Shown: positions 1 to 64,000, counted from the stretch's first letter. The stretch is DNA of 64,000 bases from Rhizodiscina lignyota (GCA_010015805.1 ML978129.1:1116001-1180000), one strand, 5' to 3'. The notes: generated by a model not told the origin, from the letters alone. Translations and numbers: made by a program.

Positions 1-582
1 CGCTTATAACCTTGTAAAGCTTGTTGAAGCCGCCTTCGCTGTACAACTCAACCTGACATTCCGACTCAGGCAGCGCAAGTGTGCGCCGGCAGATTGCTCG
101 AATTGTCGAAATATCAGTTTCTTCTGACCAATTCGGCTCGTAATGCAAAAGTCCCTCTTCCCACACAAGGCCGCGCTGAGGTATGATTGTCGCCATTTGA
201 ATTTGGATGTCGGTGGAAGTGGAAGTGTGCGCAGGATATAGTGTCTGGGCGGATGTGGTTGTTTGTCGTACCCTGATTCAAGAGCAAAGCGCTAGAACCG
301 TGCAACGTTGACAAGGAGAGGGAGGCACGGTCATCGGCGGCCTGGCGCTGCAAAGATCGTGTGCGACAGACTGATCAGGTTGTACTGGGTGAGCCAAGAT
401 CTATGATAATTATAGAGCTAGAGGGAGGAGTATTTGAAGGGCCAGTATGTCCGCAGAAGGTCATTATTGCGCTTCATCGTGGATACCAACTCTCAAGCAT
501 TGTCGACTCCGACTAAGACCTAATATCAAATATACAGCATTGAAGTCGTAGTATTCGAGAGCCTCAACTGACGCTCGACATC

Positions 583-977
583 ATGGGCAGGAAACTGTTG
601 AAGCTCCTACGGGAGTTCATCGACGAGATCCCCGATGACAAGTTACTTGGCCTCAGGATATATCCAGGCAATATCTACAAGAACCAGACGTTTCGCTTCG
701 ATCTTGTCAATGTTAGTCAAATAGACATCGCCAGGCGTTCTGTCACTGGCCGTGAAGCTCATGCTGAACATGTTGTTAGATTATCTCTACCGTTCCGGCC
801 ATCTACAATGTGCATATCCAGCTCAACAGCGGAGCTAAGATCCCAACGACAATGCATGCAGATGAGTTGGAGAAGAGCAACCCACTGTCGCAACTGTACA
901 TCCCGGGTGACTTCTCTTTTACACCGGACATGATTCGCCTGATGCTGTACGCCACTAAGCTGCCATCACCTTTGTAG
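583..977 (+). CDS. Small hypothetical protein (108 aa), 2 exons
   Basis: Exons 583-711 and 780-977; intron GTTAGT...TAG at 712-779. Splicing gives an open frame MGRKLLKLLREFIDEIPDDKL...FRFDLVN/IISTVPAIYNVHIQLN...KLPSPL*. Confidence 0.65.
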
Positions 978-1311
978 TACGCGGGTGTCGTGGGCAGAGA
1001 TCCCGGTTAGCAGAAAGCAATTGCTAGATTGTCAGCAGACGAGGGGTGGAGGAGGAATCATGAACATTTAAGGTTGTTGATCGATAACGATTGGATGACC
1101 CTGTAAGATGAATGTTGGATCGATTTCAGATAAGCTTTGGGCCATCTGTCGGAGCGAATATACGGCATTGACAGGCTTGGAACTTTTAATACAAGAATGA
1201 TGGAATGTAGGAGACAACTTGATTTTGATTCCTAGAAGAAAGCTCTTTTACCTAAGCTCGCCGGTATCCGAATTTGCCAGTGAAATGCATGTGATCACAA
1301 AGTGCACAGCT

Positions 1312-2042
1312 CTACCTCCTGATAGCACGCTGGTAGAAGGCAAGCTCTTCGCCCTCCAGGACATAACCATCGCAACGGCCGCTCTGTCCAGGCCTCGACG
1401 AGACCACCGCATATAGACGACCTGCCTCGAACTGTCTCTCAAGCGCGTTCTCAACCTTGCCGTGAGCCGTCATTCTCGCCGCCTGCTTCTTCTCGACGCT
1501 CTTGCTCTTCTTCGTCTCCTCAGTCGTCTCACCGGCCTTCTGCTGCCTCTTCCTGCCCAGGTTTGCGCCGTAGTGTGCCTCGTACCACTGCCTGAAGGGT
1601 GCCGCGTCGATCTGGACCACAGCGCTTCTCGTCAAGGTGTTTGTGCGCACGAGTTCGTTGTTGGAAGGATGGAAGACGACACCGATGACACGCGTCTTGC
1701 GGGAGACGCTCTCAGATCCCCATGAGAAGTTGCCGGAGTCGAGGCGAAGGGCACGGAACTTGCGGTTGCCGCCACGGGTGCGGACAAGATGGATGCGCTT
1801 TGCGCCGATACGAGTGTTGGCCGGCTGGCGACCTTTCTCGAAAGCTCTGTATCATGCCATGTCAGAACACGGCAAGGGCAGAAGCGATCGGGTTACGAGA
1901 TATGAGTGGGTGCATACCTCTTCTTGCGATAGTGAGCTCGCTTAGCACCAGAGGCGGACCTCTTATGGCGCGAGTCACGAGAGATACTGTTAAATGTTAG
2001 TTAGATGCCATTGCAAATGATGGTGGACTATACTTACCCCAT
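1312..2042 (-). CDS. RPS8: 40S ribosomal protein S8 (eS8), 3 exons
   Basis: Exons 2042-2038, 1986-1918, 1846-1312 with GT-AG introns give [39 protein letters not shown]...SSRPGQSGRCDGYVLEGEELAFY, the canonical eS8 sequence. Confidence 0.98.
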
Positions 2043-4092
2043 GATTGCGGTTCAGAAGCAGACTGCTGTTAATGCCAATTTCGTTAGCCGACGCCCAAAG
2101 GAGCCTAAACGCGACGGAGTCTGCAGCAGGAAATTCTTCGATGGAAATATGCTGGAATTTGAGTTTCTAACCTTGCGGTACAGTCGACTTCGAGGCAATC
2201 GATGGAGGTTGTGAAGCGGGTAAGTTGTTTGAGGTTGAGCCGTTGTGGGTTGTAGTTGTTAATTTTCAGTGCGGTTGCTCGCTTGTGGAAGCGCTTTTCC
2301 AATTGCGGGCTAGCCACGGAATTTGCCGCGATAATGCCATTACATAAGCCTTCTGGGTCTGCATGTGGTCCTCTTCGAAGTCTTCACCAAGTTGAGATTT
2401 GACGGAAATTTGCGATGAAGATAATAAGGTATCAATACCCAAAGAGAATGTTAGATGACTATTCACGTAATAGTCTACAATACTATTAGCGTCTGTCAAC
2501 GCGAGCGAAACGGCTCACCTGGACGCTAGATCTTCTACCTGTATCTTCACGCATTGTCGTCTGTGAGTTCATTGGAGGCATAGTTAGTTACTGTAAGATT
2601 GAGTGCGAAAACTATAAGGTTTGACGTTCACGTTGTCATAGCCCACTGTTTCTCACGGCTACTTAAACCCGTTGAACCTGTTTCCAGTTATGTATGCTTC
2701 AAATCACCCACCATTATGACCGTCATCAGACCAAGTTCTTGCACTCCCCAATACTTGGCAAACATTCAATGATTTGCATAAGAGGTGTAAGCCGCCCATT
2801 GCCTACTCTACTCCAGCAGGCGGATGGCCAGCAGTCCGCTTCGGAAACTTTAAATGATTTCTCTACTCTCACTACTTGTCCTCCCAATACACTGTATCAG
2901 GAAGGAAGACACAATCTAGTATTCTACAATGGCACCTCAGAAGGAGGTAAGAGCAAACTATATTTGGATCTCGCAAAGAAATGACACATCACGCTCTGGA
3001 ATGGTAACTACCACTGACCCTCCTGGGGTGGATTCAAGTACGGGGGAGATCCGAGACTGCTCAGCAAGCTGTGAGAGGTGCTCGGCTCGGACAGAAGGCC
3101 AATACCTTTACTGATTTCCGGCTGCTAGGAATCGACATGCATGTGGGACGGGCGAGGGAGCTTTGAGGGGCTGTTTGGCTTGGTGGGCTTATTCATGAGA
3201 CGCAAGGTTGCGAAGCGGCTCGAGAGCCTCAACACCGAAAACGGGAAGAGGTAGAGTCAAATCGAGTTTGAGGTTAGGAATTGGACTATGGAGTATAGGA
3301 GATGTTGCAAGCGCAATGCACCTCCAGCCATGCCTTCCTTTGGTTTTCGAACAGACGTTCACGCTGTAATACACAGCCTGCCACTCGTCAACTATCCAGA
3401 CTGGCCGGCTCTCTCGACAATGTTCAGTAGATCCCTTGCCATGAATGGCAGCTGTGAATGCAAAATGCTACATCATCTGCCAGATCCAAGCGTTGGTCGC
3501 AAGCGCATTCTCGATCATGTATGGAAAAAGAGCGAGCGATGCTGGGCTGTGCCGCAGTCCTGGCGGCTCGCAAGTGTTCTGCGAGAGGGCTCGGCTGGTG
3601 TACCGATTGCTGGGGGCCCTGACTATTTTTGGCCCCGCCGGGACAAGACGACCCCTCCAATCACGCCCCGCTGGTCAAATTTGAAATTCCCCTCCAAGGG
3701 CATTGTTTACATGCGACATTTCGTTTCCACGCGCAGTCTCAAGCATTGCCTGCCCCAATGGCTTGCATCTGCGTCAGCATTAAGCAGAAGGATTCTTGAG
3801 CGCTTCCCATTGTGTTTTGCCTTTTATCGTTGCGAGGCTGCACGTCCATCTGTGAAAGCCACAGCTATGGCGATCTCTCGTCTGTGCTAGACTGCTAGTC
3901 CAGGCTTCAGCCTCCTCCTTGCCAAGGAGAGCGGGAGGAGTTCTGTGGTATTTGTACTACTTCGCTCGCTGCTTTCTTCGGGGAGCAAGGAACTATCACT
4001 CATTCCACCTCCAAAACCTCCGCACCGACGCGTCGGTACCACAGTCGCTCCCCCGTGTCCACACCTCAGCTCAACAACAAATATCCACCGCC

Positions 4093-4952
4093 ATGGCCAA
4101 GCACGACTCTCCATGGCTCAAGCGCGTGCTCATTCCTTTCTGGGTGCTCCGTCTCCTCTTCATGCTCGTCCTCATTGGCCTCTATGGCTTTGCTCTTGCT
4201 GCTGTGAGCGCTCTCAATGATGGAGACTTCGACTCTCACCTCAATGTAGATGTAGACAATGGAGATTTCGAAACCGCGAAGCGTGTGGCCATCGGGTAAG
4301 TCGAGAAGAACCATAAGTTGAATATATCGATCCTAACGTATTCGACAGTATCCTTGCCGCCTTTCTCTTCCTCCTTGTCGTTTGTTTTCTTCTCGACATC
4401 ATCGCCATCGTCATGTTCGGGCGTAACAGCCTTCGACCCAAGACGTTCTTGATCTTCAATGTCTTGCAAACGCTCCTCTGGACCATCATGCTCGTTCTCG
4501 CCATCATTGGAGCTGCTCGCGTCTCGGGCGATGGCGGCTTCATTCTCACCTTGATCATCTTGTACGTCCCCAACCCTCACTTTCAACTAGAAAATGCACG
4601 AGGATCTCAGCGCTAACAGCATTGTAGCCTCTTGTACCTGGGGTTGCTCATCTATGCGTCTGTGGTCTACCATCGCGACCGCAAGGGACGCAAGTACGGC
4701 TACCGTCAGACTAAAAACCCTGGCCAGCTTGAGTCTCAAAGCTTCATCAACAACCAAGCTCCTTACAACGCCCCACACGTCGAACCCTACAGAGGTGTGG
4801 ATAATCACTCCTCTGGCGAATACTACAACTCTGCACCCCAGCAGCCGCCTACCTTCTACAACCCCAGCACGAGCCCTGCTCCGCACCAATATCAATCATA
4901 CAAAGGTGGTGATGACACAGCGTACGAGATGCCTGACAGGCCGATGCATTAG
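4093..4952 (+). CDS. Four-TM membrane protein (MARVEL-like topology) with Pro/Tyr/Gln-rich cytosolic tail, 3 exons
   Basis: ATG in GCCATGG context; introns 4296-4348 and 4562-4627 (CTAAC branch sites) join three ORF-track fragments in frame; four hydrophobic segments. Confidence 0.75.
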
Positions 4953-6103
4953 GGGATGCAGGACTAACTGTATATTTTAATTTTCTTTCGGACAAGCCAG
5001 CAATACTTTGGCTTTAGGTTATCGGCGTTCAAGACCGGCACGGCTTCTACGAATATTGAAGACTCTTGTGTATACATATATACCCATTGCACGAACTGCA
5101 AGTTACGACATCTCGACCAAACTTACTTTCATGACATTGTTCCAATGTTGAGCTGTCTCGAGTAGTAAGCTTAATTAGCAATGTCTATTGCTTAAAGTCA
5201 TACGAGGGTAGAGATTGGGTTGGAATGACTTCTTCTGTATTCAAACGCACAATTGGTCAAATATTTGAGCGGAGGAGACGTCTCTCTGGGCTCGGTGAGA
5301 GTACGAAAGTAGTACAAGCAAATACATTGCTTCCATGCAGCCACAGTGACCGCATCCGAAGCGCAGCCATGTGTTGCCCACATGGCATCCACATTCTCCG
5401 ATACAACATTAGAAATTCTGTGAAATAGCTGCTCGTCGCATCTACTTAATTCCGAGCATGGAAAGAGCGTGTCCTTCGCGGATCTGCTCTGCCGAGCAGA
5501 TGTCTATCCAACAGTGTCACAGCCTCCAACTCTTTTCCTCCGATTAGATAACGGATCGCTAACCGCCCGAACTTCCCTCGTGTTCGCCAATAGACGCTAA
5601 CGCAAGTCACCGAGCCTCTTCCACACCGTACTGTGCAAAACCCTCCATTCGTGAAGAGTCGTGCATACGACCCTGGCCAAACAATGCGACTATACCGCTT
5701 ATGGACGTCGTAATGTGCGAACATCTATTCGCCTGCCGGTGCTACTGCGCCTCCCAGCCTCCACCAACTTCTTCGAGGGCGACTCGACCACCAGAAGCTC
5801 TCATCCAACCGCTCGCATGGTCAGTCGACCACTCCGTCTTGTAGGAGCGAACCCTTCCATGCGGGGTCCATGAGTTTTCCATAGACGCGGCGGTGGACAG
5901 AGTCATGCAGGTGTTCGGATTGCAGAAGAACCGTGGGCACTGCCGCCAGGTTGACTGCAGCGATTTGCATCCTCGTCACGACGAGTGAGATATAATGTGG
6001 TCAATGCAGCTGGCGCTTTTATTTTCTTTCTCGTCATTCTCGTTGAGTGAGCGTTTCAGTCCGTCGTTTCAAGAAGTTGTTAGTTGTCGCTGGCGGTCTC
6101 ACC

Positions 6104-7312
6104 ATGGCACGATTTTCAAATTTGTCACTTGTCAACCTATCGTCTCTGCTCTGGATAGTCTCACACATCTCCCTAGCAGTCGCGCTACCACAGTCTCATG
6201 CCTCATTAGCTAGTGCTGTCTCAAGCCCATCTATTTCTTCTGTACAGACGCACGAAAGCACCGCTCCAACGAAGTCGACAGCGCCCACGAATAGCTCTCA
6301 ACCCCGACATGCACATGGCCCCCAAATCACCAACCCCGGGATTCTAGCCGCCATCATTGTACCACTTCTCGTTGTTCTCATCATCGGAGTCTCGCTGTAC
6401 ACATTTTGTCGTGCGCGAGGCCGCGCCCGTGACTATGAAGCGAAAGAGATAGTCACTCCAACCACATCGACCCACAAGGACCGGAATGCCTTTTACGACC
6501 TTGGGCGAAACAGCTGTGGAGCGGGTTACGACTCGGTGTCCCCGCTCAATCCTGTCTACAGTGATCTGGACAGTCCGCGCTCGAGCACTTTCCGTGAGGC
6601 GTGGCGACACGGCCATAATAGACATGTCAGCATCGACAGTGATGCATGCGAGTCGCTGAACATGATTGGAGCCTTACCAGGGAGTCCAAGGAGCGACGGC
6701 AGAGCAAGCTCTTGGAGCGGAAGGTATACTCCAGTCCCTGGTAGTGGCCGAACTACACCAATCCATGGCCGCCCTCGATCAAAAACACCGGGATCAGTGT
6801 CGAACATTAGCCTCCCCATCAGCAATACGGGCGATAGTTCCGATTTGGCGCCTATGGCCTGGAGTGCGGACAGGATCGTCAGTGACGGCTCCGACCGTGC
6901 TACGCCAACACCAACAACCCCTCGAATGATACATTCACCAACAGTCTCATTCCACGACCCACACAGCCAAGATATCGCGTCCCTATCTCCGTATTATGAC
7001 CCTGATGTGGCGTCTCGGCGCATGACTATTCCCCTTTTCCTAGCGACTCCACCGAGCCCGGAGAGCAGCAATTTTGCGAGCATCGGTGAAGCAATTGCAA
7101 CCGATGGTACAAAACGAACATATGACCTGCCAGTGGTGGAAGAGTCAGAACATGATGGCTCGCACCAGAGCAGTCGGCCACAGACAATGATGTCCGTGAC
7201 GACAATTCGCTCCAGTGTAGACACGATCAGAGCGGAATGGCGAGAGCAGTTACAGCAGAACATACGAGCCAGTCCAGAGCCAGATCCAATTCCTGGGCGA
7301 AACGAAGAATGA
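6104..7312 (+). CDS. Type I single-pass membrane protein (signal peptide, Ser/Thr-rich ectodomain, long Ser/Pro-rich cytosolic tail; Mid2-like architecture)
   Basis: ACCATGG start; N-terminal hydrophobic stretch ending AVA-LP; TM GILAAIIVPLLVVLIIGVSLYTFC followed by basic RARGRAR. Confidence 0.7.
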   Translation: MARFSNLSLVNLSSLLWIVSHISLAVALPQSHASLASAVSSPSISSVQTHESTAPTKSTAPTNSSQPRHAHGPQITNPGILAAIIVPLLVVLIIGVSLYTFCRARGRARDYEAKEIVTPTTSTHKDRNAFYDLGRNSCGAGYDSVSPLNPVYSDLDSPRSSTFREAWRHGHNRHVSIDSDACESLNMIGALPGSPRSDGRASSWSGRYTPVPGSGRTTPIHGRPRSKTPGSVSNISLPISNTGDSSDLAPMAWSADRIVSDGSDRATPTPTTPRMIHSPTVSFHDPHSQDIASLSPYYDPDVASRRMTIPLFLATPPSPESSNFASIGEAIATDGTKRTYDLPVVEESEHDGSHQSSRPQTMMSVTTIRSSVDTIRAEWREQLQQNIRASPEPDPIPGRNEE

Positions 7313-7586
7313 TAACAGAAGTGTAAGATGCTGATTTTCTCATATTTCAAGCAGCATTGAAGGCGTTGGCGGCACACTGTGGTTCGAGGATTACCCATGT
7401 ACAATTCAGTATTAATATAGACTGTGTCCAAATGGTTTCTTTTGCCTTTTCCTTTCCCTTCCTTACTTAGCCCACTTCCATTTAGATGGCAATGTGTTGT
7501 TCCGCAAACTCCTCGACATTTCGCTCAATCAGTAACATGACTCCAGCAATGCCTCTGATTAAAGGGCTTGCCCTTCATCCTTTGTT

Positions 7587-8567
7587 TCATAGATACCCCA
7601 GCCTCATGAACACCAGCGACCAGGAAAGCAGCACCATAAATGTGGCCATTATCAGCGGAAGCGTTACGCTCGACACGATGCAGCCCGACTGCTCTGGTGC
7701 CATAGTCGTGGTGACTGCTTCACATATAATCGTGCCGAGAGACAACGTAGTGCAGGACACTCCCGTTGCAGTTACTGGCGTCTTCAACGCTTCTGTGGCG
7801 GTTGGAGTGGCTGTAGTCGATGACTGAGCTGTCGCGAGGGCTGGGAAGAGCAGGAACATCCCCACAACTGCGACGACTAACGCTACCGGTGCTCCCTTCG
7901 CTCTTCGCGAACTCCCTGAGGTGGAGGTAGAGGTGGAGGCAGAAGCGTTCTGCGTCGGCACAACAGAGACGAGACTGGTTGTGGTAGTACCGCCGCTACC
8001 GCCGCCGCCGCTGCTACTGGGCGTAGCGCTGCTGGAGAGACTGGACATAGGCAAAGTGACCGGAGGGCTGGGGCTGGGCAAGCCTGAGGTCAGCACCCAG
8101 GTGACGGTGTCGCACGCGATAGAACCTCCTGAAAGACTGCTGCAGGGTTCACCGGTTGTCGATATTGACGTCACGAATGCATTCGCGATTTGAGAGGAGG
8201 TACAATTCGACGACCGAGCTGCCGCGAGCGCGGGAAACAGCAGAACCATTGTAACAGCTGTGAGGATCGATGCCATTGGAGCGTTCCGTGCCGCAAAAGA
8301 ACTCCCGGATACGGAGGTGGATGCAGAAGGTTGCTGCTTCGGCACAACGCAGACAAGATTCATTGCGGCGATACCGCTGCTGTCAATACTGGTTGTCGGG
8401 CCGCACAAGACGCTGGATAAAGGCACAGTTCCCGAGAAGCTGGATAGAGAGGGCAGGACTGCGGTAACCGTTTCGCATGCGAGGGTTCCTCATGGAAGAA
8501 TGCTGCAGGACGCCCCACTCGTAGTTGTCGGCTCTGGAACTGCAAGAGAAGGGTATGGTAGGGACAT
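7587..8567 (-). pseudogene. Modular Ser/Thr-rich membrane/secreted protein with three C-x9-C units, interrupted by an in-frame TGA at 8492-8490
   Basis: ATG 8567 is in frame with the GTG-initiated ORF 7587-8426. The first repeat SCSILP*GTLACETVT contains the stop. Two internal and one C-terminal hydrophobic segments. Confidence 0.6.
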
Positions 8568-9005
8568 TGTTAAGCTTTAAGAGTTTAACAGCGTGCTTGT
8601 GGTTAAGGTTTAAATCTGCCAGATTGAGTAAAGACCTTGATCTAAGAGTAGAGAGTAGTAACAAGTCTATCACGAGTAAAGAGCTTAGTGTGAGCATATC
8701 ATGAGGGCCAGCATTACTGGCAAACTTTATGCATCAGGTGCGTGATCTGTCTTCAAGCACATGACAATCAGACAATTGGCTAACCGTGACAGATAAGCGC
8801 CCCGTCACGTATCTCTAGCGCTATTTTGTTTGAAGCGGTGAAAGTGAGGAAGATTATGTTACATAGTTTTCACTGTCATTGACGAAGTACAGTAAAAGGG
8901 GAATCGAGGCGCCCTGTGCCACGTTGGCGAACAATCAGCACCATTGAAGAGCAATGAGTATATGTGAAGCACCGAGATCCTCCTCATTGCTCTCAATCTC
9001 CTCCG

Positions 9006-9254
9006 CTATGGATTCCCTTTGCCGCCAGTAGCCGTTGAACGCATGGATTGCAACTCCGCCGCACTGTCATGGGAATCTTTCGTCGGCAGCGGCCCCAAGA
9101 TCCTGTCTCTCTCCTCTCGTGCTCTCATGGCCTTGGCCTTGTGGTAGAGATACCGGCACATCCACCGAAGCATATCAGTCAGTCCGCGACAGAACATTCC
9201 AAGAGCACCTCCGGCCGCTGCACCGCGTACATTGTTCTCGGAGAGTAAGCCCAT
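9006..9254 (-). CDS. Possible small hypothetical protein (82 aa)
   Basis: ATG-initiated ORF with a small-residue/hydrophobic N-half and a charged C-half; no family recognised. Confidence 0.25.
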   Translation of the reverse strand: MGLLSENNVRGAAAGGALGMFCRGLTDMLRWMCRYLYHKAKAMRAREERDRILGPLPTKDSHDSAAELQSMRSTATGGKGNP

Positions 9255-10030
9255 TTGCCATGCCCAGTAGTGCTCGCTGCAGAAGAGGAGTCGAGCATCT
9301 GAGGGCGAGGCCTAGACTACGCCTTGATGGGTAGTGGGGTTCGACGTGTTGGTGTTGAGGGGTGACGCTGGCACGAGGACATAATCGTAGACTCTGATAG
9401 TACAGCAATGAGTACAACAGAGATCAGAAGACGCATATACTCTTTCCATGTACTGTATGCAATTGAACGCCGTGATTTGCCACTGCCTACTAAGAGCACT
9501 GCCGAAGCAGCAGCGGAAGGGGCATCAGAAAGAAAATCACGATATTTCGAGCACAATACGAAGGAGTATATGTTCGGAATTAGCTGGAATAATATCAGTT
9601 AAATGACTCCCACAGCTCCAACACGATTCCAACATAAGCTTGATCCACTTGAAGAGGCGTGACTCTGCTTCCAGAATTCGTCGCCGCCGCACACTCGTCG
9701 CATCGCCAAACTAAGAGTGCCTCATACCTCTAACGCAGTGAGGAACAAAGAGTTGCAGAATCCAGAATACCAATGAATGCTAGAAGGCCCGCAGTGCCAA
9801 CCTGCCGTCGTCTGTGCCCTCTTTATGAGATAAGAGATACACCAATCCCAGGGGAAGAAGATCCAGAGTGAGCAGTGAAATTTGTGCACAAAGAAAGGCC
9901 ACCATTTAGGGCAAGACAGGTGCTCAAATCCGTCGCTGTCGCTTTCGCTGTGTCTCCAGCAGCAGGCTGTTTTTGGCCGGGGAGGTCGACAATGTTCGGA
10001 GATTTCGCCGCTGGAGACGCAATGGTCATT

Positions 10031-10138
10031 TTAGAACCATATTCCTTTGTGGAGCCGCCGAAAGAAGAGAATAAGAAAGAGAATAATAGCAATAACTCCA
10101 ACGGCTATTCCAACATCGCATCCGATATTGCACAACAT
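10031..10138 (-). CDS. Possible 35-aa single-TM micropeptide
   Basis: ACCATG start; MLCNIGCDVGIAVGVIAIILFLILFFRRLHKGIWF* has a clean TM helix followed by RR. Confidence 0.3.
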   Translation of the reverse strand: MLCNIGCDVGIAVGVIAIILFLILFFRRLHKGIWF

Positions 10139-10604
10139 GGTGAGAGACTCGAGACCGCTAGTATTAGGATGAGTGTCAGGCGAACTCGCCGATCGCTTCG
10201 ATACGGTATTTTGGTGACCGTGTCCTTGTTCAAGTACAACTTGTTTTGGACAAAATAATGAACAATGTGAGATGCTGGATTTGCTGAATCGAAAGATCAA
10301 GGAGCCATAAAAGGCGCGGACTATAAATATGTGAGATATTGGGGAGAGCACTGGACTTGTGCCGAGATGACGTATAATGCCGGCTGTGGCAGATAAGCGC
10401 CTGTGCAACTGCTACGCATCATGAGGCCCTCGATATAGTATTGCCAAGCTGCTCTGTGCTTTGGCATTCCCAGCTCCTGCTGCCGTCGCTGGCACACGGC
10501 TTTAGCATTGATCGTGCCCGATGATTTAAAGCAGTGAGAAGAGAGAAGATATCAAGAATGGACTCGGATTCCAGAACTCTCCGAAACACTGCTTGGAATA
10601 GGGC

Positions 10605-11420
10605 TTAGTCTTTCCAAACCCTCAGAATCTGTAGCTTTTCCCATCCTGCCTGCTGCCCACTGGACCTGATTGTTTCAGCATTAAAGCCATGCTGTAGTTT
10701 GATTTGATCTTTGACTTGAAGAGGCTTGTTCTGTGCACAAAGAAGAATATACGCTACACCCCTGGTTGGATGGAGTATGCGTGGTAAGTCGTCCACTAAT
10801 CTTGTCGTGACCTCCATTCCGTCAAGTCCTCCAGCGTAGGATAAAGAAAGGAGGTGAGAGTCTCTTTCGAAGGACTCCATTGCAGGCTTTTTGATATATT
10901 CATTGTACACATCGTGTTCTGATAGGTCTGGAGCAGCTTCTGTTGGAACATACGGCGGATTGAAGATAAGTATGTCAATGCACCCATCGCGGAATGTACT
11001 TGACAGATCAGCGTTTACCACATCGCCAAGGCAGCCTGACGTTGTGGGGAATGCTCTCGATGCCACATCGACAGTTTTTATCGCGCCATGACAAGCAAAG
11101 GTATTGATATCAGTGCCGAAGCTGAGAATATCAGTCCGACCAAGGATCTCTCCAGAATGAGCAGTGAGAAAAGCTAGAACAACTCCAGAGCCAATGCCAA
11201 CTTCAAGTACAGTAGGACTATTCGAGGCGGCTGTGGAAGTTGATTCTCTATGAGACGACACGCTGAACCGGGATCTCAGGAAGTCTTTTTCTGTTGATGA
11301 GGAAAGTGCGTCGAGGAATAGATACGAATCTTCTGCGGGTTCATAAACATTATCAAAGGATATGTGCGACGTCGATGGAGTTGGTAATGGTTGTGACACC
11401 TGGTGCGATGCCCCAGCCAT
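10605..11420 (-). CDS. MTQ2: eRF1 glutamine N5-methyltransferase catalytic subunit (HemK2/N6AMT1 family)
   Basis: LPTPSTSH..VYEPAEDSYLFLDAL N-terminus, SAM motif VLEVGIGSG, catalytic NPPYVPT, YAGGLDG. Confidence 0.93.
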   Translation of the reverse strand: MAGASHQVSQPLPTPSTSHISFDNVYEPAEDSYLFLDALSSSTEKDFLRSRFSVSSHRESTSTAASNSPTVLEVGIGSGVVLAFLTAHSGEILGRTDILSFGTDINTFACHGAIKTVDVASRAFPTTSGCLGDVVNADLSSTFRDGCIDILIFNPPYVPTEAAPDLSEHDVYNEYIKKPAMESFERDSHLLSLSYAGGLDGMEVTTRLVDDLPRILHPTRGVAYILLCAQNKPLQVKDQIKLQHGFNAETIRSSGQQAGWEKLQILRVWKD

Positions 11421-11648
11421 CTCATGTGGAGGAGTGCTGAGGGATGCTCCTGAGGAAAGAGATGAGTCGTGTGGACGAGCGGTTGAAGGACCAAAGAAAT
11501 GGAGGTCGGTAAAACTTGCCCCTTTTTGCGGGCTGTCTCGACCTCGGCTGGCCTTGTAGCTCTGACGTTAGCAACGAAAGCTTTTCTGAAGCTCTTCTGC
11601 TGGTAACAATATCGCCCAGGGAAGCCCATTGGTGACCAAACATACAAG

Positions 11649-12198
11649 ATGAGGGTCTTTCATAGACTGCGAATGGCTTCAGAAGTCCTTCCGTCCTCTA
11701 CGAACCCACTACGAACTGCACCTGTAGCTTTATTGCCTCCGATTCCGCTCTACCGACGAATCCTCCGCGCTCATCGACGCAAACTGCCTGGTGATATGCG
11801 GCTGTTAGGAGACAACTATGTCAAGAGCGAGTTTAGGGCCCATAGGAATGTTGATAATCCCGTTCACATTGTAAGTCCGATCAGAGTCGACAGTGAGGAG
11901 TGCTAAACGAGGATCTCACAACGTACAGATTGGATTTCTCACAGAGTGGCAAATGTACGCACAGCAGCTTGAGGGTGACACGTGGAGAGAAGAGAGGCTC
12001 GATAAGAGTAAGGTGGACAAGATGAGTGGTAAGTAGCGTGATTTCCGTGGATGGGTTTCCGCGGCAGCAGGTTCTTTCCCCTTCCGCTAACGTGTTCCCC
12101 AAGACCAACAACTCGGCCAGTTGTACGAACTGATGCAAGCCATTCGCAAACAAGAGCTCGCCGATAACGACCCCGAATTCGAAGATAACGAGAAGTGA
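11649..12198 (+). CDS. SDH7: Succinate dehydrogenase assembly factor 3 (Sdh7/Acn9, LYR family), 3 exons
   Basis: [56 protein letters not shown]; introns 11871-11928 and 12029-12103. Confidence 0.93.
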
Positions 12199-12463
12199 GT
12201 GCTCAGCTGTTCAGCCAAATTGTCTCGCGAATGGAGAAACACCTACGAATGCGCAGATAACACGCTGTGACGAAGGCGTCCAAGCATCAGCAACACCTTC
12301 ACTGGCGCATGCAAATGAGACTAGTGATGGGAAGGGCGATGAACTGCGTTATCAATTGATCCTCTACACATGCGACACTATTCTTGTCCTTGCGTGTCGA
12401 ATACCGAGCTCTCCCCAGTCAATATTGCCCTCCCTCGACTTACGACGGAAGTCTTCAGCAAGG

Positions 12464-12793
12464 ATGTGCAAAGTCACTCTGTACAAAAATGTCGAATGCC
12501 GCCATAAATACCTCGTCCTCGATATTCCCTGCGCGAAAGGCCGCAACCTGCTCACCTGTCCGATGTTCAAACATCGCAGCATTACCTATATCCCAAGACT
12601 ACCGCCATTCGAAAGATACATTGCACCAAGAGGGAGTTGTCCTTGGTGCGACTTGAAGGGCGATTACGATATGCGGAAGATACGCGTCGTTAAGCGGCAG
12701 TTGAGAGGCTACAGGATCGGAGCAGGACCAAGTCCAAGAGCCGTGGGGCTAGATGTATTTGTGCCGAAGGCATTGTTCTGCTGTGTGATGTGA
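12464..12793 (+). CDS. Small Cys-rich basic protein (109 aa), putative zinc-binding, C-terminal CCVM
   Basis: MC..ECRH..PC..TCP..CPWCD Cys/His pattern; ends LFCCVM*. Confidence 0.7.
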   Translation: MCKVTLYKNVECRHKYLVLDIPCAKGRNLLTCPMFKHRSITYIPRLPPFERYIAPRGSCPWCDLKGDYDMRKIRVVKRQLRGYRIGAGPSPRAVGLDVFVPKALFCCVM

Positions 12794-13169
12794 TGGGCAG
12801 AGGAATGTGATGATCGCTAGATGATGTGCTTTAGAGAATATTGTGATCGAAGATTGTGGCACAGGTCTGTGAATTCTACTTCAAGATAGTGACTAGCAGC
12901 CACATCTGAAATCGTCTAAAATCCCGTGGCGCCCCTAGCTTTTGTTATTTTGCAGGACGGTCATATACACTTGTATTGTGACAAGATTCAGGCTACATTA
13001 ATGAACTGTGTCAAGCTATAATTTTACACCTTTAGATATCCTCGAGGGTGACAAGGCTGGCCGTCGCCGAGCAGGCTGTAACGCAAAAGGACTAACTTAA
13101 AGTTTATATGCTTTATTAGAAACGAATGCTATACATAGCTGCTCAGTGCCTTGAAAATTGCTCCCTCGT

Positions 13170-14517
13170 CTATGGATTCATCTCTACCAGCACTTTCACG
13201 AGTTTATCCTTCTCCTTTATCAGCCTTTCAAAACCTCCCTCTATGACATCCTGCAGCTTGACTTTTAGGCTGATCATTGCTTCAGGCTTGATTCTTCCAT
13301 CCTCCAAGCAGTCCAATACTTCCTGGAAATCGCCTTCCACATACGTAGCGATGCCCATATAGTTTCTCTCACGGAAAACCAAATCATTCGGCTGTATGCT
13401 CACTGGACGCTCCCACACCGCGACATTGACGATCGTACCTCGCGCTCTCGTTGCGAGGATGGCCTGCTGCAAGGCCGGGGCCACTCCTGCGCAATCAAAG
13501 GCAACGTGAACCAGTCCGCACAGCTCCTTGCATCTCGCAACAATGTCCTCCTGCGTAGGATCGAGAACGTAATCCGCGCCAAACTGCTTTGCGTACTCCT
13601 TCCTTCGCGGAGAGATCTCAGACACGATGACCGTGCATTTGCTGCGTGCCTTGAGAGCCTGAGTAATTACGAGACCGATCGGTCCACCACCGAGAACGAG
13701 TACCCAGTCACCCTCCTTGAAAGGGGAAATCTTCACGGCGTGCCATGCAACCGCCAAGGGCTCGACGAGCGCACCGAGCTCAAGAGAGACATTTTCCGGA
13801 AGCAGGAAGCACTTGGCTTCGTCGACAACAATATAGTCTGCCAGGCCACCGGTAGAAGCTATTGGGTATTAGCATAATGGGCATAATTGAGATACGAAGC
13901 AGTTACCGCAACTGTAGCCTATGAATCCATTTATTTGGCAGCAATTGACCGCTCCCTCTTTACAAGCTACACAGGTTCCGTCGTAAAGGATGGGCTGGAC
14001 GCAGACGCGGTCTCCAGGTTTCCACTTCTGCACATTTTGGCCAACTTCCTCGATGATACCAGAGAATTCGTGACCGGCAGCAATTGGTAGCTGCTCGCCG
14101 GTGAGAGGATGCGGTGCTGTCGGACAGAGAACAGGGCCGCCGAGCCACTCATGAAGATCTAATAAAGGCATATGAGCGTCGATCATACTATACTAAGGGG
14201 CTAGTTTCCGGCGAGCGAACGAGACCTGCAACGGCATCCCTTTTCCGTAGCAAAGAGAGTGGCTCCGCAGACCGTTTGCTTTCTGGAAACTAGCTCCATC
14301 GTAGAATTGAACAGGTCAAATTTTTCCGACTCACCACTACCACAGATGCCGCAATAGGCCAGTCTGAGCTGCTTTGATGTTAACTGCCACCGCAATGGAC
14401 CTTACGCTTTCCGGTGCGTACCTTCACATCGTTTTCCCCAACCGGAGGAATCGCAATGTCATCAAGCCGAATATCACGATTCCCGTGAAATCTTAATGAC
14501 TTCATCGTAGGGCCCAT
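13170..14517 (-). CDS. Zinc-dependent medium-chain dehydrogenase, 2,3-butanediol dehydrogenase-like, 4 exons
   Basis: Spliced: (MGPT)MKSLRFHGNRDIRLDD.. / AYCGICGSD/LHEW..GHEFSG..structural-Zn CVACKEGAVNCC / ..GALVEPLAVAWHA..GGGPIG. Introns 14421-14369, 14334-14159 and one near 13.86-13.91 kb. Start could be 14505. Confidence 0.9.
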
Positions 14518-16223
14518 CTTGAAGTGGCGAAGGCGTAAAAGAAGCCGAATTTAAGTAGTTGATTGAAGGGAGATGTTTGACACATACAAAAATATTGATG
14601 AAGCTGAAAGCTAGAAGACAAGTCAGGAATCAGAAAAGATATAACGTCAATGGGATCTTCTACAGCCCATACCACCTGCCCATACAAGATCCCGTCACTT
14701 ATATATAATTTGGAGACCCCGCAATCATGCCCGAGAGCCTCGTGCCCCTCATTTAGGGAACGCGGATAGCTGCAGAGGGTGACACGGCCCCACAAGTTTT
14801 TCAGATGGACTGATTCCCGAGCCCCTGGTTAGATGTCCATATTGAGAGTCGAGGGCGAGCTGATGTATTTGAATGGCTCGATTCAAAATGAACAGGGAGG
14901 AGTAGAGCTGTGAATGTGCTGTGCATTGGACAGAGCATGAGTCAACATGAAAAACATTGATATGATGAGAGGATCAGGCAATTTGCTGAGCATCATCCTG
15001 GCGAGAAGACTCGCTGCACGTCTACATCTCCATTCGATTGATCGTTAAGTTCGTTTGACGAGGGTGTTAGTGCTGTACTAATCGGCGCATCTTCTCAGCA
15101 ATGATAAAGTGAAGACTGGTATGTCACGACATGAGTGGCAATAACCAGAACAACGTAACATCTCTGTCTTTCTGTTAGGGAACGTTGAAGGACGTAGCTG
15201 ACGTACGCTGAATGTCTTGCTGTGTTAGGGATAGCTTTACAAAGTCAGTTGGCGTTGTTTGGACTCTTGACTCGTTTAGGACAATGCTGAACTCAACATG
15301 ACTAGTTGCGGACATTAAAAACACCTTGCGGCCGCCGCTGTCGTGTCCGTTGTGGTCGGAAGGATTGACTGCTTTATATACTCCTACTTGTATCGTTTGT
15401 TGGTGTAAGATCGGGAAGGGCGGTGTGCCCGCCATCCAAGAACTTGTGAATCCGCTCCACTTACAATATCACTCTTTGCTAAATTAAATTCGATCATCCC
15501 TATTTCAATATCTGAAAAGAATCTAGCTCAGATTAGAACAAACATTTAATCTTACCCTTGATGGGGACGTCTGGTCACGTGATCAATTCTTGGTTGAAAT
15601 TTTCTTTAAAGCCTCACATTGGCACTGCTCCAATATATTTCAGAAATCAGACTTCCGCAAATTCCATCTTCTTTGGCATGTCAACCGTCTCTCTGCGTTA
15701 CGGTCGTTCGCTGGTTTGCTTCCGGTTACTCCCCAGTCCAATAGATGCACGATTGCCGACTTCCAGATTCTTGGTGCCCTCTTGCTAATTCTGGACGGCT
15801 TTGAGCGCAGTCTCGTGAGCCTGAATTTGCGTTACGCCACATTAACCTGTCCATCATCCGCCCCCTATCACTCTAGCGTATCTCTAGACCTTCGGAGAGC
15901 TTTAGTAGGCCAAGGCGCATACAAGGTTGCGACCCAACACAAGGTAGGCAAGAGAGGTTTACTCCCCGCAAACCAGGTTCTGTCCACTTAGACACCAAAA
16001 TTTTTTGTAATTTCTAACGTTTATGCTGATCATCTCTTATCTGTTTGATTTACCCTATCGTAGCTATCTACTCCTTGGAGCCATATGCCTACAAACTCTC
16101 GGCTGCACTCTTCCGCCATTGGTCGAGACATGAAGATGCGAATTACTTTAAAATGTCGTGATAAACCATGTCTGGAATTCTCGTCTTCAGGCAAACACTA
16201 CGCACTCTTCGACGTGCTCCAAG

Positions 16224-18118
16224 ATGGATCCAGAAAAGTCGGGTGCCCTCGTTGACGGCGACAAGATCAATCCGGGGATTACAACGCATGCTCAAGAGCT
16301 GGGTATCGATGTCGGGAAGATTCAGGACGTGAAAGGTGCCGATCAAGTGCTTGAATTCGCCAATGCTGAGGCTGTGGATATCCCCGAAGATGTTAACAGA
16401 CGTATATTGAGCAAGATTGACTGGGTAAGTCACTACCACTTGCGCTTGAGAATTACCGATCTGATTGATTTCGTATAGCACGTTATGCCGTGGCTATGTG
16501 GGCTTTATGTCTTGCAATATATTGACAAGGGAGTTCTTTCATATGCCGGTGTCATGGGTTTACAAAAGGAAACGCACATCAACTCCGCACAATACGCCTG
16601 GGTTGGCAGCGTCTACTACGTGTATGTTATTTTCGAGTCAGTTCTTACATTCGCAACCATCTGTCTGATGCCAGTTCTTGCAGAGGATACATCGTCGCCG
16701 CTCCGATTCACAACCGTCTAATGCAGCGATTCCCTCCGGCGAAGCACATCGCCGTATGTATGACAATCTGGGGAGCTGTTCTCGCCTGTATGGCAGCATG
16801 CAACAATTATGCTGGCTTAATGGTTCAGCGCTGCTTTCTCGGATCACTGGAAGCTGCCGTAAATTGCGGGTTCATGCTGGTTACTGGTACGCCTTTTTGA
16901 GTCTCGGGTCGTTACAGTATTGACCATGATACAGGACAGTGGTACCGACAGTACGAGCATGCCACAAGGGTCGGTGTATGGAGCGCAATGGTTGGTATAG
17001 CGAGTATAGTTGGAGGCGCGGTATGTATCTTGTGGTGCAAACTTTCAACCTGCTGCACCTGCTAACTTTGTCTAAGATTGCCTATGGATGCGCAGCGGGC
17101 TTCGAGGCACATCCGAACTCCACCGCACTGACTAGCTGGAGGATCTTAGCGCTCTGCACTGGCCTGGTCTCGACATTATATGGCGCAGCGATGTGGTACT
17201 TCCTGCCAGCGTCTTGCGTGACCGCAAAGTGGCTCAATCATGAGGAGAAAGTGCTTGCTGTTGAAAGATTGCGAGGCAATCACTCTGGCGTTGGAACAAA
17301 GGTGTACAAACGCTACCAGGCCGTCGAAGCCTGGCTTGATTACAGGGTATGTTCCATCCAGTGCTGCGGCCGAGAATCCTCCTAACGACTTTCAGACCTG
17401 GATCTATGTGCTCTATGTCCTGTCATCGCAGATACCATCCGGTGGATTGGTGCTGCTCTCGTCGATCCTTATTCAATCTCTCGGTTTCGACACCAAGACA
17501 ACGCTTTTACTTTCCATGCCAGGCGGGCTTGTGAATATCCTCGGCAATTTCGGCTTCGGTTGGCTCGCCGATGTAACGAAGCTACGATCTCTGGCTTGCA
17601 TTCTTGCATCTCTGCTTGCCATGTTTGGAGTCGCCCTGTTTACCGGTCTTGCAAATGTTACACCGCTCTACGACCGATATGGCCAGCTTGTTGCATACTA
17701 CCTTATGTACGGGCTGTGCAGTACTGGGTGGTTTATCATTATCTCGATGATGTCCAGCAACGTAGTCGGGTTCACGAAGAAAACTACGAATAATGTAAGG
17801 AGTCCTGCACATGGAGATATAAGTGATGTACTGATACACAAGTTTTAGGGTATCGTCTTTACAGCACAAGGAGTCGCATACTTCGTCGGACCGCAAGTGT
17901 TCAGAGATGGCCCACACTATCAGAAGGCAAAGTATGCGACAATCGGGTTGTGGGTCTTCAGTATTTTCCTTCTTGCCTTAAACTGGTCCCTCAATTCGAA
18001 GGAGAATAAGAAGCGCGATCAGATGGTTCGGGAACAAGGCATTGATGTGCACAGAGCCGGTGTGGAATTCTTGGACCTGACGGACAAGGAGAACAAACTG
18101 TTTAGATATGTCTTGTGA
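16224..18118 (+). CDS. MFS transporter, anion:cation symporter (Dal5/allantoate permease-like), multi-exon
   Basis: ILSKIDW/HVMPWLCGLYVLQYIDKGVLSYAGVMG, AVERLRGNHSGV, NVVGFTKKTT, GPQVF and C-terminal FLDLTDKENKLFRYVL are typical of this family; six apparent GT-AG introns. Confidence 0.9.
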
Positions 18119-18185
18119 GACGTGATCGAAGACACGCAGAAATGAGATGAGATAGAGAGTCGATGTGTAGTATACATTGTGCCGC

Positions 18186-19264
18186 TCAGCTCTGCGCTCG
18201 ACGTTTCAATTCCCACTCGGTCGCTTCTTTCATAACCTGCTCCGTCCTTGCAGTAGGGTTAAAGCCAAGTACATCTCTTGCTTTAGAAATGTCGTACGTA
18301 TAAGTAGACGTGCAGAAGTTGACTACATGGCGATTCAACTCTGGAATCTTGCCACTAAAGAATATGAATGCGTTAGCAAATTCAGCCGCCATTGCCATCG
18401 CGTTGGCGGCCCAGCTAGGAATAATCCTGACGTCTCTGAGTTCGGTCTTATCGCCTGCGGTTCGCCAAATGATCCTCGACAGGTCCCAGAAGGGCATCGG
18501 ATTACCATCTGTGATGTTGAAGGCTTCGCCGTCTACTCTCCCAGGAGCTTTCGCTGGTCAAGGAGAGCATGCATTGCTAGCAGATGCGCATGAGCAGCAT
18601 TCTCGGCGCTGACTGTATCGAGGAGGTTTCTGTTATCGCCAAGTTGGATGTTTGTCTTGCCTTGATCGAGTGCATCGAGTTGTGCTGGCACCAGCGCATG
18701 TTCTTTCAGGCCGATGACCATACATAAGCGAAGCGACGCTGTCTTAAGATTACCTGAGTTTGCAACCAGAACGATCTTCTCAGCTTCTGCTTTGGACCGC
18801 CAGTACGGGAGTGCCTCTTTCGACTTGGGGTTCCAGTATGGTCGATAGTCCTCCTTGACGTTGATGTGCTCTTTGCCCTGAATGACATTGACCGTAGAAC
18901 TGAAAACGAAAGCTTCTGTGGAAGAGCAGTCTCTGGCAGAATTGATCAGATTGCGTGTGCCGACGATGTTGGAATCTTCGAAGTCGTCTTGCTTCAAGGC
19001 GACATCCATTGGTCGTGGAGAAGCGATATGGATGATGACTCGAGGGTTGATTTCCTCTACAATGCGCTTCACGAGAACAGCATCGGTGATATCGCAAGCT
19101 TTGTAGTCGACGTTATCGAAGATGTTAGTCGTTGGATTGCGCGAAACGACGGTTATGGGCCCACATGAAAGGTCGTCGAGAAGTGCTTGAACAACATGGA
19201 AACCGAGGAAACCGCAACCTCCTGTAACAAGCACTGGACCTGTGGTATCGCTGGACGAAGACAT
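18186..19264 (-). pseudogene. Extended SDR, 3beta-hydroxysteroid dehydrogenase/ERG26-like, with an apparent 1-nt frameshift near 18556
   Basis: VLVTGGCGFLG, YWRSK (YxxxK), ENAAHAHLLA. The continuation APGRVDGEAFNITDGNPMPFWD is in a different frame with no room for an intron. Confidence 0.8.
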
Positions 19265-19820
19265 AGCGACCAGCAAGAGTGGTGTAACAGGATCTAGGGG
19301 TACGACAGGAAACGAAAGATGGAATGAGAAGCCAACTTACCAAAGTATAGATATGAATATTGTGAGGTTAGCATCTCACACGATCAAACCAATTGGGCCA
19401 ACAGAAACTAGCAGCCACTCAAACGAGAAATCAGTTCCCCTTCATTAACTATAGCTGGGAGAATCTGGCGGGTCGGGAGTCAGCTTCATCCGAAGTGTCT
19501 CCCTTTTTGGGCAAGCCACAGAGGAGTGGAGATATCTATGTAGTCAAAGGCAGCTTCCGAAGTACCTGAGTGAAGTCGGACATCATGGCGGCCTTCAATA
19601 AGCGAGCGCCGGATTCATGTGAGTTAAGAGGTATCTCTCAAGTCGAAAGATGCCATGGAGTGATGCTTAAAATAGAAGTCAGAGTTCTCTCCCACACCCC
19701 TGCACCTCGTCCCAAAGAATACGTGCTTCTCGAACAGTTTTAATTGTTGATTAAAAAGTTATCCACGGTAAGTATATCTTGATAACCTGAGCAAACTCAA
19801 TACCCTCTTTTGCCCACTCA

Positions 19821-21297
19821 TTATGTTACTTGCGCATCTGTCGGCATAATCGCCGTACGTGGTAGCGAGTCAATCGCATCCCTATCAATATCCTTCAGGT
19901 TCGCATAACCAGCCACGTTCATCAAGATATCGAATTCTGCGAGCAAGCCTTTCATGACGTGCCTGACGCCGATCTCGCCTGCGATGGAAAGGCCCCAAAC
20001 CCACAGACGGCCAATGAACACGAATTTGGCTCCAATCGCCAGCGCTTTGAACACATCCGCTGCGGTACGTATCCCGGAGTCGTATGTGACCTATTGATTC
20101 GTTAGTCATAAGGAGCACACGTCAGTTCTCTTTTACTTACAACGATGCGGTCTCCCACGGCGTCCACGATCTTCTCTAAGGCGTCCAGACTTGCTATTGC
20201 GCCATCAACTTGACGCCCGGCATGGTTGCTGACCACAATTCCATCACATCCTATCTCCACTGCGCGTCTAGCATCCGCAACGCTCTGAATGCCTTTCAGG
20301 AGGAAGGGTCTTCCACCAGAGATGCGCTTCCATTCTTTAATAAGCCACTTTGTCTTTTCCCAGGTATGAGCATGACCGTGCCTAAACCAGTGTCAATCAC
20401 CTTATCCCATTTGACCAAGTTCGGGGCAAGACGAACCATATGTTCTCGTCCATCCATTTCTGTCCAGCTCTCTCCGGCTCCTTCTCCGGGTCAATATTGG
20501 CCTCTTTGAGCCGCTTCAGAAAGACTGAATCATTCAGTCCGATTCCGCCAACCCCGTGCGAATGGTAAAAGGCATAATTTCCCATGTGAACATCGTGATG
20601 ACGCCAGCCCAATTGCCATGTGTCAGTGGTCAACATGCATGCGGTGAACCCTGCGTTGTGGGCTCTCTCTAGCATCGACAAGGCCTGTTCATCATCCGGG
20701 CTCTGGTAAAGCTGGAAAAACCGACAGCCATCTTGATTGACAGCACCAACTTCTTCGATGCTGTAGCTTCCGGCAGAAGATAACGAATATGCTAGATTAA
20801 GCTCGTGTGCAACCTTTGCTACCGATGTCTCTCCAGTTGGATGATAGATGCGATTTATGCCAATCGGTGCGAAGCCGATGGGCGCTGCTAGGCGATGGCC
20901 GAACAGTTCTGTTGCAGTGTCTCGCACATTGGTATCGACTAGCATGCGAGGTATGATCTGATGACGGTAAAACGCCATTCGATTGGCATAATGTGTCCAA
21001 TTGATGCCGGCGTTACAAGAAGAATATAGCCTAGGTAGTGATTAGTAGTATACAAATCAGATGGGATGAAAACTTACCATCCCTGCTCTGTAAGTCTGTG
21101 TTTTGCTAATTCCTTAACCTTATCAGGCTCTTTACAGACTGTCTCAGCAACTGTTCCTCAATGTGGGAATTAATTCTGTTACCCGTGTCGAAGGGCTGGA
21201 AAACCCCATCGTTCGGAGCCCAAAACATTTCCCTCTGCATCAAAGCCCATTGAGGCGTGGTACGAATTGAGATATTGGGATTGTTTGGATCACTCAT
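19821..21297 (-). CDS. FMN-dependent alpha-hydroxy acid dehydrogenase/oxidase (lactate 2-monooxygenase-like), multi-exon
   Basis: IIPRMLVDTNVRD, APIGFAPIG, LTTDTWQLGWR, LKGIQSVADA, VVSNHAGRQVDG, YDSGIR, FIGRLWVWGL. Confidence 0.92.
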
Positions 21298-21447
21298 GTT
21301 GGAAAAGGATCGAAATATGATGAAGGCTCGAAGAATGAAACCGCATGTTGTAATTCTAGAAGAAGAATATATACATGCCTTTGTTGCCGCCACATGGCTC
21401 TAGATTTCTACGCACAATAGCTACAGTTGATTTTCCGGATGTTATGC

Positions 21448-21726
21448 TCGTACGAAGAGTTGAAAAGGAGAACGATTGCGGGTCGTGCGAGCTTGCTGAT
21501 TAAGTTCGTACGAGCCGAAATCCCGCAGACGCCAAGAAAAGATTTGCAGGGGGTTTGACGTCACATTTGGCATTTTGGACAGACCCCCCTGACAAATGCC
21601 TCTGGGGACTCCACAGATCTTCGTCCTCGTACGAACTTCAAGATAATCTCTCGCCGTCTGTCCAATCCACCTCCTTGCTGCCAGGCTTTTTATCCAGATG
21701 CCCGCTTAAGCTCGCAGATCGTACGA
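21448..21726. promoter_or_regulatory. Cluster of TCGTACGA palindromes in the divergent oxidase/TF promoter
   Basis: Perfect copies at 21448-21455, 21506-21513, 21627-21634 and 21719-21726; one-mismatch TCGTGCGA at 21483-21490. Confidence 0.55.
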
Positions 21727-21748
21727 GTTGGGAAGTCAACATACCACT

Positions 21749-24372
21749 ATGGCATCGCAGCGAAGGAAGCGCCCTATTCGGAGTTGCATGTCGTGCCGTG
21801 AGCGCCGAGTGAGATGTGACCAAGTACGTGTAAACCATCGCATAATCGAATTCTGAGCTGAGTCTATTACCCCAGACGCACCCTGTTTGCACCAATTGCG
21901 CTAAAGTAGGCCGTTCTTGCCTGTATTCAAGTGCTTCGGAGGTTGTGATTCTGGAAGATGCAAGCATCTCTCCTCGGAGTAAGGCAGCTCGATTACAAGC
22001 AAATCCAAACCGCAAACCTCAGGAGATGGGACACCTCCATCGCGCGCCTGGTGGGAGAACACGGTACGTGGGCCCCTCTTTTTGGGGCATATCTGAGAAA
22101 GACGTGGGCAAAAACCATTCATCTCGACTTTGGACTGGAACTGACCACTCGCAGGGACCAGAGCTCGCCGATTTCCTTGAAGATCAAGCAGAGGATAGCC
22201 CTGATCCTCTGAACCTTTGTCAAGGCTGCAGTAACATGCGCTATTGGGAGCGACCCGAAGCCTCTATCTTGAGAACTTTGCAACATGAAGTTCTTCAACT
22301 CGAAACAGTCCAAACACTTGGACAATTGATCGACGTATTACCATCACAGGAGATTTGTGAACAGCTATGGTCCACTTTCATGGCCACAGTCTACCCCCTC
22401 ATTCCGATCTTGCACCTGCCTTCTTTCTATGGTCATCTTGACCAGTTCTGGCAATCGGTTCACAGATACCAACAGCATGGTGCTCCCGATGGATTTCTGG
22501 CAGAATGTCCCTCATTCCTTCCGTTAATATTGTCGACTCTATTCTGTGGCTCTCTCCACGTTTGTCAAGACCGAAATTGTTCTGGCACACAGGCTCTTCA
22601 AACAAGAGAGGGGGAAGCTTATCGTCTATCCAAAAGTCTCTACAGAGCGACAATGCAAAGCTTAAGCATGGTCGGGTTCCCCGGCGGAAATACCACAGTG
22701 TTTGCACTGGCAGCCTTCGTCATCTTGCACGTTCCGTTGATCAGGGAAGAAACTGAACGCTCGACGGCGTTCATCAGCACTGCCTTTCGTGTGGGACAGA
22801 AAATTGGCCTCCATCGCGATCCACAATGCCTCGATATTACTGGTGTTGAAGCTGAACTGAGACGACGCTTGTTTTGGCACATCTTACATAAAGACGCTCG
22901 TACAGCCCCACTTTCAAACTGAGAAAGACAATTGGCTAACAATCATTATCGCAGTGAGCTCCACCGCATCTGGATTACCACAGATGATGTCGAACCAGAG
23001 ACAACATGACACTGCGATGCCGTCAGAGTATCAAGATAAAGATGTGGAAGATATGTCGGATTCCACAGTGTTATCTTCCAACTCACCTACCTCAACGAAA
23101 TCGGCACACTCTAATCCACATCCCCCTCCCAGGACTACTCCTTTAGGGTGCGTGGACTTCAGGGCGCTGAATGACACTGAGGTAGACTGTCGTCAGATGG
23201 TGTGTGTGGGTCGATTCCTGATCACGAACGCAATCAGGGAAATCCTTCAACGCCAGCTCGATTTTACCCCGTGGTCGGTTCAAGACGTACAGCATTTCCA
23301 GGGAGAGATTGAGCGTATGATTATTCAGGTCAGAGGACGAATCGACAAACTACAGACGTCAACAGAGGAACCGTACGATGACGGTGCCACCTCTTTGCAA
23401 CTCAATAACACTACCGCAAACGCGACCGTGCAAAAAGCTAGCGTCACGTCATGGGGTTTAGAGCCGAATTCATGCAACACTAAATTCCTGGCCTGGTCAG
23501 CGAAATTATTGGATCTAATGATTGAGAAGGCATATTGCGTCCTATACCAACCATTGCAGAAGTATGCAGATCGAGCACTATGGCTGCAATTCCGCGAAAT
23601 GTAAAACCCAAGTATCATCATTGCGAAAGTGATCACTGCTAACCAGAGTAGAGCTATATCCCACTTTCACGCTTATATTGAAAAGTATGTTGTGCTATGC
23701 ACAGAGCCGGCTTTTGGTCCCTTTCAGTGGATATATCCGGGGAATTACCAGCCTCTCCAGGCAGTGTCCGTCTTGCTTGCCGACCTCGCAGAGAACCCCA
23801 AATCCAACGAAGCTTCAACGTCGCGCTACTTGATCGACAGCGTCTTCTCCTTATTAGAACATGAAGGGGGAGTGGTGGCCGAGCACGACGGGCATTTGCA
23901 TCCACGTGGTTTGCCAAAAGCTGGGAAGGCGGCTTGGAAAATGCTTTGGCAGCTCCGCAGGCGTGCATTAAGACGCATGGGAGTCGATCCGTCTGTTTTG
24001 TGGGCTAGTAAGTATCTCTCTACACGTATGCTGGGCAGGTTCTCATTTGATGTCTTAGGTGCACGAAAGCATGGTCACGAAGTTAGACAATCTAATGCCA
24101 GTGAAGGTAACTAAATTCCCTCCAAACTCTTCTTAGTTAAGCTGATGTTAATGGATTTTTCGCTGTGAACAGGGTCTGATGCTGCAGAAGAAAATATGAC
24201 GAGTGGTCAATCGTTGAGCTCTTTAGATCCACTTCCATTAGAAATGGACGGTATTTCCAGTCTGCTGTCTGCGGAAGGGGCTCTAGATATTGGTATTGAC
24301 TATGAGCTCGCTTTTAGCTCAGAGTTTGCCGGAGAAGCCGATCCGTTTCAAGGATACCAGTGGGGCTTTTAG
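21749..24372 (+). CDS. Zn(II)2Cys6 transcription factor with fungal-specific middle homology region, multi-exon
   Basis: Spliced N-terminus MASQRRKRPIRSCMSCRERRVRCDQ/THPVCTNCAKVGRSCLY (not in the ORF track); VYPLIPILHLPSF; IGLHRDP..AELRRRLFWHI; acidic C-terminal exon ending GYQWGF*. Confidence 0.9.
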
Positions 24373-24483
24373 GAGTAGGGTGTTTGATCGAATGATGGGA
24401 ATCACTTTCACGAGTTTCCCATGATTATGATCTCCTGGCAAAACAGCAGCATGATCTATTTAATTCACTCGGTATCGGACAGC

Positions 24484-25305
24484 TTACTTCCGACACAAAA
24501 TCAGTCCATCTAAGACGCCCATCCACGAATCCTGCCTCATTGCCCATTCCTTCCAAGCGGTTCTCATCAGATCATACTCCTCTTCCGTCGCACAGCCTGC
24601 CTCGAACGCCGCCTTCGGTATCCCCTCTTCAGAACTCTCCGCCCAGATTCGCACCTCCTTCCTCGTCGTCACCGCCCAGTTCGTGGCCGTATGTTCAATC
24701 TTCTCCAAGTCAAACCCAGCCTCGTGCGCCCAAACATGTGTTCGCTTCCCGCCCCAGGAATTTGTACCAGTGGCATCCGCCAACTTTTCGTACATATTGT
24801 ACACTAATTTCAAATCATCTGAGAAAGGATAGAGGAACAGCGACGCCATGTCCCTGCTCGCCAGTACACCACCAGGCTTAAGGACTCGCCGCATCTCCCG
24901 TAGTGCTTTGACCGGATCGGTCACATGGAGCAGGACTTGGTGCGCGTGGACTGCGTCGAACGATTCATCTTCAAGCTCATGGAGATCCATCGCGTTCATC
25001 TTTCTCACTTCCATGTTTGAAATGCTCCCTGCACTTCTAGCCTCTTCAGCATATTTGACCATGCTGTCCGACGCATCGATTCCCAACACGGAACCCTTGG
25101 GCACAAGGTTCGCAAAGTCGATAGTTATTGAACCATAGCCACAGCCGACATCTAGGATACGCATATTAGGTTTGATGTGTGGGACCAGATGTGCAGCATG
25201 AACTGCCGCCGACCTGGTATCGAAGAAGCCCTTCATGTTGTCGGACATCTGTGTTTTTTGAGGACCCTCGGGCTGGGGCTCTGTTTGCTGGGTTTTAATT
25301 GCCAT
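24484..25305 (-). CDS. Class I SAM-dependent methyltransferase (UbiE/Methyltransf_31-like)
   Basis: ILDVGCGYGSIT, VLGIDAS, SFDAVHAHQVLLH, MRRVLKPGG; single exon. Confidence 0.9.
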   Translation of the reverse strand: MAIKTQQTEPQPEGPQKTQMSDNMKGFFDTRSAAVHAAHLVPHIKPNMRILDVGCGYGSITIDFANLVPKGSVLGIDASDSMVKYAEEARSAGSISNMEVRKMNAMDLHELEDESFDAVHAHQVLLHVTDPVKALREMRRVLKPGGVLASRDMASLFLYPFSDDLKLVYNMYEKLADATGTNSWGGKRTHVWAHEAGFDLEKIEHTATNWAVTTRKEVRIWAESSEEGIPKAAFEAGCATEEEYDLMRTAWKEWAMRQDSWMGVLDGLILCRK

Positions 25306-25917
25306 AGTGGGTATTATGGAACGGGCGATTAACGAAGAGAGGCGTGACAGAGGCTACTTGAAATGGAAGAGGTTGGAAAACTGCGAAAAGCCTCCTGGTT
25401 TGGTGAACCGACTGTGAGGTAGGAAGTGAAAGAGACCATTTAACCGACTGTAAATACTAGGAAATTTGGCATATATAATATATTGCTAACCTACAAATCT
25501 GCTGCGCTGTTCGCGAGGATTTTCCGTCTTTGAGCGATGCTCGAATGCTCCGAGACCAAGCTCGGTGCTTACATGTACGGTAGCAGTAAGACGGCCACAT
25601 ATATGGCCATTTGACCTTGCATCGTGGCAATTTTCCGATTGGATAGTTCGTTTGAATAGTGAGGTCTAGTCCAATGTTTGTAAAACGCGAGTATCTGATT
25701 TTTGCTTCGGAATGAATGGTAGTTCACAGAGGTTTAGCAGTACAGTATTCCGTGAATGGATAGTTTGCATCACAAAAGGCACAAAATCCCGAGTCCAATA
25801 TTCCCTCGAACACCTTATCGTGATGTTCGCCTTCAAAGCACAAGCAGATACATTCCTCAATACATATCATATGACAGGCGCGAGTTTGATTCTTCTTTGG
25901 GCGCAGAAGTGAACGTC

Positions 25918-26760
25918 TCATCTCCAAAACCACCCACTTGAGCCCTTGGCGGTTTCTGCTATTGGAGCGGCATTGTTCTCTGCTGTAACCAGAACAGGCT
26001 TCGCGGCTGTCGGCTGCAGAGCCGAATACTGTTCCTTCCTCCTCGTCGTAGTCATCGCTTTAGCGTCATTCCACCTGTCTTCCATCTTCTGCCTCACCCC
26101 GTCTCTATTCCAGCCCTGCTTATCACCCATCATATGCTCGAAACGTGGCTTAAACCACCATATAACCCCGATAAAGACGCCAGCGAGGACGACGTTCGCT
26201 GCGAGCGACTCGCGGCCCTCGAATCTGTCAATCTTCTCCAGAAGCTCTTTCCGTTCGTTCTTCCATGCTTTCCGATTCGTGTCTTGTTTGTGTTCCAATA
26301 GTCTGAGCGATTCGCGTAGTGTGTCCCGTTCAGCTGCGTGAGAGGCCATGAGCGCACGGCCGACATCGAGCGCAGCCGCATCGGTGGAAGATGTCCCAGA
26401 CGGGGAACTAGAGGGTTTCGAGAAGTTGCTACTCAATTGATTGTTGGCTAATACACTAGGTATGACTTTCGGAATCGCATCGTTCTTCACTTGAGCTTGC
26501 TGCTGCTCTACAGTATAAGGCTTGCGTGTATCTGGGGGAGGAGGAGGCTTTCGCTTGAAAGGGTCGACTTCGCTCGACCGAAGAAGCTCGAGGTTCGGCG
26601 AATGGTCTACCCGTGATAGGCCGGAGGCTTTATTGAAATGCTGCGTCTCCCTAGAGTTTGCGAGAGCTTGAAGAGCGAAGAGGGGACTCAAGGCTCTGGA
26701 AGGGGGACTGGGGTGGAAGTGTCTACATTGTGGTTTCATTATACGGTTAATAGAAGGCAT
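25918..26760 (-). CDS. Hypothetical protein, probably mitochondrial single-pass membrane protein with coiled coil
   Basis: Arg-rich, acid-free N-terminus (CRHFHPSPPSRA), charged helical stretch, TM LAANVVLAGVFIGVIWWF. Confidence 0.7.
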   Translation of the reverse strand: MPSINRIMKPQCRHFHPSPPSRALSPLFALQALANSRETQHFNKASGLSRVDHSPNLELLRSSEVDPFKRKPPPPPDTRKPYTVEQQQAQVKNDAIPKVIPSVLANNQLSSNFSKPSSSPSGTSSTDAAALDVGRALMASHAAERDTLRESLRLLEHKQDTNRKAWKNERKELLEKIDRFEGRESLAANVVLAGVFIGVIWWFKPRFEHMMGDKQGWNRDGVRQKMEDRWNDAKAMTTTRRKEQYSALQPTAAKPVLVTAENNAAPIAETAKGSSGWFWR

Positions 26761-27608
26761 GGTTGCACTATTACAGTTGGAAACGGGTATAAAGGAGAGA
26801 AACTGAAGGAGAATGGAATGGAAGGCACGAAATAGAGGACTCGGAATGGTAATACAGATATCGTTGACGCAGGGCCGGGTATCATCCTACCCCACACGCT
26901 CACGTGCATCGTCTTATCCATCTGGAACCTTGAAACTTGTAAGCATTCATTTTTGAAACTTAGGGCCCTAAGAGTTTTCGTAACGTCGATTGAAATGCCA
27001 TGCTCATGTAGCATGGCGAGAAGTCGATGGATATTGAAACTTGGAAAGGAGGAATAGAATGACGCTTTTCCCGATTCGGATTGTGGCGTTTTGACCCCTT
27101 CCTTGCGAAATGCGAGCATTGCAAATTTGCGACGACTCGTCCTTAGCATCGCTGTCCAATGATGCATTCTATAGCCTCACTGGAAATAGTGCGCAGACTG
27201 CAGGATATCAACGACCAGGCAGTTGATCGACTTTGCGTTTGACTTTTGGCCCCCAAAGCTTAGCTGCAGGCGGCGATTTGTCCCGTGTCGCGGCTCAACT
27301 TCAGGACTCGAGCAGTCCAGTAAGAAACGGAGTTTGTACAGTTTGCTGCGACAGGAATGTGCATGAAAGCATCCATCATGCTATTTAAAAGAGCCGGCAG
27401 CCTAGTCAGAGCATTTGCTCAAGCTCTGACCGCAGCACGAATGGAGGCAGGCCACTCATTGCAAGCGATGTGGTTGAAGTGGCATCCACTCGCAGCCCAT
27501 TGATAAAGCAGCAGCCTTCCGACGGGAGTTGACCTTTCTTCGCGCTAGCTGACATTTACGAAGCAGGCGACTCAAGGGTATACTCCCTCCGAAAAAAATT
27601 TGAAAAAA

Positions 27609-29153
27609 ATGGGGAACGCAGTCTCCATTGCGAAGCATCCGTATGAGGAGATCGAGCTCGGCGACAAAAGTCTCCCCCAATTTGACAAGGCGTCTGGGAC
27701 GAGGACTGCTTGCATCATCGGACTCGTCTTCAGTGCTTGTGTTGGTATCGCATGTATCGTCGTAGGAGCTGTGGTCGCGAAAGGCAGCGACCGTCTCATA
27801 CATATTACTCCCGTCGCGCACGTGTTGATTCCGTTCCTCATCAACTTTGGCTTCGTCCTACCTGTCACAGAGAGCCTGAGTTACGTCCATATGGTCTGCC
27901 TACGATGGAATCTCCTGCATGAGAGCCGCCTGGAGTTCAACGCCAATCTTCGGCTTCTGACGTTTTCGAAGACGAACCCTGCAAACGGATTGCTGGCCAA
28001 TATACTGTTCTCCCTGGCAATCGCATTCTGTTATGCAGCCTCGTCAATGATATTCGTCCAAAATACGTACGAGTTCCATAAGACCGCCGGTAGTACCAAA
28101 TTCTACGAAGCGTCCAGCGTCACAAGCTTTACAAAAGTGCCGCCGATTGCCCTTGGCGTTGCCATATTGGTCCTATGTGTTTTGTCAACTTGGAGTTTAT
28201 TAACTTCGAAAATACTCACATGGAGCTCCAATCCCCTCAATACACTGGCAGCGGCAATATCAAAGGGTGCAATAATCCACAGAGACGGCCGTGCTATGAT
28301 GTCTGTACACCACCGGAAACAAACATCTGCACCAGTGCGTCCTTCCCCTCTTCAGCGGCCGCCGATTGCTGCCAACTCCATGGTTCCGAAGATTCTCTTT
28401 GGTACAATCGGGGTGCTATTTGCCTTGATTGCCTGGATGGGCATTATGATTGGCGTCGGGTATCACAATAAAAACGGGATGAGCTGGAATATCATTCCCA
28501 CGGCTACCATCAATGGAGCTAATTCGCTGGATAATCTTGCGAACCAGACCATGACAGTCTATCTCCAATGGTTTACCACAGAGAACCCTGGAATCGGCCC
28601 GAACATCATCCATGAGCCAATGATGGCTGGCGTCCTTGTTTTCACAGTAGCCATTCAATCCATCCTCACCATTGGCTTACACACTGCTGAGCTCCAAATC
28701 ACCCTACTTCGCGACGAAGATGTCTGGCGAGAAATGACGTCCAAAGGCGGTTCGGTTCGCTTGGACAAGTACAACTCTTACTTCCAGCCACTTCTTTCCT
28801 GGCAGAACGTTGTGCTACTGATATTCAAACCTGCAATACACTGGATGTTCGGATCAGCAATGGGCGTGGACTATGCAGCTGGTATTTTGATGAGAGTGCC
28901 GCACGTTACCTACCTCGCGATTCTCTGGGTCCTGTTCCTGTTGTTTATGCTTCAAGTCAGTTACACCAAGCCGAAGGGGCCTCTGCCTGCTAGCTACGGT
29001 CATTTGCAGACCATGGCGAATATCATTGACGAATGGGCCCCGAGGATGTACTGGGGCGACAAAGGAGAGTTGCCAGAATCAGGGGAACTGAGACATGCGG
29101 GAACAAAGAACACGCCGCTTCCAATGGTCGAAAGGGATTCTTTATATCAATAG
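27609..29153 (+). CDS. Multi-pass membrane protein of unknown function (about 8 TM)
   Basis: Uninterrupted 514-aa ORF from ATG 27609 with many hydrophobic segments; motifs LEFNANLRL, TWSSNPLNT, PKGPLPASYGHLQTMANIIDEW..YWGDKG..HAGT resemble a fungal uncharacterised family (from recall). Confidence 0.8.
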   Translation: MGNAVSIAKHPYEEIELGDKSLPQFDKASGTRTACIIGLVFSACVGIACIVVGAVVAKGSDRLIHITPVAHVLIPFLINFGFVLPVTESLSYVHMVCLRWNLLHESRLEFNANLRLLTFSKTNPANGLLANILFSLAIAFCYAASSMIFVQNTYEFHKTAGSTKFYEASSVTSFTKVPPIALGVAILVLCVLSTWSLLTSKILTWSSNPLNTLAAAISKGAIIHRDGRAMMSVHHRKQTSAPVRPSPLQRPPIAANSMVPKILFGTIGVLFALIAWMGIMIGVGYHNKNGMSWNIIPTATINGANSLDNLANQTMTVYLQWFTTENPGIGPNIIHEPMMAGVLVFTVAIQSILTIGLHTAELQITLLRDEDVWREMTSKGGSVRLDKYNSYFQPLLSWQNVVLLIFKPAIHWMFGSAMGVDYAAGILMRVPHVTYLAILWVLFLLFMLQVSYTKPKGPLPASYGHLQTMANIIDEWAPRMYWGDKGELPESGELRHAGTKNTPLPMVERDSLYQ

Positions 29154-29252
29154 AAACCTGTATGCTTTCCTCAAAATATTCCCAAACGCCTCGATAAGGA
29201 CCCGCAGCATCAGATGCCGCCTCTACCCCATCTCATGCTTCTTCTTTGAACT

Positions 29253-30325
29253 TCACCACAGCCCACCAATGCTGCCTCGACGCCTCGGTCTGTATCCACC
29301 ACCCGTAGGCATACCAGGCGGTCCGCCGAACGTCTCGCTCTCCGGTGCAGGCTCATTATGGGAAGGTGGTTGATTTCCATAACGTTCGACTTGCATGCCG
29401 AGACCTCTCCCTCGGGGATCTGGGTACCTCATCAAATCGGTACCGTGTCCAACACCACCGCGCCCCAATGGAGGAAATGGAGTCCTCATGACCATTTGAC
29501 CCATTCCTCCTCTACCGGACCCATTACCAACACGCTCCGATTGGGAAGAGGGAGCCCTCATAGCCATTTGGCCCATTCCTTCCATATCGGAGCCACCACC
29601 AACACGTTCGGGAGGGGGGAAGGGGTTTCTCATGACCATCTGGCCCATTCCTCCTGTGGCGCCATTTGCATGACTTTCTGGTGGTCGTTCCATGAGAGCT
29701 TGACCTGGAATGTAGGGTCTTCTGGGGTGGTTGATTCCGCCCAACCCCTCATGTTGGCCGTGAGCTGTTGGGGTCTGACCACTCATGGCTTGTATGCGGG
29801 CAATGTCCGATGCAGTTCCCCACAGCCGCTGATCATGAATTGCTCGGTCAACGTCTCTGATCATATGATGATCGCAATGAGCGACAATCCAGGCTGCTAG
29901 CTGTGGATCACGGCATTGAACTAATTCCACCGCTTCTCTTGGATCCGCCATATCAACATGGAACTGAGACCTGCTCACTCTCAGGTATATTCTCTGAGCG
30001 TAGAGATGAAGACCGTGTTTCGTGACGCAAACCTCGGCGGGATCGGCATGCCCGGAGCAGCCAAGTGGGTTTCCACAGTAGTGAGGTCTTGTTGGATCGT
30101 GCGAGGACATCTATGTGCGAGGTCAGTAAGTATTAGCTATACACAACATCATGGACTTGTACTGACAATGGCATAACAGGCATTGCAATAGCCTTGTGCA
30201 CGAAGATGTGCACACTCGGCTCTTCCGAATTCGTGTTCGTTTATTTGGAGTTCTCTGCCAGGCTGTGCTGGGTCGGCTATGACGTACATCGCCGGCTCCG
30301 CATAATGATTCCTATAACGATTCAT
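29253..30325 (-). CDS. Cys/His-domain protein A with Gly/Met-rich repeat tail, 2 exons
   Basis: Exons 30325-30167 and 30110-29253; phase-0 intron GTCAGT..CTGAC..TAG (56 nt); TATATAA about 80 bp upstream; three ~24-aa GMGQMxMRxP repeats. Confidence 0.75.
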
Positions 30326-30535
30326 GGCTGGTGTCGTCAAGCGGCAGGTCACGAACGTTGATAAGTTGATTGAGGAAGGAAGCTCTCTGTGAGAAGTGGT
30401 GGTTTATATACCCACAGAAAGGCGCTAGTATAGCGAACACCTCTGACACACAAAGCAGTGTTGCAGCTCAAGCAAACGATGTAGTTGACGGAAGTGTCGA
30501 AGTCACGGCTCAAGCTTTAAAGAGAATAGAAACAA

Positions 30536-30588
30536 AGGTACGACAGGTACGACAGGTACGACAGGTACGACAGGTACGACAGGTACGA
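30536..30588 (+). repeat. Perfect 9-bp tandem repeat (AGGTACGAC) x5.9
   Basis: Read directly from the sequence; intergenic between the two Cys/His-domain paralogs. Confidence 0.97.
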
Positions 30589-30910
30589 TGGCATGGCTTT
30601 TACACGTCCCATGACGACCTTTCTCTTATGCTCTTCACCGGCGCTTGCCTCCCTTCATCATTAGCGCATGATATCTGCCACTTTGAATAGCCGCCTGACA
30701 TATGGCAGGCGGCGCACTTTCGTGCACTACACACTTACGGTCATCAATGCGACAGACTGACGTATATTGGTTCATTAGCCTACTATCACAAGCAAGACAG
30801 CCTGGGAATGAGGCTACAAGATCTCTCAACGACAGGTCCAATGCTGCCGGACTCTGCATCCGTCGTGAAATGATATGCTGGAAACAGCCGCCCAATGACA
30901 ATCATGGCCA

Positions 30911-31549
30911 CTATCTGGCCCATAAGGGCCCATTCCCCGAGTTCTTTTCGTCATATCGGCCTCCGCGACCTCTGCAAGCGCCACGTTGATTCCTCTGCTG
31001 TCTACCCCTGTGAGGGCCGGCGGGAAATACATCCAGTAGTCCTCCACGCCCAGGCGGTGGAAAAGTCAGTCGACCCCCAAAGACATTCAAGCCGCGAGCC
31101 GCGTTTGCTACCATCACAGAATTGACCTGGTTATGCATCGCTGTATCCACATTCTGAGCGACGTACTCGGCTTCCTTCGGATCCGAAATCTCCATCACCC
31201 AAGAGAGACGCGTGTGTCCTACGATGAGGGACCTTTGCAAGGCTCTGTCGCATACGAGAGAAAGTCTTTTTGAGCTGATGCAAACTCCGTGCTGATGTAC
31301 GTGACCGATGCATCCCCAAGGATTCCCACAGTTGTAAAGTCCACCTCGGGCTTCTGGAACAGGCTACGCGGAGCTTAAGCTGTGTCGATCTTACACTGGC
31401 TGAAGAATCGGACTTACCAGTTGGAAGCAGAGATCGCAAACTCCATATTGCCCCAGATGAACACAGCGAAAGAGCTCTAGGATCTCTTCCCTGGGTACGT
31501 GGACCGTTCCACCCGTAGATCTGGAGATTATCGTGAACACGTCCGCCAT
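30911..31549 (-). CDS. Cys/His-domain protein B with Gly/Arg-rich tail, 2 exons; paralog of 29253-30325
   Basis: Exons 31549-31418 and 31363-30911; phase-0 intron GTAAGT..TAG (54 nt) at the same position as in paralog A; TATAAAT about 90 bp upstream. Confidence 0.75.
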
Positions 31550-32145
31550 CGTCTGCCGATGTGCGTCGATATCTCGCTTTTGAGCTAGGCGATGCTGAAA
31601 AGGTGGGAGCATGAGTTCTGCTCCAGTTCTCGACGCAATTTATATGTGAAAGCAAATGCCCGACAAGAGCGTTGATGCCCAGGCGCTTACTTGTGAGACC
31701 TTGAAAGGCTCACGCGATCTATCACTGTGGAGCGTTACGGAACAATAATCTTGAACTCCCCCTTCTCTCGCCGTTCCAGAACTCCGTGCGACAGATGCAG
31801 CAAGCCACAATCGCGAGCTCCGATCTGCAAAGCCATATACCGAATATACGGAAGTCGGCTCTTAACCTCTATGGGTCTTTATCTTTCAGGACATGCTCAG
31901 GAGAAATATGCCTGTTTTGTAGTAGCACTTTAAATCGCTCGCTTTGCAAAATATCAGTTGTGAGTTTTATATTCGTTGCCCTACTCCGTACTTAGTGTAT
32001 GAAAATCATATCTTGAGAATCACCCTTGTGCTTGATCCCCCGGAGTGAAGTGAGAGGAGCCATGACCCAAACGTCGTATCCAGATGCTGACCAGGGAAAC
32101 GCCCAGGTTTCCTAATAGGTCAGAGTATGCTTAAATCCTCGCGCA

Positions 32146-32958
32146 TTAGAACACCATCAGCCAACTCATTTCCTCAGGGTCTATTCCAGCAGCCATCAAT
32201 GCCTGCGCCATCCTGTTTCTTACCATGTCTTCCGTCATGGGCTGACCTTGGCACATCATCTCGACCCTCTGAATGATCTCTTCCGCCCTGGCAATGAGCT
32301 CCGCCCCTCTTGTCCGATTCTGTTCCGCGATCCTACGACGCTCACGCGCAGTTTCCAGTTCCTGTTCACGTGCCCCCATCCCCATGTCGCGATGACCATA
32401 TCCCGAGCCAGGCCGGCCGCCCAAGCCCATCGACGGCCTGCCGAATGGATCGTCCATGCCCATCGTGTTGCGTGGCATGCCGCCCATGTCCATACCACCC
32501 ATTGGACCACCACGTCCGCCGCGCCCCTGGCCCTGGCCTTGGCCTCGACCTCCCATTCCCCTTGGCCCGGCTCCCATACCTCCACGAGCCATCGGGTCTC
32601 CGTAAGGATCCATACCGGCCATGCCATGCTCAGCACGAGAATCCATGCCCGGCATGCCGGACATACCACGAGGATCGTGACCCATTGCCATGCCGCCGAA
32701 CGGGTCACCGCCCATCCCACCGCCCATCCCACCACCCATTCCACCACGGCCTCGTCCGGCCATCCCGCCCCGGCCTCGCATTCCGGGATGCCCCGTATTC
32801 GGAGGGCGGAAAGGACCACCTGGCTGTTGTCCGGACATTCGAGGATCGAAATCCTCTTCCATGTATGGGCCCTCTTGCTCCTCGGGTGAGACTATGCCCA
32901 CGCCGGGGATGTAGATCTCACCGGTACGTCGATTCCGCAGTGGGCGATCTCCGAACAT
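32146..32958 (-). CDS. Gly/Met/Arg/Pro low-complexity protein with RGG motifs and a C-terminal helical region
   Basis: 270-aa ATG-initiated ORF; GMRGRGGMAGRGRGGMGGGMGGG.., DPRGM units; charged helical tail REQELETARERRRIAEQ; TATAAG near 33180 on the minus strand. Confidence 0.75.
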   Translation of the reverse strand: MFGDRPLRNRRTGEIYIPGVGIVSPEEQEGPYMEEDFDPRMSGQQPGGPFRPPNTGHPGMRGRGGMAGRGRGGMGGGMGGGMGGDPFGGMAMGHDPRGMSGMPGMDSRAEHGMAGMDPYGDPMARGGMGAGPRGMGGRGQGQGQGRGGRGGPMGGMDMGGMPRNTMGMDDPFGRPSMGLGGRPGSGYGHRDMGMGAREQELETARERRRIAEQNRTRGAELIARAEEIIQRVEMMCQGQPMTEDMVRNRMAQALMAAGIDPEEMSWLMVF

Positions 32959-34099
32959 GCTGACTGATACGATGAATGATTTGGGTATCGAACTTGGTTG
33001 TTAAATGACTTGAGGCGGACCGTCAACCTTTAGACAGGAAACCAGAGACTTGCAGCTTGAGTGTGAATAGTGAAGCTTGTGTTTGAAAAGACGGAGTGTC
33101 CTGAGGGCGCAATTTTTGGTGATGTTGTAGTAGAAGAGGAGGAAAAGGCAGAGCGAGGAGAGCAAGGGCGAAGTACTTATAGAGGAGCCGACGTTCCTGG
33201 CGAGTGAATTCGGCAGGGTGTTGGAACCTGAAAGAGGCTAGCTTGCGTCAGGAGGTGTATGATGCTTATACGAAAGTTCTAGCGTCATGGGAGAAGCGCT
33301 GGTACGACACTCAACGCCACTCTTACGTGCTGTGAAGTATTCCGGAGTCGAGGCTATGTGCAACACTCGATACCCGTAGCGCTGGCTTCACTGTCTCGCG
33401 TATACACATGTGACTGTACTCATTAAGGACTTGAGGACCTACCGGTAATGATATACAGAGTTTTCTGGTTTGGCAATAATTACTCGGCGAGCCACTCTGA
33501 CGAGTCCTCGAGGCTCTCCTGCTCATTGCATATGACATATGGAAGACGAAGACGGAGACGGAGATCTAGTGTAATGATTTTGCTACACCTGGGACTTGAC
33601 CGATGCATCAATTGGAATAGGGGTTCCGTATCAGGAAATATAGTTCGTCGTACTGTCGCGAATTTGACAAGAGCGTCGAGTTCCAACTGATATGTGAGGC
33701 ATCTGTGTGGAATGGACCTAAAGGTAAGCAAACATAAAGAGCTTGAAGGTGGGTATTTCACAGGCCATTGACTTCTTCTATATCATATATGCATACTAGC
33801 CCTTTTATTCAATGAGAGTGCCACTCACTGATATTCTCTGATCTCTGGAAAGATGGAGATGAAGTTTAGGCTAGAGTATCTAACTGTATTTGTACTAGCG
33901 CCAACCAACGCCATGCTTCCCGGCGGCAGCAGGCTGGTTCAACTCCCCCTGATCTCATTGTTTGTTAAATCTGTAGCAAATTTCACTCCGTTCATTGTTA
34001 CTAGACCCAAATTGATCCATATGTAAAAGAAAGCTTCTCGAGAAGTCAATTTTGACCTTTTTTCTACTACTAACTCCATTCATGTTTGTCAGAACACTG

Positions 34100-34560
34100 T
34101 CGTCACCCATCACACCAACCTCCACGGCCAAACTTTCCAAATCCCTTGCTGCCACAACCTCTCGTTGTACCTGATGATCCGCTGCAGGGAGCTCGGTCAA
34201 AATTCGTACTGCGGTGGAGGATCGAAGTCATTCTCAAAACCTGTGCCTTACACGGACGACCGTTCGCTCGGCGGAGTCTGTTTCGTGGTTTGTGAATGGA
34301 TAGTTCCCTTAAACACGGCCTCGTTATTAACCCCCCTTCCAGCTGCGCCTGGCTGAGGACCTTGAGGACTTATATGCCGACTATACCCCCGCGATGTGGA
34401 GCAGCCATACCACCTCGACTTGGACCGCCCCTACCACCGCGACCTCTGACAGCAGGGTAACCAGGATCCCGCACGGCCATCGTTCCCATACCGTTAGTCA
34501 GTGAGTTGAGGGCATTTTGTGACGCCGTGCATCGGACCGCAAACCTCGCTGGTTTTGAAA
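34100..34560 (-). pseudogene. Decayed remnant of the Gly/Met/Arg-tail gene family
   Basis: Frame through 34489-34370 reads NGMGTMAVRDPGYPAVRGRGGRGGPSRGGMAAPHRGG.., matching GMGQMAMRAP of gene A and GRGGRGGP of the 32-kb gene; stops and shifts follow. Boundaries approximate. Confidence 0.45.
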
Positions 34561-34658
34561 GGAAAAATCATATGGCGATTGTGTTTGTCGTGAATGCTAG
34601 GAGTATTGTTATAGCTGACTGCTCGGAAGAGAGCTGCTCCAATGGTTTCGAGAAGTAA

Positions 34659-35141
34659 GCAAACTTTTATGGACATAAGACTATTGTCCGAATTCTCCTG
34701 GGAGACATGCGTATCGACGTTAACTGTGCAACTAAATATGCCCCAACACCATTACAGGCCGCCATGTCCGCAGGACATCACCACATTGTCAGACTCCTTC
34801 TTGAGCATCCATCAATCGACGTAAATTATATCGGAACAGATCACATAGGAGCAACGCCCTTGGCCCTTGCCACAATATGCAGGAACACTGACCTTGTACG
34901 CACTCTCATTAGCCAGGATGACGTTCAAATCAATCAGATAAGCGGCTATGAAGAATCGACCGCACTATTTTTTGCTGTCGCAGATGGCCACACAAGCATC
35001 GTTGAAGAACTATTGAGACATCCAAAGATTGAGGTCAATATCAAGGATGGCATAGGACGTACACCCTTGACGATGGCAGCGTCGTGCGGCACTCCTGAGA
35101 TTGTCAACCTTCTACTGCAGCATGACGATGTGACGATTTGA
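34659..35141 (+). pseudogene. Ankyrin-repeat gene fragment (about 4.5 repeats), truncated at both ends
   Basis: TPLQAA..GHHHIVRLLL, TPLALA, TALFFA..GHTSIVEELL, GRTPLTMAA. The ankyrin pattern (ANFYGHKTIVRILL) continues upstream of the ATG to an in-frame TAA, and the ORF stops abruptly at LLLQHDDVTI*. Confidence 0.7.
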
Positions 35142-35558
35142 GGTGGATGCAAGGCCTCCGACTTGAAGATTCGAGAAAGTGATAATCCACGCACACTGAA
35201 AGCTGACTTGAAGGTGATGATACAAAAATAGCACGTGTGTAAGTACAGTGCGAACAGGCTCTGATATGGTGAAGCTACAGAGATATCACGACCACGGTGA
35301 CTACTCCAGCTTTGTAAAACGTGGCCATGAAACTAACATCCTTACAAACATAGTGGGTTGCTTCGAAGAAGGCCCAGCCGGCATGGATCAACTTCGGTTT
35401 TGCCGCCACCGCCAACCGCCGCGTTCGCGCTTAACGTTGCCTGTAGACGTAATGGATGTTGAAAATCTCTGCTAAGTAACTGTCGGCCAGACCACCGCAA
35501 CTTGGCCTGTGCGAATTTGTTGCCGTCCACCCTTCATTTGCATCAGGCTATCTTTCCG

Positions 35559-36006
35559 TCAGCCCCTCGCCAAATTGCATGAAGCCGACTCGGAATCAGC
35601 ACGGCCTGTAGTATCTATTTCGGCAATATTGTAAATGGGCGTAGCAGCTTCCTTCTCCAAATACGTCTTATGCGAAAATGAGGGGGAATGCTTGGTGAAG
35701 CTATCGAAGGTCGGAACGGATTGAGATCGTGGTATGAAGGCGAGCTCCGCTGTCCGTGAATGTCTCACTTGATGAGAGTATCGGACATATAGCGCGTCGA
35801 AGTCCACGTCGTGGGAGCCTTTAACTGCAATCTAAGTTGAATGTACAGCAGGAGCATCGGGACAAATGCAACATACTATTGTGGCGATTATTAAGGCGGC
35901 GTGCCTCCAGCCAGGCAAGGAAGGTCAACCAGGAACCGACTACTTGGATAATGAGAGTAGGTATACCAAGAAAAAGAGCAATCAGCGCATCAGATGATAG
36001 AGACAT
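35559..36006 (-). CDS. Small N-terminally anchored membrane protein, 2 exons
   Basis: MSLSSDALIALFLGIPTLIIQVVGSWLTFLAWLEARR; intron 35876-35825 (GTATGT..CAG) joins in frame to the ORF-track frame 35559-35807. Confidence 0.6.
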
Positions 36007-36919
36007 GATGACGATGATGGCATTCGAGAAGAGCTTTGACGGAAAGAGGCGTGGAAGACCACACCTTGCCACGTATTGTGAAAGATCTCTGATACAAATA
36101 CATTCATGCTGGGTTTGAGGCTGGATCCAAGGCCCGCTTTTCAAGTTAAGAGAGCTCTGCTCAATCTTAGTTCCGGCGTACCTCTTCAGAGTGCGCTTAG
36201 TGCGCGCGTTCGTCATTGGTGAAGGGGCAGGTCCGCAAAACAATGCAGCAATAGACGACGCGCGGGAGAGTGCAGGTTTACACGCTGCACATCACTCTAC
36301 CGCAGCAGACCGACATTTGGACATTTCTGTGTCAGCCTTGCAGGGGAAATACATGATCGCCTGCGTTCCTCCACGCCGACAGCTCGAAGCAAGACGGTTG
36401 GGATGGTTAAAGTTTGGGTCGGAGGCCGGAGATGGCGCCGGCGGGTAGCGTTACGCGCACCGTTGTGGGTGCTGTGCTCGAATTATCCCAGCCACGACTA
36501 ACCTCTTCTTGCAATGGCGGGCGGCATTTGTCTGCTGCAGCCAACCGACACGAACTTTAGGTAGCCAGTCGATCTTTCTTTCGTCTTCGGGTTCCTCCTC
36601 CGCCCTCCCGCCTCTCGGGAGCAGGGTTAATAGGCCCTTTGAGGCAGAATGCGTCTTCGGACCGTTTGCCCACATACTTCTGCGGATGTGCGCTATTGGG
36701 TGGAGAGCTTTGGTCGGCACTGGAATTCGTGCATATCGGGCAACGTCCACTCCTCTTCTGCCCCTATCGAAAGCCATTGTGGCAGCAATGTTAGTCTTCG
36801 CATATTTGTCGAGGACGACATCTGGGCTCTCTCAGTGGAAGATGACACCTTTGATTTCATTTCCAGAGGAAGTCTGCTTTCACTCAAATTTCGAAGGTCA
36901 GGCTCGAGCTTGATATGAA

Positions 36920-38994
36920 ATGAAGGAAACGGTATTGTCTGGGAGAAAGAAGCGAACACTCAATTACGACAAGTGCACGTATTGCAGAAAGGCTAAGAAA
37001 AGGGTTAGTGTATCGAAATGTTCTCTAACTCGGTTCCAGCCCGCGCTTCGCAGCCCTGTCTTTCAGTTCGTTGTGCTAAATATCATTCAATTCAATATAT
37101 AACCGATTGCGTACAGAAGGCTAGCACCGTTCCTCTGTGCGCCATGTCCATTAAACAAGAGTTACCGAGCTCAAGTTCTTTCTGTCACTTATTATCTGCG
37201 TTGAAAAGGAAACACTTTGATTTCTAAGGCTTTCCTTGAATCCCTACTCACTTGCTGGATTCCATACACTTGTCTTAGCTCTGCTGTCAGAACTGTTACT
37301 TGTGTGGATTGATGGCTATCAAGTACTGACACAGAGCAGTGCGAGCCAGTCACTCGTAAATGGCCAGGAGAGAAATGCAATCGCTGCCAAATCGAGGGGC
37401 TTCCATGTTCCGAAAATGAAGCACGAAAAGCTGGCGGGCGAACTTCAGCGCTATCCCCACCTGTTCCGTGAGTACATTAGAACTACACCATAACCATTGT
37501 AGACCTATTATCCCAGTTGTCCACTAATCCCATCGTAGCGACGATATCGAAACGATCCAGCATGCAACCATCGACTCAGATGCATGGTTCGATGGGCCAA
37601 TGCGGCAATTGCAAGATTTGTAAGCCATACTATAATCCCGTATCCTTCCAGTACCTAACCTTTCCGGTAGGCTTCTCAAGTCTGAAAGATCTGATTGGGA
37701 GCGACCTGGGCAGGTGAAACGACTGCTTACCTGCTTTGCTGCCCTGCACGACCTTAATGGACGAAGTTTAATCCACATATCCGCAATACACGGAGATCCG
37801 GAACTGTTCAAGCTTCTTGTTACGGGTACGAATGTCGATATCAATGCCAGAACCCCCTTTGGAGAGACTGCTTTGGGTCTGGCTGCACTCTATGGCCACC
37901 ACGCACTGGTCCAACTACTGGCTGATCGAGCAGACACCGATATGAACCTGGGCATTACAACTGGCGGGACAAATACAGCACCACTGACTATTGCAGTGAA
38001 TAGGCGCTACGAAGGAGTTGTAACAGTTTTCGCAAAGGATTTGCGGGTTAACGCTAATATCCGCGATACTTCCGGGAAAACACCGTTATGCCAGGCAATT
38101 CACCAAGGAGATGAGAACATCGCGATAATCCTTCTTCATCATGAAATGATCTTGGCCGATGATATCAGCGTAGACGAGCGGGCCCATGAACTACCTCTCC
38201 GACTCGCGGCGAGGCGAGGACTCCATCATGTTGTAAATGCCCTTATAGCTCGTCACGATGTGGATGTCAACAAAAAGAGTGGCTTGGAGAAGTCGAGTGC
38301 CCTCCACGCTGCTGCAACAGTCGGACAAAACCGAATAATTGAGATGCTATTGAAGCATCCCGACATTGATGTCAATTCTGTTGATATGCGCGACCAAACG
38401 CCATTGGCAGCTGCAATCAAGAATGGAGACTTAGATACCATCCAGATCCTACTCGATCAGCGCAAATGTAAAGCGACTGTGACAATGGAGAGCATGGGCA
38501 TGCATGTATTGAACAGGGAGGTGCGCCGAGTTCGCTGCGAGGATCACACGAGGATTTTTGTGAGCACCAATATCCAATTCATTAAGGATTTCTGGATCGG
38601 AGCATGTCTGAATAAACTGGAGAGGATCGAAGTGGCATTCTATTACTATTTACAGCCCACGGTGAGATCAGAATATTCTCATGGGCGGGTTTCTCAGTCG
38701 GTTAGCTTGGTCTTGAACTGGCATACAGACCTAATGAGCATTCTGCTGCAGCATCTCACTACCAGGGAACTAAACATGAAAGACAGCGACTCAACGACTC
38801 TGCTTATGAGAGCAGCATCATGCGGGAATGAGAATGTAGTCAGGATGCTGATGGAGCGAATCGATCTCGACGTGAACGTGGAAGATGCAACGGGAAACAC
38901 GGCCCTTCACATCGCGGAGCATAGTGGACGCGAGGCAATAGTCAAGCTGCTTAAGGAGAATAGCCATGTAGCATCAAGAGTATTCGGTTATTGA
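36920..38994 (+). CDS. Zn(II)2Cys6-like domain fused to ankyrin repeats, 4 exons
   Basis: Exons 36920-37003, 37340-37467, 37539-37619, 37671-38994, all GT-AG with consistent phases. They give CTYCRKAKKR/CEPVTRKWPGEKCNRCQIEGLPC followed by about 9 ankyrin repeats. Confidence 0.8.
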
Positions 38995-39197
38995 GGCACT
39001 TGAACAGTTTGTTCGTGTGCATTTGTCTCCCATCGATTCCGACTGTCTTCTGGGGACTTCCTGCAGTTGCAGCCTTGCGTATAAGAGACTGCTTTGGGTG
39101 CATTTCTCGAAGTGCCTGTCAATAGTGGAGGGAGGGCACAGTGCAATGCAGCTGTGAGATCAACTGTGCGATGTCCATACTTTACGGGGATGCGCAT

Positions 39198-40823
39198 TCA
39201 CCCGCCTTTTCTGGCAAACCTTGCAAGTGCCGGTCCGTATTCTTCTCGCTGTCTCTTCATTTTGTCGTTCTCTCTGTGATTCTGCTCTTTCAAAGCTGCT
39301 TCGAGCCTCAATCTCCTCTCATCAATGACGTTCTTCTGTCCCCTCTTCCTCAGATATCTCCTTAAGGCACTATTCTTGCCCCTTCCTCTGTTCTTCAATT
39401 TCTCCACCACGTCTTCTGGCTTTGCATCTAGGTCCCGATCGTTCTGTCTCTGTGCTTCAGAGCGCTGATCCAAATTCCCGACAAAGTCGGGATTGAGCGA
39501 GATCATCTCCGGCTGTATCTTATTCAGCAGCATCTTGACCTCGCCCTCTTGCCTCTGCTTCTTATTCTCATACGGGTTGGCCTCCAACGCATCGAAATTC
39601 GGCTCTCCAGCTCCGGGAACAATAATACTACTGAATCCTGCGTCATGCCCCACGCCCAACACGTCTTCAAACGGACACCACCTCACACGTTCGATGCGCT
39701 TGCCCTCACCTCCCCATGCCATGTACGGGCTTTGCACCTTGACCTGCTCGTCGACGTCCTCTATCGCCTTGTCGAACAGCCCCTTCCATATCGAGACTTG
39801 GGTCCCCCATCCGACTGCTGTGAGGTTGCGATCGCTGATCGCGATGGATTGGCCGGGTTGCCGGGTGAAGTACTTGTTGACTTCTTTGAAGGTGCGGATG
39901 TCCCATACGCTCATTTTGAGGTCTTGGCCTGTCGAGACCATATACCTGCCTTCGCGGTCCATGGCGAGACTTCGCACAGGGCCACGGTGGGTGAGCAGTT
40001 TGACGAGGGGTGTGGAAGAGTTGGGTGACCAGAGTGTGACTTGGCCGTTCGAGTGGCCAATATGAACTATCGCATTGTGTGGATTTTGTCCGAACGCTGT
40101 CGGTGGACCGAGTTTCGTGGGCGCCTCGAATATCTGCTGGCCAGTAGAGGTGTCGGTGTATCGGAGCCATCCTGGGTTCCCAACCGTCGCAAGCAGGAAG
40201 TGGTATGGCAGAAACTCCATTCCCGTCACCTCGACGAGTTTCGACAGCTTGTGTATCTCCACACCATTGTGATCATAGATGTAGACATGCTGCTTCTGCG
40301 CTACCGCAAAATGAAGGCTATTGTGTAACCACTTTGCATCGCGCACTGTCTCGCCGAGTTGCGTCTCACAACCCAGCTTCCCATCGCGCCAATCCACCGT
40401 CGCGATATGCCCTTTCCTCCCAGCCAGCAGTAGATCCCTTCCATTGCGTGTGTATTCAGCAACGTATGGCCCCAGCTCATTTAATTTCAACTCGAACCCC
40501 TTCTTCGCCGTCTCAACGCCGACGCTCTCCGCAATCTCATCCTGGCGGACCTTATACGTGCGCTCGAGCTCGCCTTCAGGTTCGAGGAATCCGGATGTGT
40601 TCTCGAGAAGGATTTCAGCATCCTTGGCAGCGAGTGCGGCATTCTGGTAGCGATGCTCGAGGCGCTTGAGATTTGCGCGCAGCTTCTTGTCCTTGATGGA
40701 TTTCGTGCGGATTTTGTCGCCGCGGCCGTAGGCTTTTTGAGCTTCGACGATGCGCTTCTTCTCGGCGGCTGCTTCGGGGTCGAGGGTGGCAGTGGGCGCT
40801 CGAGAGCGCTTTGAAACCTCCAT
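39198..40823 (-). CDS. UTP7: U3 snoRNA-associated WD40 protein Utp7 (WDR46/BING4)
   Basis: ERTYKVRQDEI, YTRNGRDLLLAGRKGH, EFLPYHFLLAT, C-terminal CPFEDVLGVGH..IVPGAGEPNFDALEANPYE..RQEGEV. Confidence 0.96.
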   Translation of the reverse strand: MEVSKRSRAPTATLDPEAAAEKKRIVEAQKAYGRGDKIRTKSIKDKKLRANLKRLEHRYQNAALAAKDAEILLENTSGFLEPEGELERTYKVRQDEIAESVGVETAKKGFELKLNELGPYVAEYTRNGRDLLLAGRKGHIATVDWRDGKLGCETQLGETVRDAKWLHNSLHFAVAQKQHVYIYDHNGVEIHKLSKLVEVTGMEFLPYHFLLATVGNPGWLRYTDTSTGQQIFEAPTKLGPPTAFGQNPHNAIVHIGHSNGQVTLWSPNSSTPLVKLLTHRGPVRSLAMDREGRYMVSTGQDLKMSVWDIRTFKEVNKYFTRQPGQSIAISDRNLTAVGWGTQVSIWKGLFDKAIEDVDEQVKVQSPYMAWGGEGKRIERVRWCPFEDVLGVGHDAGFSSIIVPGAGEPNFDALEANPYENKKQRQEGEVKMLLNKIQPEMISLNPDFVGNLDQRSEAQRQNDRDLDAKPEDVVEKLKNRGRGKNSALRRYLRKRGQKNVIDERRLRLEAALKEQNHRENDKMKRQREEYGPALARFARKGG

Positions 40824-41085
40824 AGTTTTCTCGGACGTAGTTATTATCGAATTGAAGCCATGATGTGAGACTGAGAACGTATGGACTGGCTGTTGAAGAT
40901 TCGAAAATTTGGGGCGCGAGATGCGATCTAGATCTAATCTTATCTAAGGCCAGGGTACGATATCCTTGTCGAAATTTTAGCCATTTAATCATTGCCCCAC
41001 GAACCTCAGAATATCTACACAAGACGGACAATATTTCAAACTGGCTTCTACACTTCCGTACCGCTTTAAGGCTGGTGGTAGCGGC
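40824..41085. promoter_or_regulatory. Short bidirectional UTP7/TSR1 promoter with RRPE-like elements
   Basis: 262 bp between ATGs; TCGAAAATTT near 40902-40911 and TCGAAATTTT near 40969-40978 resemble the AAAWTTTT ribosome-biogenesis element. Confidence 0.5.
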
Positions 41086-43641
41086 ATGGCTCCTGCCGCG
41101 GAGCATCATCACCATCGCAGCACAACCAAAGCTGCCCAAAAGCCGTTCAAAGCGAGACATGCCACCAAGAGCGCTCTCAAGGAGCGATCAAAAGGTACAG
41201 TTCAATGCATAGTACAGGATTAGCATTAGTGGCTCACCATAAATATAGGAAAGATAGACGGCCTTGAGAAAGGCATACGCCGAACGCCTCACCAACACGT
41301 CATGTCGAAACTAAATCGCCGCAACCAAGCGAAGCAGAAGCGATTGACGCACAATCTGGAGCATGCAAAAGCAACAAGCGTATTTTCAGGTCGAGATGCC
41401 GCGCCAAGGATGGTTGCAGTTATTCCACTTTGCGATGACATCGATATACAAGATGCGGTGCGGAGTTTTAATAAAAGCGTGGAAATTCCGGAAGATGTAC
41501 CCGCAGATGGCTTTGTGCGCATCAACGTGGACAGGTTCAAGCAAAAGATAACATTCCTCCAAATTCGAAGAGATATGCTTGCGGCACTAGATGCATGCAG
41601 AGTCGCGGACTTTGTGGTCTTCGTGATGTCAGCCGAGCAAGAGGTGGATTCTTATGGGGAGCTGCTATTGAAGAGTATCGAGAGCCAGGGCGTATCCAGT
41701 GCCTTTGCAACAGTACAGGTGGGTGAATCGTAGCCATTAGTATATGCATTGACTAACTTGTTGTAGCATCTGGACAAAATTGAACCGGCCAAGAAACGAC
41801 CACAAGTCGCAGCATCACTCAAGTCCTTCATCACTCATTTCTTCCCAACGATTGAAAAAGTTACCTCGCTAGACTCTCGGCAGGAGAGTCTTAACCTTGT
41901 TCGATCCCTCTGCACATCTACACCAAAAGGTATAAGATGGCGCGAAGACAGGAGTTGGATGATGGTTGAAGACGTACAATGGCCCTCTGCAAAACAGCCG
42001 GATACTGGTGACGCTGCTAAGGGCGAGGTCATATTGACGGGAGTAGTGCGAGGAAAAAGTCTCAAAGCAGACAGACTTGTGCAAGTCGGCGACTGGGGAG
42101 ATTACCAAATTGAGAAGATCACAGCGGCGCCACTTGAGACAAAAAAGAAGGGCAAAGACGACAACATGATGGTGGATGAGCAGTCAAACGATATCCTAGA
42201 ACAGCCGTCGGCTGATCAGGATGATATGGTGGAGCTGGCGCCTGAAGAGGTGGTCATGCAGGACACAGCAGACATGGCTGTATCCGTCGCGACGACGTCT
42301 CGAAAGGGTGTGCTACTCGACGACCATCACTACTTCTCCGATGAGGAGGAATACGAAGCGCCAAAACCGAAACGGCTGCCAAGAGGAACTTCGGAATACC
42401 AGTCTGCTTGGTATCTAGACGATGTCTCAGACTCAGGCTCCGACCTAACAGATGTCGAAGATGCAGACGAGGACGTCAGTATGGGAGGCGGTCCTGTCGA
42501 GCCGGCAGATGGCATTGAAGGTCTTGCTGGACCAGAAGCAATGACTGAAGGAGGGCCATCGGAGTATCCTCAGTCTGAGATGTTCCTCGATCCATCGCCT
42601 GATGATGAGGCTGAAGAACTTGCAGCCTACCGTGCGTCACGAAAAAATGAGGCAAAAGAAGATCTTGAGTTCCCTGATGAAATTGAGCTTCATCCTCAAG
42701 TACTTGCGCGTGATCGTCTCGCGCGATACCGCGGGCTTAAGAGCGCCAAAACCTCGCCTTGGGATACAGCCGAGGATGCGCCTTTCGAGCCAGCAGAATG
42801 GCGGAGACTATTGACAATATCGGATTATGGGCTTGCAAAGAGGAAAGTGCTGAGAGAGTCAACCGATGGAGGAGTTAAACCCGGCACACGAGTACACGTC
42901 CATCTGCGTGATGTTCCGATCTCGTTGCAAACATCACACCAGTCCGGCAATGTGCTCGCAATGTTCCAGCTCCTCCGACACGAGCACAAACGTGTCGCCG
43001 CAAACTTCAGCATCACTCTCTCCTCTGACCTCGAAGCTCCTATCAAGTCCAAGGAGCAGCTCATCATGCAGTGCGGTCCGCGCAGGTTCGTCATCAATCC
43101 GCTCTTCAGCCAGGCAGGCAACACTCCGAACAACGTGCACAAGTTCGAGCGATGGCTGCATCCAGGGCGCTCAGCGATCGCATCTGCTATTACCCCTCTG
43201 ACATGGGGCGCTGTTCCTGTCCTTTACTTCAAGCAGACCTCCGATTCTCTTGAATTTGTCGGAACTGGAACGTCTCTGCCCCCCTCGCCTGCTCGCGTCA
43301 TCGCAAAGCGCATAATCTTGACAGGCCATCCATACAAGATTCACAAACGCCTCGTAACGATACGCTACATGTTCTTCAATTCCGAGGATGTGCATTACTT
43401 CAAGAGCTTGCCGCTGTGGACGAAAAGGGGTAGGAGCGGGTTTGTCAGGGAGAGTCTGGGCACGCATGGGTACTTCAAGGCTGTGTTTGATGGCAAGATC
43501 AACCCCATGGATGCCATTGGCGTTAGTTTGTGGAAGAGATGTTGGCCGAGGAGTGCGAGGCTATGGAGTGGGGTTGTAGACACTGAATCTCATGAGGCAG
43601 ACGGGGATCACGGCTTTGCCGGAATGATCACAGGCGTCTAG
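41086..43641 (+). CDS. TSR1: Pre-40S ribosome biogenesis factor Tsr1, 3 exons
   Basis: HHHRSTTKAAQKPFKARHATK, RRNQAKQKR, IRWREDRSWM, TGVVRGKSLKADRLVQ, FPDEIEL, RYRGLKS, RYMFFNSEDV, ESLGTHGYFK. Confidence 0.96.
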
Positions 43642-43988
43642 TGTCTGTCCTTTGAGATAATTTAGAAGTTTGGCTGGACCATTTGGGTGGAAGCTGCGAT
43701 TCTACGAGAGCGGCGCTCACAGTTAAAGAGATTGCATATTCCTGAGACATTGCAGAGCCCATGTTAGGGGAGAATATCATGAACGCTTATTCGCCATCGT
43801 ATCAAAAGTCTCTATGTTTCGCAAAAGCAAAACGCACTGTACGTCTTGAGTGTCCAGATCGAGAGCCGAACGAGCACGCTCAGGTCTCTCGTCTACGAGC
43901 ATGGGTGTTGAGGAAAAGGAACATGGCTGAAACCGTCCATTACCGCAGAAAATATACGCCAGCCAAAAGGCAAAGCCAAGTCAATCTT

Positions 43989-45348
43989 TTACGCAGCTGC
44001 CGGAGCAGTCTCTCCCTCCTTCGCTCCTTCAGCCGCGGGAGCAGCTTCACCTTTAGACTCCTCACCCTCAACGCCCTCACCAAGTTGGTTCTCCGGCTTG
44101 TTCTCCACCGCGTCATCATCCTTACCCTTCTTCGCCCACTTCGGCGTCTTCGCCCACTGTGGATCCTGCCATGGTCCCGCGTCGCTCAGCATGCACCCGC
44201 CGTCGCACTCGCAGTCGCCGCCAAACTGCTTCGGCAGGTTCTCCTTCGGCACCTGTGTCAGCAGCTCCTTCTCATACCCGGAGCCCAGTACGTGAATCTT
44301 CGCGACGGTGACGGGGTCGAGGAAGCGCTTGACGACGCTGAACACGCCGGCGAAGCCCCAGGGAGCGTTGATGATGTACAATTTACCAAGGCGTTCAGGG
44401 TAGTAGTTCTGCGAAATGGCCGACGCCTGCTGCAGGTAGCCGTACACGGAGGGAGCGGAGCTGATACCGACGCCCTTGAGGTCCATGATTGTGCATGAGG
44501 TCTCGAGGAGTTGGCCGGCCTTACGGGAGCATGCGGGCAGACGTGGGTCGGCCATCTTCTCGTACTCGACGACGAGGTTCTGTAGCATGCGCTCGCCGGT
44601 GGTGATTTGGTACATCTTCTTGAGGTCGATCTTGCCGAGTTGCTCGACGTAGAGAGGGCGTCCGTCCTGGTATCATGTTCCATTAGACGGATGGTATTTG
44701 AGAAGTGAAAATAAGTCGATTTGGAGTTTATACCTTGTCAGTCTTGTGGTAATATTGCGGGTAGTACTCAAAGACCTTCGCCTTCTCGGGATAATCGAAC
44801 GTTCGCGTCAGTTCGTCCACGCCAACTCCGCCAAAATCTTTCCTCCAATTCTCGCAGTCAACGAACCTGCACAAATACCACCCACGTCAGCAATCCCAAG
44901 TTCCTATAGCAGTGCAGTAGATGCTCAAGGGCATTGCGAATGGATGAAAAACTGTGGAAGGGGGACGTACATCTTCTTCGAGTGCTCCACGTTGAACTTT
45001 CGCGCGCGCAGGAATCGCAGCTACAATCAAGTAGTAAGCCCCTAGCTCGAAGGACCGTATTGCAACTGTCCAGGCTGGTGATGGAACTGAATCCGCTTCG
45101 CATACCATCGTCAAAGTATCCAACCTCTCCGTATACCCCGCCTGCTCCAGCATCGTGCGCAATTGAAACACTATTCCTCCATCAGCACTTCCCACCTCCT
45201 AAACTTGCAATGCGTGAATCGTACCTTGCGCATCCTGCTGCTCAGTTGTGTGCCCTGGATGACCAGGCTTGGCCTCTGGCGCGGTGGTAGGAAAGTCGTA
45301 GTCGTCGTACTTCGGGTCGAGCTTCATCTCAGGGTTGTTCTGCGCCAT
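43989..45348 (-). CDS. SEC14: Phosphatidylinositol/phosphatidylcholine transfer protein Sec14, 5 exons
   Basis: [80 protein letters not shown]. Confidence 0.97.
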
Positions 45349-45910
45349 TTTGGAGGCTGGTGTAGTTCAACGACCGCAGAGGAGTGGAGGGTAGAGGTCT
45401 GATGTGAGCTGTAGGTCAGTGGGAGAGCTGTTCAGGCGAAATTAAAAGTTTTGGGGGGTGCTCTTACGGAGAGAGGGGATTCTGCTATCTCGAGGAAATT
45501 CGAGGACAGGATAAGTGCTCTAATAGAAAGGGGAGATGGAAAGGTGGATGTGAGCAAAAGATTTTAGGGATGGATCAAAGGTGAAGTGCTGTAGGTCATT
45601 GTGATGGTCTCAAAGTGGCAGTCTAGGTGAATGCTTGGCGGGATGACGTCCATTCAGGGTTCAGCGAACGAGACGGCGCCTGGGGTCAAATCATCGACGT
45701 GCCCCCACACACGTTCTCACGACCGAGATTCCTCACTTTCTTTGAGCTACCTAAGGTAGGAGGGTCCAGAACAAGTCATGATTCCGCATTTCCCTGGTAT
45801 TTACAGCATTATGCAATGGGGCCATACAATCTTCAATCATACAGCATGCCCGTCACTTCGTGAGGGTTCCACGTGCCCTTTGGATTGGCACCATCTGGAC
45901 TCCTTTGTCC

Positions 45911-47516
45911 TTATATATCCAGCATGCTCCTTATCCTTTGTGGCTGCGCTTGCTCCGAAGTCAGCGTCCGCCCCGTCAAGCCTGTCGCTCCACTAACGCC
46001 CGTGTTGGTCGTCATAACACTGACGCCATCACTCTCTCTCCTTGGAATCTCCAGCCTAGCCGTCAATGGAGTCTGCGACTCCGTCGGCGTGATCTCATCC
46101 CTAAACGGGTCTTCCGGCGGCCTGCTCCTCGACCTGTCCCTGAGCCCACTCATGTTGCCCAACTCGACGCCCGCGTTGTCCGCGCGTGCACTAGGCCTGC
46201 CCTGGTCCACCTCCGTTGTCAACGCTCGCAGGCGCTCCTCGGGCGTCATGTTGAAGTCCGATTTGCCCCACTGCCACCAGTGCGGCTTCTTCGTTAAGCC
46301 TAGCTCAGCGTCTATGGAGCGACCTCTCTCGGCGCGCTGTGCAATGATCCTCTTGTCCTCATTCTCCTCGAGCAAGCCGGCGACGTTGAAGATGATGATG
46401 ATAAGTAGCGCCGGTGCATAGCCCAGTCCGTACGGCCAGCCTGATTCGACATCGTACTTGAAGAGGCTGATGTTCCACCTCCATGACATGGCAATGCCGT
46501 ACGCAACCTTGATACCAAGGACAATGATGGTGAGGAATAGTTTTGTCGGGCAGTGGACGCAGAAAGTGTTGAAGGAACCGAAGAAACCGGTTCCCCTTGG
46601 CTTATAATGCTTTAGAGAATGGTGGAGAGAGAAGCAAATGACGACAAAAGCAACCGCGGCCAGTACTGAGCCAGCTTTGAATCGTACATCGGTTGCTGCA
46701 GGTGCCGCGATAGTCGCTTGCTGCCACGCATCATGCTGCTTCTCGATAGGACTCCAGGACCGGGGAATGGTCATGAAGAAGTTCTACACTCATGTCAGTA
46801 TCCGGTGTTCGGGTGAATGGAAAGAAGTCAAGTGAACGTACTAGCCAAGCAAAGAGATAAAAAACGAGCGGAAGATAGAACTCGGTCTTCGACCTCCTAT
46901 CATCGTCTCGCATAGTGAATGGATCAGCATCGAAAATCTGCCTCTCCTGCCACGATCCCCAGTGTCTGACAGCTTCCCACACCATGGCCAAACTCCCTGG
47001 CATCATCAGGCAGAAGAAGAAACTCTGCAAAACCACCGCAATATCCTGGAGATAATCCCTATCGACATCAATCCCCGTAATCGTGCTGATGAGGGCGCAT
47101 GCTGCCACAAACAACATCCAATACCACTGCCACCGTCTCCCGATGACTCTGAACCGCTTGTCCTCGCGCAAAAACAGCTGCCCGTGCTTCTTGAGGTTGA
47201 TCAAAGTGAACATGACGCTGACGGCGAAGAGCGCCGCAAAGGCTACGCCGGTAGCGCCGCGCGTTGAAATGTGCTTAATCGGTGCGTAGCAGGACGTTGC
47301 ATTGACGAAGGAGCCGTTCGAGAGCATCAAGGGCTGGTACATGTCGAAGATGAGGTAGCATTTCGAATTGTTCGAGAGTGTATTGTTGCTGTAGAGAGTA
47401 TAATTGAAGTGATTCAGTGCGGTGGTATTGAAATGTACGCCATTGATGACGGTGTCCGTTGAGTTGTCGCCATTGTCCGGGAATTTGACAATATCGCGAA
47501 GGTCGATGAGAGGCAT
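45911..47516 (-). CDS. Conserved fungal multi-pass membrane protein (DUF2434-like), 2 exons
   Basis: Glycosylation-site-rich N-terminus (NYTLYSNNTLSNNSKCYL), GRRWQWYW, WEAVRHWGSWQERQ, FYLFAWL/NFFMTIPRSW; family name from recall. Confidence 0.8.
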
Positions 47517-48740
47517 GATGGGCGAAGGCGGAGGAGCGTCGGAGGTGGTGAGGATGTAATCGCCCTCACAAAAGAGGGCTTTGAGGAATAAAAGAGCCCA
47601 ATCTCTCCTAGGGGAACTATCGGATGACTGATGAGAGCAGCGCAGAGACTTTGCAAATACTGTCGAAGCTTCTGCGCGATTTTGCTCGCATCGATCCCGC
47701 GATTGCGGGTCGGTGGGTGTCGTTGATGACGATTCAACTGGCTGGCTTCCACTGACGGCGCTCGCAACTGTAAGACGGCCGGAGGAGAGTGTGAAGAGAG
47801 GAATAGGGTGAGAGAAGGAGAAGTATCAACAGAATAACAATGCAGGGTGAGGACACAAGGGTTTGGAAGAAGCACAGCACTGCGCAGCTCGGCGGAAGCC
47901 TGCGGGATGGTTATCAAGCGGGCCGGCGCGCCATTGGACAAAAAGCTCTCACTGCTCCACCAAGGAATGCCTTGCTATAATAAAGTTAAATCTACATGCT
48001 GTTTTGAGCATGCGAAAAGCCCCGACTAGCAGGGCTGTTTACGAATGTAGATAATTAAAGATGGTCTGGAGTGTGTTACTGCTTTTCCCTGCCTTGCTTC
48101 TGGCACATACGCAGGTAGGTTGAGTTTGTGGTAAACATGGCATCTACGCGAGATGTGACTCCGATTGCTTGACGGTACGACTCTGGAAGATGCTTTCGAA
48201 CGAGATTTCCAAACGGATCACTATAATTGCGAGTTCATGTATTTGGATCCCGTGCTATTACGCCTCCAAACGTCCCTCTTCTCAACGCTGGTCGAGATCA
48301 CAACAAAAGAAGAGCACACATTTGAAGTAGCCATCTCAACCCTCGTTCGCAGAGGGGAGTTCAGCACGTCCATTTGAAGTATCGACTCCATGCCTAACCC
48401 TAGTATCTGCGGACGTCCCGTCGAAAACGTGAATCCCGAAGAAACAATTGGTACAATTGACACACGAAGCGGCAAGAGAAGAAGTGTGGCGGCGCGGAGA
48501 AGAAAAGCAGCCATAGTCCAAGTTCCACAGAATCATGAAAGGCACCGCCAAGAGGTTTTTGCTTGTCCCATCCGCCAGAATGCATCTTCCGTTACAAGGC
48601 ACATGAATCGCCGTTTGACCGAAAATCAAAATCGAGAAAAAGAGAGAAACAAGCCTAGGAACTAACGCCGTCGCAGTAAGCAGGGTTCCAACATAAAACG
48701 CCAAATCAAAAGTGAAGGGGGTTACCAACTCCGCCTGCTC

Positions 48741-50919
48741 CTACAACCTTCTGTCCCTCTGCGGACCAAAATCCGCCTCGATGACTTTCTTGTCCTTCCT
48801 TGGCTTGACCGCAAACTCCGCCAGTAACGCCAAGTGGTCCGACGGGAAGTGCCAGTTTGGAAAGCCTGGTACTCTTGCCAAATACTCTCGATCAACATTG
48901 CCTAGTAGGCCCGTAACTTGCAAGCTGTTGGTGCTGTACCAGATATAGTCAATAACATCCGTGTATCCGGGCGTGTAGTTCGTAAAGTCGAGTTCACCGA
49001 TGTGATTGTACGACGACCGCAAGGCGAAGGGGTGAGTGATGCCATCGCGAGTGAAATTTCCATAGTTGCGGTTTGCTAGATCGGTATGATTGGAAGCCAT
49101 GCTACCATGGCCGACGAGGTTGTAAACTCCAGAGTCAGGGACGGAGTTGAAGTCACCGCAAATGATGAGCGGAATCTCTGTACCGTCATCATATTGCAAG
49201 CTTGGACCAGGCTTGACTTCCTCGTCGGCATCCGCACCGGCACTGCCTTCGCTGTCGCCATTCGCGTATTTGAAGATTTGCTTGTCCTCGCAAGGCGGCC
49301 ACTTCGCGTACTTGTCGGCCATCTTTGTGATTTCTTCCATCAGAATACCGACTTGGACGACCTTGACATCCGTGTAAGCTGGATCCCAGAAGACGTGTGT
49401 ATTGGCCACAATGATTCGCGCGCCTGTGAGACGGTTCTCGAGGAAAGCGATTGTGCCGATATGGTCTCGAGGCATGACACGATTGTAGACGTCATGTCCA
49501 CTCTTCATGTCTGACCTGTTAATGGCAATTGCCATAAAATCGACGATTTGCTTGTCCAGCAATATATATCTGCCACACTCGTGAGAAGTTCCGCATAGCA
49601 AAGTTGGTTATATGGATTTGTACTTACTTGCTATGCTTGTAGAAGGTAGCACACCCATCTACCCATTTTGCGTCCTTTTCCGGCATGTTCTTTGCTCTTG
49701 ACTTTGGCCAAAAGACGCCTTTGTAGTCATTGTAGGCCAAGTTCGGCCGGAAGTACTCGTTGAAGTTTTCTTGGTCGACCTCTTGCATACAGAATATGTC
49801 CGGACTGCGGCCTTGGACTTCTTCTAATATCATCTCTCGTCTCCGTTCCCATGCGAGCGCAGCTGATGGTGTATATCCGTATTGCGATTGAGTGCAGAAC
49901 TTGTCGCAGAGCGTGTTCCAACTGAGGACCTTCAGCTGTTGCTCTTCCGGTACGGGTTCGTCTGTGACCTGTATCCACGGGCGGTCCATTGGAGACTCGC
50001 CGGCTGCTAAGGTTAGCGAAGCAAAAATGCATCAAGATTATAACTCACGTTGAGAATCCTCGCGCAGGTATCTTATGAGCTCGCTCGTGCCCTGGTTCAT
50101 GACGATTTCCTTCAGGTCCTCCCTCAGAGGGTTCCCTTCAATGCCAAACATCTCTAACTGATAGAGAGAGCCCATTTCGATGGGCAGGTCACTGATGTGG
50201 TTGTCGAACGCAAATAGCTCCCGCATTCCGACCAGCATACCGATCTCTGAAGGTAGCTCGCGTATCTCATTGAGTGATATATCGAGTGTGACAAGGTGTC
50301 GGAGTCGTCCAATTGCGGGAGGAAGGTATGTGAGCTTGTTGCTGTTGAGATATAGCTTCGTCAAGAAAGTGTAGCTGAAAAGCGTGGGCGAGAGGCTGCG
50401 GAGACTCTGTACGCCACAGTCGAGCGCAGTCCAGACTTGATCCGAATCCTTTGGTGCCACAGGTCTGCTCCGGTTGTGCTCCTCCTTGACCTCCTCTTTC
50501 TGAGCACCGTTTGTAGCGCTTGCCAGCACATTCTTATTCACACTTGGGTGGTTGCGCGCGTGAGGATGCGACATGGTCATTTCACGCGCCTGTTGTGCGA
50601 GCTGTAGCTGTAATGTCCAGTGTTCACTCGGTGCCTTTTGAAGCGCGCTTTGTAAGCTGTTTGGAGTGCCGTTTGGTAGATGTGCCGGTGCGAAGTGTGG
50701 TGTTGTATTGGCCATGCCGCCACCTGAGAGATTGTGCTGGTGGTGGCCGTAGTTCCCAGCGTGGCCTCCATGGTCCTGGTGTTGAGGGTGCTGCACATGG
50801 TGCTGCTGTTGATTTTGATGATGTGCATACGGCTTGTTCATGCCCATGCCCATGTACCCACGGTGGCCGGTGCCACCGTTGAGCATGCCATGCTGCTGCG
50901 CATGCTGCTGATTGTACAT
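48741..50919 (-). CDS. CCR4: CCR4-NOT deadenylase catalytic subunit Ccr4 (Q/H-rich N-terminus, LRRs, EEP nuclease), 3 exons
   Basis: LRRs (LTKLYLNSNKLTYLPPAIGRL), VLSWNTLCDK, CMQEVD, DGCATFYK, CGDFNS, IDYIWYS, FPSDHLAL. Confidence 0.96.
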
Positions 50920-52268
50920 AATGAGCGTGTGTTCACCAGAGCGGCATGAAGCCGCGCTCCTCCACTCTCAGCTTGTTCGATCGAGAAGGGAAAGATGCCT
51001 CAGGAAGGCCGAGACAAGTGTTCGGTGGGGTTATCGAAGTCAAACTTGATATTGGTGGCGCAATCATCTGTTACGGTGGCCAAGAGGCCCGGATGAGGTC
51101 GAAGGACCGGAGTGAAGAGGTTGAAGAAAGGCGGTGGGAGGGGCCAAGTTGCGTGTTTCGGAGTCAGGCCCGTTTGTTCGTTTGTTGTGGTTTTGCTGTT
51201 GCTGGTCGACGTGACGAAGCGACTGCGGAGCACGAGCACGGTGTCGGACGTCACGCGTTTGCGAGGCTGGCAAGCAGGACAGCGCGATGTGGAGAGGGGT
51301 ATGTTCTGCTTGCTGATCAGGTCTGGGAAGAGCTGCAGGCGATGAATGGCTTGAGGGCAGCGTTTGCTCGCGGGCTGATGGTTGTGCGCTTCCCACTCGA
51401 TGCGTGCGTGATGGCGGAAGCGCCAAGCCAAGCGTCACGTGCGGAGGGCGCCAGGGACCAGCGGCGGAGTGGCAGGGTGGGCGTGGGCTAACAGGCCAGC
51501 AGCGCGCGAGCATGGCGATTTCGAGCTTTGCCATTCTGCTGCACAGCGCACCACTCTGTCTGCCGTAGCTTCACTCCAGCGTCGCCCGTAGCTCTCTGCC
51601 CTCAATTGACATGCCGCCCATTCACTCGCCGCGCTCTGCCCTCCGCCACGCCTCTGCCGCCGAGCAGCAGCGAGCATCCGCCTCCCTCGCAGGCATGGAG
51701 TCTGTCTACGCTCTCACTAGAGCTGCATGCGCGCCGGGTGCCTGGTTCACCCTTTCGCCCTCGCCTCACGCTCATGTCAGGAGCGGTGTTGGGAGGGCCT
51801 CTTGGCCGCGCCGCTGCGGAGTCTGATACTGGCCCTTCCGCACTGCTCTAAGCACTCAATTCAGCGCTCTGCTGGCGCCCTCGAGTTTCAGTATCCCTGA
51901 CTAGGCCAGGTCCTAGGATCGCTCCTTTCCGCAAGGGCCACTGGCCAGCAAATATTCCGGGCCTGTGAGCGCTGCATCCACGCCCGGACAGGGCTTTATC
52001 TGCCTGGCCAGCAGGAAAAAGAACTGCTCCTGTTGCCTCTCCGGCGGGTGAAAAGGCCTTTATTAAGCGGCGCACTCTGCTCGCATGTTCGCTCCTCACG
52101 CCTTTGCTGTCGCCGCGCGGCTCATGTCGCCTGCAGCGCAGCTTTATCCACTCTGATTGCTTTTTGTCTTCGCTTCCGCATTGTCGCGGAGCTGGTGCCG
52201 AGGCTTTCTAATACAATATCACGACAACAAACCACAACAACTCACGCCGCAACGAAACAATTGCGCAG

Positions 52269-53495
52269 ATGCTCGCGACTTCCTCCACCTACATACTAGC
52301 CACCGATCCACATCCATCACAGATGGACCAAGCCCGTGGGACAACCGCCTCCAGCGGCTCGTCGTCCCAATCTCTTGATGCAGGTTTCTCCGCATCCAAC
52401 CCTTTCATGCTCCTTCACGGCAGAAGATACCTTCGCGAACTGCCATATCCCCTCCCTTGCGATCTCGTCGAACTCCAAAGACAGAATCTATACACACACC
52501 TTGCGACTGCAGTATTTGGCACCCCCTTGTGCTGTCCACAACTCATCCAACGGCCTCCGCGCAAAGTCTTGGAGCTAGCTTGTGGTGCGGGATACTGGTC
52601 CTCATTATGCCACGACCTTTTCACAGGCCTAGGAAAACCCGATGTAGAGTTTGTGGGGCTGGATATCGTCTCTGTCGCGCCGAACATGCGGAAGCACGGC
52701 ATGAACTGGAGATTCGTGCAACACGACATGCGCGACGTGCCGCTGCCGTTCATGGACGATGAGTTTGACCTCGTAATGATGAAGGACCTCAGTATTGTTG
52801 TGCCGGTGGGAATCCCGTCGGAGCGTCTACTGGACGAAGCGCTGCGCATACTGAGACCAGGCGGCGTGCTCGAATGGTGGGAATGCGACTACAGCATCAG
52901 ATCATTATTACCACATCCACGTCCACCCGTCACATCGAGGAGTAAGAGACCACAAGATCTGGAGCAGGCCGTAGTAACTGGAACATTCGTAATCACACCT
53001 GCCACACCATTCGCGGCGAGAGTAACGAATAAGTATCTCCAGGATTATAATGGCTGGATACAAACGACGCTCGACAAGCGACAGCTCGCGCCCACACCGT
53101 GTTCCAGAATGGGGCCGACGCTCCTTCAAGAACCCGATGCCCTCTCCGACGTTGACTGGCGACGCGTAGCCATCCCTCTCGGTACCGCAAATCCACCTCC
53201 ATCCGCTGATGGTATCGATGACGGATCAATAGCTGTTCTCGAAACAGCAAACGGACAAAGACCACTTGACGCCGCGCCCTTGACGGAGGACCAGCTGGCC
53301 TTTCGGCACACGGCGCTGCAGATCATCGTACAACTGATCGAGAGCCTCGAGCCGCTACTGAAAGAAGCGAGCGGGAAGTCGGGCGAGGAGTGGGGCCGCT
53401 GGTGGACGTGGATGATGGCCGATTTGCTGGATAACTCTGGTGCGTCCAATGGAGAGTGCTTGGAGATTGGCTCGTGGTGGGCAAAAAAAGTTTGA
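52269..53495 (+). CDS. SAM-dependent methyltransferase-domain protein (LaeA-like superfamily)
   Basis: HGRRYL..YPLPCDLVELQRQ, KVLELACGAGYWS, FVGLDI, LPFMDDEFDLV, RILRPGGVLE. Start may be the later ATG at 52323. Confidence 0.85.
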   Translation: MLATSSTYILATDPHPSQMDQARGTTASSGSSSQSLDAGFSASNPFMLLHGRRYLRELPYPLPCDLVELQRQNLYTHLATAVFGTPLCCPQLIQRPPRKVLELACGAGYWSSLCHDLFTGLGKPDVEFVGLDIVSVAPNMRKHGMNWRFVQHDMRDVPLPFMDDEFDLVMMKDLSIVVPVGIPSERLLDEALRILRPGGVLEWWECDYSIRSLLPHPRPPVTSRSKRPQDLEQAVVTGTFVITPATPFAARVTNKYLQDYNGWIQTTLDKRQLAPTPCSRMGPTLLQEPDALSDVDWRRVAIPLGTANPPPSADGIDDGSIAVLETANGQRPLDAAPLTEDQLAFRHTALQIIVQLIESLEPLLKEASGKSGEEWGRWWTWMMADLLDNSGASNGECLEIGSWWAKKV

Positions 53496-53655
53496 GCTGC
53501 TTTGCAGACCCCTGGTGATGATATACGCATGTGCATAGGAAATGTCATGCATGGCCGATTTGGTTGGCCATTTTTGTGGTTGAGATACCTTCTTGAGCGG
53601 TTGGGTACCTTTTTGATTGATTGGCGGAAGATACCAGAGGAGCTGTTACGGACTT

Positions 53656-54106
53656 TCAGCTCTCATAGCGTTGCTTCAGAGTTCGATATCTCTTTAAGTA
53701 ATATCTAGTGAACGATTTAGCACCAAACTTGCAAAAGGCGCACGGTATACGCCTTTCTAATTCTGCCGAAGAAGCCTTACAGTGCCTCGATCTCTGCGAA
53801 CATGTCAATACAGCAATGTTACAGTCCATTGAAGATCAAGAGAGGAATACCTTTCTTTACAAACTCCGCCCTCTTGATGCCTTGACGAATGGCTTCTTCG
53901 TCTTTCAAACCAGCCTGGCTGGAGAAGGCTTTGTGCAGTCGGGGGCGGAAGTAATCATATCCCAGGGGATACTCTCGTCCCAAGTACAAGAGCTCTGGTT
54001 CCTCCGTAGTCAGCAATACGTTCCACGCGTTGAATTGGGATCTCTCCCAATATTGCTGACCCTTGTATATACGGATGACTTCGTGCCTGAGCGGGTTGTT
54101 GGCCAT
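53656..54106 (-). CDS. LYR-motif protein, LYRM5/ETFRF1-like, 4 exons including a 13-nt microexon
   Basis: [66 protein letters not shown]; microexon 53793-53781. Confidence 0.9.
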
Positions 54107-54423
54107 TGCGTCTGGGAGTGCCAAATTCAATGTTGTGGTGAAAGAGGGCTGGGGATGCACGAGGGAGTAATATGATACTGGAAGCTCAATGACTCGAAAT
54201 TCTCATGTATCACGGCTTGTATAGTGAAGGTTGAGGTGCAGGGAGGTGGCTTGGGTTTGATGATGTCGATGCATCGGGGAGCTGGAGACCATTTCGCCTC
54301 GGTAAATGTTTCCTAACGTAGTCGCACCTCCTGTGCTCCCCATTGAACATCTAGCTCCCATCTCACGTGTATACATACATACAGTAACGGGCTTCATATA
54401 CCGTGAAACATTTCAATTGCAAA

Positions 54424-55595
54424 ATGCGACCTCCTCGGTGGCGTATTACTGCCGTCGCAAATGGCTTCCATGGAGCCTTCTCGCATTCTGCGGGGCCGAT
54501 GTCATATCGTCCTCTATCTACAACTTCCCCGTTCTACTCCAGGTCTCACTCTCACTCACACGAGCCTGCAACAGCACACTTGAGCCCGCGATGGCTCTCG
54601 GACTTGAAGTCGCGGATAGGACGATGTCTTCAATTTGGTTGTTCGTCAGAGCAAGTCCACGAGGCGGGCTTGATATTGAAAGAGCTCACGACGAGTTGGA
54701 GGGAATTGGTCGCTGGGAGTGAGGGATTCCTGACGGATGAGAGCAGGAGAGAGACGTTTAGGCAAAATGTTGTTTGGGGAGAGCAGGTATGTTCATACAT
54801 TTCATTGGTGGACTCCATATCTACAGATACAAGATTGCGATGGGCAGCGAGAGCGTTGTGACATGAACCATTTTACATTATTGATATGTCATCGTGTACC
54901 ATTCCAACGTGGAGATGTAGATTACTGACTGCGCCTCATCATTTTGTCGTGCAGGACGCAATGGTAAGACCTTTCTTCCCACAACGGCTCGCTACTCATT
55001 GCTAAACAAAACCCAAGGGACACGTTAACAATGTCATGTACGTCCGCTATGCAGAGTCGGCTCGCATCCTGTGGTTCCAAAACTTTGCAAATCGAATAGA
55101 CCGAGCGAACCGGAAGCAATGGGAAGATCTATGGTCCCCACGAAGCTACGGATTGATCCTCAAGTCAATCAAGGTGGACTACAAATTTGTGAGTGTTGGT
55201 TTCCTCCAATTAAAAATAGCCATCCGAAGAAAGATAACTGACGAGACTCCAAGCCGATGGAATTCCCGGACAAGATCACAGTATTTCACAAGCTGCGCTC
55301 TTCTCCGGATGCGACTACAGAAAGCTTCATTCTTGATGTAATCATTCTTTCCGAGCTTCATAGACGGCCGGCTGCGAGGTGCTTTGAAGATTTGCTCGTG
55401 TATGATTACAAGAATGGGAAGAAGGTAGCTTTGCCTCCATTCATTGTCGAAAATTTCAAAGAAACGTTCCGATTGCAAGAAGAAGCGAAAGAGAAGAACG
55501 GGAAGAGAGTCAGAGAGCTCATAGAAAGGGTTGGACGATTAGAGAAGGGAAGCTGGGATAGAGCAGATGCAAAGGAGGATATGGGTAGTGCATGA
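54424..55595 (+). CDS. Hotdog-fold (4HBT-like) thioesterase, likely mitochondrial, 4 exons including a 9-nt microexon
   Basis: Arg-rich presequence; VVWGEQ/DAM/GHVNNVMYVRYAESAR after splicing; LILKSIKVDYKF/PMEFPDKITVFHKL. Confidence 0.88.
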
Positions 55596-57130
55596 TGTTG
55601 CACTAATGTCGGGCGCTGTCATCTCCTGATTCGTTGGGAATGCAGAGTTGAGAGCACCAAAGCTGTATCTTCCTGCAGCTCGTCACACGATTGCATCCAT
55701 AACGGACAGATTTGTGCTACTTTGCGTTGCTCTAATTGGTGGAGGCCAAATAGATGGAAGACGCTCAAAACGAGGGCCCCTCGGTACTTAATGATCCGGC
55801 GATGTTCGGTATATCCGAGAGCTCATCAAAGATAGCGGCGTATTCATGATAGAGATAGACCAATAGTCCTCACCGCTGGAATGGCAGGAGGTGTGGTGTC
55901 GAAACATTCATCTGTACTGGAACACGGCAGTCAGAATCTAGATCGCACAGCCACATGGATGAAGCCCGACGAGCCTGGTATGCAAGCCTTCCGCTTCTGA
56001 CCGCTGCAGTGCTGGAAGTAGAAAGTATCCGGGGTAAGGGCATATCGAAATAGTCGATGACGGTCGTATTGCGCTGACAGCCGGCCTCAGCTGGGGGCGA
56101 ATTAGAGTTTGAGGGTTTGGAATGCATCGTGCATCAGCGCCCGCTCGAGCGCACGACGCTGCATCCGAGCGCGCCGACGAGCGCCGCAGCACGCTTTTGG
56201 CTTTACGGCGTGAAGAAAGTTTGGCAAACGTGCCCCGTTATTCCCGTCGGGCATGCTAGCCGCAAGGACTAAGAAGAAAAATCGGATGGGCCATGTGCCA
56301 GCCGATCCGCAACACAGACAAGAAAACGTTGACCGGCGGTGTCGCCAGGCGCTGGAATGCTGCTTGATAAGAGCAGGCGGACAGGCCTATCCATGCGTCC
56401 GTCAAATGAAACAGAGGGCAGGCGGGGTATCGGCATGCTGGCAGCATCAGGGCACAGCTACACGCAGAGTGGAGATGCTTTTGCTCGTCTTGTCATTCCT
56501 TGCCCTGCTGCCAGCTTACCCTCTGATCTGCAGCTGCTTCTAGGCAATTAGTGCTTGTTTCGGCCAGCTGCTAACGGCAATGCTGCTAGGCACAGCTGCA
56601 AGAAGCGCCGTTGATCTTCCCATGATCCTTCCCGGACGAGCGAATATGCTCCGAGTGGTGCAATGGCGTGCTGAGCCTGCTGAGGTTTGGAGAGAAAAGC
56701 GCTGTGCTGAGCGCGCCTCCCGACGGGGCAGTGAGCAGCGATGCTATACCAGCATGGCAGAACACGGCGGTGGGAAGTGCGTGTCTGGCCCCGTCATGCC
56801 TCTGGCCGCGAGCAGCGTTTCGGCAGCTCGTGAGGGAGCGACGTGCGGTGGAATGGGCGGGTGCTTAGGGAGCAGGAGGCAGGAGACGGCAGTAAATAGG
56901 ATTATAGAGTTGCAGGCGGAGCGGGCCCCTGTCAGCCTTAATATTGCGGTGCGATAATATCGAGTGCAGGGGCGCGCAAGCCATTTCGATCTGGCAGACT
57001 GGCACTTTCCGCCGGCTGTGTGGCTTGGCGCTGCTGGCCCAGGAAACCTCTATCCTGACGCTCCACCACTTCCACTCGCCCATGTTTCCACTTATCCACG
57101 CCCGCTGCCCTCGAAGTCGCGCGGCTTGGT

Positions 57131-60100
57131 ATGCCATCGAAGGGTATCAAGCATCCGCGCAACACTCAAGGCCTCGTCAACCCCGGAAGGATCGCCAAAC
57201 GCAAGTCCAGTAACAGCATCCACGACGCCCAGCACCACCAGGCAAATGGAAGTGCGGACCGCGAGCCTCCTCCACCTCTCCCGCCGACAGTAAATGGCAC
57301 GCCCGCCGAACCAGCCGCTGCTGCTGTGCCGGGAGGGGAGAACCAACACGCTGTCGAGAAGCCCGTCCAGGAGTTGGAGGCGTGCCTAGCCAACCCTCAA
57401 ACTCACCACTTCCCGCCGGCACCTCTCGCCATGGACGCCAGCAAGCTCTCCACCGGCAACAGGGCCGCCACCGCGATGAGGCAGCTCACTCTCGCCGCGA
57501 CAACCATCCTGAAGTCGTGTCCACAGCGCGATGTCATAGCCATGCTGATCCTCCTCCTCCAACTCTCCCCTCCCGTCCTGTTCGCAGTCGACTTCCTCTA
57601 TGCGATCATGACTTCCTACTTCCCCCGTCCCTCGAGTTCCGCTCTCATCCTCCCGACCTTCCAAGGCTTGTTCGAAGGAGCCGGCGGCGCGCCCTCCATG
57701 GCGACCGTCATACTGATCGACGTCATATTTTTCGGGCTATGGGTCTTCATGCCGATGCAGGTCAAGAACTACGGGTTGGACGTTGCTCAGGCAGTCATTG
57801 CATTGTCTTTCAGTGGAGCTGGGTCCAACAGTCCTCCCATGAGCATTGGCATATGTCTTGGGACGATAACGTTGTTTCGGACGCTTGCCCACCGCCCGAC
57901 TCGAAGGACTCTCCTCACTGCCATAAGCAACGTCTTGTGGATGATGCTGAACAAAACGTCAGATCATATGAGGGAGCCTCCCGATCCCGGCGGAGGGACG
58001 AGACCTATATTCGCAAGAGATTCTCCTTCTTTACCTCGCACAATTATTGGAGTTCATATTTTAGCACAAGGTGCTTTGAGATTTATTCGTCGGAGGTTAT
58101 GGGCGTCAAGAGAAAGCGCTCTTACTATTCCAACTGCGAAAAAGGTGGACCCGGAGGCGGCGCTTTCGAGTCAGATTCCGCGGAGCAATTCCATCAACTC
58201 GGACAAGAACTCAGATGGCTCCACTGGGTCTCCTACTGACGGCAGACCGCCTGGTCCACCACCCGTGGCAGCTGAAGTTAGAGAAACGTATGCAGGCAAG
58301 AAAAAACGCAAGCAAGCTACGTTTGTTCGCAGCCAGCAGCCTTTCTGGGCTGCATTGGCGCACACCAAGGTCACGGTTTCGAACCAGATGGAACAGACCC
58401 ATCTGTCGCTAGATCAGAGCGAGGCGCATGCAACAGACCTGCATCATATTGGCAACGCAAATTTTCGTACAGAATCGGATCGTGTTTGGATTACTGGATT
58501 AGGACCTACCGACATTTCCTTTGGTATCGCGCTGTCGGAGGCAGACAGGCAAGAAGAGGACGGCAGCAGACAAAATGGCAAGTACAATGCCCAGCCGTTT
58601 TATGTTCGTGTCAACGGAGCAAAGTGGAGTTCGATGAGGATTACCGAGAGGGAGCCGGCTGTCCGGGAGGATGGGGAGCAGGTACGTGTGTGGCATGGCG
58701 AAATCTTCGGACTGACTGCACTTTGCAATTACCATTGTCAATTTGTGCGGTCGTCCAATGATTCCGAGATCTATTCCGCCAGCCTCATCACGCAACCTGC
58801 TCCTTACACTGAGCAAGGTAAGAGCTATTGACGATAGACCTATATTCGATGCAACTGGAGACACAGCCTAACTGAGAACAGCGCCGGCGCCACAAGCTCA
58901 TCAAGCACTTCGCCCTTCTTCGCCAACTACCACCTTGAAGAATTCCATCGCCGCCGCCGAGTTGAAGTTGGCCGAGCAACGCAACAAGCTTAAGCGTCTC
59001 CGCAAGGAACACAAATCTTCCACGACTGGGCTCAAGAGAGAGGTAGACAATCTATCCAACAAACTCGCTTCAGCTGGTAGCAATGATGACAAAAATGTTA
59101 AACGAAGCTCACAGCTGCGCCAAGCCATTCAGCAAGCCGATCAAGCGACGACAGCTGCTGAGGCTGAAGCGAAGGAGTTGGGCGAGATTCCGGAAGACGA
59201 GCTTGATGCCCACCGCGAGAAGAAGAGTTTATGGCAGAAGGAACTTGACAAGTTGAACGCTCGTCGCGCTGAATTAGACCAGGCAAAAGGTGATAGCGCA
59301 AGAGAAATTTCAAACGTCGTTAGTGAGATCAACAGTGCGACGCAGAAGCACGAGCGCTTGGACCTCCGCAAACAGAAACTCAACGAGCAGCACGACCGAC
59401 TTATTTCCGCCAGAGCTCAGGATGCCGACCAGAAGCAGAAAAGGGACGCTTACCGACAAGCACAAGCGATGGATCGCGCGACTACAGAGAACAGGTATCT
59501 GACTACCATCGATCAATTCCAACGCATTGCTGAAGATTACCGCACCAAGACTGTGCAGACAATATCTCAGTCACAGCATCTTGAAGCGTTAATTCTTCAG
59601 CAGGCGCAGTACCAAGGGCAAGCGGCGATAGGCCAGTCGGCCCAATTTTCCACGCCTACGACACCTGAAGGTCCTCTGCCCGGCACGAGTGGTATCGGCA
59701 ATCCCAGTAATCGCAACAGCTTCCCGCCTTTCAACTTCCAGTTCCCAGCCTATGACGCTCTCCCTCAAGATCCTATGTCTGTCACCTCTGCTCCCGGTAG
59801 CGGCGCCATGTACGCCTCTGCGCACCGCGGCCGTTCAAGCTCGATGCTATCAGGCGTCTCTGGCTTCACCGACAACATGGATGAAGAGCCGTACATGCAG
59901 CCAGTTGGCCCGATATCTGTCGGCCCCATGCCTGGCAGCTTTGTCTACGCTAACGGTCACGGGCCCTTCAACAACAGCAACGGGAACGTGAACGGCCATC
60001 CAGCGTACGCTTACGCGCTGAACGGGCGCAAGGGCAGCGGCGACGTCTCCAGCAGCAGCGGCAGCGGCTCGTCCTCGGGCTCGCAGCGCGATCCGATGAG

Positions 60101-60173
60101 TCCGCCGCCGAAGATGCTGAGTCCGGTTGGTACGAAGCCATTGAGTCCTGGGCAGCGTGGGATGACCTATTAG
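57131..60173 (+). CDS. acrB: AcrB-like protein (TM segments plus coiled coil; ubiquitination-network/carbon-repression factor described in Aspergillus), 2 exons
   Basis: SCPQRDVIAMLILLLQL, TM region, KKKRKQATFVRSQQPFWAALA, FYVRVNGAKW, GEIFGL; intron 58818-58881; LRPSSPTTTLKNSI then a long coiled coil; RGRSSSMLS. Confidence 0.8.
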
Positions 60174-61101
60174 GTCCCTTCTTTCATCATTCACGTCCGT
60201 AGATGTAGGAAACGAGTAGTCAATTGATGGATTTTGCATATTACGAGTGTGCTCAAATTCTTTCGTGTTCCAAATTCTACTACTGAGCTAGGTAGGTTCG
60301 ATGGCCTCATGTTTCCTCCGCTGACACGGTGTCAAGAGACGAGTGTGCATCTTGAAGGCGAGTCTACTTCCCATTTGCCGCCACTCGAGTGGCAGCAATT
60401 CGCCAGCTCTTCTCCATGCAAAACTAACCCCAGATGGCTGATGGGTTCTCGAGATGGACCCCTCCATCATGGCGCTGGCTAGGCTCGAGGGCTCGAGTAC
60501 CATGCAGTGCGTGCCAGCTTCAACAAGCGGTCTGCAAGACAGGGGATATTTGCTCTGCATAAGATGTCACAGTGGTCACCGGATAGGTTCATGCTAGAAG
60601 ATGCGGGTGCACAAACACTTGGCGGAATACCTGTTACGTAGAAAATTCGCGCCATCGCGACAACGATTTGGGAAGAATTGCGCAAGATATGCATATCCGG
60701 CATACCGATGCAGTTTCCGGGCAGGTCGAGGAGGGGAAGATCGGCGGTGTATATACGCATCTGGGAGCCTTGTGTTCGACGATCACCGAAGGCTCCGTCG
60801 TAATGGGATGGACTCGGCACTTGGTGAGAAATTAGAAGCCGTGAGAGAAAGCGCTGTAAACAGTTTGAATTCGGCATGCTACATATCAATTTTTGGATAC
60901 CTCTTATTCGAGGAAGATCTGTCTATTGCTGCACCGAGCTTGCCAAATTCATGCGCCGTACCATGAGCATCAACGCTAAATGACCACGTCGACGCAGTCA
61001 CCTTGCATGCTCTGCTATTCCCACTTGATGGTAGATCCATCTTCATCCTGACTCAATTCATTTTGCCCCTGCAAACACAGAAAGACTTTTTTGTGCAAGT
61101 A

Positions 61102-62266
61102 TTATAAGAGAGTAAACACTGTGATTCCGAGACCCGCACGAGGAATCCTCTTGCAATCATAATGCATGCTTTGCCATTCCCACTTAACTCTCTTGGGTTC
61201 AAGATCTTCATTCATAAACGGTACGCCGGCATCTAGATCATCAGATTCAGACCAGTCATGCTCTGCGAGAACTTTGTTGAATTCAAAGGCATCGAACCAT
61301 AGCCGGCCCGCACCAGATCGCTCACACGCTGCCTTGAGCTCTTGTATTTCCGCACGAGTAGACTCCAAGCCTCCCGGAAGAAGCAGTTTGAGGCACAGGA
61401 GAGGTTTGTGCAGGATTGTGTTGTATAGCAGCATCTGAGCGGGAGTGCTAGTGTAACGGCGTCGGAGCATTAGTGGATGTTCATCGGGTGGCGTTCTGCG
61501 ATTGTAGCCCTCTACAGTATGTTGAATGGCATCAATGCGGAAGGGGCTCCATGGATAGATGTATAACTGCCATTGACGCTCAATCCGATGACTCATAGTA
61601 TACTCATCCAAACGTTCGGGAACGTAATTAGGTAACTGTTCGACTATTGCCTGTGGCAATTTGCAGCTCCTGTTGCCTTCCAGAGGAAGGCAAAAATAGT
61701 ATGAAATTTATTCGGGTTTCCATTGTGAGCTGCTTCGGGGCTGCTGAGACTTCCAGTGCCGCGTCGATGTTGTGATGGAAGAGCTCACAGTAAATCCAAT
61801 GATTCAAGAACATGGTCTCGAAGTCCGTAAAACCTAGATCGCTCCAGCTCTCCCGTGAAGGACCATTAACGGCTGCAGCAAATTGGCATACCATTTCATC
61901 GGCCATACGACACATAGGATACAAGAGCTCGTACTTTGCAGAATTCAACACTCTTGCATCCTGCAGACTCATCCGGCCCTCCATGGTGCAGAGTTCGAAC
62001 ACGCCAACAATTCCTCCCTTTATCGCTTTCCGTAATGCCAATTCATTGTCGGTGTTGGTCACGGCCCAGTCCGCCAAGGATCGCGCAGAGCCAGCAATTA
62101 GAAGATCATGGCGGTACCAAAAATCCGGGCGAAGTTTCGCTTTGCTGCTCGCACAGGTTTTGTAGAATGCGCGAGATGTTCGGAGAAGAGAGTACAGATC
62201 CTTGAGGGAGTAGAGGTAGTCTGGAAGAAGAGTAATGATATCCACGGGAAGTTCGTCGAGCCTCAT
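61102..62266 (-). pseudogene. F-box-like domain protein with an apparent 1-nt frameshift near 61692-61696
   Basis: N-terminal MRLDELPVDIITLLPDYL..DLYSLLRTSR is F-box-like. Removing one T from the T5 run joins the two ORFs (FILFCLPLEGNRSCKLPQAI); no usable GT donor nearby. Confidence 0.65.
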
Positions 62267-63565
62267 GATGGGTAGTATGAGTTATTTTTTCACGAGTTCG
62301 TCTTGCTTTGCGCTGGGGATGAAGAGTATGTGAAGCAGAGTAGAGTTGAAGTAGAGTAGAGCTAAAGTAGCGTAAAGTAGCGTAAAGCAGAAACACAGTG
62401 AAGTGGAGATGGAGTAGAACAAACATTGCGACTCAGTGGCCTTGCAGACCATACAGGGTCGGTATCAATCGCACCCGACTTATAGTCCGCTTCATTCAGC
62501 GGTTCGTGCGAAGAGGCTGGTGGAGAAACCTGGCAATCGAAGGCCTCAAGGACTGATCTCAGGCTCAAAGAGATCGGAGGAAGTGAATGAATTGGACTAG
62601 CAACGACACGACGGTTTCATACGAGTGACAGTTGCTAGTTGTTGGAAGTAGTTGTGGTCAGTTGGTGGCCAATTGTCGGAGCACACAAGTAGATTGATCA
62701 AGGAAAGAAGTCTACGAGGAGAAAGAAAAGCTGAAATACGCTGTGCGGTGCTGACGTCGGTGGCGCCGCACCTAACACCTCCCAACACAAACAACACTGA
62801 AGCGCTGCAGGTCTCTACGGTCGGCTGCCAAAGACGAAATCTGGTGATAATTCCAGAGTCGTTTGGGAATCTTGCGTAGGTAGTGGTTTATTCTGAGAAT
62901 AGCTAGCGTATTTTGAAAACAGTTAAATTATAGGACTACTCCACAAATGCATTAGCTTCTTCTATTCATAGCCTTCGCCGAACTGCATCGTTTCTACCGT
63001 TGATTCAAGCAATCCCCCTGACCATATTCATGTATCGAGATGCCAAACAGTGGGTGTAGTGGCAGCATGAACCAAAAGATCGCAACTTTGTGTGCTTGCA
63101 ATGAGCCCGGCGGAGATGCGACCGCGTTTTGAGAAGGGAGGATTCTGGGACCCACAATCTGCTATCTCCTATCTTCACTGGAATCCTTCCGCAAGAGTTT
63201 TCTAACTCAGTATTTCTCTAGAGCCGCAGCGATCACTGTACCTTGACTCGGTAGAGAAGCCTTATCTCTGCTTCCTTGCCGGCGTTCGGCATCAGACTCC
63301 GAGACGTATCAAGAATCACCGAAGTCTCGCTTGCGACCTTGGATTGCGACTCAGAACTCAAGCAATACTTTCGGGATTATACGATTCTCAGTAATAAGGC
63401 CAAGCTTTCATCGCCGAACAAGCTTCGCATACAAGCTTCCTAGACCTCTCGCAGTATCAATCGGAGTTCTATTAAAATAGTCACTCCACGGCGTGATGGC
63501 AAGTATTCGGATGAAGGTTTCAATAGAGATTTCTTTCAAATTCCTCGTCATACTTGTCAGTTGCA

Positions 63566-64000
63566 ATGGGCAATCCTGCATTTGAACTCCTCACTCCTGG
63601 AGCAGGGTATGGCATCGTCATTGGTCTCGGAGTTGGATTCGCTTTTGTGATGGTGGCTTTGACTCTCGTTCAGAATCGATATGGAACCCATAATACGTTC
63701 AAGTCGACGGAAGAATTCAATGCAGCATCCAGATCTATCAAACCAGGAATGATCGCAGGTACGCCTTTCTCAGAGCCCCTTAAACTGTTCTAAGGCTAAG
63801 CGATACAGCGGGCATCGTCTCGAGCTGGACTCACGCATCGACACTTTTGACGTCTTGCACGTTGGCCTTCTCTTATGGAGTGTCCGGTGGCCTATGGTAC
63901 GGAGCGTTTGGGACGTTTCAGACACTCCTTTTCGCTGTGACCGCATTCAAGATTAAAGAACAGTCCAATAACGCCCATACATTTCCAGGTACGAATTGGC
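63566..64000 (+). CDS. Urea/polyamine active transporter (Dur3-like, sodium:solute symporter family), 5' part only
   Basis: LTPGAGYGIVIGLG, EEFNAASRSIKPGMIA/AGIVSSWT..TLLTS..YGVSGGLWYGA..NAHTFP; intron 63759-63808; a second intron starts at 63989 and runs off the window. Confidence 0.9.

Follow-up and report, generated by a model that had tools for sequence, protein, structure and literature searches.

A putative Cys/His metal-binding module with an undescribed spacing in two tandem paralogs of Rhizodiscina lignyota

Rhizodiscina lignyota is a saprobic wood fungus belonging to the Aulographales (Dothideomycetes). Two of its genes, A and B, lie head to tail on the minus strand at 29253..31612 of the 64-kb stretch of genomic DNA analyzed in this study (hereafter the window), and each carries the two halves of a Cys/His motif on either side of an intron. 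The locus raises the question of whether the spliced products share a metal-binding module that belongs to no described family. A sequence-only reading of the window had proposed that the two genes encode a "splice-hidden" domain with eight Cys/His ligands, as a candidate for a new two-zinc finger.

In gene A, exon 1 (30167..30325, minus strand) comprises 53 codons from the ATG at 30325, and both a six-frame scan and the spliced model place the first half of the motif, C38-x-H40-L-x3-G-x-C47-x2-C50, at 30176..30214. The intron (30111..30166, minus strand; 56 nt, phase 0) runs from the donor GTCAGT to the acceptor TAG with a branch-like ACTGAC in between, and it is followed by exon 2 (29256..30110, minus strand; 285 codons, stop at 29255..29253), which contains the second half, C65-G-N-P-x-G-C71-x-G-H74-x6-C81, at 30027..30077 (minus strand). 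Exon 1 of gene B (31418..31612, minus strand, with the start of the public model) encodes C-V-H-L-x3-G-x-C-x2-C at 31427..31465, the intron (31364..31417, minus strand; 54 nt, phase 0) runs from GTAAGT (donor) to TAG (acceptor), and exon 2 (30914..31363, minus strand; 150 codons, stop at 30913..30911) encodes CGNPWGCIGH-x6-C at 31280..31330 (minus strand). The start of gene B had earlier been placed at 31549 and needed correction, as the public model begins 21 codons further upstream, at 31612. An alternative acceptor in gene B, a CAG located 10 nt past the TAG, would lead to a frameshift and a 51-aa dead end. With splicing from the window coordinates, the introns of the two genes fell at one shared codon position, three residues past C-x2-C, and in the same phase 0, as had been described.

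The exons joined by script reproduced, letter for letter, the deposited proteins P0001 (gene A, 338 aa) and P0002 (gene B, 215 aa), both of which are named "hypothetical protein" of R. lignyota by NCBI and UniRef. The modeled junctions of both genes are therefore those of the deposited gene models. The statement that the ORF track shows nothing of the domain is correct for raw ORFs but fails for the deposited gene models, which already carry exactly these junctions, and "splice-hidden" is too strong a term because both spliced products are already public. According to the genome paper, annotation of the genomes was done by the JGI Annotation pipeline (PMC7082219). The only sequencing run that we found to cover 27400..34500 provides eight contig pieces that are colinear with the genome, have no joints, and pass straight through the introns of both genes; the run is not recorded as RNA. 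Because its contigs are colinear and jointless, this run looks like DNA and is silent on splicing and expression.

After splicing, both genes encode C-x-H-L-x3-G-x-C-x2-C-x14-C-G-N-P-x-G-C-x-G-H-x6-C without an indel. The MAFFT alignment contains no gap inside the motif, with equal lengths of the x14 linker and of the CGNPxGCxGH core in A and B, and together with a regex scan it bears out the proposed identical spacing of the eight Cys/His positions. The module comprises approximately 45 residues, in which six Cys and two His are invariant and fixed in spacing (n = 2 sequences), where "invariant" means two of two, the conservation being known from one pairwise comparison only. The 14-residue linker differs in sequence between A and B and is kept in length. 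None of the Cys residues outside the module is shared (119 and 132 in A; 103 and 195 in B), and all six within it are invariant. Downstream of the module, D-P-x-E-A is also invariant (DPREA in gene A and DPKEA in gene B), and the alignment confirmed that this element is common to both genes. In a six-frame regex scan of the 64 kb, C.HL.{3}G.C..C and CGNP.GC gave two matches each, only at genes A and B; the looser pattern C.H.{6}C..C gave one extra match (42926..42964), which is out of frame in a 624-aa ORF.

BLASTP of P0001 against P0002 gave 48.1 bits and an E value of 3e-11, with 27 of 92 residues identical (29%), which supports the view that genes A and B are tandem paralogs. Of the 149 columns in alignment A1 (MAFFT, domain parts), 33 are invariant, and these include all eight motif Cys/His residues plus L, G, GNP, G, and G. 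An ungapped block of 60 codons contains 20 identical residues, half of which (10/20) are encoded by different codons; the nucleotide identity of the block is 50%, with 52%, 57%, and 42% at codon positions 1, 2, and 3, respectively. These codon differences at conserved residues, with the third position least alike, indicate that the duplication of A and B is old and that the motif is under purifying selection, as far as can be judged from a comparison of the two sequences.

We compared the module with described families. Pfam hmmscan at E ≤ 10 gave no family for any of the four exon translations or for full-length P0002. The sole row for full-length P0001 was Zn_ribbon_bTOP1 (PF21372, topoisomerase I; E 0.59; 10.4 bits, where the curated cut-off is 27), which covers residues 36–74, the Cys/His module, but whose score is at noise level and which is absent for P0002. 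Neither protein reached the gathering score of any Pfam-A zinc-finger or Cys-rich family, among them RING, PHD, B-box, LIM, AN1, MYND, CHY, SCA7, and NF-X1. NCBIfam, a set of curated bacterial and archaeal families, likewise gave no family for either protein at E ≤ 10, and the profiles A1 and A2 had no match among PDB sequences at E ≤ 10. A confident match to a described family was thus looked for in Pfam, NCBIfam, and PDB sequences, and none was found, which agrees with the earlier opinion that no described family fits the module. To our knowledge, its spacing is unlike the consensus spacings of RING, PHD, B-box, LIM, AN1, MYND, or CCCH. The module shares several features with small Cys/His zinc modules such as the zinc ribbon, the treble clef, and the RING/PHD cross-brace, namely, eight Cys/His within approximately 45 residues, a C-x2-C knuckle, Gly/Pro-rich turns by the ligands, a variable linker of fixed length, and an intracellular-type protein as its host. 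By contrast, its C-x-H-x6-C-x2-C-x14-C-x5-C-x2-H-x6-C spacing is not known to fit any of their consensus spacings, and Pfam finger models match it only as noise. The C-x5-C-x2-H end of the module resembles SCA7-type fingers; this resemblance and that of other pieces to Rieske proteins are not backed by an HMM match.

A phmmer search of P0001 against the PDB gave five distinct GH45 "Endoglucanase V-like protein" sequences with E values of 0.025–0.031. In the case of PDB 3x2l (E 0.025), residues 21–83 of P0001 were aligned with chain residues 30–89. The match concerns gene A only and extends over 63 residues, and GH45 enzymes have a double-psi beta-barrel and are secreted, whereas P0001 has no signal peptide on a reading by eye. 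We took the kinship of P0001 with GH45 as chance, the match being lost with the A+B profiles (no PDB match at E ≤ 10).

The search for relatives was performed at several scales. An hmmsearch with the A1 profile over 1,835,955,588 representative proteins at E ≤ 0.001 detected only P0001 (2.8e-73) and P0002 (2.2e-62); the check suggested by the sequence-only reading, a profile HMM of the two domains, therefore returned the two paralogs alone. Word-index searches of 5.8 billion clusters retrieved nothing beyond the queries themselves (1 of 13 and 1 of 71 candidates), and the same was true when the motif profile was run against longer proteins at E ≤ 10 (2 of 56). The word-index search from P0001 missed P0002, although P0002 was within the length range, which means that the word index is blind at the distance between A and B. 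In metagenome contigs, a degenerate DNA pattern of 41 bits for CGNPxGCxGH-x6-C was found at three loci, which we rejected as chance matches; in all three, the frame is interrupted by a stop ahead of the final Cys, and C-x-H...C-x2-C is missing upstream. The A1 pattern matched 36 times in viral contigs and 27 times in prokaryote genomes, and tblastn confirmed none of these matches. A and B score only 48 bits against each other. By our estimate, a single-sequence query would miss its own paralog at database scale, and even the profile would be at its limit with a third, equally distant member. The term "orphan" accordingly signifies that no relative as close as A is to B, or closer, was found, and it does not prove the absence of relatives.

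Lineage-restricted Cys-rich hypothetical proteins are common across fungal genomes. In the genome paper, R. lignyota is the sole sequenced member of its family (PMC7082219), and in the same paper and the taxonomy its order consists only of Aulographaceae and Rhizodiscinaceae (PMC7082219). The literature searched contained no mention of the locus tags of genes A and B, and among the matches listed, nothing was relevant, by title or abstract, to orphan or taxonomically restricted fungal zinc fingers. The locus-tag prefix of these genes turns up in one paper, on gliotoxin.

Structure prediction gave models of very low confidence. AlphaFold2 with a two-row alignment reached a mean pLDDT of 35.7 and a pTM of 0.24 for the 138-residue domain, and 45.3 and 0.27, respectively, for the 67-residue module. 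The ESM Atlas models have pLDDT values of 0.35 and 0.33, and all their structure neighbors have a TM score by query of 0.45 or lower. We discounted these neighbors because the source models are too poor (pLDDT 0.33–0.35); at such confidence, fold matches to the AlphaFold2 or ESM models are meaningless. With the ESM Atlas features, the best score for the gene A domain was 0.78 with an unnamed viral cluster, which is noise. The gene B domain had scores of 0.88–0.89, sharing 172–177 of 256 features with bacterial clusters that carry Zn_Tnp_IS91 (PF14319), but scores in this range are also obtained by approximately one shuffled protein in ten by chance, and ten concordant neighbors by a third of shuffled proteins (the tool's own figures). 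As a weak lead, then, the language model "sees" a zinc-binding-like module in the gene B domain. Zn_Tnp_IS91, the nearest language-model neighbor of that domain, has a knuckle-linker-knuckle layout loosely like that of the module. It is, by contrast, the N-terminal zinc-binding domain of bacterial transposases of the IS91 family, normally followed by a Y2 transposase domain, and no row for it at E ≤ 10 and no transposase domain were found in P0001 or P0002.

Outside the module, the low-confidence AlphaFold2 model draws the following 70–80 residues or so as helices, a region that includes the DPREA of gene A. The gene A tail consists of 173 residues, including 38 G, 24 P, 18 R, and 14 M, with several RG/GRG motifs, and it contains three tandem 72-nt (24-codon) units of the form GMGQM...R...P that are 69–71% identical (29441..29656, minus strand). 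The gene B tail is 50 residues long, G/R/P-rich, and has RGG and RG motifs. Both tails are putatively disordered and rich in Gly, Arg, and Pro (and Met), with RG/RGG motifs. Inspection of the sequences by eye found no hydrophobic core at either N-terminus, in agreement with the earlier remark that a signal peptide is absent.

The stop of gene B and the ATG of gene A are separated by a 585-bp spacer (30326..30910), which includes a microsatellite of 5.9 perfect copies of AGGTACGAC (30536..30588). Upstream, gene B adjoins gene C (32146..33000, minus strand), which has a G/M/R-rich middle and resembles the pair in this composition; gene C was rejected as a third paralog, with a best BLASTP E value of 0.33 against P0001 and no Cys/His motif. 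Pfam matches were obtained for 7 of 12 neighboring ORFs, namely, a 3-beta-HSD/epimerase-like ORF, an FMN-dependent dehydrogenase fragment, a fungal-specific transcription factor domain, a methyltransferase, two ankyrin-repeat ORFs, and a BING4CT/WD40 ORF. The Pfam survey of these 12 ORFs gave no sign of a functional cluster around A and B.

What might the module do? In the reading that we prefer, the eight Cys/His ligands would hold one or two structural zinc ions, and the zinc would fold a small module within an intracellular protein. The module and the helical region behind it would then form a binding surface, and the RG-rich tail would contact nucleic acid, probably RNA. This proposal draws on the ligand chemistry, the missing signal peptide, and the composition of the proteins, and the step from the RG tail to RNA is an argument from composition alone. 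Metal binding, the identity and stoichiometry of the metal, the cellular location, and the partner are all inferred. The very low pLDDT values and the lack of a zinc-finger HMM match beyond noise count against structural zinc. Zinc modules that fold robustly are often modeled with more confidence than a pLDDT of 35.7–45.3, although a two-row alignment is a poor test of this. That the proteins are intracellular, hold structural zinc, and touch nucleic acid with their RG-rich tails is a possible reading that we put forward tentatively, and we would stop short of calling it probable. Going further, the module may be an undescribed two-metal, eight-ligand fold (C-H-C-C / C-C-H-C), that is, a private nucleic-acid- or protein-binding zinc domain that arose, or diverged beyond recognition, in the isolated Rhizodiscinaceae lineage, was selected in RG-tailed paralogs, and has no relative among the 1.84 billion representative proteins searched; we regard this as unlikely.

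Similarly doubtful is the opposite possibility that both genes are specific to the lineage, evolve fast, and encode little stable structure, their module being a known zinc ribbon or treble clef diverged beyond recognition, for example of the transposase type, and no new fold. The neighbors of the gene B domain, all of them Zn_Tnp_IS91-bearing clusters, would agree with it, as would the very low confidence of the structure predictors and the stretch C-x2-C-x14-C-x5-C-x2-H, which corresponds to the knuckle-linker-knuckle layout of zinc ribbons; however, the gene A domain has no Zn_Tnp_IS91 neighbors, PF14319 has no hmmscan match, and the chance rate of concordant neighbors among shuffled proteins is high. 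The six Cys could instead form three disulfides in a protein exported by a non-classical route or residing in an oxidising compartment, with no metal site. Small disulfide-rich fungal proteins generally have an even number of Cys at fixed spacing, as here, and the weak GH45 match of gene A, to secreted enzymes, spans the motif. That match disappeared with the A+B profile, a disulfide knot would give no role to the two invariant His, and disordered tails that are long and RG-rich typify intracellular proteins; N-termini without a hydrophobic signal-like stretch also favor metal ligation over disulfides, and we judge a disulfide knot improbable. An Fe-S site has a smaller probability still. It would place a 2Fe-2S cluster on C38/H40 and C71/H74 and leave the other four Cys to zinc or a disulfide, and these ligand pairs do occur in the module; C-x-H ... 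C-x2-H with 30 residues between the pairs fits the general Rieske-type pattern, whose two boxes sit on a beta-sandwich fold in Rieske proteins, and the first box, C-x-H-L, is like the bc1-type Rieske box. Short two-residue ligand patterns, however, easily arise by chance, Pfam at E ≤ 10 returned neither Rieske (PF00355) nor CDGSH nor a further Fe-S family for the two proteins, and the profile had no PDB sequence match.

The remaining alternative, that the annotation is an artefact and one or both genes are untranscribed or spliced otherwise, concerns the coding frames themselves. In the domain part of gene A, the annotated frame had a codon-usage score of 0.030 versus −0.231 and −0.447 for the other sense frames, and in that of gene B, 0.110 versus −0.306 and −0.190. 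Antisense frames scored 0.069 and 0.096 in the domain parts, as good as the annotated frame; a control ORF from the same window scored 0.201, above both domain parts, and the tails of both genes showed codon usage without a sense-frame preference. Codon usage thus backs the annotated frames of genes A and B weakly. This weak discrimination would agree with an artefact, as would an antisense ORF of 216 aa (29250..29900, plus strand) that overlaps the gene A tail. Against this, open frames of 338 and 215 codons are kept in both diverged copies, the introns have a common position and phase with canonical GT..AG ends, the eight-ligand spacing is maintained across the junction, and conservation is lowest at codon position 3. 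Non-coding DNA is not expected to show this combination. We consider an artefact highly improbable. Genes A and B are two genuine protein-coding genes, and they are lineage-restricted.

How the genes are built, their paralogy, the fixed spacing of the motif, and the purifying selection on it are established, and no described family or relative was found. The locus adds a putative metal module whose Cys/His spacing is undescribed, in proteins that were themselves already public, and this module may be a private metal-binding domain. The practical weight of the finding is limited, with two members in one saprobic species, and it opens no long-standing question. Should the module bind zinc and do so in a ligand topology that is new, it would be a small addition to the catalogue of metal-binding folds. 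If the proposal is true, R. lignyota would possess a structured domain confined to one sparsely sampled fungal lineage, and this would bear on the origin of new domains and on the "dark" domain diversity of orphan genes.

Downstream of gene A (minus strand, 29253..30325), a 534-aa open frame lies on the plus strand at 27549..29153, convergent with gene A, with 100 nt separating the end of the frame from the gene A stop. Because it contains several long hydrophobic stretches, its product looks like a multi-pass membrane protein; a Pfam search returned only a noise-level row for it (DUF1600, E 1.7). The repeat-rich tail of gene A is itself overlapped by a 216-aa antisense open frame (29250..29900, plus strand), which is probably a by-product of biased composition, and the codon-usage score did not separate the two strands over this interval.

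Upstream of gene B, a third tandem ORF was found on the minus strand at 32146..33000 (284 aa stop to stop), with a likely start at MFGDRPL. Its middle is a long low-complexity G/M/R-rich region with GGMGG and RGRGG units, and its C-terminal part is charged and, by eye, putatively helical. A Pfam search at E ≤ 10 gave no family for this ORF. In composition it resembles the gene A tail; homology to gene A was rejected (best BLASTP E 0.33). Two ankyrin-repeat ORFs lie on the plus strand a few kilobases from the paralog pair, at 34659..35141 (Ank_2, E 9e-28) and 37636..38994 (Ank_2, E 1.4e-44).

A perfect microsatellite, (AGGTACGAC) x 5.9, lies at 30536..30588 in the interval separating gene B from gene A; the short-read contigs of X1, a sequencing run covering the locus, break there. 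Shortly before the gene A ATG, a segment of roughly 30 nt (30367..30398) seems to have further copies elsewhere in the genome, since it also occurs at the ends of two other X1 contigs (records 3 and 5), which have loose ends on both sides.

Three metagenome contigs showed a reading similar to the Cys/His motif shared by genes A and B, CGNPxGCxGHGPR (L001:1402-1539, L002:1381-1539 and L003:1381-1539). They were rejected as relatives of the fungal module, with a stop directly following this reading in each. Their upstream parts also resemble one another; the three loci are mutually related and unrelated to the fungal module, and the match probably falls within a conserved gene, in a frame that is not the coding one.
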